Assembly (NCBI GenBank): GCA_965222225.1
Contig: CBDCTK010000002.1
Coordinates: forward strand, 896,001 to 960,000
DNA: 64,000 nucleotides
From: Candidatus Poribacteria bacterium
Lineage (GTDB): Bacteria > Poribacteria > WGA-4E > JAJDTR01
Direction of reading: 5' to 3'
Shown: positions 1 through 64,000 of the stretch, in pieces
How positions within the stretch are numbered: the first letter of the stretch is position 1
Layout of the letters: each line of letters opens with the position of its first letter
The notes under the pieces: generated by a model
The model's database searches: none
What the model saw: only the letters and a program-made list of their open reading frames with translations
What the model was told of the DNA's origin: nothing
Translations under genes and position numbers: made by a program

Positions 1-621
1 GGAGTCGACGGCCTCTGCAATACGATTTTGGACTTCAGGCGGTGAAAACGGCACTCTCAACGCCCGAACTTGGTATAGATCGATATTATCTCTGGCACCT
101 CCTGACTTTATTCGATCAAAAACTGTTTGAAATGGATCTGAATTTAAAACTGTACATAACCAATGAGGATTTACAACTCTTGAAGGTCTTATGAGACACA
201 CCGCTTGATTGATATTCGCAGATTCGAATCTATCATAGACACAACTCCTGCCAATTGATGCACCCACAATATTTAGCAAAACATCCCCTTTTTGCAATTG
301 CGAACGCCTCATCCGTTGGTGTACGTCATCATCAATACAAACCCTTTTGCTCAACGAAAGGGATCCTGCCAATACATTTTCACTTTTTACAAACAGAATC
401 CCTTCATCTTTGTACTCGTCTCCCTTCCATAAAGGGGTTTCTCCCTTGGTAATAGCGGTAGAAATTGCCCGAAGTCTAACTAGATCGAACTTGCTTGAAA
501 GTATTCTTTCGCGATTTTCAATGAAAAATGGCTTATAGAAATCCACGCCAAACGTATCTTCAAGTTGGCCCTGATTGAGGATAAAAATCTGACTTTCCCA
601 ATCAGGGCTTACGCGAAAAAA
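1..621 (-). CDS. Restriction-modification specificity (S) subunit / target recognition domain; partial, runs off the left edge; probably reached by -1 frameshift from the upstream RM gene
   Basis: Manual translation gives an open frame from ~630 to 1: ...SPDWESQIFILNQGQLEDTFGVDFYKP...ITKGETPLWKGDEYKDEGILFVKSENV...LQKGDVLLNIVGASIGRSC...NINQAVCLIR...LRVPFSPPEVQNRIAE, typical of Methylase_S/HsdS TRDs. There is no ATG near the 5' end and an in-frame TGA lies just upstream. Confidence 0.85.
568..621 (-). promoter_or_regulatory. Candidate programmed -1 ribosomal frameshift signal (slippery heptamer plus stimulatory stem-loop)
   Basis: The mRNA reads GGT TTT TTC GCG TAA GCCCTGATTG GGAAAGTCAGATTTTTATCCT CAATCAGGGC: T_TTT_TTC at 621-615, a 6-nt spacer, and a perfect 10-bp inverted repeat at 608-599 / 577-568. 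Confidence 0.65.
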
Positions 622-2893
622 CCTGGGTCTTCATGTGAGAACCTGCGGTATTCATTGTAGATTGTGTGGAGATCGTTAATCGGGTCCTTTCGGCCCGTTG
701 CATCATAGCCGATACGCTCGGCAATTGCCATAAAGATTGGATTGTTGGCGTTTTCCTTAATCCATTTACGGATGTCTTCAGCGTTCTTGTCCGCCAACTC
801 CTCTTTAACCACGTCAATCTTCTCCTTGTATTTCGCTTTAACCTCGCGCTCCCACTCCGAATCGGCAGCGGCTTTGAATGCCTCGCGATATTCCTTCTCA
901 AGAGTGCCAAGGTCGGCCGTATGTTCTCTCAGTTGAGCGCGCGCTGTCTTCAATTCATATGGCCCAACTTCCCGAACGGTTTGGGAGGTTTCGTCGCGAA
1001 CGAAACGGCTCCGCAGTGATTGAACCTTTTTCGCCGGTTCTTTGCCAAGTTTCTGGTTCAACTCGTCAATAAGATCCAAGATTGCCCGAAATCTTGGTTC
1101 AAACTGTTCTGTGGCTGCGGCTTGTGGTCGACATCCGCGATTGAGTACCAATTTCCGCTCATCCTCAAGTTCCCGGAACCGCCGCGCATATAGTGCTTCA
1201 TTCCTTCCTTTAACCTTATCGATGTTCGCTTGATAAAGACCATACTCCTCTTGTGAAAATTTACGCAAAAACAGTATTGATGGCTTCACCCCTGCGCCGT
1301 AGTGCGAAAAAGCGGTTTGAGGGAGTGAGACGACCGCAAGGATTTGGAAATGTCCTTCGATGTAATCCCTTACGTACTGCAACGAGGAGTTGGTCAGAAT
1401 TCCGTCGGGCAAAATGATTGCGAGTGTTCCTGTCTTCCATTTGAGAAAATCAAAACATCGTTCCAGAAACAGAACCTCTGTTTTTTGAGAAGCGTATTTC
1501 CTCCCAAGTTCATAATCAGCTAGATATGGCGATTCGTCCTTCTTTACGACCGCCCCGAACGGTGGATTGGTGAGAATTACGTCAAATCTCTCTTTATTAA
1601 AACCACTATGCTGGTTGTTGAGGTCATCGAAATTCACCAGCCCGTCGCTACCGATGACATTGCTGTGCCCGTCATCATGGATAATCAAATTCATCTTGGC
1701 GACGCGGGCAATAGAATCGTTGACCTCAATCCCGAAAAGCCGTTTTCGGCGAAATCGTGCCAGTGGGTATAATGTTCTCTGCTATCTTCGGAGTAGTATT
1801 CAGATGCCTCTGTCCGAATGTAATCCATCGCGTGTAACAGAAAGCCACCCGAACCACACGCTGGGTCGAGAATTCTATCTTCATGGTGCGGTGTAACCAT
1901 CTTGACCATGAACTCAACGACCTCGCGCGGCGTGAAATATTGCCCCATATCACCCCTGAAATAGTTTCCGAGAAATCGCTCGAAGGCAATCCCCTTCACG
2001 TCCAAGTCAGTCCGATTCAAATCGATTCCTTGTAGGTGATTCACAACCGAAAATAATCTAGCATCATCAACCCGAATATCCTCTGTAAAGACCTCTGGGT
2101 CTTGTGCTTTGGCTTCCTGATACAATCTGTTGATTCGGTGCGCAACCGATTCAGGGCGTTCACGCGTTTTGATTTGAAAATCGTAGGGCTCGCCCCTCCG
2201 TCTAGCCTTTTTTTCATCCCGAACTTTGACAAAAAGAATTTTGGAGAGTTCATTAAACGCGACCGTCGGTTCAAGCCTGCCCCCCTGCCAAAGTGTATCA
2301 TGGCATTTTTCAAGGGCACGGATGAGATCGTCTCTTTCAACGACCTGTAAATCCCAATCGGGGTCACCTGTCCGATATCGCCATTCGGAGACTGAACCGT
2401 ATCGAACCGGAACATCTGCGATGATGTTTTGGACGCGTTCAAGCGGTTGATGACCTTTAACCTCAAAGAAGCGCCTAGTATTTCCCGCAACAACAGCCGC
2501 GTAGTCTCCGGATAAAGAGTTACAATTCCCGAAAACCTGTTCAATTGCCTGATTGAATTCTGCTTCAGAAATCCTGTCTTTTTTGCATTCTACTACGATG
2601 AAAGGAGTTAGCCGGTCATCGTCCATGAAGACGACCAGATCAGCCGAATCACTTGGTGTCCGACGCGGGACAGTAACCTCCAAGCCCATCGCGTTTTCCG
2701 AATACTGATATCGCTCAATTAACTCGACATAATATCTTGCCCGGACTTGTTCTTCAGGATTGGCAAATCTGTATCTTTTGTTTTGAGCGACATAACGGAT
2801 TGTTGTCCCTTCATTACGGATTGTTGTCCCTTCATTAAGGAACTGGATGTAGCCTTTCCGCTCTCCGATCTGAACAAAATCAATCTGTTTCAT
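609..2893 (-). CDS. Fused restriction endonuclease / N6-adenine DNA methyltransferase (Type IIG/IIB-like; HsdR N-terminal-type nuclease plus N6_Mtase), split by an apparent 1-nt deletion at ~1745
   Basis: ORF 1691-2893 has PEEQVR, ADLVV...IVVECK (PD-(D/E)xK), GQYFTPR and ILDPACGSGGFL. ORF 609-1694 has NPPFG, ILPDGIL and IGYDATGR. Adding one A to the GAAAA run at ~1743-1746 restores AEKRLFGIEVNDSIARVAKMNLIIHDDGH. RBS GAGGAG at ~2902-2908. Confidence 0.88.
2795..2836. repeat. 21-bp in-frame tandem duplication (NEGTTIR x2) in the RM gene N-terminus
   Basis: acggattgttgtcccttcatt occurs at 2795-2815 and 2816-2836. Confidence 0.95.
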
Positions 2894-3018
2894 TGATGTT
2901 TCTCCTCGCTCGACGTACCTTTCACTGCGTGCTAGCTAATTTGGGGTGTGGGTTCCTACGGTAATAAATGGCGCCAACCCTATGGCATCAAGATTGAGAT
3001 TGCGTCATTTGAAGAGGG

Positions 3019-3047
3019 TTGACACAGGATCAGGGTCGTGCTATGCT
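3019..3047 (+). promoter_or_regulatory. Putative sigma70 promoter for the cytochrome P460-family gene
   Basis: TTGACA-17 nt-TATGCT with an extended -10 TG. Confidence 0.55.
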
Positions 3048-3081
3048 GTCGCTAGAACCGTATCACTTCATGCGATATTAG

Positions 3082-3110
3082 ATTATACTTAACTATTAAG
3101 TGAATGTCAA
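3082..3110 (-). promoter_or_regulatory. Consensus sigma70 promoter for the RM operon
   Basis: The minus strand reads TTGACA-TTCACTTAATAGTTAAG (17 nt)-TATAAT. The spacer contains the palindrome CTTAA-N3-TTAAG. Confidence 0.75.
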
Positions 3111-3254
3111 ACATTACTTAACGCAACCATAGTAACATTTTGCAGGTGTCTTGCTGCCTCCTTGACGCCAATCTGCTTAATTTCGCGGAATCTCTGTAGA
3201 TAGTTGGGTGTGGGAAGCGTAGCAGAAGATTCTATGAAAAGGAGCGTAAAACGC

Positions 3255-3839
3255 ATGAAATATCAACCCCAACACAACACAATATTGAGGCATGTGCTCG
3301 TCTTGATTGGTTTGAGCATCTGTGCACTCTTGGTCTCTTGTGATGAGAAAATCACTTTAGACCTCGTGGATCCGGTGCCTCCGGAAGAGACCGTGGATGA
3401 CCCGATTCAGGAGATGATGCCGGTAGAACCGATTGCTCTGCCGGGGCTTCCAGCCGACGTTACAGGGTACAATCAGTGGTTGAAGTTAAATGCGGAACCG
3501 ATTCCACCGACAGGCGGCGGCGATCCGCACCGCGGCACCAAGGATGTGTACGTGAATCAGGAGCGGGATGTGATTGCACCGGGCGGCCGACAGCGGTTTC
3601 CCTACCCCGATGGATCTATCGTTGTGAAGGAATCGCGCGCAGATTCGGGCTTCATCAGGGTTGTTGCCATCATGCGGAAGAAGGCGGGTTCCAATCCGGC
3701 GGGGAATGATTGGATGTATGAGGAATACATACGCCGCGACGCGGATTCGCCTTTTCCCAACCCGATATCGGGTGCGTTCTGTGGCAGTTGTCACTCGGAC
3801 GCAGCCAACCGAGACTATGTTTTCACCGTGCTTGAATAG
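3255..3839 (+). CDS. Cytochrome P460 / c'-beta family protein, probable lipoprotein
   Basis: Lipobox-like LLVSC, DVYVN, FPYPDGSIVVKE, DWMY, a C-terminal heme motif CGSCH and DYVF. Confidence 0.8.
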   Translation: MKYQPQHNTILRHVLVLIGLSICALLVSCDEKITLDLVDPVPPEETVDDPIQEMMPVEPIALPGLPADVTGYNQWLKLNAEPIPPTGGGDPHRGTKDVYVNQERDVIAPGGRQRFPYPDGSIVVKESRADSGFIRVVAIMRKKAGSNPAGNDWMYEEYIRRDADSPFPNPISGAFCGSCHSDAANRDYVFTVLE

Positions 3840-3946
3840 GTCGGCGCCCTAGAAACTAGAAATCTGATTTTGGCGAATATCGCGAACCTCTGAGGATTGT
3901 TCAAATCCACATGGATGCCCACTAGCTCAATGGAGAATTGAAATAG

Positions 3947-4732
3947 ATGGCAGATATGCTTCGGCTTGTCCCTCAGCCGGACTTGGCGAGTCGAGTGACG
4001 GCTATTCAGCGGGACGGTTTTGTGTATTTCCCTAGCGTGATAAGCCCGGCCGAAATTGCTGAACTTCGCTCGGTAATGGATCGCCTGGAAGAAATACCCG
4101 AATACTTCGATGTGGCTCGAGAATCTTGGTCAAGGTCCTTCAATAACGCCTTTAATCGTGACGAGGTTTTCATACAGTACCTTGATAAACCGGAGATCGT
4201 TGAGTTGGCGGAGAAGATTCACGGCGCCGATTGCCACATCATTGGGATGACCGCATGGATCACGGGTCCGGGACGTCCAGAGCAAACGCTGCATGTCGAT
4301 TATCTGCCGGTCAGCCTACCGGCGGATATATTGGAAGATCCGCGGGTGAACATCCCCGCTTTTATTACCACCGCTCATTTCTATCTTAGCGACATGTACG
4401 AAGAGCTCGGCCCGACGAAATTTGTTCCCGGTAGCCATCTCTCCGGGCGTGAACCGAATGGTGACGCGAAGTGGAAGGGCGCCGGAGAGCGGAGCATCCT
4501 CTGCAACGCGGGTGATGTGGTTGTCTTTTGAAGCGAGGTGTGGCACCGCGGGTCTGCCATCACCAGCAATCAAGAACGGTATTTGCTTCAAGTGCATTAC
4601 GCTCTGCGATGGATTACTCAGAAGTTCCCTCCATATCTAAACAGGTTTCAGTTTGACGAGGGGATGCTTGAAAAGTTGACGCCGCGACAGCGGCGCTTGC
4701 TGGGTGAACACCACCATAGCAACTATGATTGA
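3947..4732 (+). pseudogene. Phytanoyl-CoA dioxygenase (PhyH) family protein interrupted by an in-frame TGA at 4529-4531
   Basis: LHVD, GPTKFVPGSH and AGDVVVF*SEVWHRG are all in one frame. The stop sits where an Arg (CGA) would be expected. Confidence 0.85.
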
Positions 4733-4853
4733 GAAAAAAATAATGCGTAATTCGTAATGGCGTGGATTCTACGTTTTGCAGGGAAATAGATACAGAAAGC
4801 TGATGGGTTCGGCGATTCGACTGGCCGATTCTATCCTACAAGGATGAACATTA

Positions 4854-4889
4854 TAGAAACCGAGTTTTCGAGAAAAAAACACGGTTTCT
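4854..4889. repeat. REP-like palindrome AGAAACCGAGTTTT...AAAACACGGTTTCT; partial copy at ~12865
   Basis: Imperfect inverted repeat in intergenic DNA, with a related half-site agaaatcgagtttt at ~12865. Confidence 0.55.
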
Positions 4890-4917
4890 CTATATTGGTT
4901 TCTGATGATATCTTAAC

Positions 4918-6105
4918 ATGACCAACCAAAAGTTTCCCCTTTCCCGTTTTACTGTATTGGATCTGACTCGCGTTCGAGCGGGACCGACAGCCGTGCGCCA
5001 ACTCGCCGATTGGGGAGCAAACGTCATCAAAATCGAATTGCCTGTCTCGCCGGAGAGACTTGATGATGCCAATCGTGGACGTTACGACTCCGACTTTCAG
5101 AATCTTCAGCGAAACAAACGCAGTATGACGCTGAACTTGAAGGCGGCGGCGGGACGCGCCACATTCATGCGCATGGTGAGGCTGGCAGATGTGGTCGTGG
5201 AGAATTACCGCCCGAGCGTAAAGACACGGCTCAAGGTCGATTACGAAGCATGCAAAGCAAAGAATCCGCGTATAGTCTATGCAAGCGTTTCGGGTTTTGG
5301 ACAGGAGGGTCCCTATAGCGGGCGTCCGTGCTACGATCAGATTGCTCAGGGGATGGGCGGTTTGATGTGGATTACCGGCTTTGAAGGGCAGGGACCTTTG
5401 CGAGTGGGTGTGCCCATTGCCGATCTTGCTTCAGGCATGTACGCCGCACTCGGAATACTTACCGCCCTGCTCCAGCGGGAGGAAACTGGCGAGGGCCAGT
5501 GGGTGCATACTTCGTTGCTTGAAGCCCAGATTGCCATGCTCGATTTTCAGGGCGCGCGATGGCTCATAGGGAACGAGGTACCGCCGCAAGCCGGCAACAA
5601 TCATCCGACAGGAATTCCCACCGGCACGTTCGAGATCACGGATGGCTACATCAACATTGCAGCCGCCGGTGGCGACATGTGGGGACGGCTTTGTGACGCC
5701 CTTTCGGCGGCGGAGCTTCGAAATCACCCCGATTACTCTGATGATGCGTCACGGTCACGAAACCGAGATGCGTTGAATCGGGAACTACAGGAGTATTTCT
5801 CTTCCAAGAGCAGCGGCGAATGGATTAATCTGCTCAACGAAGCCGGTGTGCCGTGCGGACCAATCTATCACATGGACGAGATGTGGAATGACCCACAGGT
5901 GGAGCATCTCGAAATGTCCCGTACTGTAGATCATCCGGCGCTTGGCAGGTTGAACGTGGTGCGCCACGCGACAAGCCTGAGCGGTACCCCAAAAATGCCG
6001 TATCGCCCTGCGCCTGCGCTGGGAGAACACACAGATGAAATCCTGCGTGAGTTTAAGTTTTCCGACGACGAAATCGAAGATCTGCGAAAGGGACACGTTG
6101 TATGA
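4918..6105 (+). CDS. Family III CoA-transferase (CaiB/BaiF)
   Basis: VLDLTRVRAGPTA...LADWGANVIKIE, RNKRS, ADVVVENYRP, YDQIAQGMGGLM and PAPALGEHTDEIL. Confidence 0.95.
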   Translation: MTNQKFPLSRFTVLDLTRVRAGPTAVRQLADWGANVIKIELPVSPERLDDANRGRYDSDFQNLQRNKRSMTLNLKAAAGRATFMRMVRLADVVVENYRPSVKTRLKVDYEACKAKNPRIVYASVSGFGQEGPYSGRPCYDQIAQGMGGLMWITGFEGQGPLRVGVPIADLASGMYAALGILTALLQREETGEGQWVHTSLLEAQIAMLDFQGARWLIGNEVPPQAGNNHPTGIPTGTFEITDGYINIAAAGGDMWGRLCDALSAAELRNHPDYSDDASRSRNRDALNRELQEYFSSKSSGEWINLLNEAGVPCGPIYHMDEMWNDPQVEHLEMSRTVDHPALGRLNVVRHATSLSGTPKMPYRPAPALGEHTDEILREFKFSDDEIEDLRKGHVV

Positions 6106-6917
6106 GCGCAGAAACTGGTTTGCCGGGGAAAATCACGGAAAAACTCATTGTCAGAAAGAGCGCCGGGGTTGGCTATCTCGGCCTGAACCAGCCTGAAAAG
6201 CACAACGCCATTTCGTATGATATGTGGTTGGACATTGCTCAGGTGATTAGTGATTTCGAGGCGGACGACGACATTCGTGTGATTGTGGTTTCCGGTGAAG
6301 GCGGCGCGGCTTTCTCGTCCGGTGCGGATATATCACAATTCGAGCGTCAGCGCCAATCCGCCGAGAACATCAAGGTCTACGATGGCGCCGCGGGGCGTGC
6401 GCAAGACAAATTGACCAAGGTTTCCAAACCGACAATTGCCAAGATTACCGGGTATTGCATCGGCGGTGGTCTTGCGACCGCGCTTTGCTGTGACCTGCGT
6501 TTCGCCAGTGAAGATTCAAAGTTTGGGATTCCCGCCGCCAGGCTGGGCTTGGGGTACGGTTACGGCGGTTTGAAGGCATTGGTGCAACTCGTTGGTCCAA
6601 TACGCGCCAAGGAGATTATGTTCACCGCCAGACAGTTTAACGCGACGGAAGCCTACGATATGGGGCTAGTCAATCGAGTGCTGAAAAAGGATGACTTGGA
6701 AAGCGTCGTAAATGAATACACGGAAACCATAAGCGGTAACGCACCGCTCACGATTAAAGCCTGCAAGCGAATCATCGACGAGATTGGCAAGGATCCGGTC
6801 GACCGCGATCTTAAGCTTTGCAAACGCCTTGTTGATGGTTGTTTCGCTAGTGAAGATTATAAGGAGGGGCGGCGGGCATTCATGGAAAAACGGAAACCAA
6901 GGTTTCGCGGGAGATAG
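6102..6917 (+). CDS. Enoyl-CoA hydratase/isomerase
   Basis: AFSSGADI, KPTIAKITGYCIGGG and SEDYKEGRRAFMEKRKP. ATGA overlap with the CoA-transferase gene. Confidence 0.95.
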   Translation: MSAETGLPGKITEKLIVRKSAGVGYLGLNQPEKHNAISYDMWLDIAQVISDFEADDDIRVIVVSGEGGAAFSSGADISQFERQRQSAENIKVYDGAAGRAQDKLTKVSKPTIAKITGYCIGGGLATALCCDLRFASEDSKFGIPAARLGLGYGYGGLKALVQLVGPIRAKEIMFTARQFNATEAYDMGLVNRVLKKDDLESVVNEYTETISGNAPLTIKACKRIIDEIGKDPVDRDLKLCKRLVDGCFASEDYKEGRRAFMEKRKPRFRGR

Positions 6918-6987
6918 CTAGATGATGACAATAATCGTAGCCGACATTTCGCCCTTAGATTTCTGAATAAGTTTGGAAAGTGGGAAT

Positions 6988-7512
6988 ATGTCCGTCAACG
7001 AATTGTTAAAGCGTTTGGATGATTACACGGGTTGGGCGGTGTGTTTCTTCGCAGCGTTGCCGCTACTCGCTTTATTGGTTTCATTTCTGTACAAGCGGGT
7101 AATGAGAAGAGCGTTTATCGAATCGGTGTTTTCGGCAATCATATATTTGTCGGCGGTTCCGGGAGTCTTTGCGTGCATTCTAATATTCTATTTGCTTTTC
7201 TTTACCAGAACCAACCTCCTGAACGTTGATATCGTATTTTCGTTCCTACCTATAGTTTCGATGGGTTTGGTTTTCGGCATTATCGGAAAGAATGCGAATT
7301 TTGACAACCTACCGGGTTTTGGGCGATTGACGGGCTTGATGTTGTTGATTGCCATCGTTTCCGGTGTAACATTGGCAATTTACAAGCTTCGAATATTTGT
7401 GGGATTCTTCGCGTCAATAGAGGCTCTGGTAGGGATAGCGGTAGCCGTTTTCGTGTTATTCAAGGTCGGACTGGCAAGGCTCCGCGGTAATTCGAAGAGA
7501 GGGGTATATTGA
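6988..7512 (+). CDS. Hypothetical multi-pass membrane protein
   Basis: About 175 aa with about five hydrophobic segments and no recognised motif. Confidence 0.7.
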   Translation: MSVNELLKRLDDYTGWAVCFFAALPLLALLVSFLYKRVMRRAFIESVFSAIIYLSAVPGVFACILIFYLLFFTRTNLLNVDIVFSFLPIVSMGLVFGIIGKNANFDNLPGFGRLTGLMLLIAIVSGVTLAIYKLRIFVGFFASIEALVGIAVAVFVLFKVGLARLRGNSKRGVY

Positions 7513-7581
7513 CGCTATCGGCGAGGGTTACGGATTTGCGGATGTGTTTTGCCGATAATTATGGCAGTCCTTTCTGAACCG

Positions 7582-8364
7582 TCAATCCATCGGGTAGAGA
7601 CTGCATCCCCCGTCAACAAGTAGGACCGACCCCGTCATATAGTCCGCCGCGGAACTGCAAAGGAATAGAAAGGCATTCGCTACAGAGTCGAGGGGCTGCA
7701 TTTCACCGAGCGGGATGGCTTTCTGCGCGCGCGCACGATAGCTCGGATCGGTATCCCACTGGTGTTTGGCAAGACCGACACTGACGATTCCGGGGGCGAC
7801 GGCGTTGGCACGAATGCCTCTGTCCGCCAACTCCCGCGCGAATGAGCGCATTAACTGTTTCATGGCGGCTTTGCTCGCATTGTAGGGGCCAATCTCGGGC
7901 CAAGGGACATCCGCCACCCAGGATGTCGTGAAGACAAGATGTCCGGCAACTTCGTCTTCAATCATGGCTCGTGCCGATGCCTTTCCCAACAGGAACGCTG
8001 TCTTAACGTTCACCTGCATCGTCTGCGTCCATTCCTCATCGGAATAGTCAAGCAGCGGTTTTGGAATCACCATGCCGACATGGCAAAGCGCGGTGTGAAT
8101 TGAACCAAACCTGAATCTGGCCGTTTCAATCAGTGTCTCCACGTCCTCTACTCGGGTTAGATCCGCCTGCACGTAAACCGTTTTTTCAAGGTCGATTCCG
8201 GCATCTCGTAGGCGTGTATCGGCAGTTGCCGTGTCCAAGATATCGTTGACTGAGACTCTCGCTCCGTGTTCGGTCAGCTTCTTGACGATTCCCAATCCGA
8301 TGGCGCCGCAACCGCCGGAAATGACGATGTGGCGTTCGGCGATTGCGTCTTCACGGAAACACAT
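7582..8364 (-). CDS. SDR family oxidoreductase
   Basis: SGGCGAIG, catalytic YNASK, NAVAPG and VDGG. Confidence 0.93.
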   Translation of the reverse strand: MCFREDAIAERHIVISGGCGAIGLGIVKKLTEHGARVSVNDILDTATADTRLRDAGIDLEKTVYVQADLTRVEDVETLIETARFRFGSIHTALCHVGMVIPKPLLDYSDEEWTQTMQVNVKTAFLLGKASARAMIEDEVAGHLVFTTSWVADVPWPEIGPYNASKAAMKQLMRSFARELADRGIRANAVAPGIVSVGLAKHQWDTDPSYRARAQKAIPLGEMQPLDSVANAFLFLCSSAADYMTGSVLLVDGGCSLYPMD

Positions 8365-8409
8365 ACGCTAACCTCCTATTAGCGGTTTGTGCTCAAATTT
8401 CACCAAGTG

Positions 8410-9402
8410 TCAAGGCAAAATCCCATCCGCCCTCATTTCCTCGAAGGCGTTCCCCCTCCGCTCCATTGGCAGAGCAATCCTCGAACGCGAAAGACTGGAT
8501 TCATAGATTGCGAGTAGAATTTCCAACGTATCGCGTCCCTTCCGCGCTGAACTTCGGTGTTCGGGACCTCCTTCGATCCAGGACAGAAGGTCCTCAAATA
8601 CATCCGGTTGTCCAAATTGAGGTACGGGCGTCCACCTGCCGTTAGTTTCCTCACTGCGATAGCGGGCATCGGAACCTACACGGATTTCCCCTTTGTCTCC
8701 GACAAGCATCACGCTGTTTTCAACCGGTGGTTTATACTGTCCGGCTTCAATAATGCCGAAAATGCCGTTCTCAAATTGTACGAAACCCAACGCCTGCATC
8801 TCTAACTCAATGTTCTCCGAAAGAAAAGAGCCTGACCGGTGGATTTGACCAAGCACCCATTCGGCGGGTGAATCGTCCGCATAATATCGCATCAAGTCTG
8901 TCTGATGTGTATGATGGGTGAGCAGTGGCCAGCCACGGCGGGCGCGAATATACTCCACTTGTCCAATAGCCCCTTCCGCCACTAGATTCTTTACATCTGC
9001 CCATCCCGGACTGTACCGAAGTTGATGTCCGATAACGAAGCGCACGTCCCCTTCTTCTGCCCTATCGATTAATTCATCTGCTTGCCACAACCGAGTCGTC
9101 ATAGGCTTTTCAAGATACAAGGCGGTTATCGGGTACTCCAATACATGTTTCGCCACGTCGTAGTGCGTGCGGATTGGAGTTGCAACAAGCACTATGTCTA
9201 CGGTTTCGACTTCAAGCATCCTCTCGAAGTCTTTATAGACAGCGACGCCTTCGGATTTTAATGTTTCAAATCTTGTCTCGAACGGATCGGCGGTTGCGAC
9301 AACGGAGAGTCGGTCGGCTTGGTTCGCCTCATCGCGTAAACCCATGCCACGAGAGCCCGCACCGATCAGTGCAGCGCGGTAGGTTTTTGTTTGCGACGGC
9401 AT
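8410..9402 (-). CDS. Gfo/Idh/MocA family oxidoreductase
   Basis: IGAGSRG, VATPIRTH, LEKPM and GHQLRY. Confidence 0.93.
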   Translation of the reverse strand: MPSQTKTYRAALIGAGSRGMGLRDEANQADRLSVVATADPFETRFETLKSEGVAVYKDFERMLEVETVDIVLVATPIRTHYDVAKHVLEYPITALYLEKPMTTRLWQADELIDRAEEGDVRFVIGHQLRYSPGWADVKNLVAEGAIGQVEYIRARRGWPLLTHHTHQTDLMRYYADDSPAEWVLGQIHRSGSFLSENIELEMQALGFVQFENGIFGIIEAGQYKPPVENSVMLVGDKGEIRVGSDARYRSEETNGRWTPVPQFGQPDVFEDLLSWIEGGPEHRSSARKGRDTLEILLAIYESSLSRSRIALPMERRGNAFEEMRADGILP

Positions 9403-9554
9403 TTTGCCCTCCTAGTGTGCCAACAAATGGTAATCGGTTGAAAGAATGGAAGAATGGGTGAAGGCGTCGGCTGATTTTCCTTTGACGCAGTATTGGAAAT
9501 GCAAGCTATATGTTCCTGCCTGTTGGCAGGCTTCGTGGAGCAGTAGCGAGTCTC

Positions 9555-10580
9555 TTAAGTGTTGAGTTTGCTTCCTAGCATTCCGCTTTCTAGCATCGTT
9601 ACCAGCGCGGAGTCATCAACATCCAGCGGTAAAGTGATTTTCGCGCGCCGCCGACTTGACTCGTAGGTTGCAAAGATGAGTTCCGTGGCTTGAAGCGCTT
9701 TCCACCCAATCAGTTCGGGTTCACGGCCATTTTTGACGGCATCAATGAGGTCAAGGACGGATAAAATCGTCTCATTTCCCTGTGATTCAAGGTCGCTTAG
9801 ATCGGGGGTTGTCCAACCTTGGGAATTCGTGCCGAGAACTCTCATCGGACGAGCGTTTTTCCGTCCAATCTCAATGATTCCGTCCGTACCGACTAGACGA
9901 TTGGAGATATCCTGTTCCGCGGTTCCGCCCGTTGCCAACAAGCCTTCGACACCGTTATTCCATCCAACCCATGAAATTCCGGAAGACTCGACCGGCACTC
10001 CAAAAACCTCTTGCGATTCAGACGCGTCGATTTGACCGATTACCCATTCAGCCGGTTCGTCGTTATTGTAAAAGAAGAACATGTCAAACCAGTGCGTTCC
10101 CCAGTCGAACAGATTCGGACAGGCGCCCTCAACTCGAATGAGTTGACCAATGGTGCCATCATTTGCCAGTTGTTTCGCCTTCACGTACGGTGCAGAAAAT
10201 CGGCGCTGATGGGAAAACGTGAGTACTACGTCGTTATCCACGCAAGCTTGGTTCATCTGCTTGGCTTCTCCCCATGATGGCGCCATCGGCTTCTCACAGT
10301 GGATAGCTTTGACACCGCTATTGGCTGCCGCAATCGTAATCTCCTTATGTAAAGTCGTCCAAGTGGTGACACTTACAATATCCGGTCTCTCTTTCTCTAA
10401 CATCTGTCTGTAGTCCGAATATGTCCTCGGGACGCTGTATTTCTCCGCGAACGCCACGCGTGCAGCCTCAACCGGATCCGCGCAAGCAACGAGTTCTACG
10501 TCGGGCGAGGTATGATAACCTCTGGCTTGGCTTTGACCGCGTCCGCCGCAACCGATTACGCCAGCTTTTAGCATTGCCAT
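9555..10580 (-). CDS. Gfo/Idh/MocA family oxidoreductase
   Basis: IGCGGRG, CEKPMA, HQRRF and DWGTHWFD. Confidence 0.93.
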   Translation of the reverse strand: MAMLKAGVIGCGGRGQSQARGYHTSPDVELVACADPVEAARVAFAEKYSVPRTYSDYRQMLEKERPDIVSVTTWTTLHKEITIAAANSGVKAIHCEKPMAPSWGEAKQMNQACVDNDVVLTFSHQRRFSAPYVKAKQLANDGTIGQLIRVEGACPNLFDWGTHWFDMFFFYNNDEPAEWVIGQIDASESQEVFGVPVESSGISWVGWNNGVEGLLATGGTAEQDISNRLVGTDGIIEIGRKNARPMRVLGTNSQGWTTPDLSDLESQGNETILSVLDLIDAVKNGREPELIGWKALQATELIFATYESSRRRAKITLPLDVDDSALVTMLESGMLGSKLNT

Positions 10581-10691
10581 AGTAGTTCTCCTATTGGGGG
10601 AAATCGATAATCAAACCTTCTGTCAATTGTAGCCCATGAAAGTTTAAGAGATGTACATGGGTGCCGTGGGAAATCAAAATTGTTAGATGCT

Positions 10692-11477
10692 TCATCTGAT
10701 TTCTCCGACATTACCTCGTGTTGCCAGATGATTCCATCCTCGCAGGACAAGCCGAACATTTGTGTGAGTGTTATCCGCCTCGATCTCGTCATCACCGGCA
10801 TACATCTGCACCAAAACGCTTTTCCTCGTCTTGGATGATCGATTGGGCATCGAACCGTGTAGTGTAAAATAGCTGAAGAAAACGACATCTCCGGGGTTAG
10901 CTTCCAACACTGTTCCTTTGTCAAGAGGATATTTGTCGGTGACCTCGACGTTTTGTCCGTGCCCCATCATGCCTTGACAGCGGCCCAACTTGTGGGAGCC
11001 GGGGTGTACACGGATACAACCCATCTCGTCTGTGGCTTCGGAGACGTAGATTACGGCAGCGATCATCGTATCTTTTACTGATGGAAAGTATTGCCAATCT
11101 TGGTGCATTGGGAAAGGCGACCCCTTCTCCGGCGGTTTGCAAAACAACTTGGAGTGATGCAGGATAATATCGGGACCAAGAATTGCTTCGGCGACACTGA
11201 GAAACTCGGGCTTCATGAAGGCGTTCAGCCAAATCGCGGAAAAACTCTGAATGTTGTGGGTATGGAAAAGTAGCGAGTCGCCACCGTCGAGTTCATCCAT
11301 CAGTTTGCCGCCCCAGCGGGAATTTGAGTTCTTCTCGGTATCAAGAATTTGTGCAAGCGCTCGGTCGAAATCCTTCTCCATGTGCTGGATTTCACCCACG
11401 GAATACAGTGACTTGGCGAAGTAGAACCCATTTTCGCCAAAAAACGATCTGACTTCGGAAGAATCTATATTTGGCAT
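10692..11477 (-). CDS. PhyH family Fe(II)/2OG dioxygenase
   Basis: KPPEKGSPFPMHQD, GCIRVHPGSH and PGDVVFF...HGSMPNRS...R. Confidence 0.92.
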   Translation of the reverse strand: MPNIDSSEVRSFFGENGFYFAKSLYSVGEIQHMEKDFDRALAQILDTEKNSNSRWGGKLMDELDGGDSLLFHTHNIQSFSAIWLNAFMKPEFLSVAEAILGPDIILHHSKLFCKPPEKGSPFPMHQDWQYFPSVKDTMIAAVIYVSEATDEMGCIRVHPGSHKLGRCQGMMGHGQNVEVTDKYPLDKGTVLEANPGDVVFFSYFTLHGSMPNRSSKTRKSVLVQMYAGDDEIEADNTHTNVRLVLRGWNHLATRGNVGEIR

Positions 11478-11637
11478 GTGTGTTTGTATTTAATCAGCGG
11501 TGTTGCGGAACGTTCCATTAAGAAATTTCGGAATTGACTTTTGGATTCTCGGCTATTCTGCGTGGAAACTCCAATTGGAACACGTTTCTGCTTGCAGATA
11601 ACCGGTGGTGAGTGGGTTAGGAAAAAGCGGGAAATGC

Positions 11638-11665
11638 TTGACCGCATTGCGTATATGTGTATAAT
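11638..11665 (+). promoter_or_regulatory. Putative sigma70 promoter
   Basis: TTGACC-16 nt-TATAAT upstream of the PhyH gene at 11828. Confidence 0.5.
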
Positions 11666-11827
11666 GTTAAGAATTTCTATGGGCTTCTATTGAGCGAACT
11701 TGTAGTGCTTTAGTGTCAGTAAATCAATATTGAGAGAGACGATTTGAAGGGTGCCTGAAAGTACGGATGCCCCCTTTCACGAATCATGAGTATTATTGAC
11801 CAATATCTCAATCCTAAGGAGGATATT

Positions 11828-12775
11828 ATGAAACTCACTCAGGATCAACTTAACGCGTTTCATCGTGACGGCTATATCATCGTAGAAGATTTGTTCGATC
11901 CGAAAGAGGTGTCGGCTGCCTTGAGAGATATGGAGAAGATTTTTTACGGCAACTCCTTCGCTGAATTTCTCGCAGAATTTGACAGGACAGGAAAAGCGGA
12001 TTCTGTCGAACCGACAGCGACCCATTCAGTTACACATTATGGTGACACTCCGTACGGACGTACCCAGTTTCCGACGGGATATGATTCGTTGGATCGACTA
12101 ATCGAAAACAACGACTATCTAGATATTTATTCCCAGTGCTTAGGTATAGACGATATCAGTTACTGCAATGCTCACTTATTCATGCGGTCGGGTCCCAGCG
12201 ATAAACGACATTCCGAGCATCTTTGGCAGGGATACCACGCTGACCACGGTACGAACACCTTTTTACCGCCGAGCCAAGCGGTAGGTTCGTTCGACTACGT
12301 CAACAGCGGCGTTTACCTGCACGATGTGGATGAAGACTGTGCGCCGATGCATGTGATTCCCGATTCGCATCGGCAAGCTGCCGATGTCCTTTTCCGCCTA
12401 GGCGGGGGCATTAACGATATTCGGGAAGTTCCGGAATTTGCCGAGCCGGTACCGACAACTGGAAAAGCGGGGAGCGCCCTATTCTCCTCCTCCTACCTGA
12501 TTCACGCCGCCGTACCGTTTAAGAACAAACGGAAACAACGTGCATTTTGGACGCTGTCCCTAGCTCGTGGAGACACCAGCCGCTGGACGAAACTGGCAAA
12601 TCCATGGCTTGGCCCCGAACAGCCATTTTTCCAACCGTTTTGGGAGAAGACAACGCCGCGTGTTCGCATGCTCTTCGGTTGGCCCGAACCTGGCCACCCC
12701 TACTACACCGATATGACATTGAAGGGTATATCGCTGCGATTTCCCAATATAGATTTGACGCCTTATCGGATATAG
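11828..12775 (+). CDS. PhyH family dioxygenase
   Basis: RBS AAGGAGG, MKLTQDQLNAFHRDGY, YHAD, APMHVIPDSH and IHAA. Confidence 0.9.
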   Translation: MKLTQDQLNAFHRDGYIIVEDLFDPKEVSAALRDMEKIFYGNSFAEFLAEFDRTGKADSVEPTATHSVTHYGDTPYGRTQFPTGYDSLDRLIENNDYLDIYSQCLGIDDISYCNAHLFMRSGPSDKRHSEHLWQGYHADHGTNTFLPPSQAVGSFDYVNSGVYLHDVDEDCAPMHVIPDSHRQAADVLFRLGGGINDIREVPEFAEPVPTTGKAGSALFSSSYLIHAAVPFKNKRKQRAFWTLSLARGDTSRWTKLANPWLGPEQPFFQPFWEKTTPRVRMLFGWPEPGHPYYTDMTLKGISLRFPNIDLTPYRI

Positions 12776-12902
12776 ACGCATCTGACTCCCGTATGGTCAA
12801 GGCTATAATTTGAAAATTGAAGTCGAGAGCATGAGAGAGCAGTTGCCATAATCAAGATCATTAGAGAAATCGAGTTTTGAGGAAAAAGGGATATCTATCG
12901 CA

Positions 12903-12960
12903 CGGGAATTACTATCGCCCTCGTTGTTCACTCGGTTGATTCTAGTCGGTCGCTTGATCG
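12903..12960 (+). repeat. Copy of a dispersed ~37-nt intergenic repeat (GGRAWT-CTATCGCACTC-...-CTCGKTTGAT)
   Basis: Matches copies at 18288-18324 (-), 18386-18425 (-), 21759-21798 (+) and 21854-21891 (+). Confidence 0.7.
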
Positions 12961-13013
12961 ATTTCGCTCAGCTTAAAGGCTGTAAGTGGTGGTTTCTATG
13001 ACTACTGCGCGGA

Positions 13014-13835
13014 CTACTGCGCGTGAACGCGCGCGTAGTCGGGAAATAGTTGGTCATGAACTTCGGCGCACTGCTTGAGGTGAAACATGCGGTCCTCATC
13101 GGCCGTGTCGAGCACCATGGGCCAATACATTCCCGCCCCCGTTTTGTGCTTATATCCTCCCGGCGAGTGAATGCTCAGATATCGATTTAGCACTTCAAGA
13201 TCGGCTTCAGTTTTAGCCCTGCGGGTCAAGTTCATTGTAAACATTCGCCGACGCTTCCCCCCTCCGAATGCGGCGTGATAGGTGTCGTGATTAAAAATTA
13301 CAAGATCTCCAGGATCGGTTTCCAATGCAACATTGGTAGGAAAGTCAGCCGGGGCGACGCCGAACAGTTCCTGTGACCGATTGGGGTCGATTTTCTCTTT
13401 CCGTACGAAATGATCGGGGTGGTGACTCCCGGCTATGACTCGCAGACAACCGGTATCGCGAGTCAACGGATCGAGGTAAAACGCAAGTTTCGCCGAGAAT
13501 AGTTGCCCCCAACTTCCGTCCGGGTGCCAGCCGGTATCTCCAGTATAGTAATTTCCATCGCCGTTGGCGTAGTTAAAATCGTCGCCAAGGATCCCCCCTA
13601 GAATTCCCAAGATGCGCGGATCGTCGAGTAAGGCGCAAAGCCTAGGACGATGTTCAATGGGACCGCCGAACATCGTCCGCGAAGAGCCGTCATGATTCTT
13701 GCCGCCGCCTACTTCTTGGATGGTATGCTCAAATTCATCAGTTATCCACGCGATTTCACTGGGAGAGAAGACCGCGCGGCATGCGAGATAACCGAAGGTA
13801 TGGAAAAAGTTGAGTTGCCGTTGTGTGAGTTTCAT
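13014..13835 (-). CDS. PhyH family dioxygenase
   Basis: MKLTQRQLNFFHTFGY, WHPD, GCLRVIAGSH and PGDLVIFNH..YHAA. Confidence 0.92.
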   Translation of the reverse strand: MKLTQRQLNFFHTFGYLACRAVFSPSEIAWITDEFEHTIQEVGGGKNHDGSSRTMFGGPIEHRPRLCALLDDPRILGILGGILGDDFNYANGDGNYYTGDTGWHPDGSWGQLFSAKLAFYLDPLTRDTGCLRVIAGSHHPDHFVRKEKIDPNRSQELFGVAPADFPTNVALETDPGDLVIFNHDTYHAAFGGGKRRRMFTMNLTRRAKTEADLEVLNRYLSIHSPGGYKHKTGAGMYWPMVLDTADEDRMFHLKQCAEVHDQLFPDYARVHAQ

Positions 13836-13920
13836 TTTGTTTCCCCTTCTAATAGACAGATTTTTGCCAATCCTCCGCTATGGACTGTTAGTCGCTCCAA
13901 TCCTGGAATTGGCCCATGCC

Positions 13921-15192
13921 TTACAGTGTCTTATAGAACCAAGATATTGGAATTCCGACGCAGACGCTCGTGGTTATTCCGTGCTCCCCGCCGGAAAATT
14001 CGTCCTCGCTTTTTTCTGAATCGACAATATAGTATTCCCGCTCACGACACATGAAACTTATGATGGCTGTGTCTTTGCAGAAGGACAGATATGGATATGT
14101 GCCTTCAAGGTCGTTCGGAGGCAGTCGCGGCGCATGTTCCAAGGCTCTATAGGGTTGAATTGGGGACGGATCGACTTTATCAGTGTCGCCTTCTTGGAGG
14201 AAGATTGAGAAGACATTACCGGTATGTCTCCATGTGGCTCCGGCGTCTCTGCTAACGGCCGAGGACAAGCGATGACGCTGCATTCCTCGTTGAATTTCGT
14301 CGCCGGATGCTTGATTCCAGATGATGAGTAGGTCATGGCTCCCGGGGATTCTCCCCAAAGCTGCGGGCGCGAGCGCGGATGCGAGAGCAGTTGGCTCTGG
14401 GCGGGACCAACTCGTTCCATTATCGGCGGACCAGGATTGGTAAAACCGACCGAGCGGGGTTCGCAAAACCATCAGTAGGTGATTTGGGCTAACTTCAGCA
14501 ACCACAGGCTCGTTGCACCGGTAGTGCCCGCCGGCACTGTAATCGAGCGTTACGAATAGTTCGGCACCTGCCCCCCAGACCCCAGTACCCTTGTTGGCTT
14601 TCCACGTTTTTCCTTCGTCGTCCGAATAGTAAGCCCAGCAGTAGGTGAAAAAGTGTTCGTAACCGTGATGACCAACCAGCGCGATGTCGTCGCCGAACAA
14701 TGCTCGTCCCTTCTCCCAAACGGTCTTTCCGAGTAGTTTATAGACCGAGACGACGATGCGGCCGGTACTGGTGACAGTCGCGCCATGCATTACGGCGTTA
14801 TTGTACGGCTCGCCAACCTGAACGGGTTGTGACCATGTTTTGCCTTCGTCGTCGGATTTGACAAACCAAGGACTAAGACCGTACTGTTTGTCCCCTTCAG
14901 ATTTATCATAAAGGCCGCCGATTCCACCGGACTTCAGCCGCAAGAGGTGGCTAATTCCGCGAACTATCGGATTTCCTTCGAGGTCGGTTACGGGTTCAGG
15001 CGTACTCCAGGTTACACCACCATCAGTGGAAGTTGAACGACTCCCTGACGAAATTCTCAGTAGCTTTCCATCCGATGACTCAAGCATCCCTGCCCCGTGC
15101 GGGATAGAACCGATGTGCAAGAATCGAGTTTCATCGGGGATGCATGAGCGTACCTGATCTAAAAACTGGGGGTTGAGCTTATTGTCACTCAT
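13921..15192 (-). CDS. Sialidase-like BNR/Asp-box beta-propeller protein
   Basis: Repeated Asp boxes: STDGGVTWS, SDDEGKTWS, SDDEGKTWK, SADNGTSWS and SRDAGATW. Confidence 0.88.
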   Translation of the reverse strand: MSDNKLNPQFLDQVRSCIPDETRFLHIGSIPHGAGMLESSDGKLLRISSGSRSTSTDGGVTWSTPEPVTDLEGNPIVRGISHLLRLKSGGIGGLYDKSEGDKQYGLSPWFVKSDDEGKTWSQPVQVGEPYNNAVMHGATVTSTGRIVVSVYKLLGKTVWEKGRALFGDDIALVGHHGYEHFFTYCWAYYSDDEGKTWKANKGTGVWGAGAELFVTLDYSAGGHYRCNEPVVAEVSPNHLLMVLRTPLGRFYQSWSADNGTSWSRPEPTALASALAPAALGRIPGSHDLLIIWNQASGDEIQRGMQRHRLSSAVSRDAGATWRHTGNVFSIFLQEGDTDKVDPSPIQPYRALEHAPRLPPNDLEGTYPYLSFCKDTAIISFMCREREYYIVDSEKSEDEFSGGEHGITTSVCVGIPISWFYKTL

Positions 15193-15231
15193 GGGAATAC
15201 GAGGCGTGAACCACAGCGAATCCTGTAGATT

Positions 15232-16218
15232 TTAATTTCCCGAATATTTTCCTGTGACTTGGACCAAACCGTCGCCAGCGTTCACTTGGGGCAGGCGGCG
15301 GAGGAATATAATCACTCCATCCCGGTCTGCCGTGACTTCGGCAACCACTTGGCCAAAGAAATCTTCGATAATTCCCATCCGTTGGCCGGCGCTAACCTCA
15401 TCAAGCAACTCCACATGGGGCCGAAACGAGCCTGCTGCAGAAGCAGAAATTACGAAATCCAAATTGCCGTCACCAACCAAGTGGTGAACGGTCGATTGGG
15501 GATGAGGTTCGCCGGGAATCATACCCAAATGCTTCATGACATTAAGCACGCCGTTGATATAACACGCTACGTCGTCAGGGCCTGCCCGACCACCTCCGGG
15601 GGATTCGGTATAGAGCCAAGGAACCCCAAATTCAGTGGCGGCGCTAATGCTCCTACCCGGCGTGACGGGAGGCGGATGGCCCCACAAAACGGGGGCGCCA
15701 AAGGCTTGAGCCCCGGCTCGGGCTCTTTGGCCAAACTCGTCTTCGCTGTGTAGGTAGCCAATCATCATCGGGATATTGGACTCAACACCGGCACTGTGCA
15801 GATCAATAAAGAGTTCCGCCTGTTTGATGAGTTTGTGAGTCAGCCAATAGGCGATGCGATGGGTGATTGTACCGTGGGCATCGCCGGGGAAAACGCGCGC
15901 GAGGTTTAGACCGTCTATAGGGCTGTTTCGAGTACCAGCCTCGTATGCGGGCATGTTGCATACGGGAACCATGACCAAGGTGCCGTGCAATGCATTGGAT
16001 TCCACCTGCTCATAGATGCGGGGTATGGCTTCTACACCCTCGTATTCATTGCCGTGGACACCGGCGGTAACAACGAGTTTGGGGCCGCCGGATGCACCGC
16101 TTACATAGATTAAAGGCAAACGCCACGTGCCGCCATCCGCACGGGGAGCGACCTCAAGCCAGCCAGTTCCTTTCTCTCCGGAAGGGATTCGGGAAATATC
16201 AAATTGTTGAAATTCCAT
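15232..16218 (-). CDS. Succinylglutamate desuccinylase/aspartoacylase (M14-like) family
   Basis: AGVHGNEYEG, NLARVFPG and IDLHS. Confidence 0.92.
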   Translation of the reverse strand: MEFQQFDISRIPSGEKGTGWLEVAPRADGGTWRLPLIYVSGASGGPKLVVTAGVHGNEYEGVEAIPRIYEQVESNALHGTLVMVPVCNMPAYEAGTRNSPIDGLNLARVFPGDAHGTITHRIAYWLTHKLIKQAELFIDLHSAGVESNIPMMIGYLHSEDEFGQRARAGAQAFGAPVLWGHPPPVTPGRSISAATEFGVPWLYTESPGGGRAGPDDVACYINGVLNVMKHLGMIPGEPHPQSTVHHLVGDGNLDFVISASAAGSFRPHVELLDEVSAGQRMGIIEDFFGQVVAEVTADRDGVIIFLRRLPQVNAGDGLVQVTGKYSGN

Positions 16219-16250
16219 GCTATCCTTTAGAGACTGAATTTTCCCGGCAA

Positions 16251-16970
16251 TTAGATTCCAAGTTGCGTGGCAAGATCGTGGAAATCTTGAGCTATTATGT
16301 CAAATTCGCCGTCTGTAGCTGTGTCTGCCCCGCCTTCCGGTCCCCATTCAAGTGGACGAGAAATAAAAGCGGTTCTGAATCCAACCGATCTTGCACCCTC
16401 AAGGTCGTGGTTGTGCGCCGCGACCATAAGGATTGACGGCGGATCCAAATCAAGAAGATGAGCCGCAGTCTCGTAGACTTCCCTGTCAGTCTTATAATGC
16501 CGCGCAAGTTCCGCGGATAAGATACAGTCCCACGGAATACCGGCGTGCTTCGCCATGTTGGTCAGAAGAGACACGTTGCCATTGGAAAGCGCGGCAACAA
16601 TGTATTTGGACTTCAGTCGTAACATACCGCCTACAACATCGGGCCACGCATCCAGTCGGTGCCAAACGCGATTGAAATGATTTCTCTCGTATTCGGACAA
16701 CTCCAGAATCGGGAAGTCGGCCAGAATGTCGTCAAGAATCATCCTGTGGAGCGTGTCCATTTTGGTCCAGGGCAATTCGCCGCGACGCACGCGCCCCATA
16801 GCAGGTTCGTAGCCGCTTCGCCAAGCCCTGGCGAACTGCCCCCAATCTACGGAAATCTGTTTTTGGGAGCCGAATCGCTCTCCCTCTCTTATAATCGTAG
16901 AGTGCCAATCGGTGACCGTGCCAAAGACATCGACAGTCAGCGCTTTAATTGATGTTTTCCAGGATTCCAT
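16251..16970 (-). CDS. Haloacid dehalogenase type II
   Basis: DVFGTVTDW, LSNGN, YK and MVAAHNHDL. Confidence 0.92.
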   Translation of the reverse strand: MESWKTSIKALTVDVFGTVTDWHSTIIREGERFGSQKQISVDWGQFARAWRSGYEPAMGRVRRGELPWTKMDTLHRMILDDILADFPILELSEYERNHFNRVWHRLDAWPDVVGGMLRLKSKYIVAALSNGNVSLLTNMAKHAGIPWDCILSAELARHYKTDREVYETAAHLLDLDPPSILMVAAHNHDLEGARSVGFRTAFISRPLEWGPEGGADTATDGEFDIIAQDFHDLATQLGI

Positions 16971-17264
16971 ACTTTTTTGTCGGCTCAAAATCAGAGTTTA
17001 TAGTAAGAGATTTGTCTTTTTTCGAAAGCGTCGCCTAGTCGAAAAATATATCAGATTCATATTACCGAATTCTCATCTTTGGGTCAACAAGAATCTCTTG
17101 GTTTTTGAGCAATCTGTGTTGGATTACCTGAGTGTGCAGCGTGTGGAGTTGCTACATGATGGGTTCATCTACGGAACTTCAGCGCATTCCATCATAGAAT
17201 GAGAACATGGCGAACAATGGTGAATCCAACGTGCAGTGCAAACGTGGGTTTGATATGAGTCATG

Positions 17265-18008
17265 TTATTTCAGCCGAATAATCTCGCACTGTGCTTCCGA
17301 TAGCGGATCCATGACGCGTTCGCTAAAATGCAATCCTTGTCCGCCCCAGTCGCGCATATAGCCGATGCTGTAACAGTAATAGAGTGTGCGGCGGGGCCGA
17401 TTGGATGTGTTCACCGTTGAACCGTGGGTTAGCGCCTCGGTGAAGATAATCGCGTCGCCAGCTTCGGCGGGAATGGGTGTCAAGGGTGGATTCTCATCGG
17501 GGTGGCTGCCCCATGGCTTCGGGTAGTTGCTTTTGTGTGCGCCCGGAATAACGGCAAAGCATCCGTCATCAGCGCCGCCATCGAGCATAGGAAATACCAC
17601 TTTGGTTAGCGTCGAGACTATCTCACCGTTTCGGCAGTGGTATTGGCATGTGGGGATGATCGGAGTTCCGTGCTGGTGGAGACTCGTGTATCCACCGCCC
17701 CAACGGTAAATCGTGTAGGTGTGGTTCAGGCGGTACGGACCGCCTGTGACCCGCGCGATTACGGAGAGCACCTCTGGCAGGTCAATCAGTGGAATAAAAG
17801 CTGGGGCCGCCTCCAAAATGTTGGAGATGTACATTTCCTTTTCTGTTTTCTCCGTTCCCAGACACAGCGGTGGCGGGAAGTCATTCGGCGGCATATTCTC
17901 AAAACGGTCAAGTGCCTTATTGCACGCCTCAATTACGTGGGTAGGCACAACCCCTTTGATAACAACATATCCCTGGAGGTCAAACAGGTATATCTGCTCT
18001 TCAGTCAT
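17265..18008 (-). CDS. PhyH family dioxygenase with an atypical HxH metal motif
   Basis: YLFDLQGY, LHQHG in place of HxD, GCFAVIPGAH and AGDAIIFTEALTHG. Confidence 0.88.
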   Translation of the reverse strand: MTEEQIYLFDLQGYVVIKGVVPTHVIEACNKALDRFENMPPNDFPPPLCLGTEKTEKEMYISNILEAAPAFIPLIDLPEVLSVIARVTGGPYRLNHTYTIYRWGGGYTSLHQHGTPIIPTCQYHCRNGEIVSTLTKVVFPMLDGGADDGCFAVIPGAHKSNYPKPWGSHPDENPPLTPIPAEAGDAIIFTEALTHGSTVNTSNRPRRTLYYCYSIGYMRDWGGQGLHFSERVMDPLSEAQCEIIRLK

Positions 18009-18154
18009 GAGTATGCCCTATTCGCGGTCATGGTGTACCGTCGGTTCGAGTTCTCGCGGGGGAAGGTTCGGGGTATTGATATAGCGGTCCGCGGCTTCTT
18101 GATGTGCAAGTATCCAGTCGCATCAAGTAGATATCGTTGCTCTGGCGTCATCAT
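18005..18154 (-). pseudogene. Remnant (internally deleted) PhyH-type gene upstream of 17265-18008
   Basis: RBS AGGAGG followed by MMTPEQRYLLDATGYLHIK, the same N-terminal pattern as its neighbour. Only ~49 codons remain. Confidence 0.6.
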
Positions 18155-18287
18155 AGTTATGCCTCCTTCAGGAGACATGTTATTGAGAACCCTAGGAAAC
18201 GAAAAACAGTTCACCATCTCTGTGGGTTACGAGATGGGCGCTGTTTAGCCCATTGGTAATAACTGTGAAACCCTATAGTAGCAGGAC

Positions 18288-18425
18288 GATCAACCGAGCG
18301 GATGGTGAGAGCGATAAAGATTCCTCAACCAAGTAAATGACGAGGAACCAACAGAGCGAATAGATCAAGCGAGCGATTAGGGAGTAATCAAACGACTGAA
18401 CAAGGAGTGCGATAGAGTTCCCATA
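18288..18425 (-). repeat. Two copies of the dispersed CTATCGCACTC repeat
   Basis: Reverse complements read ggaatctttatcgctctcaccatccgctcggttgatc and gggaactctatcgcactccttgttcagtcgtttgatt. Confidence 0.7.
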
Positions 18426-18552
18426 AAAATCCTAAGGTGATAGAAGATCCTGATAGAAATCCCGCCGCCGTGCCGTCCACTGAAAGGGGATAAACAGGCT
18501 CCTCTATGCATATGCCCATGGGGTTTGCCGCACAGAGAGTGTGCCTACTTCT

Positions 18553-19581
18553 TTAAGGTGAAATCGCCACAGGTTTGCCTGACTTTGCACTCTCAATAGC
18601 TCCGAAAACCATCGCAAGGCTCTTGATGTTGTCGGTGCAGACCGTCTCAGGGGTGTTGCCCTTCTGGACACAATCGACAAACTCATGAATCAACCCGGCA
18701 TGGCCGCCGATTCTGGCTGTAGGTTCACGAACCGGGACCTCCAATCCTTCCCATTCGGAATGGGATTCACCAATTGTTGCCTTGGCTCGTCCGCTGAACT
18801 CATCTTCACCGTCCCACTTAATGCTTCCGTTTGAGCCAACGATATGCCAGTCGCTATTCCAGCTCGTCCTGAGACCTTCGGAACACCAACTTCCTCGGTA
18901 CGTATAGACAACACCGCCGGTCATTTCAAAAACGGCAATAGCGGAGGCGCCGTGGTCGTACCATGAACCCAACGGATTCCACTCTTTACAATAGACAGAA
19001 ACCGGATCTTCGCGAGTTATAAACCGAGCAGCATCGAAGGTGTGAATCGCCATATCCAGCAAAAGGGAATGTTCCATACGGTCTCGAAATCCGCCGAAGT
19101 GAGGTCCCATATAGTAGTCACTGTTTAACGTGGTGATTTGCCCGATTTCACCTTCCGCCAAGAAGTGGCGTAGGCGGCGAATCTGTGGGTCATAGCGACG
19201 ATTCTGGATGACGGCGTAGAGTTTGCCGGCATTCTGAGCAGCCGCAAACATCTCACGCGCATTTTCCATGCTGTCCGCCATCGGCTTTTCACCGAGTACA
19301 TGGCAGCCGTGTCTCAATGCTTCGAGCGTTATGTGAACGTGCGTTTCGGGTACAGTGCAATCGAAAACTATATCCGGTGCACTCGTATCTAACACCACTT
19401 TAAGATCCGTCCCGACGATCGCGTCCTCAAGTCCAAATTCTTGGGCACGCTCTAAGGCAGACTGTTCGCGGATATCGACGAGACCGACAATGTCAATCGA
19501 ATCCATCTCTGCGGCAACGCCGAACCATGTACGACTCATGCCACCGCAGCCCGCGACGACTACCTTGAGTTTCTTTTCCAT
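18553..19581 (-). CDS. Gfo/Idh/MocA family oxidoreductase
   Basis: MEKKLKVVVAGCGGMS, GEKPMA, QNRRY and LDMAIHTFD. Confidence 0.92.
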   Translation of the reverse strand: MEKKLKVVVAGCGGMSRTWFGVAAEMDSIDIVGLVDIREQSALERAQEFGLEDAIVGTDLKVVLDTSAPDIVFDCTVPETHVHITLEALRHGCHVLGEKPMADSMENAREMFAAAQNAGKLYAVIQNRRYDPQIRRLRHFLAEGEIGQITTLNSDYYMGPHFGGFRDRMEHSLLLDMAIHTFDAARFITREDPVSVYCKEWNPLGSWYDHGASAIAVFEMTGGVVYTYRGSWCSEGLRTSWNSDWHIVGSNGSIKWDGEDEFSGRAKATIGESHSEWEGLEVPVREPTARIGGHAGLIHEFVDCVQKGNTPETVCTDNIKSLAMVFGAIESAKSGKPVAISP

Positions 19582-19611
19582 ATTCGACTTTGACTTTTGC
19601 AATTTCAGTGG

Positions 19612-20123
19612 CCGATAGACCAACCATACCGCCTGCAAGTGGTGGGCTCAAATCCACATTCATCGACGTGTACAATACGCTCCTTGCCACTATCCTGAAT
19701 CAGTTGACGGTATTCGCGCAGAAACTTTCCTCTCTCGAAAGGGTTGCTTTCTTGGTATTTTGAGTATTTTTCTGCTGAATTTCATCTGCTTGAGGTGATA
19801 GCATATCGCACTTGGGGTACCCCAAACAGTTGAGCCCGTTCTTATAGAATCGCATCAGGATACTCTTGTACATGACGTTTCAAGACTTGTTTGTCAACTT
19901 TGCGGGTATGCTTCGGCTGAGGTTTGGGCGACAGGTCATCTAACGCTAACCAGTTGTATACTGTCTTACGACTGACTTCAAACCGACGAGCGGCTTCTGC
20001 CTTACTGCCACCCGACTCAACGTAACTCACGACTCGCTTTCTTAAATCTACGCTATAGCTCATAATAGTTCATATAGTAACATACAATCCTAATATGTGT
20101 AAATATGAATCTAAACGACTATA
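19612..20123 (-). mobile_element. Truncated IS630-family element
   Basis: HTH MSYSVDLRKRVVSYVESGGSKAEAARRF (19842-20063), a degenerate continuation ...IVHVDECGF...RRYGWS, and a terminus TATAGTCGTTTAG at 20123 with a TA target. Confidence 0.85.
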
Positions 20124-20449
20124 ATACCGAATGTGCTATGCAGAACTTTGTAAGTCAGAGCGCTTATACGGCGGGAAAACATGGAATGGACGGTGTCTTG
20201 CGTGTTTTAGCCAAGGAAGTTGGAGCTTACGGGGTCACTGTCAATCAGATCGCTCCGGGCTGGACAATTAGCGACAAAAGCCCCGCCGCTGTATCCGATG
20301 AAGATTATCGAAGCAAAGTGCCGCTTCAACGGCGGGGCACTGCCCAAGAGATTGCCAATGCGGTGCTTTTTCTTGCGTCCGACCTAGCCGGCTACATTAC
20401 CGGCGCGTATATTCCAGTCTGTGGCGGCAATGTGATGCCGGCGATTTGA
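20124..20449 (+). pseudogene. 3' fragment of an SDR oxidoreductase, truncated by IS630
   Basis: AYTAGK, VNQIAPG and ITGAYIPVCGG. The Rossmann N-terminus is missing. Confidence 0.85.
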
Positions 20450-20506
20450 CATAAGCCAGTAATACGTTAGCGTTGATTTGTGTATAGGATTGGTTTTTGT
20501 TTCGTG

Positions 20507-21371
20507 TTATGACCACGAGATACGCCCCCATTCCTCACGTGACGAAACTACCCGCTCAGGGTGTGCACGACTCCGCACAAGGTGACCATTGACGCTCGTA
20601 AGTGTGGCTTGACGAGCATCCTGATAACGAAAATCGGCACTCCATCGAAGTTGTCCCGACTTGTTTTCCTGGCCCTGATGGAATAGTAGATTCTGGAAAA
20701 TGAGGACATCGCCAGGATTGAGTTCTATGTCGACCACCTGTCCTCCGTCAATCATTGGATTGATTAGGTCAAAATCAATGTGGAGGTAGTTGTATGGTGG
20801 TACCGAAACATGCTTGGCAACTCCCAGTTTGTGCGTGCCGGGAATAACCTGCATACAGCCGTTGTGCCTATTGACGGGTTGAAAAGGCGACCAGCAATTC
20901 ATATATCGAAGTTGTGCGTATGCCTCGTCGGAGTGCTCTGATGTTCCGCGCCCCGCGCCAAGATAGCCCGCATCCTGATGCCAGAGACTTTCATACAGTT
21001 TGTTGGGAAAAGCTCGCATGCGTACCACATAAGATTATCATCCGCAATTCATCGCCTAAATAGGATTGCGCCAAATCGAGCATGGGCTGATAGGTGTACA
21101 AATCATAAAACTTTGGTTGATGCAGTTCCGAAGTGAATTGAATAAGTCCCGAATTCGGTTCGTTCTCGAAAAGTTTCTTGAACTGCAGTTCAAACGATTC
21201 GTCCTTAAAGGCGTGCGGGATGTCTCCGTTAGCAACACTCTGCCCGTCGAGCGCATCAACGATGCGCTCGACGGCTACCCGGGCATTGTTCATTAACTCA
21301 ATGGGAATGAAATCACGCAGGATGACGTAGCCATCTTCATCAAATTGTTCCTTGAATGTCTGTGCGTCCAC
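20507..21371 (-). pseudogene. PhyH family dioxygenase, frameshifted near 21030
   Basis: N-half FDEDGYVILRD (20991-21371). C-half WHQD, GCMQVIPGTH and PGDVLIFQNLLFHQG (20507-21028). Confidence 0.85.
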
Positions 21372-21630
21372 AATAGAATCTCCTAGGACTAAATGCGTTG
21401 TTGTACTGTTTGGCTAATGAATGATAGCACATACCGTGTGTTTTGCAATCTTTTTCCCAAACGATATTGCAAACCATGGTACGGCTCAATGCCCTCTCTG
21501 GGAATGGATTGAAACTATGAGCAATCTACACTCATTTGCGAGACGATCCCAATCAAGCGTATTCTGACCCCAACCCAATACTAAGAACCTGTTTGAAAAA
21601 GAAAAAAGTTGCCTAGATGGTTGATGTTTA

Positions 21631-21959
21631 GAGCCTGTTTGAAAAGTCCAAATCCGTCTTCGAGAGAGGTCATTTTGGGGAAAACGTCTTGAAAATCCGA
21701 TGCTTTTGGCCATTTGTAGAAAGTTTTCTCATGTTTTCATTGTTGGCTGCTACATACCTATGGGATTGCTATCGCACTCACTATCCGTTCGTTTGATCCC
21801 CACTGGGGCTTAGGTGCACGGGGTTTTGGTGTTTCTATACACCTTACACCTTCATGGATTTCTATCGCAGTCGCTATTCGCTCCCTTGATCCCACTCTGG
21901 GGCTTTTAGAGGCTGGTGCGCAGTGCGCACCCTACAAACTGTACTTTTCAAACAGGCTC
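21631..21959. mobile_element. Non-autonomous MITE with IS5-family-like 17-bp terminal inverted repeats
   Basis: GAGCCTGTTTGAAAAGT (21631-21647) and ACTTTTCAAACAGGCTC (21943-21959), flanked by TA on both sides, with no transposase. A related end (AAGAACCTGTTTGAAAA) lies at ~21583. Confidence 0.8.
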
Positions 21960-22548
21960 TAAGATTACCATTCACATAAAGATTAAATTTACTTCCATCA
22001 AATGTCCCTACGACATGATACCATTGTCCAGCTTTTGCTAGGGTGCCTGGATCTGCAGAAGCAGCAACTACCCAACCAGGTGACCACTGTCCAAATGCAA
22101 AACCAAATCTTCCTTTTTGAACATTTGAATCGTTTAGATGCCAAAGTGTGTATGCGACCTTGTTAATGGCTTCTCCCGGCCAACCCCTTGCTACAATTGA
22201 CCTTTCTGAAATTATTTCACCTTCAGTTTTGACCCATGCTACAACCGTAATTTCAGTTGTGGGGTTCAAAATCGGATCGTTCCCGCAATCAACGTAATCA
22301 CTCGTGCCATTGAATTCCAAAGCTCTGCCAATCTTCCCGTTAACCCATTTAGCCCCAAAAATCGTCCCGTCGTTGCCATTCCCAGAGGAATCTTCGGCTA
22401 CATCACCACTGCCCTCATCAAAGAGCCACATCCCGACAATGGTTTCGGGGTCTGGTTGGGCATAACTTGAAGCAGTTAACACACCAGCAATAAATAGAAC
22501 AACGACGCCAATCAAAACAAAAATCTCTACACAAAATCTTACTTTCAT
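21960..22548 (-). pseudogene. Secreted LamG-like jelly-roll protein truncated by the MITE
   Basis: Signal peptide, GMWLFDEGSG...DSSGNGNDG and WYHVVGTFDG..FNLYVNG, then an abrupt entry into the MITE TIR. Confidence 0.88.
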
Positions 22549-22659
22549 CTTGTTACGCCTTTCATGTATGTTATGCTTGTATAAATCGACTTAGAAGCCT
22601 TGTACCATCTGGCTTTGCAGGCTTATGGGGTCTTATCTCAGCTTCCCTCCTGTTACCCC

Positions 22660-22742
22660 TTTTTGATGGTAACGGTTGATCGTCCGAGTTTGGCGAGATA
22701 TTTTGAATATAAGTGCAATAGGTCTTCGGCTTCCGTTTTCAT
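22660..22742 (-). pseudogene. Possible N-terminal remnant of a tyrosine recombinase
   Basis: RBS GGAGG followed by MKTEAEDLLHLYSKYLAKLGRSTVTIK, resembling the core-binding N-terminus of XerC/D-like integrases. Very short. Confidence 0.35.
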
Positions 22743-23049
22743 CTTTTTCCTCCAAGAAAGCGGGTGAAAATTTATTGGATGCCATTTTTTCTTTAGATCT
22801 GTCTTTGAATCCGAGAGAGGAAACTGTCCAGAAAGTGGGAAGGAACAAAAGGATGTTTTCCCTGGGCGTTTGATTATATCATCCTATCAAATATTTGATG
22901 CCAGTATTAGATGCAATTTTTCGGCAGGAATTTCAAACGCAAAATGGACGAAAATGGCAAAAGAAAGGTGGCTTAGATGCCCATCATCACTGGGCTTGTG
23001 CCAAAGTCCGAAATATCACACGTTCCTTTCTTTGGGGTATACTTCGAAC

Positions 23050-23388
23050 AACGGCAATCCATACGAGCCTTCTCCGACCTGGGGAACGCTTCCAGGCGGC
23101 ATTAATGGCGGAGGCAACAGGGGCTCTGTCCTGTCTGCGGCCAACTCATCATCAAGGAAACGGGCTGGCACAATCATCATATCCAATGGCGTGTCTATGG
23201 CGGCAGTGACGACCTAGACAACCGGGTGCTGCTGCATCCCAACTGTCACCAACAGGTGCATAGTCCTGATTACGACGGAGTGGTGCTGCGTCCTCACGGG
23301 GACGTTCGAGAGGCTTGAGCGGCTTGAGGTTAAAATCTCACGAGCCGTTCTTGTGCGAGGGAGGCGCAAGCCTCCTGAGCTACCCGGC
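23050..23388 (+). mobile_element. Group II intron 3' remnant (maturase C-terminal Zn/HNH domain plus ribozyme domains V-VI)
   Basis: GNPYEP...WRRQQGLCPVCGQLIIKETGWHNHHIQWRVYGGSDDLDNRVLLHPNCHQQVH, stop at 23316-23318. DV GAGCGGCTTGAGGTTAAAATCTCACGAGCCGTTC (23317-23350) and a DVI hairpin ending CTACCCGGC (23388). Confidence 0.9.
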
Positions 23389-23531
23389 GGGGATATGCAA
23401 AAACCCCCAATTTGGAACCCTCCATAATAAGTTATTGCGCACACGGCAAAAATCAAAACCTGACAGCTTTCGCTGTCCCCTTGTAAACCCTCAAGCGCAA
23501 TTTCCTTTGTCACTAATAATCACCTCGGATT

Positions 23532-23700
23532 TCACCAGGTTATCCGTTCCTTATCTTGCCGTCCACAGCCCAGGTCAATTGTCCAAGTAGCGCAGGTGAC
23601 GACGCTGGCAGCCTCAGAGCATAGGTAAGCGACAAGAGCTGCCACCTCCCGCGGCTCAATAAGCCGCTTGATGTAGCGCCCTTGAGTTCGGTACACTTTC
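23532..23700 (-). pseudogene. C-terminal SDR fragment
   Basis: IKRLIEPREVAALVAYLCSEAASVVT.ATWTIDLG. Confidence 0.7.
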
Positions 23701-23736
23701 GGTTGCTGAATGTGAATCATTCGACCCGAGCCAGGA

Positions 23737-25686
23737 TCAGCCGAAAAACGCGTAGAGTCGTGTTCCCGACATAATCCCCAGCAGATTCCAGAAGCAGCCT
23801 ATTGCGTATTCGCCCAGGATGAGGCCAAGGAAAAAAGGGACTGCATTGCGATACGCTTTGAGACCTCCGTACTTGAGGATTACCCATTTGATAATCCAAC
23901 CCACCAGAAACGAGAACCAGATAAGATTAATGAGCCATCCGCTTGTGGATAGGGCATAGCCAACCGGATGTAACGGCCACCACAAAAACCGGGTACGGAG
24001 AAACATCATTATCAAGGAAAAAAAGAGACCAATCCCAATAAAGCCCAGTTCAGGATAGCTCGTGTTGCCAGGATAGCGAAGCCACCGCTCCAGCCGGTTA
24101 AAGGATTCCCATGGAATGCCCACGTATCCCGTAAAACCCGAAGCGACGCCCTCTTCATAGGCAGAATGGAGCCATATCCATAAAGAAGACACAACGCCAA
24201 CTGCAACAGCTATCATAATGGCGGCGGCAAGCCTTCTGGCGTTCATGCCCACCCGTTCCGCCATCTTGAAACCTTCTAATTGATGAGGCATTGGATGACT
24301 TGCCATTGCCCGGTCAGTGAAAAATAGATAAGTCAGCATCATCAGGTTTTTCCCGCCCAGACTCCGTGATCCAAATGCCGCAACAAGGATATTATCTGGC
24401 CCCACCAAATAGAACGAGTGGTTTGGCGGCCCAAGTTCCGCGCGCATCCGCGTGACGGTCGTCGCAAAACCGACCAACAGAGCAAAAAACGGTAACGCTA
24501 TCCAGAAAGACATTCCACCGGCCATACAAAACAGGATCAGAAAAGAGAGTCCCAGAGTAAGTCCTATCAAGGCTGTTCGAGGACTCATTGGCTCTTTTGA
24601 GAAATCGCGTCCTTCTGACGTCTTTGCACCCCCTCGAAATGATTGTATGAAAACGTTCTTCAGATGCTTCCTGGTCAGCCATAATGCAATGAGAAGGAGC
24701 CCAAGCCATCCGCCGGTCGTTTGTTGATAGAGATAGGGGAAACCATGCAACCGGTGCCATCCAAACATACTTGCTATGATGCGTTGCGATTTGGCGAACA
24801 GATAGAAAAACCAAACGGAGAAACACAAATCCAGCGGGATAAAAAACACGAATCCCACAATCCATGGATAAACCGCAACCGGTGTCCATCCGATGGCGTT
24901 CCACGGTTTTTCAGTGAATAAGCTGCTGATGTCTGTTCGTAAACGCAGGTTAGGAACGGCTGGGAAATGGAAATGCAGCGCATTGATCATAGTAATTACT
25001 GCCATTAAACCGAACCCCAATAGGAACAACTTATTTGAAAAGAGCGCATTTCCAGTGCCGTTTCGCGTCATCGCCAAAGGGAGTTGGATGATTGGATATG
25101 ACAGCTTCTCACGCTCTGTCCACTGTTTTCTGACAAGCACGGTGACACACAGAAAGGTAAATATCAGAACCACCGTAAAGATTGACCAGAGCGCCAGAGG
25201 TTTCAACCAGACGTTGATATATTCAGTACGATAAATGCTGGAATCGCCTTCATAGAAACCGCGCAGCGCTGTTTTATCTTTAACCGCCAGCCGATCAGGC
25301 ACGTAGCGCGAAAATAATTCAGACCATTCGTTCTCGGGAGTGGCGTACCAGGAGGCGTGTCCTAGCGAAAGGATGAGGTTCAGAAGGAACTCGTTTCCCG
25401 TCATGCTGGAGCCCATGCATAACATCACGAAGATGGTAAGCAACTCCCCCTGTTTCAACGCCGCTTTAGGAGCTAATCGCTTGCATAATGCGTTGAATCC
25501 CACTAGCATCAACAGAGTGAAGACCACATTAAAGAAAAGGGAAACGCCGGAGGTCAAAGAGGTCCCGCCCGAGCCCGAGATCCCTTCGCCCTGAGCTACC
25601 CAATAACAGTTAGGTGGGATCAAGACAAGCCCTATCACCAGAGCACGGAAAGTGACGCCCGATGAGCTGTTTCCTGGTTTTCCCAT
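23737..25686 (-). CDS. DUF6785/DUF6784-type polytopic membrane protein (putative transporter)
   Basis: 649 aa with many TM segments. Motifs TFRAL, RKQWTEREKLSYPIIQLP, RMRAELGP, PMPHQLEGFKMAE and WWPLHPVGY. Paralog at 48225-50120. Confidence 0.8.
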   Translation of the reverse strand: MGKPGNSSSGVTFRALVIGLVLIPPNCYWVAQGEGISGSGGTSLTSGVSLFFNVVFTLLMLVGFNALCKRLAPKAALKQGELLTIFVMLCMGSSMTGNEFLLNLILSLGHASWYATPENEWSELFSRYVPDRLAVKDKTALRGFYEGDSSIYRTEYINVWLKPLALWSIFTVVLIFTFLCVTVLVRKQWTEREKLSYPIIQLPLAMTRNGTGNALFSNKLFLLGFGLMAVITMINALHFHFPAVPNLRLRTDISSLFTEKPWNAIGWTPVAVYPWIVGFVFFIPLDLCFSVWFFYLFAKSQRIIASMFGWHRLHGFPYLYQQTTGGWLGLLLIALWLTRKHLKNVFIQSFRGGAKTSEGRDFSKEPMSPRTALIGLTLGLSFLILFCMAGGMSFWIALPFFALLVGFATTVTRMRAELGPPNHSFYLVGPDNILVAAFGSRSLGGKNLMMLTYLFFTDRAMASHPMPHQLEGFKMAERVGMNARRLAAAIMIAVAVGVVSSLWIWLHSAYEEGVASGFTGYVGIPWESFNRLERWLRYPGNTSYPELGFIGIGLFFSLIMMFLRTRFLWWPLHPVGYALSTSGWLINLIWFSFLVGWIIKWVILKYGGLKAYRNAVPFFLGLILGEYAIGCFWNLLGIMSGTRLYAFFG

Positions 25687-25741
25687 GTTAGAACATCCCT
25701 GATCTCTGCTATGACTGAGTGGTTATATTGTAACTGGGTGC

Positions 25742-26398
25742 CTATTTCAGATCGCCGTTCCGGCTCATCCAGTCTGCAAACGCCTGGAAACGCTCTAAGG
25801 GGACACGGGTCCCATCTGCACCACATCCACCACTGTAATTCGCACGCCGTAGTCTGGGCGTATACAGCTCATCAAGTGCTGATGCAATTCCTTCCACCGG
25901 TCCAGACAGAAATACACTCGCGGGAATTGCTGCAATGATAATCAAGTCTTCGCTGATCACATCCAGGGCTAGCTCCGCAGGTGTATCACCAATTGGCGGC
26001 GCTGTCAGCGCGTGAATACCATCCAAGCCTGAATCCTTAATCTGGTGAAGGAGGTTCTTCACATGTCCGCACATATGAATAATTGCCGTTTTTCCCGCCG
26101 CGTGAATTATGTCAACAAAGTCACACACATGTGGACAGTTATACTTGCGATAGATTTCGGGACTGATATAAAACGTGCTGGTATTCTCGCAAAGGATGAT
26201 GATGTCACAAGGGCCCTGTGCCATTATCTCAAAAGCTTTTAGCTCCCGCTCATGAATCGTGTTAATCAACATTTCCATTTCCTCAGGATGGTCGGAGAGC
26301 AGATAGTAGAAATTCTGCACGCCCATCTCATACTGAAGTAATTGCGGTATGGTGGAGGCTCTCCAAAATCTCGCGGCTATGCAGTCTTCACCTATAAT
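25742..26398 (-). pseudogene. Uroporphyrinogen decarboxylase-like (URO-D/MtaA family) protein, 5' truncated by an IS
   Basis: ENTSTFYISPEIYRKY, IIHMCGH and HALTAPPIGD. The N-terminus is replaced by the IS end at 26399. Confidence 0.75.
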
Positions 26399-26663
26399 AA
26401 CCAATGGTGCTAGTTTGAAATTTGGAGGTTAATAAGCATAACATTCCCTTTTGGCTTTGCTTTAACGCGAAAGGTATCAGGGCATGAGACGATTTCCTCG
26501 ATTCTACCGTTAATTTGAGTATCGGTAGCTATCAAATAACGGGAGGAAATCTAGACTCATGACCATAGTAGATTTTATCACAGAACTGTTTTGTTGTGTT
26601 GATGATAAACTCTCACAGCACGGTAAAAACCATAAGCATAGCCAAGCCAAACTTTACCCGTCA
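26399..26663 (+). mobile_element. IS left end with transposase N-terminus (IS982-like), truncated
   Basis: Terminal AACCAATGGTGCTAGTT, RBS GGAGG and MTIVDFITELFCCVDDKL...KHSQAKLYPS (from 26559). Fuses directly to the Tn3 fragment. Confidence 0.55.
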
Positions 26664-27932
26664 TTGTCTTCCGCCAACTCAAAGCCAAAGTCGTCCGGCC
26701 GATGAAATCGTATCGATTCTCGCCGCAGTCATGGCTCATGGTTGTAACATCGGTCCGGATACGATGGCTCAAATCACGCCGGGAATCAGCTACTGGCAAC
26801 TCCAACGGATTACCGACCAATGAAACGCAACGCGGTGCATTGGCAGACGTTGTCAACGCAATTGCACGTCTTGACATCACTTCGGCTTGGGGGGAAGGAA
26901 AAACCAGTTCAAGCGATGGGCAACGTTTTGCTTTTCGGAGAAAAGTGCTCCAGCAAAACTACAGTTACAAATTCAATGACTACGCATTGGAATTCTACTC
27001 GTTCGTTGCTGACAACTACGCCCCATTTTACAGCGTACCTATCGAATGCAATGAGCGAGACGCCCCCTACGTTCTTGATGGGCTTTTGTATAATGAGAGT
27101 GATCTTCAATTAGAAGAACACTATACCGATACCCATGGCTATACAGAGATTAACTTTGCGGCGTTCGCCATGCTTGGCAAACGATTCTGTCCCCGGATTC
27201 GCAAAGTTCAAAAACAGAGAATCTATCGAATCAACACGCATTATGATTATGGGGCAATCGGTCCCCTTGTCAGCCGCGGAGATCGCCAAATAAAGATGGA
27301 CCCAATTGTCGAGACTTGGGATCGCATGGGGCAATTTTACGCCACACTCCAAAGCGGTCATACCACAGCTTCGGTGGCACTCAAACGTTTGAATTCGATG
27401 AGCCGAAAGAACCGATTCTACTTTGCCAACCGCGAGTTGGGACGAATCTTCAAAACCGAGTTCATCTTAGATTACATGTCGCAGCCACCCTTACGCCGCC
27501 AAATTCGCCGGGGTTTGCTGAAAGGAGATCATCTCCATTCACTGGCGAGAGATGTGGCTTTTGCCAAGCGGGGAAGAATCACCAAGCGAGACTTTTATGA
27601 GTTGATGAAAACATGCAGCGGTCTGACGCTGATTCTCGCTTGCATTGTTTACTGGCAGGCAAAAGAAATTGGTCAAGTGATCGCGGAATGTGATCCACAG
27701 AAAAGTGGAATTGATATTTCCTTATTGGAACATGTCAGCCCTGTCGAATGGGAAAATGTGGTTCTCTACGGCGAATACTTCATTGACCGTAACCTGATTC
27801 GATGAAAAAAGAAGAGACTCACATGGCTTTTTTCTCCCGTTTTCTCGTTTTCCCGTTTTCAAAACCGCCACTCGACTCTTATCCGTCCATTGGGCTTAGG
27901 GTATAAATTTACACCAATCTGCCTACTACCTG
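26662..27932 (+). mobile_element. tnpA: Tn3-family transposon remnant: C-terminal half of TnpA (frameshifted ~26820) plus right inverted repeat
   Basis: MAHGCNIG, WGEGKTSSSDGQRF, ERDAPYVLDGLL, HYTDTHGYTE, RELGRIFKT and LLEHVSPVEWEN (stop 27805). 38-bp IR at 27895-27932, reverse complement CAGGTAGTAGG...ATACCCTAAG. Confidence 0.9.
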
Positions 27933-28338
27933 TTTATGGGAAACGGCGCAGGACAAGTCCCGTGTAAAATGCTCATATTGCAGTTCGAAGGCGGATAATC
28001 CGTAGCGACATTATCATGGTAGTGTGTCAGGTGAGGATCGCACGGTCGTGGGCTTCAGGCATTTGGGCTAGCAATCTGTTGGCGGGCTTCGATAAATGAT
28101 GGGGATGAAATATTGGCACAGAAAAGGCATCTTTGACGACTGCCAAAGACGCCCTCAACCCAGATGTGGTGCGAGTTTGCGCGATTCTGGATGACGCTAC
28201 GGCGCTTAGATCTCTGCGCCAGTTTCAAAAACCCAAACGCGGTGGGTATCGACCTCGAAGAAGAAACACGACATGACTGTGTTCCCGCACTTTTGTCCGA
28301 CATTCAACTTGCTACGGAATCATTGCAAAATCGTTGCA

Positions 28339-28462
28339 TCATTCCAGCACACACCATGTGGCTCTTACCTTACCTTCCTTTTTCACCGCTACCTTGTTTA
28401 CCAAGTCAGTTAAATCTCGATAGGCCGCCATTCGGTCAATGTTAAACAACTCGCGATACATT
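28339..28462 (-). pseudogene. Winged-helix C-terminal remnant (Fic/RecG-C-like)
   Basis: YRELFNIDRMAAYRDLTDLVNK..VKKEGKVRAT. Confidence 0.5.
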
Positions 28463-28537
28463 TTAACGTTGACTTCAACACACGTTGGTGCTGTACCCCG
28501 TATACAGCTAGTGCCGTCGCAGGCAAATTGACGGCTT

Positions 28538-28585
28538 CGTAGTGACGAATTTACTCGTTCCATGAACGACTGAAGTCGTCACTAC
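28538..28585. repeat. REP-like palindrome
   Basis: GTAGTGACGAATTTACTCGTT...AACGACTGAAGTCGTCACTAC, an inverted repeat starting with GTAG. Confidence 0.65.
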
Positions 28586-28614
28586 AAAGTTGACAGCGTA
28601 GAGCCCCCGTAAAG

Positions 28615-28810
28615 CTATTGCCCGCCGGTCACATCAATGGTCACGCCGGTGACATAATCGGCGTCGGACGAGGCAAGAAAGCAGATCGCCTTGGCCTGGT
28701 CCTCTGGCAGGGCGACGCACCCTAAGGGCGTATTGGCAAGATACGCCTGCCGTTCCGCCTCAGACATCTGTTCCCAACGCGGGTTAATCCGCTCACTCAA
28801 GGTCGTGCCG
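28615..28810 (-). pseudogene. C-terminal SDR fragment
   Basis: TPLG.VALPEDQAKAICFLASSDADYVTGVTIDVTGG. Confidence 0.8.
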
Positions 28811-29474
28811 GGTGCGACGTGAAGTGCAGCAGCATGCCGACCGGGTTGCCATTTTCACCGGTGGCCTGGTGGAGGAGACCAACCTCCGGGTCAATGGGCC
28901 CTTCCGTGTATAGCACGTTGTCACGGCCGCAGTGGGCGTGCGTGTCGGTGATTCCCTCGCGTGTGACGAATCGTCGGTCGATTGAAGGATACTCGTGTCT
29001 CGATGCCCCGGGCGGCGGAACGCGTGACCGGTTGTATCGCGGCAACTGCGTGTCCGATCACCTGGAGACTCTTTTCCACCGCAGTCGGCGTATATTCCGG
29101 TGTACTTCCCCGCAGCCACGCATGTTCGGGCGGAATGATGGGGTGTTATCGTCCGCGCAGAAGTGATTGCCGAGCGACGGCGCGGAGTGCGTCTGGGTCG
29201 TGTGGACCATGACGGCGCGCCGGTCGAATCCGAAGCGTTCGGCGGAGCCATCGCGGATGCGGTCCGCCCACTCGTGGCCGATGCCGAGCAGATCGAGAAC
29301 GAGGACACAGAGTTTTGCGCCCTCGTTCTCGAATACCGCGGCGCGAGCGAAGATTGGCTCACGGATTTCCTCGGTTGGGCGCGGTCGGCCGATGTCACCG
29401 GCGATCTGTGTGCCCAAGGGAGGGCTGATGTCGATTTCGGCGAACCCTGCGAGTACGTGCTCGGAAGCGGTCAC
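28811..29474 (-). pseudogene. Neutral ceramidase-like hydrolase, frameshifted and 3' truncated
   Basis: AGFAEIDISPP, EPIFARA, HTTQTHSAP, then a frameshift to NR...EGPIDPEVG...LLHFTSHP. Confidence 0.75.
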
Positions 29475-30181
29475 GGCATTTTCCCGCGCAGGATCGGGCA
29501 TTGGGTGACGTCTTGGCCCCGTAATCCCGCTTCCTGCAGGTGCACGGTGTAACCGCAGCGTGAGCGATCGGACCGGTTGGGCGGAGCGCCATGGATGGTC
29601 TGGCAGTGATGCATTACCGCATGCCCCGCAGGCACGGTAAACGAGATGGCGCGCGAGGCATCGACCTGGTCATCGGATAGGAGCTTGTGGCTGTAAGCCT
29701 TTGGGTCGTCTAAATCGAGCTCGCCCTCGAGCAGATTGGTCTGGCTGCCCGGAATGTAATGAACACCCCCGTTGGAGGCGTCCGCATCGTCCAGAGCAAT
29801 CCAGATGGTTGCCATGTTGGGCGGGTCGGCAGCCCACCAAATGTTGTCTTGGTGCCACGTCGAAGGGGCGCCCTGCTTCGGCGGCTTCCAGAAGATGTTG
29901 TCCTGGTAGTACTGGACGTTGGGCCCCAGGACCGACTCGGCAGCGTCGAGAAGATTGTCGTTGTTGACGATCGACTTAAACCATTCATCGAAGGAACTGA
30001 CCATTATCAGGCGAAAAGCTTTCTTGCCCAAGCTCTCGGCGGGATTGTCGAGCAGATCGCGCTGGCGCAATGCTTCGATGTGTTCCTTGGCTTCCGCCAC
30101 GGTCGCCTCGTCCAGAACGTTGCCGATGGGAACTACGCCATTGCGGCGGTAGACGTCGATTTGGTCTGATGTAAACTTCAT
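29471..30181 (-). CDS. PhyH family dioxygenase
   Basis: KPPKQGAPSTWHQD, WIALDDA...NGGVHYIPGS and HGAPPNRSDRSR. RBS AAGGAG. Confidence 0.92.
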   Translation of the reverse strand: MKFTSDQIDVYRRNGVVPIGNVLDEATVAEAKEHIEALRQRDLLDNPAESLGKKAFRLIMVSSFDEWFKSIVNNDNLLDAAESVLGPNVQYYQDNIFWKPPKQGAPSTWHQDNIWWAADPPNMATIWIALDDADASNGGVHYIPGSQTNLLEGELDLDDPKAYSHKLLSDDQVDASRAISFTVPAGHAVMHHCQTIHGAPPNRSDRSRCGYTVHLQEAGLRGQDVTQCPILRGKMP

Positions 30182-30197
30182 GCGCAGGCTCCTTTCA

Positions 30198-30495
30198 GGC
30201 TGTGGAAATTGAAAAAAAAGGGACGCTTAACCCTACAATGTGATGAAATGTGGTCGTTTGTGGGTCACAAGAAGAACAAACAATGGAACTGTAATTCCCA
30301 GCAAACGACATCGTCCAGTTGGCAAAGAAACCGGCCAAACCAGTTATATCGAGCGCTTTAATTGCACCATCAGGCAAAGGATCAGCCGACTGGTTCGAAA
30401 AACACTCTCCTTTTCCAAGAAGCTGGAGAATCATATCGGCGCCATTTGGCTCTTTGTTCATCATTACAATGCATCCTTACTTGTTTAGGACTACC
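30198..30495 (+). mobile_element. insB: Internally deleted copy of the IS1 element at 45915-46699
   Basis: Nearly identical to 45915-46370 apart from a ~155-bp internal deletion. Ends in TTTAGGACTACC. Confidence 0.92.
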
Positions 30496-31030
30496 AAATT
30501 GTTTAGCCCTGATTTTATACGGGGCCGTGGGTATTTTGACGATCAATTACCAACTTTCCGATTTGTGATACCCAGTTCATTGAATACGTACGTTTTTCCG
30601 ATAAGGAATATCAACTAACCACTGATTAACGAGTGAATAAACGATAAAGAGTCTTGTCAAATAAATGCCCCAAAAGGGGTTTCAGTGGATCTAGGATTTT
30701 ACATCAAGTCTTCTTGACCCCTCGCGGGGGTCTGTTGATTTCACACTTGTTAGCCCTGTGACGGTTTACGTACCTTTATGCGGTTGTACCCCAATTTCCT
30801 CCAAGAGGTTGCCGAACAGTGCAGCATCAACTCTCGAGATCGAGCAAAGCGAATCGTAGCAGTGCTGTTCCATGTATATCATTCCAGCACTCCTGCGGTT
30901 CCATGGGTGTCTTCAATCACTCAATAGAGACCCCATTGCCTTCAATCCGCTCCAATGAAAAGTGTCCGGTAGTGAATGCCAGGGAAATAAGGGTACCCAT
31001 GTTCTATTATAACACCAACGGCACTAATAA

Positions 31031-32512
31031 TTAGTCGTTCTCGTCGTCCCACATTCCGTTAATCAACTCAACAGTTCGATCAACGAGGACCTGGCCGCCT
31101 TCAGGGCCTACTCTGATGTCGGCGACCTCGACGCTGTAGCCGCCGCCTGCAACCGCTTTGGCTGTAGGCAGATAGCCGCCAGCGGAACACGCCAGTTGGA
31201 TGACAAAAGTTTGCAGCGCTTTACTTTGCGCCTTGATGCGTATGCCATAGTCGACAAACAGCTCAAATGGATTCGTGGCAATGGCAATATCCCCGAATCT
31301 TACGACGTGGAGTTCCATTCGGTAGAAAGGATCTTTCCGTTGCCGTTCGTGCCTATCTATAAGGCTTTTATTGCGACCAAGGGCCACGAAATTTCCGCCC
31401 TTGTCAAACTGCCCCTGTTCCAATAATCTATTATATTCTGACTTTGCGCACTCCAACTCGTCTTCGGTAACCTTTCTCACCGGAAGTTTGAGTTCTTCTA
31501 CCGCATGATCCAGGCGCGCCGCTGTTCGTATATCGCTTTTAGCTGCCGGAAACACGTAATCCACAGCGTCTGCGATCCTGACAGCTATCTCTTCCCGTTC
31601 AGATACGGCCTTTCTCTTCCGCATGTTCTCTTCGGCCCTTCCCGACAACAGGAAACGAGGCGCTTGATCCCCTGCGGCGGAGCATTGCGGCAACACGAAC
31701 AAGCTCTCCGAATAACGCTTTCGCAATTCAGCCCTCGCTTCGTGCCAGAAGTCCGCTGAGACCTGATGCACCGATTCACTCGCCTGAGCGGGGCACGCTA
31801 CATTGACGACTATACCTGTAGGCTCTCCTTCCTCGTTCCAGAAGAAAAGCAGGTTCAGGCTATGATCCTCATATCCCTCTACATGGCTAAAATCCGCCCT
31901 GTCTGTAGAGCCATACATCTTGGCGGAGCCATCAATGTATACTGCTCTTCTGTTATGTCCCACCACAGCGTGGCTCAAAGCCCAACTCGCCCCGCCATGC
32001 TTGCGCCCATTCCATGCCTCAACCACAGCTTCAGACAGGCGACTCAGAAGAAAGTCAACGTATTCGGAAGGCGTCATAACTTCTTCGCTCTGTTCAAGAC
32101 ACCAACCTCCCGCCATAATAGGCGCGGTGTGGGTATGAGTGGCGTTAAGAAACAGCTTTCCGGTATCGAAATCAGGCAGCATTGGTTTGACTATATCGCG
32201 CAGCCGCCCCTGGACCGCCTGTCGATTATCCCCAAATCCAATTGCGAGACGTGAGTCGTCCGGTATCCATAATAGATCGCACGAAACCATGATGACTTGC
32301 TCACTCGCGTTATCCTCGCCCGCCGACTCGATCGCCAGCGCTGTAGCGGTTATGGGATCAAGCGCCTGCTTTGAGATCCTGACAAAGAACTGTCCCGCCA
32401 GCGCTGCCGGCTTTTCGGGTGTTATGTCCGTCGAGGCCCATCCAATGAGAAGCTTGCTTCCTTTTTCGGTCGTGGCGCCGCCAGAAGACGCGTCTAAACA
32501 CGCTGTCTGCAT
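31031..32512 (-). CDS. Neutral/alkaline ceramidase-like hypothetical hydrolase
   Basis: IGWASTDITP, DPITATAL, NATHTHTAP, NRR, SADF and GYLPT. RBS GAGGAG. Confidence 0.8.
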   Translation of the reverse strand: MQTACLDASSGGATTEKGSKLLIGWASTDITPEKPAALAGQFFVRISKQALDPITATALAIESAGEDNASEQVIMVSCDLLWIPDDSRLAIGFGDNRQAVQGRLRDIVKPMLPDFDTGKLFLNATHTHTAPIMAGGWCLEQSEEVMTPSEYVDFLLSRLSEAVVEAWNGRKHGGASWALSHAVVGHNRRAVYIDGSAKMYGSTDRADFSHVEGYEDHSLNLLFFWNEEGEPTGIVVNVACPAQASESVHQVSADFWHEARAELRKRYSESLFVLPQCSAAGDQAPRFLLSGRAEENMRKRKAVSEREEIAVRIADAVDYVFPAAKSDIRTAARLDHAVEELKLPVRKVTEDELECAKSEYNRLLEQGQFDKGGNFVALGRNKSLIDRHERQRKDPFYRMELHVVRFGDIAIATNPFELFVDYGIRIKAQSKALQTFVIQLACSAGGYLPTAKAVAGGGYSVEVADIRVGPEGGQVLVDRTVELINGMWDDEND

Positions 32513-32894
32513 TTCCAAATCTCCTCTTTAGTGGTTCAATCGCTAAGTCGGTGGTGTTGGCGGATGTAGGGGAGTGCCCGCGTGCGCTCCCGATTTCAGT
32601 GGCTTTGGCAACCGGGCGGACAGCCCTCGACCGCTTTTGGTAGGCGGTGGAGGCATCGGAATACAGTCTATCAACATTATTAAGCTGACCAGTTGTAGTG
32701 AGGAGGAAACAGTAATGCGTATTCAGGGAGAGTATGAAACGTCTGTGGCAGTTCCCGTCAATGTCATTGACACCCCTTACCAATAGTTACGCGGCGCACT
32801 GCGCGGTCCTTACTTTCCCCTGCACCTCTAATTCAATAACTCGTGTTACAACTTTTCGATCTGTTGGTACACCTTAGAGTGTTACACTCTAGAA

Positions 32895-33788
32895 CTAGTA
32901 CCAGCCAAAGATAGATGGAGCCACGAGAAAAAACAGGTTCTCTTGTGCGGTCAACGCTTTCTGTTGAGCATCACTGAGCGGTTTGAACCGTTCTGCCGCA
33001 TCTAACAGTTTTGGAACAAGACGTACATCCGAAGCAGTGACTGCTGTTGTTACGTCCTGAGAAAGTACAAACCGCAGACAATCATCTATTTCTTCTTGTT
33101 CATCAAAAGGTTCGTAACCAGTTTTATAAATCTGTCCAGTTGGTGATTGGCTCTGAATTTTATCACCCCATGGCCTTTTGGCTATAGTCTTGATTACCAT
33201 CAGCCCTACGTCTTTTTCCTTTGCTAGCTTTCGGAAGGATTCGTAATGTTTGTAATATTTGGGATTTGCATAAAGAATGAAGTTCAGTGGAAACATAACA
33301 GTGTCGAAATCGAAGCGATTAAGCGCCTCAACATGCGTGCTAAGTTGATGGCCTGTAATCCCAATATATCGAGTCAACCCCTTCTCACGCGCCTCAAGAA
33401 TACCTTCAACTGCCCCACCCGGGCCTGTTACAGTGTCCAATTCGTTGAGAGCGTGAACCCCATGAAGTTGATAAAGATCAAAATAGTCTACCTGCAATCG
33501 CTCCAAAGAGCGATGAAACTCTTCACGCGCTTCCTTCTTTTTCCTTTTGGTAGTCTTGCAGCCAATAGAGATTAAACTTCTGCTGTCTTTATGTCTTCGT
33601 ATCCATGAACCAATCCTCAGTTCTGCCTCCTCATAAGCAGGTGAAACATCAAAACGATTGACACCATGTTCAATTGCTAAATCAATAGCTTTATCCGCCT
33701 CCTTCTGGGAAACAGCGCCGAGACTTGCACCGCCGAAAGTGATTACCGAACTCATATGCTCTGTCTTTCCAAGTCTTCTCTTTTCCAT
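32895..33788 (-). CDS. Aldo/keto reductase
   Basis: MEKRRLGKT, FDVSPAY, SLERLQVDYFDLYQLH and IGITGH. Confidence 0.93.
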   Translation of the reverse strand: MEKRRLGKTEHMSSVITFGGASLGAVSQKEADKAIDLAIEHGVNRFDVSPAYEEAELRIGSWIRRHKDSRSLISIGCKTTKRKKKEAREEFHRSLERLQVDYFDLYQLHGVHALNELDTVTGPGGAVEGILEAREKGLTRYIGITGHQLSTHVEALNRFDFDTVMFPLNFILYANPKYYKHYESFRKLAKEKDVGLMVIKTIAKRPWGDKIQSQSPTGQIYKTGYEPFDEQEEIDDCLRFVLSQDVTTAVTASDVRLVPKLLDAAERFKPLSDAQQKALTAQENLFFLVAPSIFGWY

Positions 33789-33861
33789 AAAATATCTCCT
33801 TCATCCTTCTTGTTCGGGTAAGGGCATAGGGATCAGGGGTTTCCCTATTCCCTACCGGCCT

Positions 33862-34653
33862 CTATCCCCTCAAGCATGTTGAAAGGAAGGCAATACTCTT
33901 TCGCAAACCTGAGAACTCCTCTTCTCTACCTTCGAACTCTATCATCCAGTAGCCGCCGAAGCCTGTCTTCTTTACTATGTTCACGAGCCTGGCAGTATCC
34001 CATTCCGGTTGTTCACCATTCTCGTCGAAGTCATGCATCTTCGGGTGGATCTGCTTGGCAAAAGGAGCCACTTTTTCTATGGCTTGATAGCGAATATCTG
34101 CCCGAAAATTGCCGAAGTCGGGCACCGTTCCGATGTGATCACTATTAATTCTCTTAATAAGTGTGACCAACTCGTCAGGGTTTGCCGAGATCCCACCATG
34201 ATTCTCTATGACCATGTTCAAGCCGCGCTCTTCAGCCTCGGCAGTCAGACGCGCAAAGCTATCAATGCAAAGCTCTAACGCTTTCGGAGCACCGCCCCCT
34301 TGCCCGCCTGTATTATTTCGTACGTTTGGACAACCAAGTATCACGGCGCTGTCCATCCAACGGACAGTGCGATTTATGGCATCCTCGCGGTTGGCCGAAT
34401 CCGCAGATGAAAGATCATAACCCCCGTCGTCAATGGCGATGTTGTTAATATGCACACCGTAACTATCGGCGGCCCCTTTCAGGTTGGTAATATAATCATG
34501 TTCTTGAGAATCGAAGAATGGTGAGTTTAATTCTACGGCATCTACGCCTAACCCACGCACCGCGGCGAAGAATTGCGGGTAATCCATGGTCGGCGGCTTA
34601 GCCAGAAACCGCCTGTAAAAGGACCACGCTGAAATGCCAATTTTCAAATCCAT
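33862..34653 (-). CDS. Sugar phosphate isomerase/epimerase (xylose isomerase-like TIM barrel)
   Basis: IENHGG, PDFGNF, IHPK and IEFEG. Confidence 0.9.
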   Translation of the reverse strand: MDLKIGISAWSFYRRFLAKPPTMDYPQFFAAVRGLGVDAVELNSPFFDSQEHDYITNLKGAADSYGVHINNIAIDDGGYDLSSADSANREDAINRTVRWMDSAVILGCPNVRNNTGGQGGGAPKALELCIDSFARLTAEAEERGLNMVIENHGGISANPDELVTLIKRINSDHIGTVPDFGNFRADIRYQAIEKVAPFAKQIHPKMHDFDENGEQPEWDTARLVNIVKKTGFGGYWMIEFEGREEEFSGLRKSIAFLSTCLRG

Positions 34654-34834
34654 TGATCCTCTCACTCTTTTTCCTCAAAATTTTTCCAAAAGCTTGAGGT
34701 GCGTCAAGGTCGCGCCTGGAAGGCTACTCCCGCTCATAGTCCTGACCCGAGGAATTCTCACCGAAAGCGGCGACAAGGGTCTGAGACATGATCGCCAAGA
34801 ACCGCATGATACCAGCATTTGATAGGGATCATCA

Positions 34835-34871
34835 TGAGGAAATTCGCGCTCTTGGCGGCGCGAATTTCCTC
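34835..34871. terminator. Strong hairpin downstream of the LamG pair (possible terminator)
   Basis: GAGGAAATTCGCGC-N8-GCGCGAATTTCCTC, a 14-bp perfect stem. No clear U-tract. Confidence 0.45.
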
Positions 34872-34978
34872 CCACATTGTAGCAACCATGCGGGTTTGTG
34901 TTCATGGGCATCTAGGCGATCCTGTTGAGAATTTCTATCCTGACCCCGGATTGTTGTGAGTTTGCCGGTGAAAACGGT

Positions 34979-35842
34979 CTACTTTGAAACCTTTATCCCT
35001 CCCCAAGTATGAGCTAGCTTGTCAGTAGGTTGTACTGCAGTTGCAGTAGCCCCCTCCGCAGCAAAGTTCTCCGATATTTCGTCTTCATCTAGAGCTCGAT
35101 TATAAACCGCGACCTCGTCGATGAAACCGTCGAACCATACTGGCCACGAACCATCCCCCGCGAATACTATAGTTCCAATGGTGAAAGGTCCTGTACCTGC
35201 CATAGACTCTGTTAAATTATCTCTTTGTGAGGAAACTGGTTGATCTTCTCCATTAATAGAGAGATGTATACCAGCAACATTAGATGTTCCCTCATAGCTC
35301 ATACAGACGTAAGTCCAATCCGTGGCTATTTTCATAGAATTGTCTGGAGTACTAGAATTAATATCATTGCCTCCAAGTATATGGGACAAGACACCGTTTA
35401 AAGTATATGGCTCATCAGGATGACCAACACCTGTAACAGTGAGTAAATAGCCGTGCCAATTATCATCGATCTTGCCAGCAATAGCCTGGCCCCACAACTG
35501 CCAAGGTTCCACCACTTCCAGCCTTCCTTCGTTTCCTTTAACCCATGCACAAATAGTAAAGGGGTCAAAGGAATCAAAATTCAAACTCTCATCGTTTCCA
35601 CAATTAACAGCATCACCATCGCCATCAAACTCCAGTGCATTACCGACTTTCCCACTGGCTATTTTGGCATCACCGACGATGGTTCCAACATTATCCCCCC
35701 AACCGTCTGCGACCGTTCCATCTGCTATACTCTCAAAGTTCCAGTAACTAACCAGTCCTTCAGTAACAAATTGGGCTTTCGCCACATTTGCATACACAAA
35801 AACAGTTGCTATAACCGCCAGAACCAAAACCTTGTTAAACAT
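34979..35842 (-). CDS. Secreted LamG-like jelly-roll protein
   Basis: Signal peptide (VAKAQ), GLVSYWNF, GKVGNALEFDG, FDGFIDEVAVYNRAL and tail AVQPTDKLAHTWGGIK. Confidence 0.9.
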   Translation of the reverse strand: MFNKVLVLAVIATVFVYANVAKAQFVTEGLVSYWNFESIADGTVADGWGDNVGTIVGDAKIASGKVGNALEFDGDGDAVNCGNDESLNFDSFDPFTICAWVKGNEGRLEVVEPWQLWGQAIAGKIDDNWHGYLLTVTGVGHPDEPYTLNGVLSHILGGNDINSSTPDNSMKIATDWTYVCMSYEGTSNVAGIHLSINGEDQPVSSQRDNLTESMAGTGPFTIGTIVFAGDGSWPVWFDGFIDEVAVYNRALDEDEISENFAAEGATATAVQPTDKLAHTWGGIKVSK

Positions 35843-36110
35843 TTTTAATCTCCTTCTCATTGTGGCACTATCACATTTGCCAGTGAACAAAGCATACTCA
35901 CCCCTATAATTGGGTTTGGACTGCTTATGCACTACCTCAGCGGGTTGGTCCGGAATCGAGATAAACCTATGGAAACAAGCGGACCAAAAATATAAAACCA
36001 TAAAACCCGTTCTATCGGATCAATTTAACCACCCCCATTCTCTTGCTGAGAGTTTTCGAAAAGTCATAGCCCTGACCCCAGATTGTTGTGAATTAGTCGG
36101 TGAAAACGGT

Positions 36111-36974
36111 CTACTTTGAAACCTTTATCTCTCCCCAAGTATGAGCTAGCTTGTTGGTAGGTTGTACTGCAAGCCCGTCCTCAGCAAAGTTCTGCGATAT
36201 TTCGTCTTCACTTAGAGCTCGATTATAAACGGCGACCTCGTCGATGAGACCGTCGAACCATATTGGCCAGTCAGTAACCGTTACATGTCCAATGTGGAAT
36301 CTTGCTCTACTTGATATAGAAGCTGTTAAACCATCTCTTTGCGTGGAAACTGGTTGATCTTCTCCATTAATAGAGAGATGTATACCAGCAACATTAGATG
36401 TTCCCTCATAGCTCATACAGACGTAAGTCCAATCTGTGGCTATAATCATAGAATTGTCTGGAGTACTACAATTAATATCATTGTCTCCAAGTGTATTGGA
36501 CAAGACAGCGTTTAAAGTATATGGCTCATTATTATGACCAGCACCTGTAATAGTGAGTATATAGCCGTGCCAACCATCATCCACCTTGCCAGCAATAGCC
36601 TGGCCCCACTCCTGCCAAGGTTGCAGCACGGCCAGCCCTTCTTCGTGTGCTTTAACCCATGCACAAATACTAAAGGGGTCTTCTGTATCAAAATTCAAAC
36701 TCTCATCGTTTCCACAATCAACAGAATCACCATCGCCATCAAACTCCAGTGCATTACCGACTTTCCCAACTTTTTTTTTGGGATCACCGACGATGGTTCC
36801 ATCATTCTTCCCCCAAACGTCCCTTACCGTTTTACCTTCTATGGTCTCTGCCTCAAAGCTCCAGTAACTAACCAGTCCTTCAGTAACAAATTGGGCTTTT
36901 GCCACATTGGCATACACAAAAAAAGTTGCTATAGTCGTAAGAACAGAGGTTATGGTCAAAATCTTGTTATACAT
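36111..36974 (-). CDS. Secreted LamG-like jelly-roll protein, tandem paralog of 34979-35842
   Basis: Long near-identical blocks shared with its neighbour. Tail AVQPTNKLAHTWGEIK. Confidence 0.9.
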   Translation of the reverse strand: MYNKILTITSVLTTIATFFVYANVAKAQFVTEGLVSYWSFEAETIEGKTVRDVWGKNDGTIVGDPKKKVGKVGNALEFDGDGDSVDCGNDESLNFDTEDPFSICAWVKAHEEGLAVLQPWQEWGQAIAGKVDDGWHGYILTITGAGHNNEPYTLNAVLSNTLGDNDINCSTPDNSMIIATDWTYVCMSYEGTSNVAGIHLSINGEDQPVSTQRDGLTASISSRARFHIGHVTVTDWPIWFDGLIDEVAVYNRALSEDEISQNFAEDGLAVQPTNKLAHTWGEIKVSK

Positions 36975-37096
36975 TTTCGGAATTAGTAGCTTGTAGCTTT
37001 TAGACTGACGACAAACATAAAACTTGGTACCCTGTCGTAAATCTTTTCGTCACACGTAGATGTCCATAGTGACTATTCTTCTCGTAGGAGTTTGCT

Positions 37097-37951
37097 ATGG
37101 ACATTTTGAATCTTATGAAAGAGTTTCCAAATCAAGAATCTTGTCTCAGATTTATAGAGGAAAAACGTTGGAAGGACGGTGTTTGCTGTATCCACTGTGG
37201 CAGTGAAAAAGTTGGACGCAAGAACAAAAACGACATTACTACTGGTTGGAATTGCTACGATTGTGAATCTAGCTTTTCGGCTACAGCAGGAACCATCTTC
37301 CATGGTACCAAGATACCTCTCCAGAAATGGTTTTTGGCTATCTCAATTCTTTCCAATGCCAAGAAAAGCATATCGAGTTGTCAGCTTGCTCGTGACTTGG
37401 ACATGAATCAAAAGTCCGCTTGGTATATGGCAATGCGCCTCCGTGAGAAAATGAGTGATAGTGATGAATTGCTGAAAGGGATAGTTGAAGCGGACGAAAC
37501 CTATGTCGGCGGCAAACCCAGAGCAAAATCTAAGAGAGGTAGAGGCACAAATAAATCTCCCGTCATCGGCGTAGTCGAGAGAGGCGGTCGGGTGGTTGCT
37601 AAATTCATGAAGGTTCTATCTGGTGAAAATATCAGAGAATTCATCCTTAGCAATGTCTCACCCGATGAGTCTATTCTTATGACTGATGAATTTCGCTCTT
37701 ACAATAGTCTGGACGAAGATATCGAAAGACATGTTATCCATCACCAAGAGAGATATGTTTCTGAGGACGGCGTAACTCACACCAACACCATCGAGTCGTT
37801 TTGGGCTTGTGTCAAGAGGTCATTCTACGGAACGCATCATCACTACAGCAAGAAGTGGCTGCCACTGTATATCATGGAGTCTTGCTGGAAATATAATCGC
37901 AGAAAAGATGATGAGATTTTCATAAGATTTTTTGATGAATGCTTCACCTGA
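37097..37951 (+). CDS. IS1595-family transposase
   Basis: Zn ribbon CIHC...CYDC, GTIFHGTKIPL.KW, VEADETYVGG, MTDE and HTNTIESFW. Confidence 0.95.
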   Translation: MDILNLMKEFPNQESCLRFIEEKRWKDGVCCIHCGSEKVGRKNKNDITTGWNCYDCESSFSATAGTIFHGTKIPLQKWFLAISILSNAKKSISSCQLARDLDMNQKSAWYMAMRLREKMSDSDELLKGIVEADETYVGGKPRAKSKRGRGTNKSPVIGVVERGGRVVAKFMKVLSGENIREFILSNVSPDESILMTDEFRSYNSLDEDIERHVIHHQERYVSEDGVTHTNTIESFWACVKRSFYGTHHHYSKKWLPLYIMESCWKYNRRKDDEIFIRFFDECFT

Positions 37952-37969
37952 GCCACATGAATTGTTTGG

Positions 37970-38092
37970 CTATCGGTATATTCTGTCAACGACAACATCA
38001 TGGTGTGCTGAAAATCCCATAGTGTTGGAAATTAAAATCCCGCAGATAACCCGCAATGCTCCCGCGAGCATGTACAAACGCTTGGTCAACAT
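37970..38092 (-). CDS. Small 40-aa passenger ORF inside IS1595 (possibly a truncated exported protein)
   Basis: RBS GGAGG followed by MLTKRLYMLAGALRVICGILISNTMGFSAHHDVVVDRIYR*. Confidence 0.4.
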   Translation of the reverse strand: MLTKRLYMLAGALRVICGILISNTMGFSAHHDVVVDRIYR

Positions 38093-38310
38093 GATATGCC
38101 TCCATTTCTCTCTTATAGAGATGTATTTTAGTGTGAATCAAGATTCCGAACACTGTCTAAAATGATTGTACATTAAGAAGAGAAAAGCAAGCAAATCGAC
38201 CAAAAAGCAGTTAACTACTAAGTCCCTTTTCATTTTGACACCACCTTTCAAGGCGGCATTGTATTATACAACGCTCCTTGAAAATGGACAACATTGGCGA
38301 TCCGAATTGT

Positions 38311-38463
38311 CTAATATTGAGCTTTTACGCCACCCCATGTGATAGCTAACTTGCTATCGGGCTGCACGGCTGACGACGGTATGCGATCGCCGGTGATAGA
38401 TACATCAGCGAAGTTCGCTCCGCCAGTATCAACCGTATACAATCCGATCTTCCCAGCAGCGCC
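38311..38463 (-). pseudogene. C-terminal remnant of a secreted beta-sandwich (DUF1080-like) protein carrying the TWGxxK tail
   Basis: Manual translation (not in the ORF track): GAAGKIGLYTVDTGGANFADVSITGDRIPSSAVQPDSKLAITWGGVKAQY*. Confidence 0.75.
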
Positions 38464-38695
38464 GATTTGATGATTTCACGTATGTCTCTCAGGTAGTCTG
38501 TTACATTCTCCTTTGCTGGCTTTATCACCAGCTTTGGTCTACCATATGGGCTTCTGGGGTTATACTTCCTTATGTTGAATCCCAGAAAATCAAAGCCATG
38601 GCTGATATGGGTTATCTTGGTCTTCTCGTCTAATAACTCTACTCCCACCTTCTCTTTGGCCCCGATAGACACCCTTTCTTTCCACCCACTTTCTC
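38464..38695 (-). mobile_element. Group II intron reverse transcriptase internal remnant
   Basis: GVELLDEKTKITHISHGFDFLGFNIRKY...KLVIKPAKE (RT domain 7 / X-domain boundary). Confidence 0.85.
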
Positions 38696-39208
38696 ATTTA
38701 TGCCGCCACCCCCAGTGCAGACAGGAAATCCAACTGGGCACAATCCTCCTCACGCTTCTGCTTTTCTCATTGCATTTCCCAGTAACCATAAAGCACTTTG
38801 CCATCTTTGTCAAGCACTTTTCTTCATTTTCTGTGTTAGAGCAAACTTCTCCTGCTCCCGACGCTATCCTAATTTTCAATGATATTGTATTAGTCACGAA
38901 TATGTTGCAGTAAAAAGGCCACCTTTTTTGACGATTTTCAATTTGCGACTCTCTGACTAAGAACCTGTCCAAATCCAGTGATTTGCTGCATTCTGAGCAC
39001 GTTTAGATTGGAATCGATCCCATCAAAATAGCAATGTTTGGCTATTTTTTCGACTGCAACATATATCTGACTAATACAACAATCGAAATAATCAAGATAA
39101 AACACAGTAAAATCAATTACTACTTTCCACTATCGGCAAATCATACCATATTCCGCTATTTACGACACGAACGTTTTTCACCTTCGCCAAAAAAATCACC
39201 TGTTGGAA

Positions 39209-40001
39209 TTATGACATAATCAGGCCGCCGTCCACATTTATGGTTTGCGCTGTGATGTAGGACGCATCTTCTGAAGCAAGAAAAGCGACTAATCCAGCCA
39301 CATCTTCAGGCTTTCCTGCTTTCTTCATCGGTATCCCCTCCACCCATTCCCTCATCAGCTCTCCTTCCTTATAGTTACCTAGTAGTTTACCCCATTCCCT
39401 GTCATTATAGGTCCACATATCAGTTTTTATGATCCCCGGGCATATGGCGTTTACTGTTATTCCGCAGGTGGCCAATTCCTTGGCAAGGCTCTGGGTAATG
39501 CCTACAACTCCCATCTTGCTGGCCGCATAATGAGGCGTATAGATGAAACCATCCCTGGCTTGCCCGGATGCAGTGTTGATCAGTCGCCCGTAATCCTGTT
39601 TCATCATGATCCTTGCTGCTGCCTGACAACATAGAAAAACACCTTTGGTATTGACTGCCATGACCCTGTCCCATTCATCCTCGGTCATTTCCTCGACTGT
39701 CGCGATGGTGATGATACCGGCGTTTTGAACGGAAATATCAACGCGTCCGAACTCTTCCACAGCCTTATCATACAGTAGTTCGACGGCAGGTTTCTGGCTT
39801 ACATCGCAGGTGACAGGCAGCCGCTCTACCCAATGCGCTTATCTCTTCCGCAACATCATTAACCCTATCCTCGTTTGCACTTACGACAAGGGCAGCGCCT
39901 TCTGAAGCGAACCGCAGAGCAATGGCTCTGCCTATTCCACGACTTGCTCCGGTAATCACAACCACCTTGTTCTCAAACCTGTTCAGCTTCTCCATTTTCA
40001 T
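39209..40001 (-). pseudogene. SDR oxidoreductase with one frameshift at ~39822
   Basis: VITGASRGIG in one frame. TCDVS...NAGI, YAASK, NAICPG and INVDGG in the other. Confidence 0.88.
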
Positions 40002-40115
40002 CGCTGAATCCTTCGATTTCTCCCCTTTGAGGCGGACTTCGCCCGAACCTTTTCCCATTTTCTATCACCTCCCCTGCTACTGCGACCTGCCACTATTTCC
40101 CGTCGACCGCACGTC

Positions 40116-41693
40116 CTATTTCAGGATGAGCATTCTGCGGGTGGCCTGGAAGGGGCCTGCCTGGAGGGTGTAGAAATAGATGCCACTGGAAACGGTCTCT
40201 CCGACTTGGTCCCTACCGTCCCAATAGGCAGCGGTTTCTCGGCTCAGATAGCCCGCTGCTTTTTGGGTACCGAGATCTAACTCGCGGGTCAGTTGCCCTT
40301 GGACGTTGTAAATGCGAAAAGTGACATCGGCTTCGCTGGCCAGGTGATACGGCAGCCAGGTTTCAGGGTTAAACGGGTTCGGGAAGTTCTGAAGCAGGGC
40401 TGTGTGCTTGACCTTGCCCAACGTTGTCACTCTCAATCCAAACGGCTCAACGGCGAAGGGCGGTGTGCCAAAATCCCTTTCGCTATTATAGACATACACC
40501 AACGCGCCGTCACCATGGGGCTTATTTTCGCCGCGGTCTATCTCCACACCATGAGACGAGACAACGACCATGTTGGTGCTCATAGCGACCGCAAAGCCGA
40601 AGCGGAAATATTTGCCTCCTTCGATGGGCACGACCTTTTTCCTCGCCTCCCAGACGCCGTCAACACGTGCAAAGCCATAAGCGGCACCTGAGGCCGGTGC
40701 GACTTCATTGGCTCCAGCGGCCCCAACGATGGCGATGTTCCCAGCGACGGCGACACCAGATCCGAAGTTATGGTCTTTCCCTGGGTCTATAGCACTCAGC
40801 TTCGCGTGCTGTTTCCAGGTGGCTCCGTTCGGCACAAAGATATAGGCGGCACCGACATCTTCCTTGCGCTCAGCATCATGAAATGGTGCCCCAACGAAGA
40901 TGGTGTTCCCGCCTATGGCAACAGAAGTTCCGAAACCGTCGTGCTGTCCGGCGTCGTCGGCCGTGAGTTTGGCTTGTTGTACCCATGTCTCCCCCTCGCG
41001 TACGAAGACATAGGCGGCGCCGGCGGATTTTTTTCCACTATGCGCGTGCGCAGGCGCCCCGACGACGATGGTGCCCCCACGGAGGACGACGGCCTCTCCG
41101 AAAGCGTCTCCTTTTGCTAAATCTCTGGCGACCAGCTTCACCTGCTGTTTCCAAATGCCCTCATCTTTTACAAAGATATAGGCAGAACCCGAGTTGCTGC
41201 CGGCATCATCGTCCTTGGGTGACCCAACGATGGCAGTGTTCCTGTCAATGTAAACAGCTTTTCCGAACGAGTCGGCTGCTTTTGTGTCTTCGCCAGAAAG
41301 TTTCACCCGACCTTTCCAGTTGTTCGCGCCCTGGGCAAAGATAGAAACCGAACTGGCAAATGGTTGCCCAACAATGGCAGTGGTCCCGCTGATGCCGACC
41401 GACCATCCGAAGGTCTCGGGTGGATCACCTGGTTTGGGGAAGAGTTCCACCTGCTTTTCCCACTTTTTGCCATCGTTTTTGAAGATTACGGTGCTGTCAT
41501 CGCGAGGTTTATTGAGGAGAGGGCCCCCAACGATCACGAATTCTCCACTAATATCACTGGACAAGTGGTGTGCCCCCTGTTTGTCATGGACGACAAGCTT
41601 GACTTCGTCTTCGCGCGCGAAGGCCGTGTGATTGATGGACCCCGATACAATACCGACAACCAGACTGAAGAGAATAAACCTGAAGGTTTTCAT
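40116..41693 (-). CDS. Secreted FG-GAP repeat protein with a C-terminal T9SS/FlgD-Ig-like domain
   Basis: Signal peptide, repeats FG.[SA]V.I.G.T..VGAP...GAAY[IV]F, and LLQNFPNPFNPETWLPY...YWDGRD..GE.VSSGIYFY.L...TRRMLILK. Confidence 0.9.
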   Translation of the reverse strand: MKTFRFILFSLVVGIVSGSINHTAFAREDEVKLVVHDKQGAHHLSSDISGEFVIVGGPLLNKPRDDSTVIFKNDGKKWEKQVELFPKPGDPPETFGWSVGISGTTAIVGQPFASSVSIFAQGANNWKGRVKLSGEDTKAADSFGKAVYIDRNTAIVGSPKDDDAGSNSGSAYIFVKDEGIWKQQVKLVARDLAKGDAFGEAVVLRGGTIVVGAPAHAHSGKKSAGAAYVFVREGETWVQQAKLTADDAGQHDGFGTSVAIGGNTIFVGAPFHDAERKEDVGAAYIFVPNGATWKQHAKLSAIDPGKDHNFGSGVAVAGNIAIVGAAGANEVAPASGAAYGFARVDGVWEARKKVVPIEGGKYFRFGFAVAMSTNMVVVSSHGVEIDRGENKPHGDGALVYVYNSERDFGTPPFAVEPFGLRVTTLGKVKHTALLQNFPNPFNPETWLPYHLASEADVTFRIYNVQGQLTRELDLGTQKAAGYLSRETAAYWDGRDQVGETVSSGIYFYTLQAGPFQATRRMLILK

Positions 41694-42007
41694 GAGAATC
41701 TCCTTTCGATGTGCCGTCGCCGGCATACGGCGTCATGATGCTCGATTCCTTAACTATTAACCTATTGAGCGACGGCAAAAATTAAACTTGAGCGCCTACT
41801 GTTGTCTCCTTGGTTGAACAAACTACGACCTATTTTACGGCAGTTTGTAATGGTCAATGAAATGTTGCAGATGCTCCTACGAGGATCCCGGGGCGGACAG
41901 CTTTAAAACTTCAGTCGGTGTTGCATCGTGTTCCCCCCAGAGTTGGGGGAACGCAAATCGAGAAGACGCTGCAACACCTTCTTGACCAATACATAATTTT
42001 CAATGAT

Positions 42008-42225
42008 ATGTATAATCTTAGCGGAAAAGTTGCTTTAGTTACGGGCGCTGGTGGTGAACACGGAATTGGACGCGCCATTGCAACTCGTCTTGCCAGGGAG
42101 GGAGCCGATGTCGTAGTTAATGACATCGCCACCCCGCCGTCAAACGCGACAGGTTGGGGTGGTCTGCCGGAAGTCGTCCGCGAAATCCAGGCGCTAGGCA
42201 GGCAATCCATAGAGATTAGTTTCTG
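42008..42225 (+). pseudogene. N-terminal SDR fragment
   Basis: MYNLSGKVALVTGAGGEHGIGRAIA..LAREGADVVVND. Ends abruptly. Confidence 0.85.
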
Positions 42226-42469
42226 CTTATAAGCCGTTGAGAACTGGGTCTCTAGCACATTTGGAGATGTTCGGCACACACGCCTTCCTAGCTACCTTAC
42301 GTGGGTCGTCATCCGCCGAATCGGAATCGGCCCTCCGGAGATTCCGACGGCTCTTGAGAGAATACTTGGTCTGGATCAGCGATTTTCTAAGATCAGGATG
42401 CACAAAAGTGTCCAAGAGGTCGGCGGATAGTGCAAACGTATCTGATAAAACGATACGAAGGCGCGTAAA

Positions 42470-43257
42470 ACACTGTCGCCTTCGCAGCCCCAGATAAGCC
42501 CACTCTCTTCGTAGAGCATATTTCACGCCAGGCATGGCGTTGCATCCGAAAAATGGGACTCGTTAAGACAGTTGATGCCCACTGCTTTGATGCTTTCGTC
42601 TTTTTCAACTTCCTGCTTTACGGCAATATAGACCTTAATCGCGCTGTAGAGCGCCCTCTTGGAGAGTTCGCTGCTAACGTTCAGTTTTGATTGACACCCT
42701 TTCCATGCTGCTTCTGCTTCCTCATCGGGGAGCTGTTTGGCTCTGGCACCCAGCTCCTCAAAGCTCTTCTTCACGAGCGTAAAGCCAAACTTGTCAGTCA
42801 TTCGCTGGACACATTCATCCTCCCACCAGTAGAAGCGTTTGAATATGCTGTCTTGGAAGCCTGATTCGGCTGGTTTGTCCTGGAATACAAGGAACCTGGT
42901 CTGCCTCAGGTCGCTTTTCACACCAAACCCTCGGCAGACCTTTTTGGCCTGTTCCAGATTACACGGAGCAATAGTCTCTACCCCTTCGGTTCTCAGATAG
43001 CTGGCGATCTCCCAATCCCACATGGAAATTGTTCCGAACTCAGATGCAACAATAAGCAGGGGAAGCCCAATCTGCTTAAAGTCTCCCCGAATTTGTGGAA
43101 AAACAACAGCCTCAGCGTCAGGAATGGGATCACCCAACGCCACGGGAGCTAGTATCTCTGCTTCTTCAGCAAGCAGATTCCTCAACGTGTTTACCTGATC
43201 GTCAAATCCACTATCTCTACCAGGATCAAAATAGACTGGAACCAATCGCGCTTTCAC
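42470..43257 (-). pseudogene. L-fucose/L-arabinose isomerase-like protein with an in-frame TGA at 42523-42525, 3' truncated
   Basis: SEFGTISMWDWE and GINCLNESHFSDATPCLA*NMLYEESGLIWGCEGD. Confidence 0.65.
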
Positions 43258-43328
43258 AATCCTTGTCCTTGCATAATGTAAGAGGCGAGCAATTAGCAGT
43301 GAACAATCGCTAATCACTCATAATAGGC

Positions 43329-44189
43329 TTACAGCTTCGCGCCTTGCTCTCGCAAGTAGTTGACACTCATCTCAACAGCCCGATCCTCTTCCCACTCTTC
43401 TCTCAGGCAGTCTAGCTCTACAGCGAGTACACCTTCATACCCCGCGTCCTTCAGAACTTTCATGACACCGGGTATATCCACGAGGCCTTTGCCTGCGGGG
43501 ACACTCTCCCAGAAATTCCACTCCTGGGGAGAACCGCCTCTCTTTGGACTTACATCCTTTATATGAGTGGCATAGATATGAGGAGCCAGTATCTTAGCCT
43601 CCTCCACTGGGTCCTCAAACAGGCGCAGGGCGTTGCCAGTATCGAAGTTTACCCCCAAATTCTTGGAGCCGACTCTATTTATCAGATCGAGGATCTCACT
43701 TGCGGTATAGTCAATGTGGTTTTCTATGGCAATGATGACACCTTTGTCCTCTGCCACCTTCACCGCTTCTTTCAGCATCTGTGTCAGCTTCTTCAGTTGA
43801 GGCTCATGCGGCTCGTACCTGAACATCAGGCTGCTCCCGACCATTCTCATGATCCTGGAACCACCCATGAACTGGGCAGTATCTATCATCTTGATCATGT
43901 CTTTGAGGGCTTCGTCGTTCTTACCAGCTTCAAGACCATCTGGATGTCCCCATGCCACTACCCTGTCCATGTTAGCCTCATCCAGGATGTCCTTTATCTT
44001 CTTCAGATAGTCTTCTTCAAAACTTGGAATAAAGCACGTCTCCAAAGACACGCCGTCTATTTTGAGCTCAATGGCTCTTTTAATGAAATCTTCCAATGAC
44101 CACGTCTTTCCGGGGTCTTTCTGGAAATCGTATACTTCGCCAAAGTAACGATGGTAGCAGTAGCTATCAATTCCGACCTTCATTTGCAT
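43329..44189 (-). CDS. Sugar phosphate isomerase/epimerase (TIM barrel)
   Basis: IENHID, NFDTGN, THIKD and GYEG.LAVE. Confidence 0.92.
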   Translation of the reverse strand: MQMKVGIDSYCYHRYFGEVYDFQKDPGKTWSLEDFIKRAIELKIDGVSLETCFIPSFEEDYLKKIKDILDEANMDRVVAWGHPDGLEAGKNDEALKDMIKMIDTAQFMGGSRIMRMVGSSLMFRYEPHEPQLKKLTQMLKEAVKVAEDKGVIIAIENHIDYTASEILDLINRVGSKNLGVNFDTGNALRLFEDPVEEAKILAPHIYATHIKDVSPKRGGSPQEWNFWESVPAGKGLVDIPGVMKVLKDAGYEGVLAVELDCLREEWEEDRAVEMSVNYLREQGAKL

Positions 44190-44209
44190 CCTTCCTGAGC
44201 TTTGCTGCT

Positions 44210-45370
44210 CTATAGAACGACTTTCGCGCCTTTCTCAGCGGACTCCATAACAGCGTCCATTACCTGCTGATTCCTCAAGCCATCATAGAAATTCGGCTCA
44301 GGCATAGTATCCTCTGCTATGCATTTTAAGAAATCCGACAACTGATTAACGAAGGTATGTTCGTATCCAATAATATGTCCCGGCGGCCACCATTCGCTGA
44401 TATACGGATGGCACTCCTCTGTAGCGAGGATCCTTCTGAACCCCTGAGTATAATCCGCTTCCTCTCGCGAGAAATACTGGAGTTCATTCATGCTCTCAAA
44501 GTTGAAGCAGAGGCTTCCCTTGCTTCCATATATCTCGAAGCTGTTGTAGTTCTTTTTGCCAGAAGCGAATCTAGTGGACTCAAAAGACCCCACAGTTCCA
44601 TTCTCAAACTCAGCGAGGAACGAAGTAGTATCATCTACTGTCACCTCTCCCATGCTTTCGCCTGCTTCTGCCGTCAACATGGTCTTGAGTTCGTCGCTCT
44701 CGCTTGGCAGAGGCCGTTTCTTGATGAAAGTGTGCGCCATTCCAAGCACAGTCTTTATCTCACCTACAAGATACCTGGCGAGATCGATCAGATGAGAGTT
44801 TAGATCCCCGTGCGCTCCTGCTCCTGCTATTTCCTTTCTCAGCTTCCATATCAGCGGGAAGTCCTCGTCCACTATCCAATCCTGGAGATAGCACGCCCGT
44901 CAGTGGAATATTCTCCCTATCCTGCCTTCTTCTATCAGCCTTTTCGCCAAGCCGATGGCTGGCACGCGCCGATAGTTGAAGCCGATCATGTGCTTGACGC
45001 CCGCTTTCTTGACTGCGTCCAGCATCTCCTGGGCTTCCTGGGCGTTCATGGCCATAGGTTTCTCCAGAAGGACGTGTTTGCCAGCCTCGGCGGCTGCTAC
45101 AGCGATATCGCGGTGTGTATTCTGCGGCGAAGATATATCCACTAGGTCTATATCATCCCTTTTGACGATATCCTCCCATGAAGTATCATATTCCTCCCAA
45201 CCCCAGGCTTCTGCGGCCTCCTCAAGCGGAGCTTCGTGCCGGCCGCAGATCACCTTCATGACAGGCTTATACTCGCCCTTGAAAAAGAAGTCCACTCTCT
45301 TGTATGCATTGGTATGAGCTTTACCCATGAACTTATAGCCGATTAGTGCCACATTGATTGGTTTGGCCAT
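44210..45370 (-). pseudogene. Gfo/Idh/MocA oxidoreductase with an in-frame TGA at 44900-44902
   Basis: IGYKFMGKAH, LEKPMA, GFNYRR and GRIFH*RACYLQDW...GDLNSHLIDLARYL, all in one frame. Confidence 0.9.
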
Positions 45371-45605
45371 ATCTAAGCCTCCTTAACGTGATGGAGTAGC
45401 AGGCTTCAGCCTTCGTTAAGGGACGCCATTTCTGTACACTTAAGGGGAATAGCCCGCTTTTTGCTTTGGCTATCGCGTCGCACAGGAGATTCACGCTGAC
45501 TTCGTATCGCAGATAGGCGCAGATAAGATCAAAAGATCAGCGAAAATCAGCTTGCGTAGGAACACGGCAAAGAAAGATGGTTCGCTAATTCTCACAGGTA
45601 CCAAT

Positions 45606-45633
45606 ATGGGGACAATCCCCCATACCCCTGAAG
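45606..45633 (+). repeat. Dispersed short repeat ATGGGGAmAATCCCCCATrCCCCTGAAGA (second copy at 48163-48191)
   Basis: Two near-identical hairpin-containing copies in separate intergenic regions. Confidence 0.7.
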
Positions 45634-45914
45634 AGCTGATGAACGCTGATAAAGAAATCAAGAAATCAGCGTTACGAAGTCCGCGCAGATCAGCGGGCCA
45701 TTCTTCCTATTTCTATAAGCTTCGGCTAATTTCATTGACCTTTACCCCTGTTGTTTTTGTAGCCTAATCTTTTCAGTCATAGTACTAATACCTGTGACCC
45801 TACTTTGCAACCCCTACAGCTACTATATTCTCAGGATTTTCTCCGCTCACAGAACGGGAAAATTGACCTGAAGAGGTGTCACGGATAAATGACAGCTAAA
45901 GTATACCATATTGT

Positions 45915-46699
45915 GGTAGTCCTAAAACAATTAAGGATGCATTGTAATGATGAACAAAGAGCCAAATGGCGCCGATATGATTCTCCAGCTTCTTGGAAAA
46001 GGAGAGTGTTTTTCGAACCAGTCGGCTGATCCTTTGCCTGATGGTGCAATTAAAGCGCTCGATATAACTGGTTTGGCCGGTTTCTTTGCCAACTGGACGA
46101 TGTCGTTTGCTGGGAATGACAGTCTGATAGGCTTCCCAGAAATCGGTGTAACAGACGGCACATTGCCGATAAACAGGAGTTATCGACGCCCATAATTGTC
46201 TGGCCCCATCTCGATCGCGGCTACCAACATGTACGCCAACAATCAGATGGCTTTCGATATCTATGGCCAGCCAGATCCATTGTTTGTTCTTCTTGTGACC
46301 CACAAACGACCACATTTCATCACATTGTAGGGTTAAGCGTCCCTTTTTTTTCAATTTCCACTTTGTGGGCAACGGCTTGATACTTCTGGTTCACATATTT
46401 TTGCAGCCAGACCTCAGACACACCGACGACTCTAGCAATACCCGCGAGTGGGATTTTTTCCAACAACAGCTTGTCCACGAGAGCTTTGGTTTCTTGTGAA
46501 ATCCGTTTCTGTTGTGGATTTTTACAAATTGTCTGCCGCATTTTGGGCATTTGAAATTCTGTTTCCCATTATGGATTCGCCCATTCTTAACGACACGCTT
46601 ACTGTTACAACTGGGACAGTTTGGCACCCTAAAGTTCCTCCAAATTCAGTGATATACATTTAGGATACCATATTTGATCCTTACATGTTAGGCACTACC
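45915..46699 (-). mobile_element. IS1-family element with an 8-bp target-site duplication
   Basis: IRs GGTAGTCCTAAA / GGTAGTGCCTAA. CATATTGT at 45907-45914 and 46700-46707. InsA CPSC...CPKC with an extra frameshift at ~46520, an A8G slippery site at ~46343-46351, and InsB CDEMWSFV...YTD.W...IERFN. Confidence 0.95.
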
Positions 46700-46789
46700 C
46701 ATATTGTGCCAATCATTTAGGAGGGCAGGTGTGCGATCTTGACAGTCTTCACGAAATGGAATTTGAGTGACGTAAAGAACAAGAGATTA

Positions 46790-47581
46790 TCAACAGTCAG
46801 CGTCTATCTGGTGGATTCCATGCCAATCCCTCCACATATCCTCACAAGGGGGCTCATCGGTTGTTTTTTCGAGGTCTTTTTTGCAGAAGTCGTACAACAC
46901 CGCTTTTCGGATGCGCTTCGACCGATTGTGACCCGCTGAATGGCCCAACCGGTGATGCCAAAAGATGATGTCGCCCGCTCCACCATGACAATCGACATAA
47001 GGTTGCTGGTTGAAGAAGGCAACATGTTTCTCATATTGCTCGGTCTGTTCGTTTCCATGTTGGGTGTGATAATCATAATAGAACGTCCGATGGCTCTTGG
47101 GCCAGACCCAAAATCCACCGCCGTTTGGAGGTACATCATCGATATATCCGACCACACCGAGGTGGAATGGGTGAGCATCAGTATGGCAGGTCACAGGTCT
47201 CTGTGGAATATTGCCTTCGGGAAGAAGGCAATAAATGCCACGAATTCGTTCCGGGACGACGAGATTACCTTCACCCAGAAGCTGCTCGGCCATTCCCCAA
47301 ATTGAAGGATCAGTCACAAGCATTCGCACAATCCAATCTTCACCACCGATTCCTTTATACTTCCAGCTATACTCGCTTCCCCTATTCCCCGTACCCTCCT
47401 CATTATACGTTTTAATTGGTCCGACCCATGTGTCGGGGTCATTGCAGTCAACTTCAGGCGGTGCATTTTCCCACAATCTTTCCCGTGCCCGAGCCATGAG
47501 ATTTTCATCCATAACCCTGCGTTTGATAAGATAGCCTTTCTTTTTGAAAAATCTGATTTCGTTGGGGGATAACCTCGTCAT
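46790..47581 (-). CDS. PhyH family dioxygenase
   Basis: FFKKKGY, CHTD, NGGGFWVWPKSH and AGDIIFWHHRLGH. Confidence 0.88.
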   Translation of the reverse strand: MTRLSPNEIRFFKKKGYLIKRRVMDENLMARARERLWENAPPEVDCNDPDTWVGPIKTYNEEGTGNRGSEYSWKYKGIGGEDWIVRMLVTDPSIWGMAEQLLGEGNLVVPERIRGIYCLLPEGNIPQRPVTCHTDAHPFHLGVVGYIDDVPPNGGGFWVWPKSHRTFYYDYHTQHGNEQTEQYEKHVAFFNQQPYVDCHGGAGDIIFWHHRLGHSAGHNRSKRIRKAVLYDFCKKDLEKTTDEPPCEDMWRDWHGIHQIDADC

Positions 47582-47593
47582 ACGTTTTGCACC

Positions 47594-47990
47594 TTATATC
47601 TTACAGATTACGCTTATGAGGTTAGGGCTCAGTTCCTCTGGCTCCCTTGCCACGCTGCTTATCCTTACCTCGTCCAGCCGTCCTATCCACTTGAGTGAAC
47701 GTTCGTTTCTGGCGCCAAGTACCAGGTCGCGTCCCTTGCCACCACTTACCCATATCTCTCCTTCATGTTCCTTTTCACCAACAAGCTCCCCGTTTACGTA
47801 CAGCTTCCCTCCTTCGTCTTTATGGTAAGTAGCGGCGATGTGATACCACTCATCCAGTTCAAGTTTATCTGGGCCAGTAATACTCATCCAGCCCTGTGGA
47901 TCCATAGCAGCATCAGTTCCAGTGTCCATGAGGATATCCGGCCATCCGCCATCCCTACTAGCTAGATGAAGTGGTCCACCATCACGCACA
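47594..47990 (-). pseudogene. LamG-like fragment lacking its N-terminus and sorting tail
   Basis: WYHIAATY....KLYVNG and GRLDEVRISSVAR. Confidence 0.75.
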
Positions 47991-48224
47991 CTACCCCAGC
48001 AGGGCAATCTGGGCAAAAGCATTTGTATGCAAGATAAGAATTACCGTTGCTACCAAGACGAAAGATTTAATCAAGCTCCCCAAAAATAGCATAATCTTTA
48101 CCTCCTCCGCATCGAGTGGCACTATCAAAAATTAAATGCCAATATTGGATTAAACCACTGACATGGGGAAAATCCCCCATGCCCCTGAAGAATAAAGCAC
48201 TTCTTGTTTTCTCTTTCACCTCCC

Positions 48225-50120
48225 CTAATACCACCATATAGCATACGTGGGCACTTTAAAAACAATGCCGATTATTGACCAAATACTTCCCATAGTAAAA
48301 TCGCCCAGAATCAATCCAGTGAAGAATGGGACAGCTCGTCTATGAAGTTTCAATCCCCCAAATCTGAGGATCGACCACTTAGCAAGCCAACTGAGGAATA
48401 TGGGGAACCACGTACAGCTAATTCCCCAACTGGCCGAGAGCGCGTAACCTGCAGGATGAAACAGCCACCAGACAAATCTGGTTCTCATAGCTGTAAGAAA
48501 TACTACAGCCAGGACTCCACTGGTCAGAAATCCTGCATCGGAAAGACTTGCATGAGTAGGATTGTTAATCCATCCTTGGAGCCTTCCGAAGGCCTCTCTT
48601 CCTAGCCATACAACGCTGTTTTCCATTCCAGTTTTGTAAGATATGTGCAAAAGAGCCCAGGCGGCGGACAATATACCTACTACTGTAGCAAATATAATCC
48701 CTAGCATCATTGTTCTGCTGCTCATATAAGCCCTTTCTGCAAGCTTGAATCCTTCCAGTTGATGTGGCATAGGGTCACTGTATCTAGCCCTATTCAGAAA
48801 CCAGAAAAATGAATACATGGTTAAGTTGTTGGGCCCAAGCATGCGCGTCCCCAATATCTGCGGTATCAGGTAGTCCGGGCCACCGGGAAGATCATGCACA
48901 ATGGGGCCAACTTCAGCTCGCATACGGGTAATGGACACGGCCAGGAGCAAATACATGGAGAAGAACAGGACGATAGCCCATACTGACATTCCCGCTGAGT
49001 AGAAAAATATCAGGATAAAGACCAATGCGCATATTAACCCAAGAACTGCTGTCCTGTATTTGAAGGGTTCGGTGGAATCGTCTAAATGTTCAGATCGTAA
49101 GTTTATGACTTTCTTGAACACGCAACTGATTTGACGCCTGCTCATCCAGAGAGCAACTAAGCCGAGACCCAGGAACCCGCCTGATGTCTGTTCTAAGATT
49201 ATTGGTTGATAATAACCAGCGCCCGCGCCCTTATACCCCACAAATGAAAAGAAGATCATCTGAACTTTCCAGAACAGGTAGAAGAACCAGAGGGAAAACG
49301 AAAGATCCAATGGTATAAAGAACGCCATACCTATGGCGAAAGGGAAAAATCCTACTGGAGTCCAACCTATTGCGTTCCATGGCTTCTCCACAAAGTAATG
49401 ACCGATCTCGTAAAGCTTGACGTGGAGATAGGGAACGGAGGGGAAAAGAGTATGCAACCCATTGATCAGATCTACAACTGCAACTATGGCAAAACCTATC
49501 CACATCACTTTGTTTTTGAAGAAATTCGGCATCCCGCCGGCCATCTCGTAGGGAAGCTGGATTATTGGATATGTTAGTTTCTCTCTTTCTACCCATTGCT
49601 TTCTGAGTATTATATTGATGCAGAGCATCGCGAAGAGGAGAGCGAATATGAACCCTCCCCATGCCAGCATAGGCCCGGCCCATGCCTTGATATACTTCAA
49701 TGCATAAAATGTTGAATCACCTTCGTAATACGGTTTGAGAACGCTCTTATCACTTACGGAGAGCCAATCGGGAATATGTCGCCAAAAGAGGTTCTCCCAA
49801 TCATTCTCTGGTGTCGCAAACCAGAAAGCGTGCCCCATGGTGGAGATCAAGTTCTGCGTCATCGCATGGGCAGCGATGCACGAGGATATACACAGGATTG
49901 TGTATAGTATTAGCAGTTCGCGTGTACCTAGCGCAAAACGTCGAAAATATCTCTTCAGAATCAGGTTTACTGCGGCTAGGATTGATATTATGAAAACTAC
50001 ATTGGAATAGAGCGAAACTGTGGTGGGATAAGGTACAAACCGCACCGCCTCCGTCTGCATAATCCAATAACTGTTTATTGGAATTAAAAGAACCGCGAGT
50101 ATTAGAGCACGGAGTGTCAT
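48225..50120 (-). CDS. DUF6785/DUF6784-type polytopic membrane protein (paralog of 23737-25686)
   Basis: TLRAL, RKQWVEREKLTYPIIQLP, RMRAEVGP, PMPHQLEGFKLAE and HPAGYALS. Confidence 0.8.
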   Translation of the reverse strand: MTLRALILAVLLIPINSYWIMQTEAVRFVPYPTTVSLYSNVVFIISILAAVNLILKRYFRRFALGTRELLILYTILCISSCIAAHAMTQNLISTMGHAFWFATPENDWENLFWRHIPDWLSVSDKSVLKPYYEGDSTFYALKYIKAWAGPMLAWGGFIFALLFAMLCINIILRKQWVEREKLTYPIIQLPYEMAGGMPNFFKNKVMWIGFAIVAVVDLINGLHTLFPSVPYLHVKLYEIGHYFVEKPWNAIGWTPVGFFPFAIGMAFFIPLDLSFSLWFFYLFWKVQMIFFSFVGYKGAGAGYYQPIILEQTSGGFLGLGLVALWMSRRQISCVFKKVINLRSEHLDDSTEPFKYRTAVLGLICALVFILIFFYSAGMSVWAIVLFFSMYLLLAVSITRMRAEVGPIVHDLPGGPDYLIPQILGTRMLGPNNLTMYSFFWFLNRARYSDPMPHQLEGFKLAERAYMSSRTMMLGIIFATVVGILSAAWALLHISYKTGMENSVVWLGREAFGRLQGWINNPTHASLSDAGFLTSGVLAVVFLTAMRTRFVWWLFHPAGYALSASWGISCTWFPIFLSWLAKWSILRFGGLKLHRRAVPFFTGLILGDFTMGSIWSIIGIVFKVPTYAIWWY

Positions 50121-50445
50121 ATGGACAAGCCAGTAGGGGGTTTTTGCATATCCCCCCGAAAAGGTACATTGAGGGGATCAAACGATTAGAGCGTATACCA
50201 TAGCGGGATTTATGTTGCCTTGATTTCTCCTTTGTTTATGCGGTTATTGCTACATTTGAGCCAGAAGTTAACCGACATGAGTCTCAGAAAGCCTACATTT
50301 TGAGAAGGTCAGATTCCGTGTCTCATTAAATGTCTCATAATTCGATTCTCAGATCGTCTAAGAAATAATGAAACATCAGATGGTTACAGGGCGGAACTCA
50401 TGATCGCTTCGGGAACGCATTCCCCTAGTGCACCTTTTCGTGGGT

Positions 50446-50769
50446 TTATGCAAAAAAACCCGTCTTGCCTGGCGCTTTGAGCCACATTTCCACGGTCATG
50501 GCGGTTGGCCCGGTTAGATCTGGCGAACCCGGCACAAGTGCCATATCAGGCTCACCGCCAAGTTCCAGAGCCATACCATACTTGCCTTCTACCCAACCAA
50601 CATCACCTTCAATGGTACCATGGTGCCCATTGCCGCTGCTGTCCTTCAGTGTTATCCCACCTCCTTCATCACACAGCCAGAGAGCGATAGTCTCTGCCCT
50701 CGCCAAAGCGGAGAAGCGCATCACCGGTCCTGCTGCCAATAGTCCAAATGTTGAGTTCCTCCGCCACAT
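50446..50769 (-). pseudogene. N-terminal LamG-like fragment
   Basis: RBS GAGGAGG and ALWLCDEGGG..LKDSSGNGHHG...WVEGKYG.ALE. Truncated after MTVEMWLK. Confidence 0.78.
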
Positions 50770-50861
50770 GCTACCACCTCCTCGTCTAATAGGCTGCGAC
50801 TGTCGCAGGGACGGAAAACGGCACCCTAATCCGGATGAGCAGCCGCTTGCTCTTCTGAAAT

Positions 50862-51890
50862 TCATGAGATTCTCGTCCAATCGAAAACCACGCTCTGATA
50901 TTTTTCTTTCTCATTCAAAAGGCCAAGATATCCCGATTCTGCATCTTCTGGGGACAGCAAATGACTTCGCAGTGGAGTGACATTGATCTGCTTTCGTGCC
51001 AGGAGGTTCATTGCATGTTGGAGGTTCTGTAAGACACTTCCACGTGCGAAATTGGTTGGGCGTGTGGGTACCTCCCATTCCGAGCCGCCCCGTATATGCA
51101 AAGTGTTGTTGAAAACAGGTTGTAACAGTTCCGACATACTAAACTTGGTACTACTAAGCCATGGCACACCAACGAGAACTATCTCAGCTCCGATGGCTGC
51201 AATGTCGGTAGCACCTTTCACCGCGCTGGCTGTGCCACTTGTATCCACCACCAGCTTGCACGGCACTGATCCAAGTTCCTCACTCCATCCCGCCGCCAAG
51301 TCACCATCTGGCGAGAGTGTGTGCCGCAGACCACAAGCTTCAGCCAGATTTCGGCGCAGTTCCATAGGTTCGATGCCTATCACCTCATATCCTGATGCCT
51401 GAAATACCTGCGCTGCCGTGTTGCCCACAACTCCCAATCCGAAAACCGCCACACCATCACCGGGTCGTGCAGTTGTGGTGCGGAGAGTTGTCATACTTAC
51501 GCTGCAAAATCTAACGTACACAGCATCCTCTGGCAGAACAGAGTCAGGAACTTTCACAAGAAGCGCGCGTTTGCTATCCACACGGTGATGAGAAGCGTGC
51601 CCCACTGGTGAAAATACTATGTCTCCGACCCGGAAGCCCGTTACTTCATCCCCCGCCGCTACTATCTTTCCTACCGCAGCATATCCTGAACCAGCGGGGT
51701 ATGGCTCGCCCTTCCAGTGACCTATATCCTGGTTATTTGTCAACCGGGCCAATTCCGTACCCGAACTGACACCCGAATATAATGTCTCTATCACCAGTTC
51801 AGATTCGCCGGGTGGGCTATCATCGAATTCGTAAGTATCCAATACAACGCGCAGCTTCTCGGGAAACATAACCCGGTATGCTTTTTTCAT
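50862..51890 (-). CDS. Zinc-binding (MDR) alcohol dehydrogenase family
   Basis: SGVSSGTEL, GYAAVG and FGLGVVG. Confidence 0.9.
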   Translation of the reverse strand: MKKAYRVMFPEKLRVVLDTYEFDDSPPGESELVIETLYSGVSSGTELARLTNNQDIGHWKGEPYPAGSGYAAVGKIVAAGDEVTGFRVGDIVFSPVGHASHHRVDSKRALLVKVPDSVLPEDAVYVRFCSVSMTTLRTTTARPGDGVAVFGLGVVGNTAAQVFQASGYEVIGIEPMELRRNLAEACGLRHTLSPDGDLAAGWSEELGSVPCKLVVDTSGTASAVKGATDIAAIGAEIVLVGVPWLSSTKFSMSELLQPVFNNTLHIRGGSEWEVPTRPTNFARGSVLQNLQHAMNLLARKQINVTPLRSHLLSPEDAESGYLGLLNEKEKYQSVVFDWTRIS

Positions 51891-51897
51891 TTTTCCA

Positions 51898-52246
51898 CCT
51901 TCTTGTTCGGGTAAGGGCATAGGGATCAGGGGTTTCCCTATTCCCTTCCGGCCTCCATCCCCTCAAGCATCTTGAAAGGAAGGCAATACTCTTTCGCAAA
52001 CCTGAGAACTCCTCTTCTCTACCTTCGAACTCTATCATCCAGTAGCCACCGAAGCCTGTCTTCTTTACTATGTTCACGAGCCTGGCAGTATCCCATTCCG
52101 GTTGTTCACCATTCTCGTCGAAGTCATGCATCTTCGGGTGGATCTGCTTGGCAAAAGGAGCCACTTTTTCTATGGCTTGATAGCGAATATCTGCCCGAAA
52201 ATTGCCGAAGTCGGGCACCGTTCCGATGTGATCACCATTAATTCTC
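51898..52246 (-). pseudogene. Near-identical duplicate of 33805-34153 (3' half of the isomerase gene plus downstream hairpin), 5' truncated by IS1
   Basis: Direct comparison shows only a few substitutions. Protein PDFGNFRADIRYQAIEKVAPFAKQIHPK... Confidence 0.95.
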
Positions 52247-53045
52247 GAGAGTGTTCACACAAAGATAGATAAGGCAATCTTCTGATATCGACGGAAGACC
52301 TCTGGGTCGCTCAAAGCAGTCCATAACTTCATGGCATTGTCCACCATCTCAAGTTTCTTGGATACTATTTTGGTGCGGCGTGTGAATCGTCCAAGATGAT
52401 GGCGTGTATTGCTGTTATCACGTTCGACTGTTGCTGTCCCTGATTTCCCGATGTGATGACGCTCCGCAGGAAGTACCTTGCCAAACGCTTCCCAATTGTC
52501 AGTGTAATACTGGCAATCGCTCAAGTGTTTCACTTTGTCGAATAGCCGTCTGAAAGTATGAGCATCACGACCACCGATAACCCAGGCAACGGTTTTGCCT
52601 GTTTCACGAGAAACTGCTTTGTGAATCCATCTTTTGTTTTTTTTGACCCGATAAAATGCCACATCTCATCAAATTCCAATTCACGGGTATTGATTGGAAT
52701 CTCAGGCTCCGACAACAGGGCTGCTTCCTTTGCAAGCCATTTTTGAACGGTGCTTGCGATACATTAAACAAGTTACCAATAGTGCCATAAGATGCTTTTG
52801 CAAGCGAGTAAAGAATTACTGCAAAAGCACGCTTGATGGTGGTTTGAGGGTTGGTTCTCTCGTCTCCCTCAACGAAATTATAACCGCACGTTTTACAACG
52901 GTATCGCTGTTTGGAACGAACGAATCCGTTTTTCGTGACTTCCGAACTATGACAGTTCTTACAGTTTGACATAATATCTCCTTCCTGACCTTTCTGGTTA
53001 GTTAGAAGAGTTATATCATAAATCTATCTATATGGCAATACTCTC
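52247..53045 (-). mobile_element. Second IS1-family element (distinct from 45915-46699)
   Basis: IRs GAGAGTGTTC / GAGAGTATTG. InsA CKNC...CKTC, FDEMWHFI, an A8C frameshift motif at ~52636-52644, YTDNW and VERDN. No TSD, and both flanking genes are truncated. Confidence 0.9.
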
Positions 53046-53689
53046 ATGACAGCTTTTCTAGTGTCCGTACCTCTATGTAGCGCTCCCGCGTGAAAGGTTC
53101 GATTTTCAAAGATTAAGCAATCGCCGGGCTGTAGACTGGGTTCGACCACATTTAGGGGATCCGCACGTCCGTCAGGAATATCAGGTTGGCCGATTAGATG
53201 ATTGCTACCGGGAGCGATCATGGTTGCACCGCGGTTCCGCATGGTTAAATCGGTCAAATAGAAGGCGCACTTTACCAGAAGGCGCGGAATCGCCGCGTTC
53301 CCAAAGTCTCTGGTTGCCCGAAGATAATCCCGATGCCACCCCGGATGACGACGTGAATCCGGATACTCCTCCGGATCAGGGTGTTTGTCGATCAGATGAG
53401 ATGTCATCACATGTAGATTGGCGCCGAGTAGTTGAACAACTATTGGCAGGATTTTGGCGTGATCGATTAAGGATATAAACGTGTCGTCCAGAGTAACTAC
53501 ATTGCGAAATCCATCGTACGATTCCCCCAAGCGCTGTCTATTTTCGGTCAGATTACTGTTAATCAAGCAATTCCCCGCTTCAATCAGACCGGCAATGGAT
53601 TTGTCGTCAAGCGCTTTGCGCACAATCAGATAACCGTTTTGGTCAAAGAAATCGGTGTCTACTTCGTGAGCGGAGGTGCATTCGAGCAT
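53046..53689 (-). pseudogene. PhyH family dioxygenase, 3' end cut by IS1
   Basis: FFDQNGY, WHRD, GATMIAPGSN and PGDCLIFENRTFHAG...RKAVM, then the IS end. Confidence 0.85.
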
Positions 53690-53877
53690 AAATCTTGTGT
53701 TTTCTGAGAAAAGGACAATTAACTACGGTTTGTTCTCGTTAGGGCTCATGGGCTAACGCATCAAAGTAGCAATCTGACTATAAGAAGTGCCAAGTCTTTT
53801 GGTGTCTTACCATAACGACGAGACTTGCTAGGTCGGTTTGTATGTTTACATGACCCAAGAGTTAGCATGAAGTTTTT

Positions 53878-53906
53878 ATAATACACAGCGTACTTGAGCT
53901 TGTCAA
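53878..53906 (-). promoter_or_regulatory. Putative sigma70 promoter
   Basis: The minus strand reads TTGACA-17 nt-TATTAT. Confidence 0.6.
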
Positions 53907-53962
53907 GTAGAGAAGTAGACGAGTCACACATCTAAATTCTGGACATGACATGAGAGGTACTT

Positions 53963-54549
53963 GGGCTAGGCTTGGGTTAAATCTTCTTAAAGAGCAGAAC
54001 CTATGTCTACTCCCCCAATTTCCTCAATTGGAGTCCATCGTCGCTCATTGCCAGACTCCTCACGACTTGATTGTCGCACGCCGCATAAATTGCTTGATAT
54101 CATTGTCATTATTATCTGCGGCAGAGATAGGGAGCGAATAGCGACTGCGATAGAAATCTCTGAGAATTTCACCAATCTCAACTCGGTCGTCAAAGTCACC
54201 GCTCAGCGTGAAGTCTGCCAAAAGGTGGGCTGCGAGATACGCTACTACATTTCCTCGCTTCCCGGCGATGCAGCAGAGTTGCTTGAAGCCACCAGGCGTC
54301 GGCGGCGGATTGAAAACTCATGCCAGTGGGAATTAGATGTTGCTTTCCGTGAGGTCGCGTCACGAGTTCGTAGACACAATGCCGCCGAAAACCTCGCCAT
54401 TGTGCGACGCATTGCTCTCAATCTGCTCAAGGCTGAAGAGTCAACCAAACTTGGCGTCGCCAACAAACGACGCAAAGCCGCATGAGACAACGATTACTTA
54501 ACTACTATTCTGGCAACTCTTTTCTGAAAAATCAGATGCGTTTCCCCTG
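53963..54549 (+). mobile_element. Internally deleted ISAs1-family element
   Basis: LPD...HKLLDIIVI.ICG joined to RYYISSL...IEN...W.LDV.F.E...AAENLAIVRRIALNLLK...KRRKAA*DNDYL. Right end GATGCGTTTCCCCTG. Confidence 0.88.
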
Positions 54550-54558
54550 AAAAAAAAC

Positions 54559-54587
54559 TTGACACATTCTCGAATTTCGTTTATAAT
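54559..54587 (+). promoter_or_regulatory. Perfect-consensus sigma70 promoter for the LamG array
   Basis: TTGACA-CATTCTCGAATTTCGTT (17 nt)-TATAAT, preceded by an A-tract. Confidence 0.8.
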
Positions 54588-54836
54588 GGCCAACTATGTT
54601 GGGCTAGACACCCATGCAGTCGTGACACGATGAAAAGAGACTGCGACTGAACACAACGGAGCAACTATTCTTCTGATGGGAATAGTTGCTCCGTCTTGGG
54701 GAGTTATTCAGTGCCGGGACTGCATCCCGGGCTTTTGCTTGCGACATACCAATGCTTGCAAGCTTCATGTACATTCTCATACATCGGTGTAGGACGGCAA
54801 ACCCGCCCGCACTTCCTTGTAAAATAAGGAGATAAA

Positions 54837-55646
54837 ATGAATACGGTAATTGCAAAATCAGCGCTCTTATGCTTGGGCGTGCTCTTCCTAGCATTGGCAA
54901 TCACAAACGTCGGCCAGGCCGTTGACATGACAAATGTTGTCTCAGTCTGGCCCCTTGACGAAGGCTCCGGCGAAACCGTCTCGGATGCCTCCGGAAACGT
55001 GGCGGACGGTACTTTTGTTGACTTTGATGGTGATGGGATTAGTCTGCAATGGGTCGATGGCGTCTTCGGCGGTGCCCTCGCATTTGATGGTACCGATGAT
55101 TGGGTGGAGATTCCCGGTGTCATCGTGGATACGGTCGATTGGTCGATGGGTTGCTGGGCGAACCCGGGCGAGGAACAGAACACATGGACAAATATCATGT
55201 CCAGCCATGTCGATTTCAAGGGAGTTTCCTTTGAAACATTCGACGACACGAAGAACCTGATTGGCGTCGCCATGGGAAACGGTGAAACATGGGGCGGAGG
55301 AGACTTCCTCGAAATCGAATTCAACGAATGGAACCACATGGTTTACACCCGCAGTGGCGATCATGCCATCTGGTATCTCAACGGCGAGATTGATAGCGAG
55401 ACTACCTTGGATTCAGACAAACCGGTTGTCGCCACGACCGAAAACTTCCGGCTTGGAAACTGGGTTCTCGGTGGCAAGGGTCGTGTATGGAATGGATTGC
55501 TTGACGAAGGCTTTATATTCGAGAGAGCGCTAAGTCAGGACGAAATCAGAGATATCATGAACAACGGTGTGTTGGGCACTGGTACTGCTGTCAACCCAGC
55601 GGACAAAACATCGGTCACTTGGGGACAAATTAAGAGCCAATACTAA
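54837..55646 (+). CDS. Secreted LamG-like protein (array copy 1, acidic)
   Basis: RBS TAAGGAG, signal peptide, WPLDEGSG, DEGFIFERAL and tail AVNPADKTSVTWGQIK. Confidence 0.92.
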   Translation: MNTVIAKSALLCLGVLFLALAITNVGQAVDMTNVVSVWPLDEGSGETVSDASGNVADGTFVDFDGDGISLQWVDGVFGGALAFDGTDDWVEIPGVIVDTVDWSMGCWANPGEEQNTWTNIMSSHVDFKGVSFETFDDTKNLIGVAMGNGETWGGGDFLEIEFNEWNHMVYTRSGDHAIWYLNGEIDSETTLDSDKPVVATTENFRLGNWVLGGKGRVWNGLLDEGFIFERALSQDEIRDIMNNGVLGTGTAVNPADKTSVTWGQIKSQY

Positions 55647-55806
55647 ATCATCAGTAGAATGCTCTTACTTTGAACCAATTCCAGCTTGTGAGGGCGCAGC
55701 GCAATGTGCTCTCACAGATTCAAGATTTAGGCGTTTCACGATACATGCCCCGTATTTATCGCACATGGAGTGCCAACTCTATGAGTGGTAGTGGGACTAT
55801 AGTTTT

Positions 55807-56601
55807 ATGAATAAAATAACGGCCTTCAAACCCACTTTCTTCTTAATGATTCTTTCCTGCCTTATCCTAATATTGGCTCACCTCAGCAACGCCCAACTTG
55901 ACATGGAGGGCGTAATAGCAATGTGGTTGCTTGACGAGGGAAAAGGAAACGAAGTTGCCGACACCTCTGGGAACGATAATGATGGCAAGCTTGTAGCAGG
56001 CAAGGCAAAATGGGTCGATGGCAAGTATGGCCAAGCGCTTGAGTTCGATCAGAAGGGTTGGGTCGAGATGAATGCACCGGCTGTCGTCGATACCGTTGAT
56101 TGGACCATGGGCTGTTGGGCGAAACCTAAGGACAGTCAAAAAACTTGGACGAACATTTTATCTAGTCATAATAACTTCCGGGGTATATCTTTCGAACAGT
56201 TTGATAGCAATCTCAATCGCATCGGCGTTGCCATGGGTAACGGCGAGACCTGGGGAGGAGCAGGTTTCCTGCAACTAAAAACCGGTGCCTGGAACCATCT
56301 AGTTTTCACCCGTAAAAAGAGGACAGGGACATGGTATCTCAATGGGAAGGTCGATAATGCGAAGCAGATGGATTCGGAAAAACCCGTTGTCGCTTCCCCT
56401 TCGAACTTCCGGATTGGTAACTGGGTGCTCGGCGGACGCGAATGGAACGGCATTGTTGATGAAGCCTTTATTTTTGAACGGGCACTCGGTCAGGAGGAAA
56501 TCAGAACCATTATGCGCAGGGGCTTGGAGCGTGTGCAACCCGTAGATCCAAAGGACAAAGTTGCCACGTCGTGGGGCAAAGTAAAATCTTGGTATCAATG
56601 A
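55807..56601 (+). CDS. Secreted LamG-like protein (array copy 2, Lys-rich)
   Basis: Signal peptide, WLLDEGKG and tail PVDPKDKVATSWGKVK. Confidence 0.92.
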   Translation: MNKITAFKPTFFLMILSCLILILAHLSNAQLDMEGVIAMWLLDEGKGNEVADTSGNDNDGKLVAGKAKWVDGKYGQALEFDQKGWVEMNAPAVVDTVDWTMGCWAKPKDSQKTWTNILSSHNNFRGISFEQFDSNLNRIGVAMGNGETWGGAGFLQLKTGAWNHLVFTRKKRTGTWYLNGKVDNAKQMDSEKPVVASPSNFRIGNWVLGGREWNGIVDEAFIFERALGQEEIRTIMRRGLERVQPVDPKDKVATSWGKVKSWYQ

Positions 56602-56804
56602 CCGGCGAGAAGTCCGATAAGGATTCGAAACCATGTACGGAGTGCAAAATTCTAATACAACATCAAAATTGATAAACTGACGATGGTTCGCGATCGGTTC
56701 GTTGAAGTTGCGTAGCTAAGGTACATTCTTTTGCGAAGGCGTTTTTCATTGCGTTTTCCTCTTTAGATTTTGTTTGAGAATTGAACACTCTCAATCAAGG
56801 ATTA

Positions 56805-57677
56805 TGAAGGGAATGCGCATTGAATTCATGTTCGTTTACATCTGTTGCATCTGCCGGAATTTGGTTTTGGCAAGTACGAGTGGTGCGCAGCGAGTACGTT
56901 TTACGTAGAACTTGGTGGCGTTGTGGCTTTTCGATGAAGGCTCCGGTAATAGGGTCAAAGATTCATTTGGCGATGGCATCACGGTAAATTCGCCTCCGGT
57001 AAACCGCAGTGGGTTGATGGCTAGTTCGGCACAGTTTTGGAGTTTCGTGGCAGAGAAGCGAGCGATTGGGGCGAGACAGACATTCCGGTCGTCGTGGGTG
57101 CAGTTGACTTCACCTTTGGTTGCTGGATGAAGCCGGGCAGGCCGCAGAATTGGCATGCTAATCTGTTCGGCGGACGCGAGGGTGGCGAAGAAGAAAGGGT
57201 GGCGAAGAAGAAGACGGGGATAGAGAATTTTTCTTTGCACAAAATGCAAATTCCCAGAACAATTTCAGAATTCGCATCGGGGGCATATTCAATTGGCAGG
57301 GACAAGGCGATCCCAGACAGATTGTCAAGCTGAAAACGTACGAGTGGAACCATATCGGTTTTGTGCGCGAAGGCAGGGCAGGTATATAGTATCGGGATGG
57401 CGAGCCGGATCGGAAGAAGATGAAAGGGTTCTATCTTGACTTGGGTTCAACATAACCTGCTATGCCCGGCAAACAAAATTTTCGAATCGATAACTCGATA
57501 TGGGACGAAGAGCGTACGTACAAGGGTATCGTCGACGAAGCCTTTATTTTCGAAAGAGCGCTGAGTCAAGATACGATCCAAGACATCATTAACAAATGTA
57601 TCGAAAAAACGCAATCAATTGAATCGACCGATAAATTGGCAACACTGTGGGGACAGATAAAGTCCTGGCGTGACTAG
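56805..57677 (+). pseudogene. Decayed LamG paralog (array copy 3)
   Basis: Colinear with 58005-58862 but carries TAG stops (~56906, ~57387) and several frameshifts. Tail SIESTDKLATLWGQIK. Confidence 0.92.
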
Positions 57678-58004
57678 CAAATACTCGCGAATCGCGATCT
57701 CAATTCTCTCATCAACAAGGAAGGAGGCCACGAAGGTTCACAGGCAGTTAGTTCGTTTGATACATTCCTGCCCGCGTGTGTTCCTAAAGTACCTTTCGCA
57801 GGAAGCACGTCTTTCACGACGTTAGGACCTTGACACTTCAGTTCGCAGCAGCTCAATTTAGAGTGCGTCCTGAGTGCAGTTCTTCGGGGTAAAATCCCCG
57901 CACTATGCGTCTTTGAGAGCATGACTCCAAGAGTGCTTGCGATTCGCACTTTAGAATTAATCGGAGCGTGGCAACTGACCGTTGAACCTTCTCAATTAAG
58001 AACG

Positions 58005-58862
58005 ATGAAAACACTGGTTTTTAGACTCACGCTCTGCTACACTTGTTGTTTCTGTTTGAGTTTGGCATTGACAAGTGTAAGTTATGCGCAACGCGTACGA
58101 TTCACGAAGAACCTTGTGGCAATGTGGCTGTTCGACGAAGGCACCGGCAAAAGGGTCAAGGATTCATCCGGCAATCGCCATCACGGCAAGTTCGCCGCCG
58201 GCAAACCGACATGGGTCGATGGAAAATTCGGTACGGCTTTGGAGTTTCGCGGCGGTGACGAGCCCGATTGGGTGGAGATCGATATTCCGGTCGCCGTGAA
58301 TACTGTTGACTTTACCTTTGGTTGCTGGATGAAACCGGGACGGCCACAAAATTGGCATGCAAATCTGTTCGGCGGCCGGGATGGTGGCGAAGCTGAAGAC
58401 GGGGGTACAGGATTTTCCTTTGCACAGAATGAAGGCTCTTTGAATAAATTTAGAGTTCGCATTGGGGGAATATTCAATTGGCAAGGGCAAGGCGATCCCA
58501 GACACGCTGTCAAGTTGAAAACGGAGGGGTGGAACCATATCGTATTTGTGCGCGCAGGCAGAGAAGGCATATGGTATCGGGATGGGGAGCCGGATCGGAA
58601 GAAGAAAAAAGGGTTCTATCTTGACTTGGGTTCAACAGACCGTGTTAAACCCGCCAAACAAAAATTTCGAATCGGTAACTCCATATGGAACCAAGATCGC
58701 TCGTACAAGGGTATCATCGACGAAGCCTTTATTTTCGAAAGAGCGCTGAGTCAAGATACGATTCAAGACATCATGAACAAAGGTATTGTAAAGGCACAAT
58801 CAATTGAATCAACCGGCAAAATGGCAACACTCTGGGGAGGGATAAAATCTTGGTATAAATAG
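58005..58862 (+). CDS. Secreted LamG-like protein (array copy 4)
   Basis: Signal peptide (VSYAQ), WLFDEGTG, DEAFIFERAL and tail SIESTGKMATLWGGIK. Confidence 0.92.
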   Translation: MKTLVFRLTLCYTCCFCLSLALTSVSYAQRVRFTKNLVAMWLFDEGTGKRVKDSSGNRHHGKFAAGKPTWVDGKFGTALEFRGGDEPDWVEIDIPVAVNTVDFTFGCWMKPGRPQNWHANLFGGRDGGEAEDGGTGFSFAQNEGSLNKFRVRIGGIFNWQGQGDPRHAVKLKTEGWNHIVFVRAGREGIWYRDGEPDRKKKKGFYLDLGSTDRVKPAKQKFRIGNSIWNQDRSYKGIIDEAFIFERALSQDTIQDIMNKGIVKAQSIESTGKMATLWGGIKSWYK

Positions 58863-59185
58863 GAGTCACCCGTGAATCACCATCTCAATTCTCACATCTT
58901 CAAGAAAAGAGGCCACGAAGGTTTAGCGTCCGTTTGCTTGATATATTCCAGGTCGCGCATATTCGTAAAGTACCTTTCGCAGAAAGCGCATCTTTCATGT
59001 CGTTAGGGCTAACACAATTCAGTTCGTAGTAGCGCAATTCATCGCGCACTGCAAGTTCGAATCTTCACAGTGGAATACCCGCGCTGTACGGCTTTGAGTG
59101 TTCACCCAGCACAGTCCCTGCGTTTCGTCCTTTAGACTTCATTGGAAAGCAGCATTTGACCGTTGAACCATCCCAATCAAGAGTG

Positions 59186-60040
59186 ATGAGAACAACAGTC
59201 GTTAAATTCAAACTCTTATACATCGTTTGTTTCTGCGTAAGTTTGGCGCTTACAAGCACAAGTCATGCACAACGGGTACGATTTACTAAGAACCTTGTGG
59301 CAATGTGGCTCTTTGACGAAGGAGACGGGAAGAGAGTCATAGATTCATCTGGTAATAAACATGACGGCAAATTCGCAAACGGCGAGCCACAATGGGTTGA
59401 AGGAAAATTCGGCACGGCTCTGGAATTCCGTGGCGGCGAGGACAACGACTGGGTGGAGATTGGTCGACCGGTCGTTGTAAACAGCGTTAATTTTTCCTTT
59501 GGGTGCTGGATGAAGCCGGGAAGACCACAACACAACCATGCGAATTTGTTCGGCGGCCGAGATGGCGGAGCTGAGGAAGAGGGTGCTAGGGGAATTACGT
59601 TTGCACAGAATGAGTTGTCCTTAAACAAGTTTAGAGTTGTCATCGGCGGCGTATTTAACTGGCAGGGGCAAGGCGACCCCAGACACGCCGTCAAGCTGAA
59701 AACAGAGGAGTGGAATCATATCGTTTTCGTGCGCCAAGGCAGGGAAGGTACATGGTATCTGAATGGCGAGCCGGATCGTAAGAAGAAGAAGGGGTTTTAT
59801 ATAAACTTAGGTTCAGGGAATCCTGTTAACAGTTCAATAAAGAATTTCCGCCTCGGCAACTCAATATGGGATGAAGGACGGGCGTACAAGGGTATCGTTG
59901 ACGAAGCCTTTATTTTTGAAAGAGCGTTAAGTCAGGAGACAATTCAAAGTATCATGAACAAAGGTATTGAAAAGACACAAGCCGTTGACCCTTGGGACAA
60001 GATTGCGACGCTTTGGGGACAGGTAAAATCTCAGAATTGA
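59186..60040 (+). CDS. Secreted LamG-like protein (array copy 5)
   Basis: Close paralog of copy 4. Tail AVDPWDKIATLWGQVK. Confidence 0.92.
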   Translation: MRTTVVKFKLLYIVCFCVSLALTSTSHAQRVRFTKNLVAMWLFDEGDGKRVIDSSGNKHDGKFANGEPQWVEGKFGTALEFRGGEDNDWVEIGRPVVVNSVNFSFGCWMKPGRPQHNHANLFGGRDGGAEEEGARGITFAQNELSLNKFRVVIGGVFNWQGQGDPRHAVKLKTEEWNHIVFVRQGREGTWYLNGEPDRKKKKGFYINLGSGNPVNSSIKNFRLGNSIWDEGRAYKGIVDEAFIFERALSQETIQSIMNKGIEKTQAVDPWDKIATLWGQVKSQN

Positions 60041-60488
60041 TTCGGCGTCACCGCGTCCAAATTAAACGGTAGTCGACCTTTAGCGAACATATCGCTCGCA
60101 TACGCCAGTCACATCAATTTAAGAGGCGAACAACCCCTTCAGATGTTCTGTTGCACTAAAGCAGAGTCCTTGTAGAACAAGTTCGCTGCGCTCATCACAG
60201 TAGCAACGTGCCGAACCTATAGTAAGAGCGAACCATCGCATCTCGGTCCAAAAGTCTCCTGATGACCAAGAATCGGTTATCACTAATGCGGCTTCACGGC
60301 GAATTTCCCTCAACAACCTTTGACAGAGTCACGAAGTTCTAGCCTATTGTCCACCCCCGGTTTACCTCGTGACGATGATACAGGACTATTCATGCGGTTG
60401 CCCTGACCACAGTCCCCTGTTACTATTGACACGGTCTTGTTATCGTCACCACTGTACGAAGGATTCCATGCATTAGGCCAGGGCTAGA

Positions 60489-62429
60489 ATGACCTTCCCG
60501 TCTCAGAAATGTAGTTTCCAAACCCGCCCATTCAACACATCAATCATAGCACTTCTCTTACTGCTCATTTCTTTTCAACTACTCACACAGGCGAACGAAT
60601 GTCTTGACTTTAAACAGCTTGTCGCCGAATTTGAGCAGGTCACCCGCGAAAATCCATCCTCTGTTTCCGTCACCATGAACCTTGGTTTCGTCTATTTGGC
60701 ACTGGCGGCAATGGGCAAAGCGTCGGCAACCTTCGAAACAGCGACTCGCCTCGACCCATCTTTAGCCGAAGCACACTATTGGATAGGAAGAATTAACTAT
60801 CTTCAGACCAAATACGAGAAGGCAATTCCGTCTTTCCAGGCGGCCATTAACTTGAGACCCGACTGGTATCCCCCTTATGCCCATCTAGGATTATGCTACT
60901 TTCATACGCACAATTACGATGAAGCCGAGACCGCACTGTCACGAGCAGATTCGCTAATAGAGCTATCAAAATCTCTTGGCTTCGGGTTCCCACCACCACC
61001 TATTCTTTGGAAAGACCCAGAGTGGAATGAGAAAGTCCTGCAGTTGTCGCGGGCAGATATCGTACACTATATCAGCCAGATTGCATTCAAGCGAGGCAAT
61101 TACGGCAAATCCGCGGAATACTGTCATCAAACAATCGCCCTTGATCCCGAATATGCCAACGCCTTCCTTCTGCTTGGCCGCGTGCACGTTCAAGAAGGTG
61201 CTCCAAACGCGGCAGGGGAGGCCTTTCTTGAGGCAATTAGTTTGCATCCCAAGTCGGGTCTCGCCCACTATCAACTTGGCTTGTTATACTTCAAACAGGG
61301 AAGAGAGACCGAAGCCAATACCGAGATGGAGCTAGCCCGTCAACTGAACGAAGCGGAACAGCAGCTTCTCGAACAGCGCATCGGTACCTTGCGAAACAAG
61401 AGAAAGGCACCCGTTCTCGCAAACTTGGGCAAAATCTACCTGAATCAACGCAAGTACGCGGAGGCAATCGGAGAATATGAGAAAGCACTTTGGCACGAAG
61501 CCGATCTTGCCGAAGCCCACAACGGACTCGGATACGCCTATATGATGCTGGGTCGATTGGAAGAAGCCAAAGCAGCACAAGAGCGCGCTATTGAGCTGAA
61601 CCCTCAGATGGCTGAAGCCTACATTGGACGTGGACTCGTAAGACTCAGACAAGCGGAAACATCTGAACGTGAAGCCAATCTGAAAGCGGCACTTAGGGAC
61701 TTTCGGCATGCAGCCGTTCTAAATCCCCAGTCTCCGGAATCGTGGCGAAACGTGGGCAACATCGCTCTTGAATTATCCCGGTTCGAAGAAGCCGAAGCGG
61801 CTTATCAAAAGTTGCTAACAATTCAACCGGGTCTCACAGAGGTCTATATGGCATTGGGATCGATCTATAAGCGTCAGAAAAAACACGCGATGGCTATTCG
61901 CCATTATCAAGAGGCTCTCAAACTAGACCTCAATCTAGTGAATGCACGCCTTAATCTTGGGATTCTTGCGGCTGAACAAGGGGAACTTGACGAAGCTGTC
62001 GAACTCCTCCGAGAAGAGATAAAGATTCAACCCGACAGCGCCGAAGCATATTACTACCTAGGTGAGGTTTACCGCAAACAGAATGAGTATGATTTGGCGG
62101 AGAAAGCCTATCAAGACACAATACAAGCCGACCCATTCTACGCTGCCAAAGCCTATGAACGCCTGGCACATCTCTACGGAAGCCGACGAATCGATCTCAA
62201 AAGAGCGGTGATTTTTGCGGAAAAAGCGGTGGAACTCGATCCCAAATCTGTACTTTGTCTCAATACGCTCTCGCGCATGTATTACCTGAATCGAGACTAC
62301 GATCGCGCCGAACGCGCGATATCACTAGCGTTGAAGCTGAACCCCAATAACGCTATTCTCAAGAACGGATTAAAGACAATAAAAGCTACTAAGGCTGCAC
62401 AAGCGGAAGGCGAGAAGAAGGAAAAGTGA
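60489..62429 (+). CDS. Tetratricopeptide repeat protein, probably exported
   Basis: Hydrophobic N-terminus and many TPR units (AHYWIG..., AHNGLG..., A..LNP). Confidence 0.92.
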   Translation: MTFPSQKCSFQTRPFNTSIIALLLLLISFQLLTQANECLDFKQLVAEFEQVTRENPSSVSVTMNLGFVYLALAAMGKASATFETATRLDPSLAEAHYWIGRINYLQTKYEKAIPSFQAAINLRPDWYPPYAHLGLCYFHTHNYDEAETALSRADSLIELSKSLGFGFPPPPILWKDPEWNEKVLQLSRADIVHYISQIAFKRGNYGKSAEYCHQTIALDPEYANAFLLLGRVHVQEGAPNAAGEAFLEAISLHPKSGLAHYQLGLLYFKQGRETEANTEMELARQLNEAEQQLLEQRIGTLRNKRKAPVLANLGKIYLNQRKYAEAIGEYEKALWHEADLAEAHNGLGYAYMMLGRLEEAKAAQERAIELNPQMAEAYIGRGLVRLRQAETSEREANLKAALRDFRHAAVLNPQSPESWRNVGNIALELSRFEEAEAAYQKLLTIQPGLTEVYMALGSIYKRQKKHAMAIRHYQEALKLDLNLVNARLNLGILAAEQGELDEAVELLREEIKIQPDSAEAYYYLGEVYRKQNEYDLAEKAYQDTIQADPFYAAKAYERLAHLYGSRRIDLKRAVIFAEKAVELDPKSVLCLNTLSRMYYLNRDYDRAERAISLALKLNPNNAILKNGLKTIKATKAAQAEGEKKEK

Positions 62430-64000
62430 GGAAGCACATTAAACAATTAACAGGATTTATTCAATTTCCGGTTTACGTATCACACTGGGTCGCACGCTGC
62501 TTAGTCTTCCTCGTCGTCTGCCATCTAGGTAGCATGCTTAATTCGACCTACGGCCTAGTAGCAAATGCGGAGATGTATTTTACGGAAGTTGCCGCTGAAT
62601 CGGGGATTCACTTCCGCCATTGGGATGGTAGGAGTGGACGACGATATTTTGTGGAAACACTCGGCTCCGGTGCCGCATGGTTTGACTACGACCGTGACGG
62701 CGACATAGACCTCTACCTGGCTAACGGCGCCGATTTGCCGGGTAAGGAATCTAGAATCTCACCTACCAACGTCCTCTATCGAAACAATGGGTATGGCACC
62801 TTTTCCGATATAACCGTTGAAGCCAACGTTGGCGACGCAAGTTACAGTTTTGGTTGCTGCGTTGGCGACTTCGACAATGACGGATATCCCGATCTCTACG
62901 TTACCAACCTGGGCACAAATATTCTCTACCGCAACAATGGAAATAGCACTTTTTCCGATGTAACCGCGAAAGCCGGGGTCGCAGGAGATCGCTGGAGTGC
63001 GTCCGCGGCATTTGCAGATTATGACAAAGACGGGGATCTTGATCTCTACGTTGTGAATTACGTTGCGTTCCATTTTGAGAGCCATAATGACTGCCTGCGG
63101 TCCGACCTCCACATCTATTGCCCGCCGGGGGATTTCGAGGGCGTGCCCGATATACTGTACCAAAACAATGGTGATGGTACTTTTACCGATGTCACGCACG
63201 AAGCTGGAGTTTTTCAGCCAGAAGGCAAGGGATTAGGCGTTGTGTGGGGAGATTATAACAACGACACCTATCCCGACGTGTTTGTGGCAAACGATACTAC
63301 CCCCGATATGTTGTATCGCAATAACCGGGATGGTACGTTCACCGATGTAGCGTTGTTCGTCGGCGTCGCCCTTGGAGAGGAAGGTATGCCTTTGGGTGGA
63401 ATGGGAGCAAACTTCGGGGACTATGACAATGATGGATGGTTGGATCTCGTTGTTACAAACTTTGAGGATGATCCGAATAATCTATTTCGCAATGACAGGG
63501 ATGGTACCTTTGTGACCGCCACATATTCCGGCGGATTTGGCATGTTGAGCTTTCCCTATGTTGGATGGGGAGTGGATCTCGTGGATCTAGACAACGATGG
63601 ATACCAGGACATTCTTGTTGTGAATGGGCACATATACGACAATATTGAACTGATTAACAAAGACATCAACAAACGGAGCACCTACGCCCAGCGTAATAAT
63701 CTTTTCAGGAATTTGGCGAATGCCTCGTTTGTCGAGATTACCGAAAGATGCGGTCCTGGGCTGCGCCCAATCAAGGTTAGTCGTGGAGCCGCCTTCGGCG
63801 ATTACGACAATGATGGAGATCTTGATATTTTGATTACTAACTCCAACCAAACCCCGGACCTTCTCCGAAATCAAAGCGAAAACTCAAATCATTGGCTGGT
63901 TCTTGAAACAATCGGTGTCTCCAGCAATCGAGATGGAATTGGAACACGTGTGACGGTAAAAGCAGGTGGGATTTCACAGATTCGTGAAGTAAAAAGCGGC
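62426..64000 (+). CDS. CRTAC1-family / ASPIC-UnbV FG-GAP repeat protein (partial, runs off the right edge)
   Basis: GTG overlaps the TPR stop. FTEVAAESGIHFRH..., ETLGSGAAWFDYDRDGDIDLY, repeated LY.N.G..TF.D and GDYDNDG.LDL, SRGAAFGDYDNDGDLD, NHWL and SNRDGIG. Confidence 0.92.
   Translation, partial: MRKHIKQLTGFIQFPVYVSHWVARCLVFLVVCHLGSMLNSTYGLVANAEMYFTEVAAESGIHFRHWDGRSGRRYFVETLGSGAAWFDYDRDGDIDLYLANGADLPGKESRISPTNVLYRNNGYGTFSDITVEANVGDASYSFGCCVGDFDNDGYPDLYVTNLGTNILYRNNGNSTFSDVTAKAGVAGDRWSASAAFADYDKDGDLDLYVVNYVAFHFESHNDCLRSDLHIYCPPGDFEGVPDILYQNNGDGTFTDVTHEAGVFQPEGKGLGVVWGDYNNDTYPDVFVANDTTPDMLYRNNRDGTFTDVALFVGVALGEEGMPLGGMGANFGDYDNDGWLDLVVTNFEDDPNNLFRNDRDGTFVTATYSGGFGMLSFPYVGWGVDLVDLDNDGYQDILVVNGHIYDNIELINKDINKRSTYAQRNNLFRNLANASFVEITERCGPGLRPIKVSRGAAFGDYDNDGDLDILITNSNQTPDLLRNQSENSNHWLVLETIGVSSNRDGIGTRVTVKAGGISQIREVKSG

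Follow-up and report, generated by a model that had tools for sequence, protein, structure and literature searches.

Sequence comparison supports programmed -1 frameshifting between the RM and S reading frames of a Type IIB-like restriction-modification system

How can the specificity subunit of a restriction-modification system be made when its reading frame has no start codon of its own? This question is raised by a locus on the minus strand of the window, the 64,000-nucleotide stretch of Candidatus Poribacteria DNA that was analysed as a whole. The locus comprises two genes of a Type IIB-like restriction-modification system, in which the predicted RM chain would combine a nuclease with an adenine methyltransferase and the predicted S chain would carry two target-recognition domains (TRDs). 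The RM gene ends in the minus-strand codons ...GAA GAC CCA GGT TTT TTC GCG TAA. Its run of six T (621-616) belongs to a heptamer, T_TTT_TTC (615-621), which is read as GG-T TTT TTC in the RM frame and conforms to the slippery X_XXY_YYZ pattern in the 0 frame. The spacer that follows (609-614) consists of the last RM codon, GCG, and the RM stop codon TAA (611-609), and its 6 nt fall within the distance of about 5-9 nt expected between a slippery site and a stable RNA structure. The structure is a putative stimulatory hairpin of 41 nt (568-608) with inner pairs and a 10-bp, G+C-rich stem, in which GCCCTGATTG (608-599) pairs with CAATCAGGGC (577-568); extension of the stem by GGA/TCC needs a 1-nt bulge. 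An earlier note on this DNA had claimed the heptamer, the stop and a 10-bp stem 6 nt downstream, and all of these could be read from the minus strand as claimed. Folding of the RNA from 640 to 555 gave -26.6 kcal/mol (z -2.95), equalled by 2 of 200 shuffled sequences, and the motif TTTTTTCNNNTAAGCCC occurred once in the 64-kb window against 0.01 occurrences expected from shuffles. A search of positions 400-900 against Rfam matched no family and returned a single snoRNA match at chance level (E 0.23).

The S reading frame (1-621, minus strand) lies at -1 relative to RM and is entered at the heptamer. It extends past the start of the window to G000:C2:895191, is open for 475 codons and holds two TRDs; Pfam Methylase_S matched two stretches of the 475-aa product, and the NCBIfam MAD5-like and type I S models aligned to it over its full length. 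Translation in the -1 frame gives F F R V S P D W E S Q I F..., and both hairpin arms lie within this frame, the 5' arm encoding the linker SPDW and the 3' arm encoding NQG at the start of TRD1. Three codons upstream of the T run the frame is closed by TGA (631-633), and the first ATG, GTG or TTG is the GTG at 546-544, 24 codons past the heptamer; the -1 frame is closed upstream, as the earlier note had claimed, and devoid of a canonical start before GTG 546.

In the mechanism that we propose, ribosomes would pause with tRNA-Phe on UUU and UUC, held by the hairpin 6 nt downstream. The majority would read one further codon and stop, giving free RM, and a minority would slip back one base on U_UUU_UUC, read CGC GUA AGC..., and continue through the hairpin into S. 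The frameshift product would be an RM-S fusion with the junction ...PGFF-RVSPDWESQIF..., and this fusion, together with free RM, would form a counterpart of the (RM)2S complex of BcgI and BsaXI. We infer the slippage, its efficiency and the assembly model; the case for frameshifting is built on sequence comparison and folding.

A six-T run in a single assembly may of course be a miscalled T7, in which case RM and S would form a simple fusion. The assembly is of a long-read style (2 contigs) and the same gene contains another homopolymer indel, which would fit such an artefact. We therefore consulted contigs from three public data sets, bearing in mind that contigs hide rare variants. One of them, X1 (word depth of about 100), probably comes from the source sample and was identical to the window at the heptamer. 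The other two, X3 and X4, come from two other studies (depth of about 3, about 99.5% identical) and span 615-621 with no indel. All three keep T6 and the in-frame TAA at 611-609, so that a single uninterrupted RM-S frame is absent from the window and a T7 miscall is rejected on the evidence of contigs, the raw X7 reads lying outside 501-700. The contigs of the two independent studies share T6 while differing at the other indel, and the same T6 recurs in about 100 other assemblies, many of them built from Illumina data. An artefact thus has a negligible probability.

The other indel affects the RM gene itself. Its 5' part (1691-2893, minus strand) encodes a PD-(D/E)XK nuclease domain (Pfam HSDR_N_2, E 1.2e-12) and the beginning of an N6-adenine methyltransferase (N6_Mtase profile positions 4-72). 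The 3' part (609-1757) encodes the remainder of the methyltransferase with TNPPF (profile positions 78-236), a long helical region towards the C-terminus and, before the stop, the tail ...EDPGFFA. The 5' frame terminates prematurely at TGA 1693-1691 because one nucleotide has been deleted in an A run (1743-1746), which is A4 (GAAAAC) in the window and A5 in relatives, as judged from contigs, reads and the homolog consensus. The X3 and X4 contigs have one additional base behind 1742, restoring ...HDFAEKRLFGIEVN..., and HDFAEKRLFGIEVN is also the consensus of 31 homologs in this region; the state of the window is matched by the X1 contig and by three X7 Illumina reads. The probable indel that had been proposed near 1745 is therefore real and strain-specific, but its site is the A run 1746-1743 and not the neighbouring T run. 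The gene also carries a 21-nt tandem duplication in the part encoding the RM N-terminus (2795-2836, NEGTTIR twice), which is missing in related strains, the X3 and X4 contigs leaving out 21 letters at 2795. Since the real 1-nt indel breaks RM upstream and its frame stops at 1693-1691, most ribosomes in this strain would terminate before the heptamer. The window thus probably contains a copy of such a system that became a pseudogene recently and does not work now.

Among the 120 RM homologs listed, which are 65-79% identical, 119 are 751-798 aa long and so share its end point; 115 end in F-F-x, and 3 end at the protein level in D-S-F-G, an end that would break the T run. Pfam found HSDR_N_2 and N6_Mtase together in one chain in the intact homolog P0004 as well. 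The plasmid collection contained only distant RM relatives (30-42% identity, 5 records).

For the comparison of junctions we used 108 distinct homologous loci in which RM ends in F-[F/L]-x-stop; these loci are mutually related and much transferred, so that all counts of loci overstate independence. The sequence NNT TTT was kept in 107 of them, against a background in the same ORFs of 0.22 for T at the third codon position and 0.45 for TTT among Phe codons. The residue preceding F-F varies (P 60, D 30, S 7, L 6, R 3, G 1, A 1). The A-site codon is TTC in 97 junctions, TTT in 6 and TTA in 5, the T run measures exactly six in 97 of the 108, and the RM stop codon is TAA in 82, TGA in 13 and TAG in 13. 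The S-frame codon overlapping the spacer encodes Arg (CGN) in 96 of 107 junctions, with all four CGN codons in use, while the RM residue opposite it varies (V 54, A 29, G 20); judging from these codons, the S frame seems to be selected directly after the heptamer. The sole exception to NNT TTT, locus L160, reads CCA TTT TTC GTA TGA and has no strong hairpin. Its S-frame ATG overlaps the stop, and S there begins M-N-P-I-G-E-N-N-L-E-C-F-A-V. F-F is itself a conserved protein tail, and coding explains part of the T run, but not the codon choice or the preceding wobble T. Either frame could account for the conservation of the G that follows the heptamer. An upstream Shine-Dalgarno-like stimulator was rejected as a general feature, since just 43 of the 108 loci have such a 4-mer 9-11 nt upstream, where it comes from K/R-D codons.

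Could the six T instead be the OFF state, or a decayed form, of a gene that encodes a single RM-S chain and is ON with T7? The gene in the window has suffered a genuine 1-nt indel as well as a 21-nt duplication, L194 and L195 are T7 fusions, and single-chain RMS enzymes are known in Type IIB. A contingency tract of six bases would, however, be short. A stop after T6 occurs in 107 of the 108 distinct junctions, across 18 named phyla and in isolates too. The varying tract of phase-variable RM genes was not seen, as the X1, X3 and X4 contigs contained no length variant (contigs hiding rare ones) and T6 is fixed among relatives. Neither the covarying hairpin described below nor the in-frame stop one codon past the run would be explained. 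We thus consider phase variation or decay highly improbable.

A stem of at least 5 consecutive pairs, anchored exactly 6 nt past the heptamer, was present in 102 of 107 junctions, and 99.3% of 300 cells were paired in the Poribacteria hairpins. To assess covariation across phyla, we aligned the 108 sequences with MAFFT and scored the named structure. Paired cells amounted to 79.4%, against 68.6% in shuffles (reached in 0 of 500) and 39-53.5% with slid partners; cells changed on both sides numbered 240, against 110.5 +/- 9.6 in shuffles (0 of 500); and the covariation score was 0.312, against 0.169 in shuffles and 0.08-0.13 with slid partners, the shuffle figures being no probability since the sequences are related. 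The closing pair is GC in 76 cases, CG in 22, GU in 3 and other in 5, and the RM tree implies at least 4 changes of this pair. Compensatory changes of the kind that mark a conserved structure were thus observed. The median minimum free energy of the 60 nt after the spacer was -26.5 kcal/mol, against -10.4 (S) and -15.1 (RM) in control windows. Both arms are coding, and variation in the 3' arm is restricted by the conserved R-G of TRD1 that it encodes. The homolog comparison that the earlier note had proposed, looking for heptamer, stop and a hairpin with compensatory changes, therefore turned out in favour of frameshifting.

The hairpin also bears on a second way of obtaining the same protein, in which RNA polymerase would add a U at U6 so that U7 mRNAs encode RM-S by normal translation. 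The product of such transcriptional slippage would be identical, and T7 or T8 variants exist as DNA in L194, L195 and L040. Efficient transcriptional slippage in bacteria usually needs longer runs, and here the run is kept at six in 97 of 108 junctions and not lengthened. The hairpin forms after the polymerase has passed and cannot act on it, yet it is conserved, covaries and stands at the 6-nt spacing of ribosomal frameshifting. The T_TTT_TTA variants (5 of 108) likewise hold the register of the ribosomal heptamer. Homopolymer runs, with A7 and U7 mentioned, are described as slippage sites in PMC4066793. Taken together, slippage of the polymerase appears very unlikely, and the ribosomal heptamer remains the preferred reading of the T run.

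It is also conceivable that S is a separate protein, with ribosomes that end at the RM stop reinitiating at a non-canonical NUA or AUU codon and the hairpin serving translational coupling. The -1 offset is the same as that of an ordinary ATGA overlap. At exactly the codon overlapping the stop, ATG is found in 4 of 107 cassettes (by which we mean heptamer, stop and hairpin) and GTG in 1, and in those cassettes coupled reinitiation may contribute; in L160, too, S starts there. Elsewhere this codon is no usual start, being GTA in 42, CTA in 39, ATA in 10 and TTA in 4 of the 107. The other candidate is an ATT within the loop of the hairpin, encoding the Ile of Q-I-F. Of 30 aligned Poribacteria-type junctions, 29 have this ATT and L015 has GTT instead, but it is missing from the cross-phylum cassettes and was rejected as a general start. 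Two further codons were discarded: an S-frame GTG at -40 is frequent, but it simply results from the encoding of the RM residues Q-W as CAG TGG and is separated from the heptamer by an S-frame stop in many loci, and a GTG at +38 (Val of C-F-A-V) is found in only 20 of 108 loci. More generally, a start-less -1 ORF that is closed upstream characterizes both the window and the cassette loci, the S frame being closed shortly upstream of the heptamer in many relatives too. Within -30 to +45 of the stop, an S-frame ATG exists in 6 of 108 cassette loci and no ATG, GTG or TTG in 66, and 43 of 108 have no start codon from the upstream S-frame stop through +45. Among relatives without the motif that have a downstream ORF of at least 150 aa, ATG is found near the junction in 43 of 53. 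A separately initiated S would also leave unexplained why the wobble T and TTT persist in 107 of 108 junctions, why an Arg codon is conserved ahead of the presumed start, and why the heptamer is lost exactly where ATG appears (L160). This explanation is in our opinion improbable.

Natural fusions point to the product that -1 frameshifting would yield. In-frame RM-S fusions are rare among the relatives, with six loci known: L194 and L195, which have T7, and L040, L135, L149 and L156. The earlier note had held that frameshifting would be in doubt if the homologs were plain fusions, and this was not what we found. The fusions are nested among cassette loci and carry the predicted junction. L156 reads ...LFFSVSPA, the transframe peptide that its sister L069/L155 is predicted to make; the sequence in L149 is ...PFSVSPD, and L135, L040 (1212 aa) and L194 are likewise fused. 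The strong hairpin is lost in L135 and L149 (-14.7 and -10.6 kcal/mol), and that of L156 is weak (-19.2 kcal/mol) and within the cassette range. The cassette itself was found in at least 18 named phyla as well as in Bacteroidota and Balneolota, and its cultured carriers include Microcystis ichthyoblabe FBCC-A1114, Chlorogloea sp. CCALA 695, Novosphingobium mangrovi HK4-1 and Paracoccus sp. NSM. A pattern scan of genome contigs gives no measure of prevalence, as about 140 chance matches are expected by arithmetic, and about 29 of the 80 matches listed lie in short ORFs and look like chance. A like cassette appears to join portal and MuF genes of Bacteroidota prophages.

Our comparison thus supports programmed -1 frameshifting from RM into RM-S, and we regard a ribosomal frameshift at the RM/S junction as likely. 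We further consider it rather likely that the locus represents a large, horizontally spread Type IIB-like clade (at least 20 phyla) in which S is made only as RM-S, by -1 frameshifting on U_UUU_UUC with a coding hairpin, the RM:RM-S ratio being fixed by RNA structure for an (RM)2S-type assembly, and that this is the first recoding in restriction-modification systems. The earlier note had made novelty dependent on a literature check; the literature was searched, and no description of frameshifting in restriction-modification systems was found. To our knowledge, programmed frameshifting in bacteria is well established only in a few kinds of genes, mostly those of insertion sequences and phages. 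If our interpretation is correct, a conserved case in anti-phage defence across many phyla would constitute a new functional class of frameshifting. Annotation would change for loci now read as a frameshifted pseudogene, or as an "N-6 DNA methylase" whose S neighbour lacks a start or is truncated. A 2:1 ratio of subunits could be achieved with neither a second promoter nor a second ribosome-binding site, and the RM + S and fused RMS architectures of Type IIB would be linked via a natural intermediate. As the cassette is short, its parts are easily mutated and cultured carriers are known, the claim is directly testable.

The arrangement resembles the cassettes of IS3/IS911 and dnaX, which have an X_XXY_YYZ heptamer, a short spacer and a downstream stem-loop. 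In OrfA/OrfAB of the IS3 family, the 0-frame stop comes soon after the heptamer, the -1 ORF is start-less and the long product is a fusion; the close 0-frame stop and the start-less -1 ORF are found at the RM/S junction too. Unlike IS3 and dnaX, the RM/S locus is a defence system and not a transposase or replication gene, its heptamer is U-rich rather than A_AAA_AAG, the stop lies inside the 6-nt spacer directly against the stem, and both stem arms encode the downstream domain and linker. The heptamer itself is not unusual: PMC4066793 names U_UU.U_UU.C among the heptamers of IS elements, includes H_HH.U_UU.Y among the best -1 heptamers in E. coli, and orders the E. coli tetramers as A_AA.G >> U_UU.C > U_UU.U.

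Among defence systems, the best PADLOC models for the two proteins were those of a Type I MTase and a Type I S. Neither a helicase nor a ResIII domain was seen in the short, sampled flanks, which comprised 7 ORFs in the same genome and 10 ORFs at 6 other loci. The best NCBIfam models were MAD2 for the intact RM homolog (E 1.1e-92; 311.4 bits against a cut-off of 720) and MAD5 for S (E 8.6e-26; 90.8 bits against 400), both far under the curated cut-offs that define the methylation-associated defence system (MADS), and the sampled neighbourhoods contained no multi-gene MADS-like set. The best PDB match of the RM chain was RM.BsaXI (8w0p, E 3.1e-38). With BsaXI and BcgI the locus shares the N-terminal PD-(D/E)XK nuclease, the N6-adenine methyltransferase and an S with two TRDs, and these two enzymes are described as (RM)2S. 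BsaXI is reported to have two reading frames with separately expressed subunits, whereas S in the window is without a start codon. Type IIB enzymes are divided in PMC11997821 into RM + S and fused RMS architectures, 8 of 16 each; in contrast to both, one locus here would give RM as well as RM-S.

A further parallel is provided by EcoKI, in which hsdM overlaps the start of hsdS and the two are translationally coupled (PMC3510504). When the frame offset was removed, the resulting M-S fusion was functional in vivo and depended in vitro on the addition of free M (Roberts et al. 2012, PMC3510504). The S of EcoKI can be translated from a start of its own and its fusion to M was engineered, whereas the S described here lacks a start and its proposed fusion would arise naturally. 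Leaning on the (RM)2S composition of BcgI and BsaXI and on the need of the engineered EcoKI fusion for free M, we infer by analogy that frameshift efficiency would set the (RM)2S stoichiometry, the logic of assembly being the same for the EcoKI M-S fusion with free M as for the proposed RM-S with free RM.

The RM gene lies on the minus strand and is divided between two reading frames. Its 5′ part (2893-1691, an ORF of 400 codons) encodes an HSDR_N_2 nuclease domain and the first N6-adenine methyltransferase motifs, and its 3′ part (1757-609, in a second frame) the remaining methyltransferase and a long helical tail, with the frame break at the A run 1746-1743. The gene ends GGT TTT TTC GCG TAA, in which the slippery heptamer occupies 621-615 and the stop codon 611-609, and a 10-bp stem (608-599 paired with 577-568) begins 6 bases past the heptamer. 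The RNA fold of the 86 nt from 640 to 555 has an energy of -26.6 kcal/mol (z -2.95), equalled by 2 of 200 shuffled sequences. The -1 frame, which encodes the specificity subunit S, reads FFRVSPDWESQIF...; it is closed upstream by a TGA at 633-631, and its earliest ATG, GTG or TTG is the GTG at 546. In the genome this frame comprises 475 open codons with two Methylase_S stretches. The extended motif occurs once in the 64-kb window, against 0.01 copies expected. The earlier note, which read the locus as producing RM and RM-S from one transcript by programmed -1 frameshifting, had described the heptamer, the stem, the S frame, its upstream closure and its missing start correctly in every detail that could be checked.

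To examine the T6 run and the integrity of the gene, positions 1-3000 of the window (G000:C2:896001-960000, from a genome of 5.70 Mb in two contigs) were compared with four public runs. X1, probably the source sample, yielded a contig identical to the window at a word depth of about 100. X3 and X4, from two other studies, yielded contigs about 99.5% identical at a depth of about 3, spanning 307-2316 and 1-1955, respectively. Neither of these two contigs has an indel at 615-621, where contigs hide rare variants and raw reads are absent over 501-700. Both carry one additional base behind 1742, which brings RM back into frame as ...HDFAEKRLFGIEVN..., in agreement with the consensus of 31 homologs, and both lack a 21-nt tandem duplication (2795-2836, minus strand) by which the window encodes NEGTTIR twice near the RM N-terminus. 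Three Illumina reads from X7 cover 1742, and all match the window. On the basis of the X1, X3 and X4 contigs and the X7 reads, the T6 run at the heptamer is real, and so are the two lesions, the internal 1-nt deletion and the 21-nt duplication, both of them specific to the strain; RM is broken in this genome, the window copy being a recently damaged member of its family. The deletion, in the A run 1743-1746 (minus strand), cuts the methyltransferase between motif I and NPPF, and the downstream RM piece opens at an ATG overlapping the premature TGA (ATGA, 1694-1691); the duplication is a second sign of decay in this copy. The caveat attached to the original reading, that the gene holds a homopolymer indel and that T6 might be a miscalled T7, therefore divides: the indel near 1745 is real and strain-specific, and the T7 miscall is excluded by the identical X1 contig and by the X3 and X4 contigs.

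In a search for longer proteins, the best 120 of 5888 matches to RM were 65-79% identical to it. Among these 120, the length was 751-798 aa in 119 and 914 aa in one, and the C-terminus was F-F-x in 115, D-S-F-G in three (P0012, P0039 and P0059, an ending that would break the T run) and something else in two. Since the homologs end at the same place, with 119 of the 120 listed being 751-798 aa long, a truncated single-chain RMS gene could be ruled out. Gene callers stop at the stop codon with or without frameshifting, so the DNA itself had to be examined. The closest loci belong to Candidatus Poribacteria, where RM was detected (E <= 1e-30) in 41 of 176 genomes of the phylum; it was missing from all 10 further genomes of the family to which the window belongs, and present in 33 of 112 and 7 of 29 genomes in two other families. 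Phyla are thoroughly mixed on the RM tree, and one genome (OZ242325.1) holds two RM copies with near-identical junctions (L004 and L006). The RM system moves horizontally. Its carriers in culture include Microcystis ichthyoblabe FBCC-A1114, Novosphingobium mangrovi HK4-1 and Paracoccus sp. NSM.

Of 36 Poribacteria loci, 35 have GAT or GGT followed by TTT TTC (or TTT), one codon, a stop and GCCC[T/C]GAT..., the remaining one (L040) being an in-frame fusion of 1212 codons with a T8 run. Two additional scans of 80 loci each, from many phyla, were selected by RM protein similarity alone; in the second set the T6 heptamer was followed by a stop one codon on in 70 of the 80 loci, and at one locus (L161) the stop comes directly after the heptamer. 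Pooling gave 194 loci with a determinable RM end, 126 of them with the cassette, representing 108 distinct junctions. Junctions were classed by protein tail to keep out circularity. An x-F-[F/L]-x-stop tail is present in 108 of 176 distinct junctions, and in 107 of these 108 the preceding codon has T as its third base and the first Phe codon is TTT; in the same ORFs, T accounts for 0.22 of comparable third positions and TTT for 0.45 of Phe codons. The residue before the first Phe varies (P 60, D 30, S 7, L 6, R 3, G 1, A 1) while its wobble base is fixed. The sole exception, L160 from Ignavibacteriota, reads CCA TTT TTC GTA TGA. In the S frame, the codon after the heptamer specifies Arg in 96 of 107 junctions, by CGT, CGC, CGG or CGA, and the RM residue that it overlaps is V in 54, A in 29 and G in 20; at another locus (L016), the change of the stop from TAA to TGA alters a Val codon of the S frame only synonymously. 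In 43 of 108 junctions, K/R-D codons, as in AAG GAC CC, create a Shine-Dalgarno-like 4-mer 9-11 nt 5′ of the heptamer; the window has a weak one at most, and for part of the clade it could act as an additional stimulator.

At least 5 consecutive pairs anchored exactly 6 nt past the heptamer were found in 102 of 107 junctions, and in the other five, judged by eye on the alignment, the stem begins one base later or there are short local hairpins. The hairpin spans 47 nt in 46 junctions, 41 nt in 30 (the Poribacteria type), 44 nt in 10 and 50 nt in 7. Within Poribacteria, 99.3% of 300 cells of the stem are paired, with nine one-sided wobble-type changes, two unpaired cells and a single double change, from A-U to U-A in the window itself; this stem alone is too conserved to say much. 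A cross-phylum comparison of 108 sequences used a named structure (outer and inner helices of 10 and 8 bp), and its figures are descriptive and not probabilities, because the sequences are related: 79.4% of cells are paired, against 68.6% in shuffles (reached by 0 of 500) and 39-53.5% with slid partners; 240 cells are altered on both sides, where shuffling gives 110.5 +/- 9.6 (0 of 500); and the covariation score is 0.312, compared with 0.169 after shuffling and 0.08-0.13 for slid partners. The closing pair is G-C in 76, C-G in 22, G-U in 3 and another combination in 5, with at least four switches between G-C and C-G on a tree of 111 RM proteins built with FastTree. The 60 nt past the spacer have a median minimum free energy of -26.5 kcal/mol (quartiles -31.8 and -22.0, weakest -16.7), compared to -10.4 for control windows 300 nt into S and -15.1 for windows inside RM. 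Both arms of the hairpin are coding, the 5′ arm for a linker (S/T-P-A/D) and the 3′ arm for a conserved ...V-K/R-R-G at the start of the first target-recognition domain, and the linker thus seems shaped to pair with the domain start. The locus has a genuine, non-random anatomy whose conservation extends far outside this genome, and the compensatory stem changes and shared heptamer that the earlier note had proposed to look for in homologous loci are borne out by these counts. Transcriptional slippage at the T6 run, another route by which the S frame could be entered, leaves the hairpin unexplained, and phase variation or decay accounts for neither the hairpin nor the fixed T6.

How S begins bears on a further alternative, reinitiation at a non-canonical codon. 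Between -30 and +45 of the RM stop, the S frame contains an ATG in 6 of 108 cassette loci, only GTG or TTG in 36, and none of the three in 66; from the upstream S-frame stop to +45, no canonical start is found in 43 of 108, and the starts that do occur are at scattered positions. Among relatives without the F-F tail and with a downstream ORF of at least 150 aa, 43 of 53 have an ATG in the same -30 to +45 range, mostly in ATGA- or TAATG-type overlaps. Reinitiation could supply S where no canonical start exists, but it leaves the heptamer unexplained. Derived forms of the junction comprise six in-frame RM-S fusions (L040 with T8, L194 and L195 with T7, L135, L149 and L156) and L160, where the heptamer is broken and S begins at an ATG overlapping the RM stop. 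L135, L149, L156 and L160 each stand singly inside clades of cassette loci on the RM tree, and are therefore derived from cassette-bearing ancestors. The junctions read ...PFSVSPD... in L149 and ...LFFSVSPA... in L156, the latter being the transframe peptide that the T_TTT_TTA cassette at the sister locus L069 (= L155) is predicted to yield. Over the downstream 60 nt, the minimum free energies are -14.7 (L135), -10.6 (L149), -19.2 (L156) and -12.6 kcal/mol (L160); the folds of L135, L149 and L160 are weaker than that of the weakest cassette, but that of L156 is not. Once frameshifting is no longer required, the hairpin decays. The fused frame of L135 and L156 stops after about 250-270 S codons and is followed by an ORF that opens at an ATGA or GTGA overlap, and S may be split there.

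Judged from sequence comparison, the RM/S layout is probably a -1 frameshift cassette, with programmed -1 frameshifting as the best explanation. Heptamers that slip efficiently in E. coli include H_HH.U_UU.Y, the order of tetramers there being A_AA.G >> U_UU.C > U_UU.U, and U_UU.U_UU.C is found in IS elements too (PMC4066793). We found no description of ribosomal frameshifting in a restriction-modification system in the literature on such systems (subscription journals lying outside the search), and Rfam holds no family matching the cassette. The main text of Antonov et al. 2013 (PMC3711429) has only phase variation of type III methyltransferases, and the GeneTack/Sharma supplementary cluster tables could list the family; no such restriction-modification case was found in the available part of the review by Atkins et al. 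2016 (PMC5009743). One paper on Mycoplasma deals solely with frameshifts mediated by DNA repeats.

A cassette of the same pattern was observed in Bacteroidota, apparently in prophages, at a gene pair unrelated to RM and S, in 23 of 80 loci among the matches listed (L206, L208, L213, L218, L223, L226, L228, L229, L232, L235, L236, L239, L241, L246, L251, L256, L260, L268, L270, L271, L277, L278 and L281). Here a Portal_Mu gene ends ...FF-x-TAA and is followed in the -1 frame by a Phage_Mu_F-like gene, some copies of which have LPD3 or PBECR2 C-terminal domains. The junction has T_TTT_TTC, a 6-nt spacer and a GC-rich hairpin, as in the RM/S layout, and 7 of these 23 listed loci lack any ATG, GTG or TTG as far as +90. 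The arrangement has the appearance of a -1 frameshift between portal and MuF genes, on which nothing obviously relevant was found in the literature.

Among solved structures, an intact RM homolog matches RM.BsaXI best (8w0p, E 3.1e-38), followed by Type I M subunits, and the S frame matches solved S subunits. The best NCBIfam models are MAD2 and MAD5 of the methylation-associated defence system MADS, both far below their cut-offs, and PADLOC ranks its Type I MTase and Type I S models first. No helicase-type R gene was found in 7 flanking ORFs in the window's own genome or in 10 flanking ORFs at six other loci. We therefore describe the locus as a putative Type IIB-like RM and S pair. The gene after S, outside the window (G000:C2:893255-895057; L202:9255-11057, minus strand), encodes 600 aa with Mrr_cat and TIR_2 domains and is followed by a 537-aa ORF without a Pfam match; at one other locus (L077) an Mrr_cat ORF also follows S. 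The Mrr_cat gene may represent a small defence island or a recurrent partner. BsaXI is an (RM)2S enzyme, and the 16 known Type IIB systems comprise eight RM + S pairs and eight single-chain RMS enzymes (PMC11997821); in BcgI, the A:B ratio is 2:1. A man-made M-S fusion of EcoKI works in vivo and cuts DNA in vitro only when free M is added (PMC3510504), and this fusion together with free M may be regarded as an experimental analogue of the proposed assembly of RM with RM-S.
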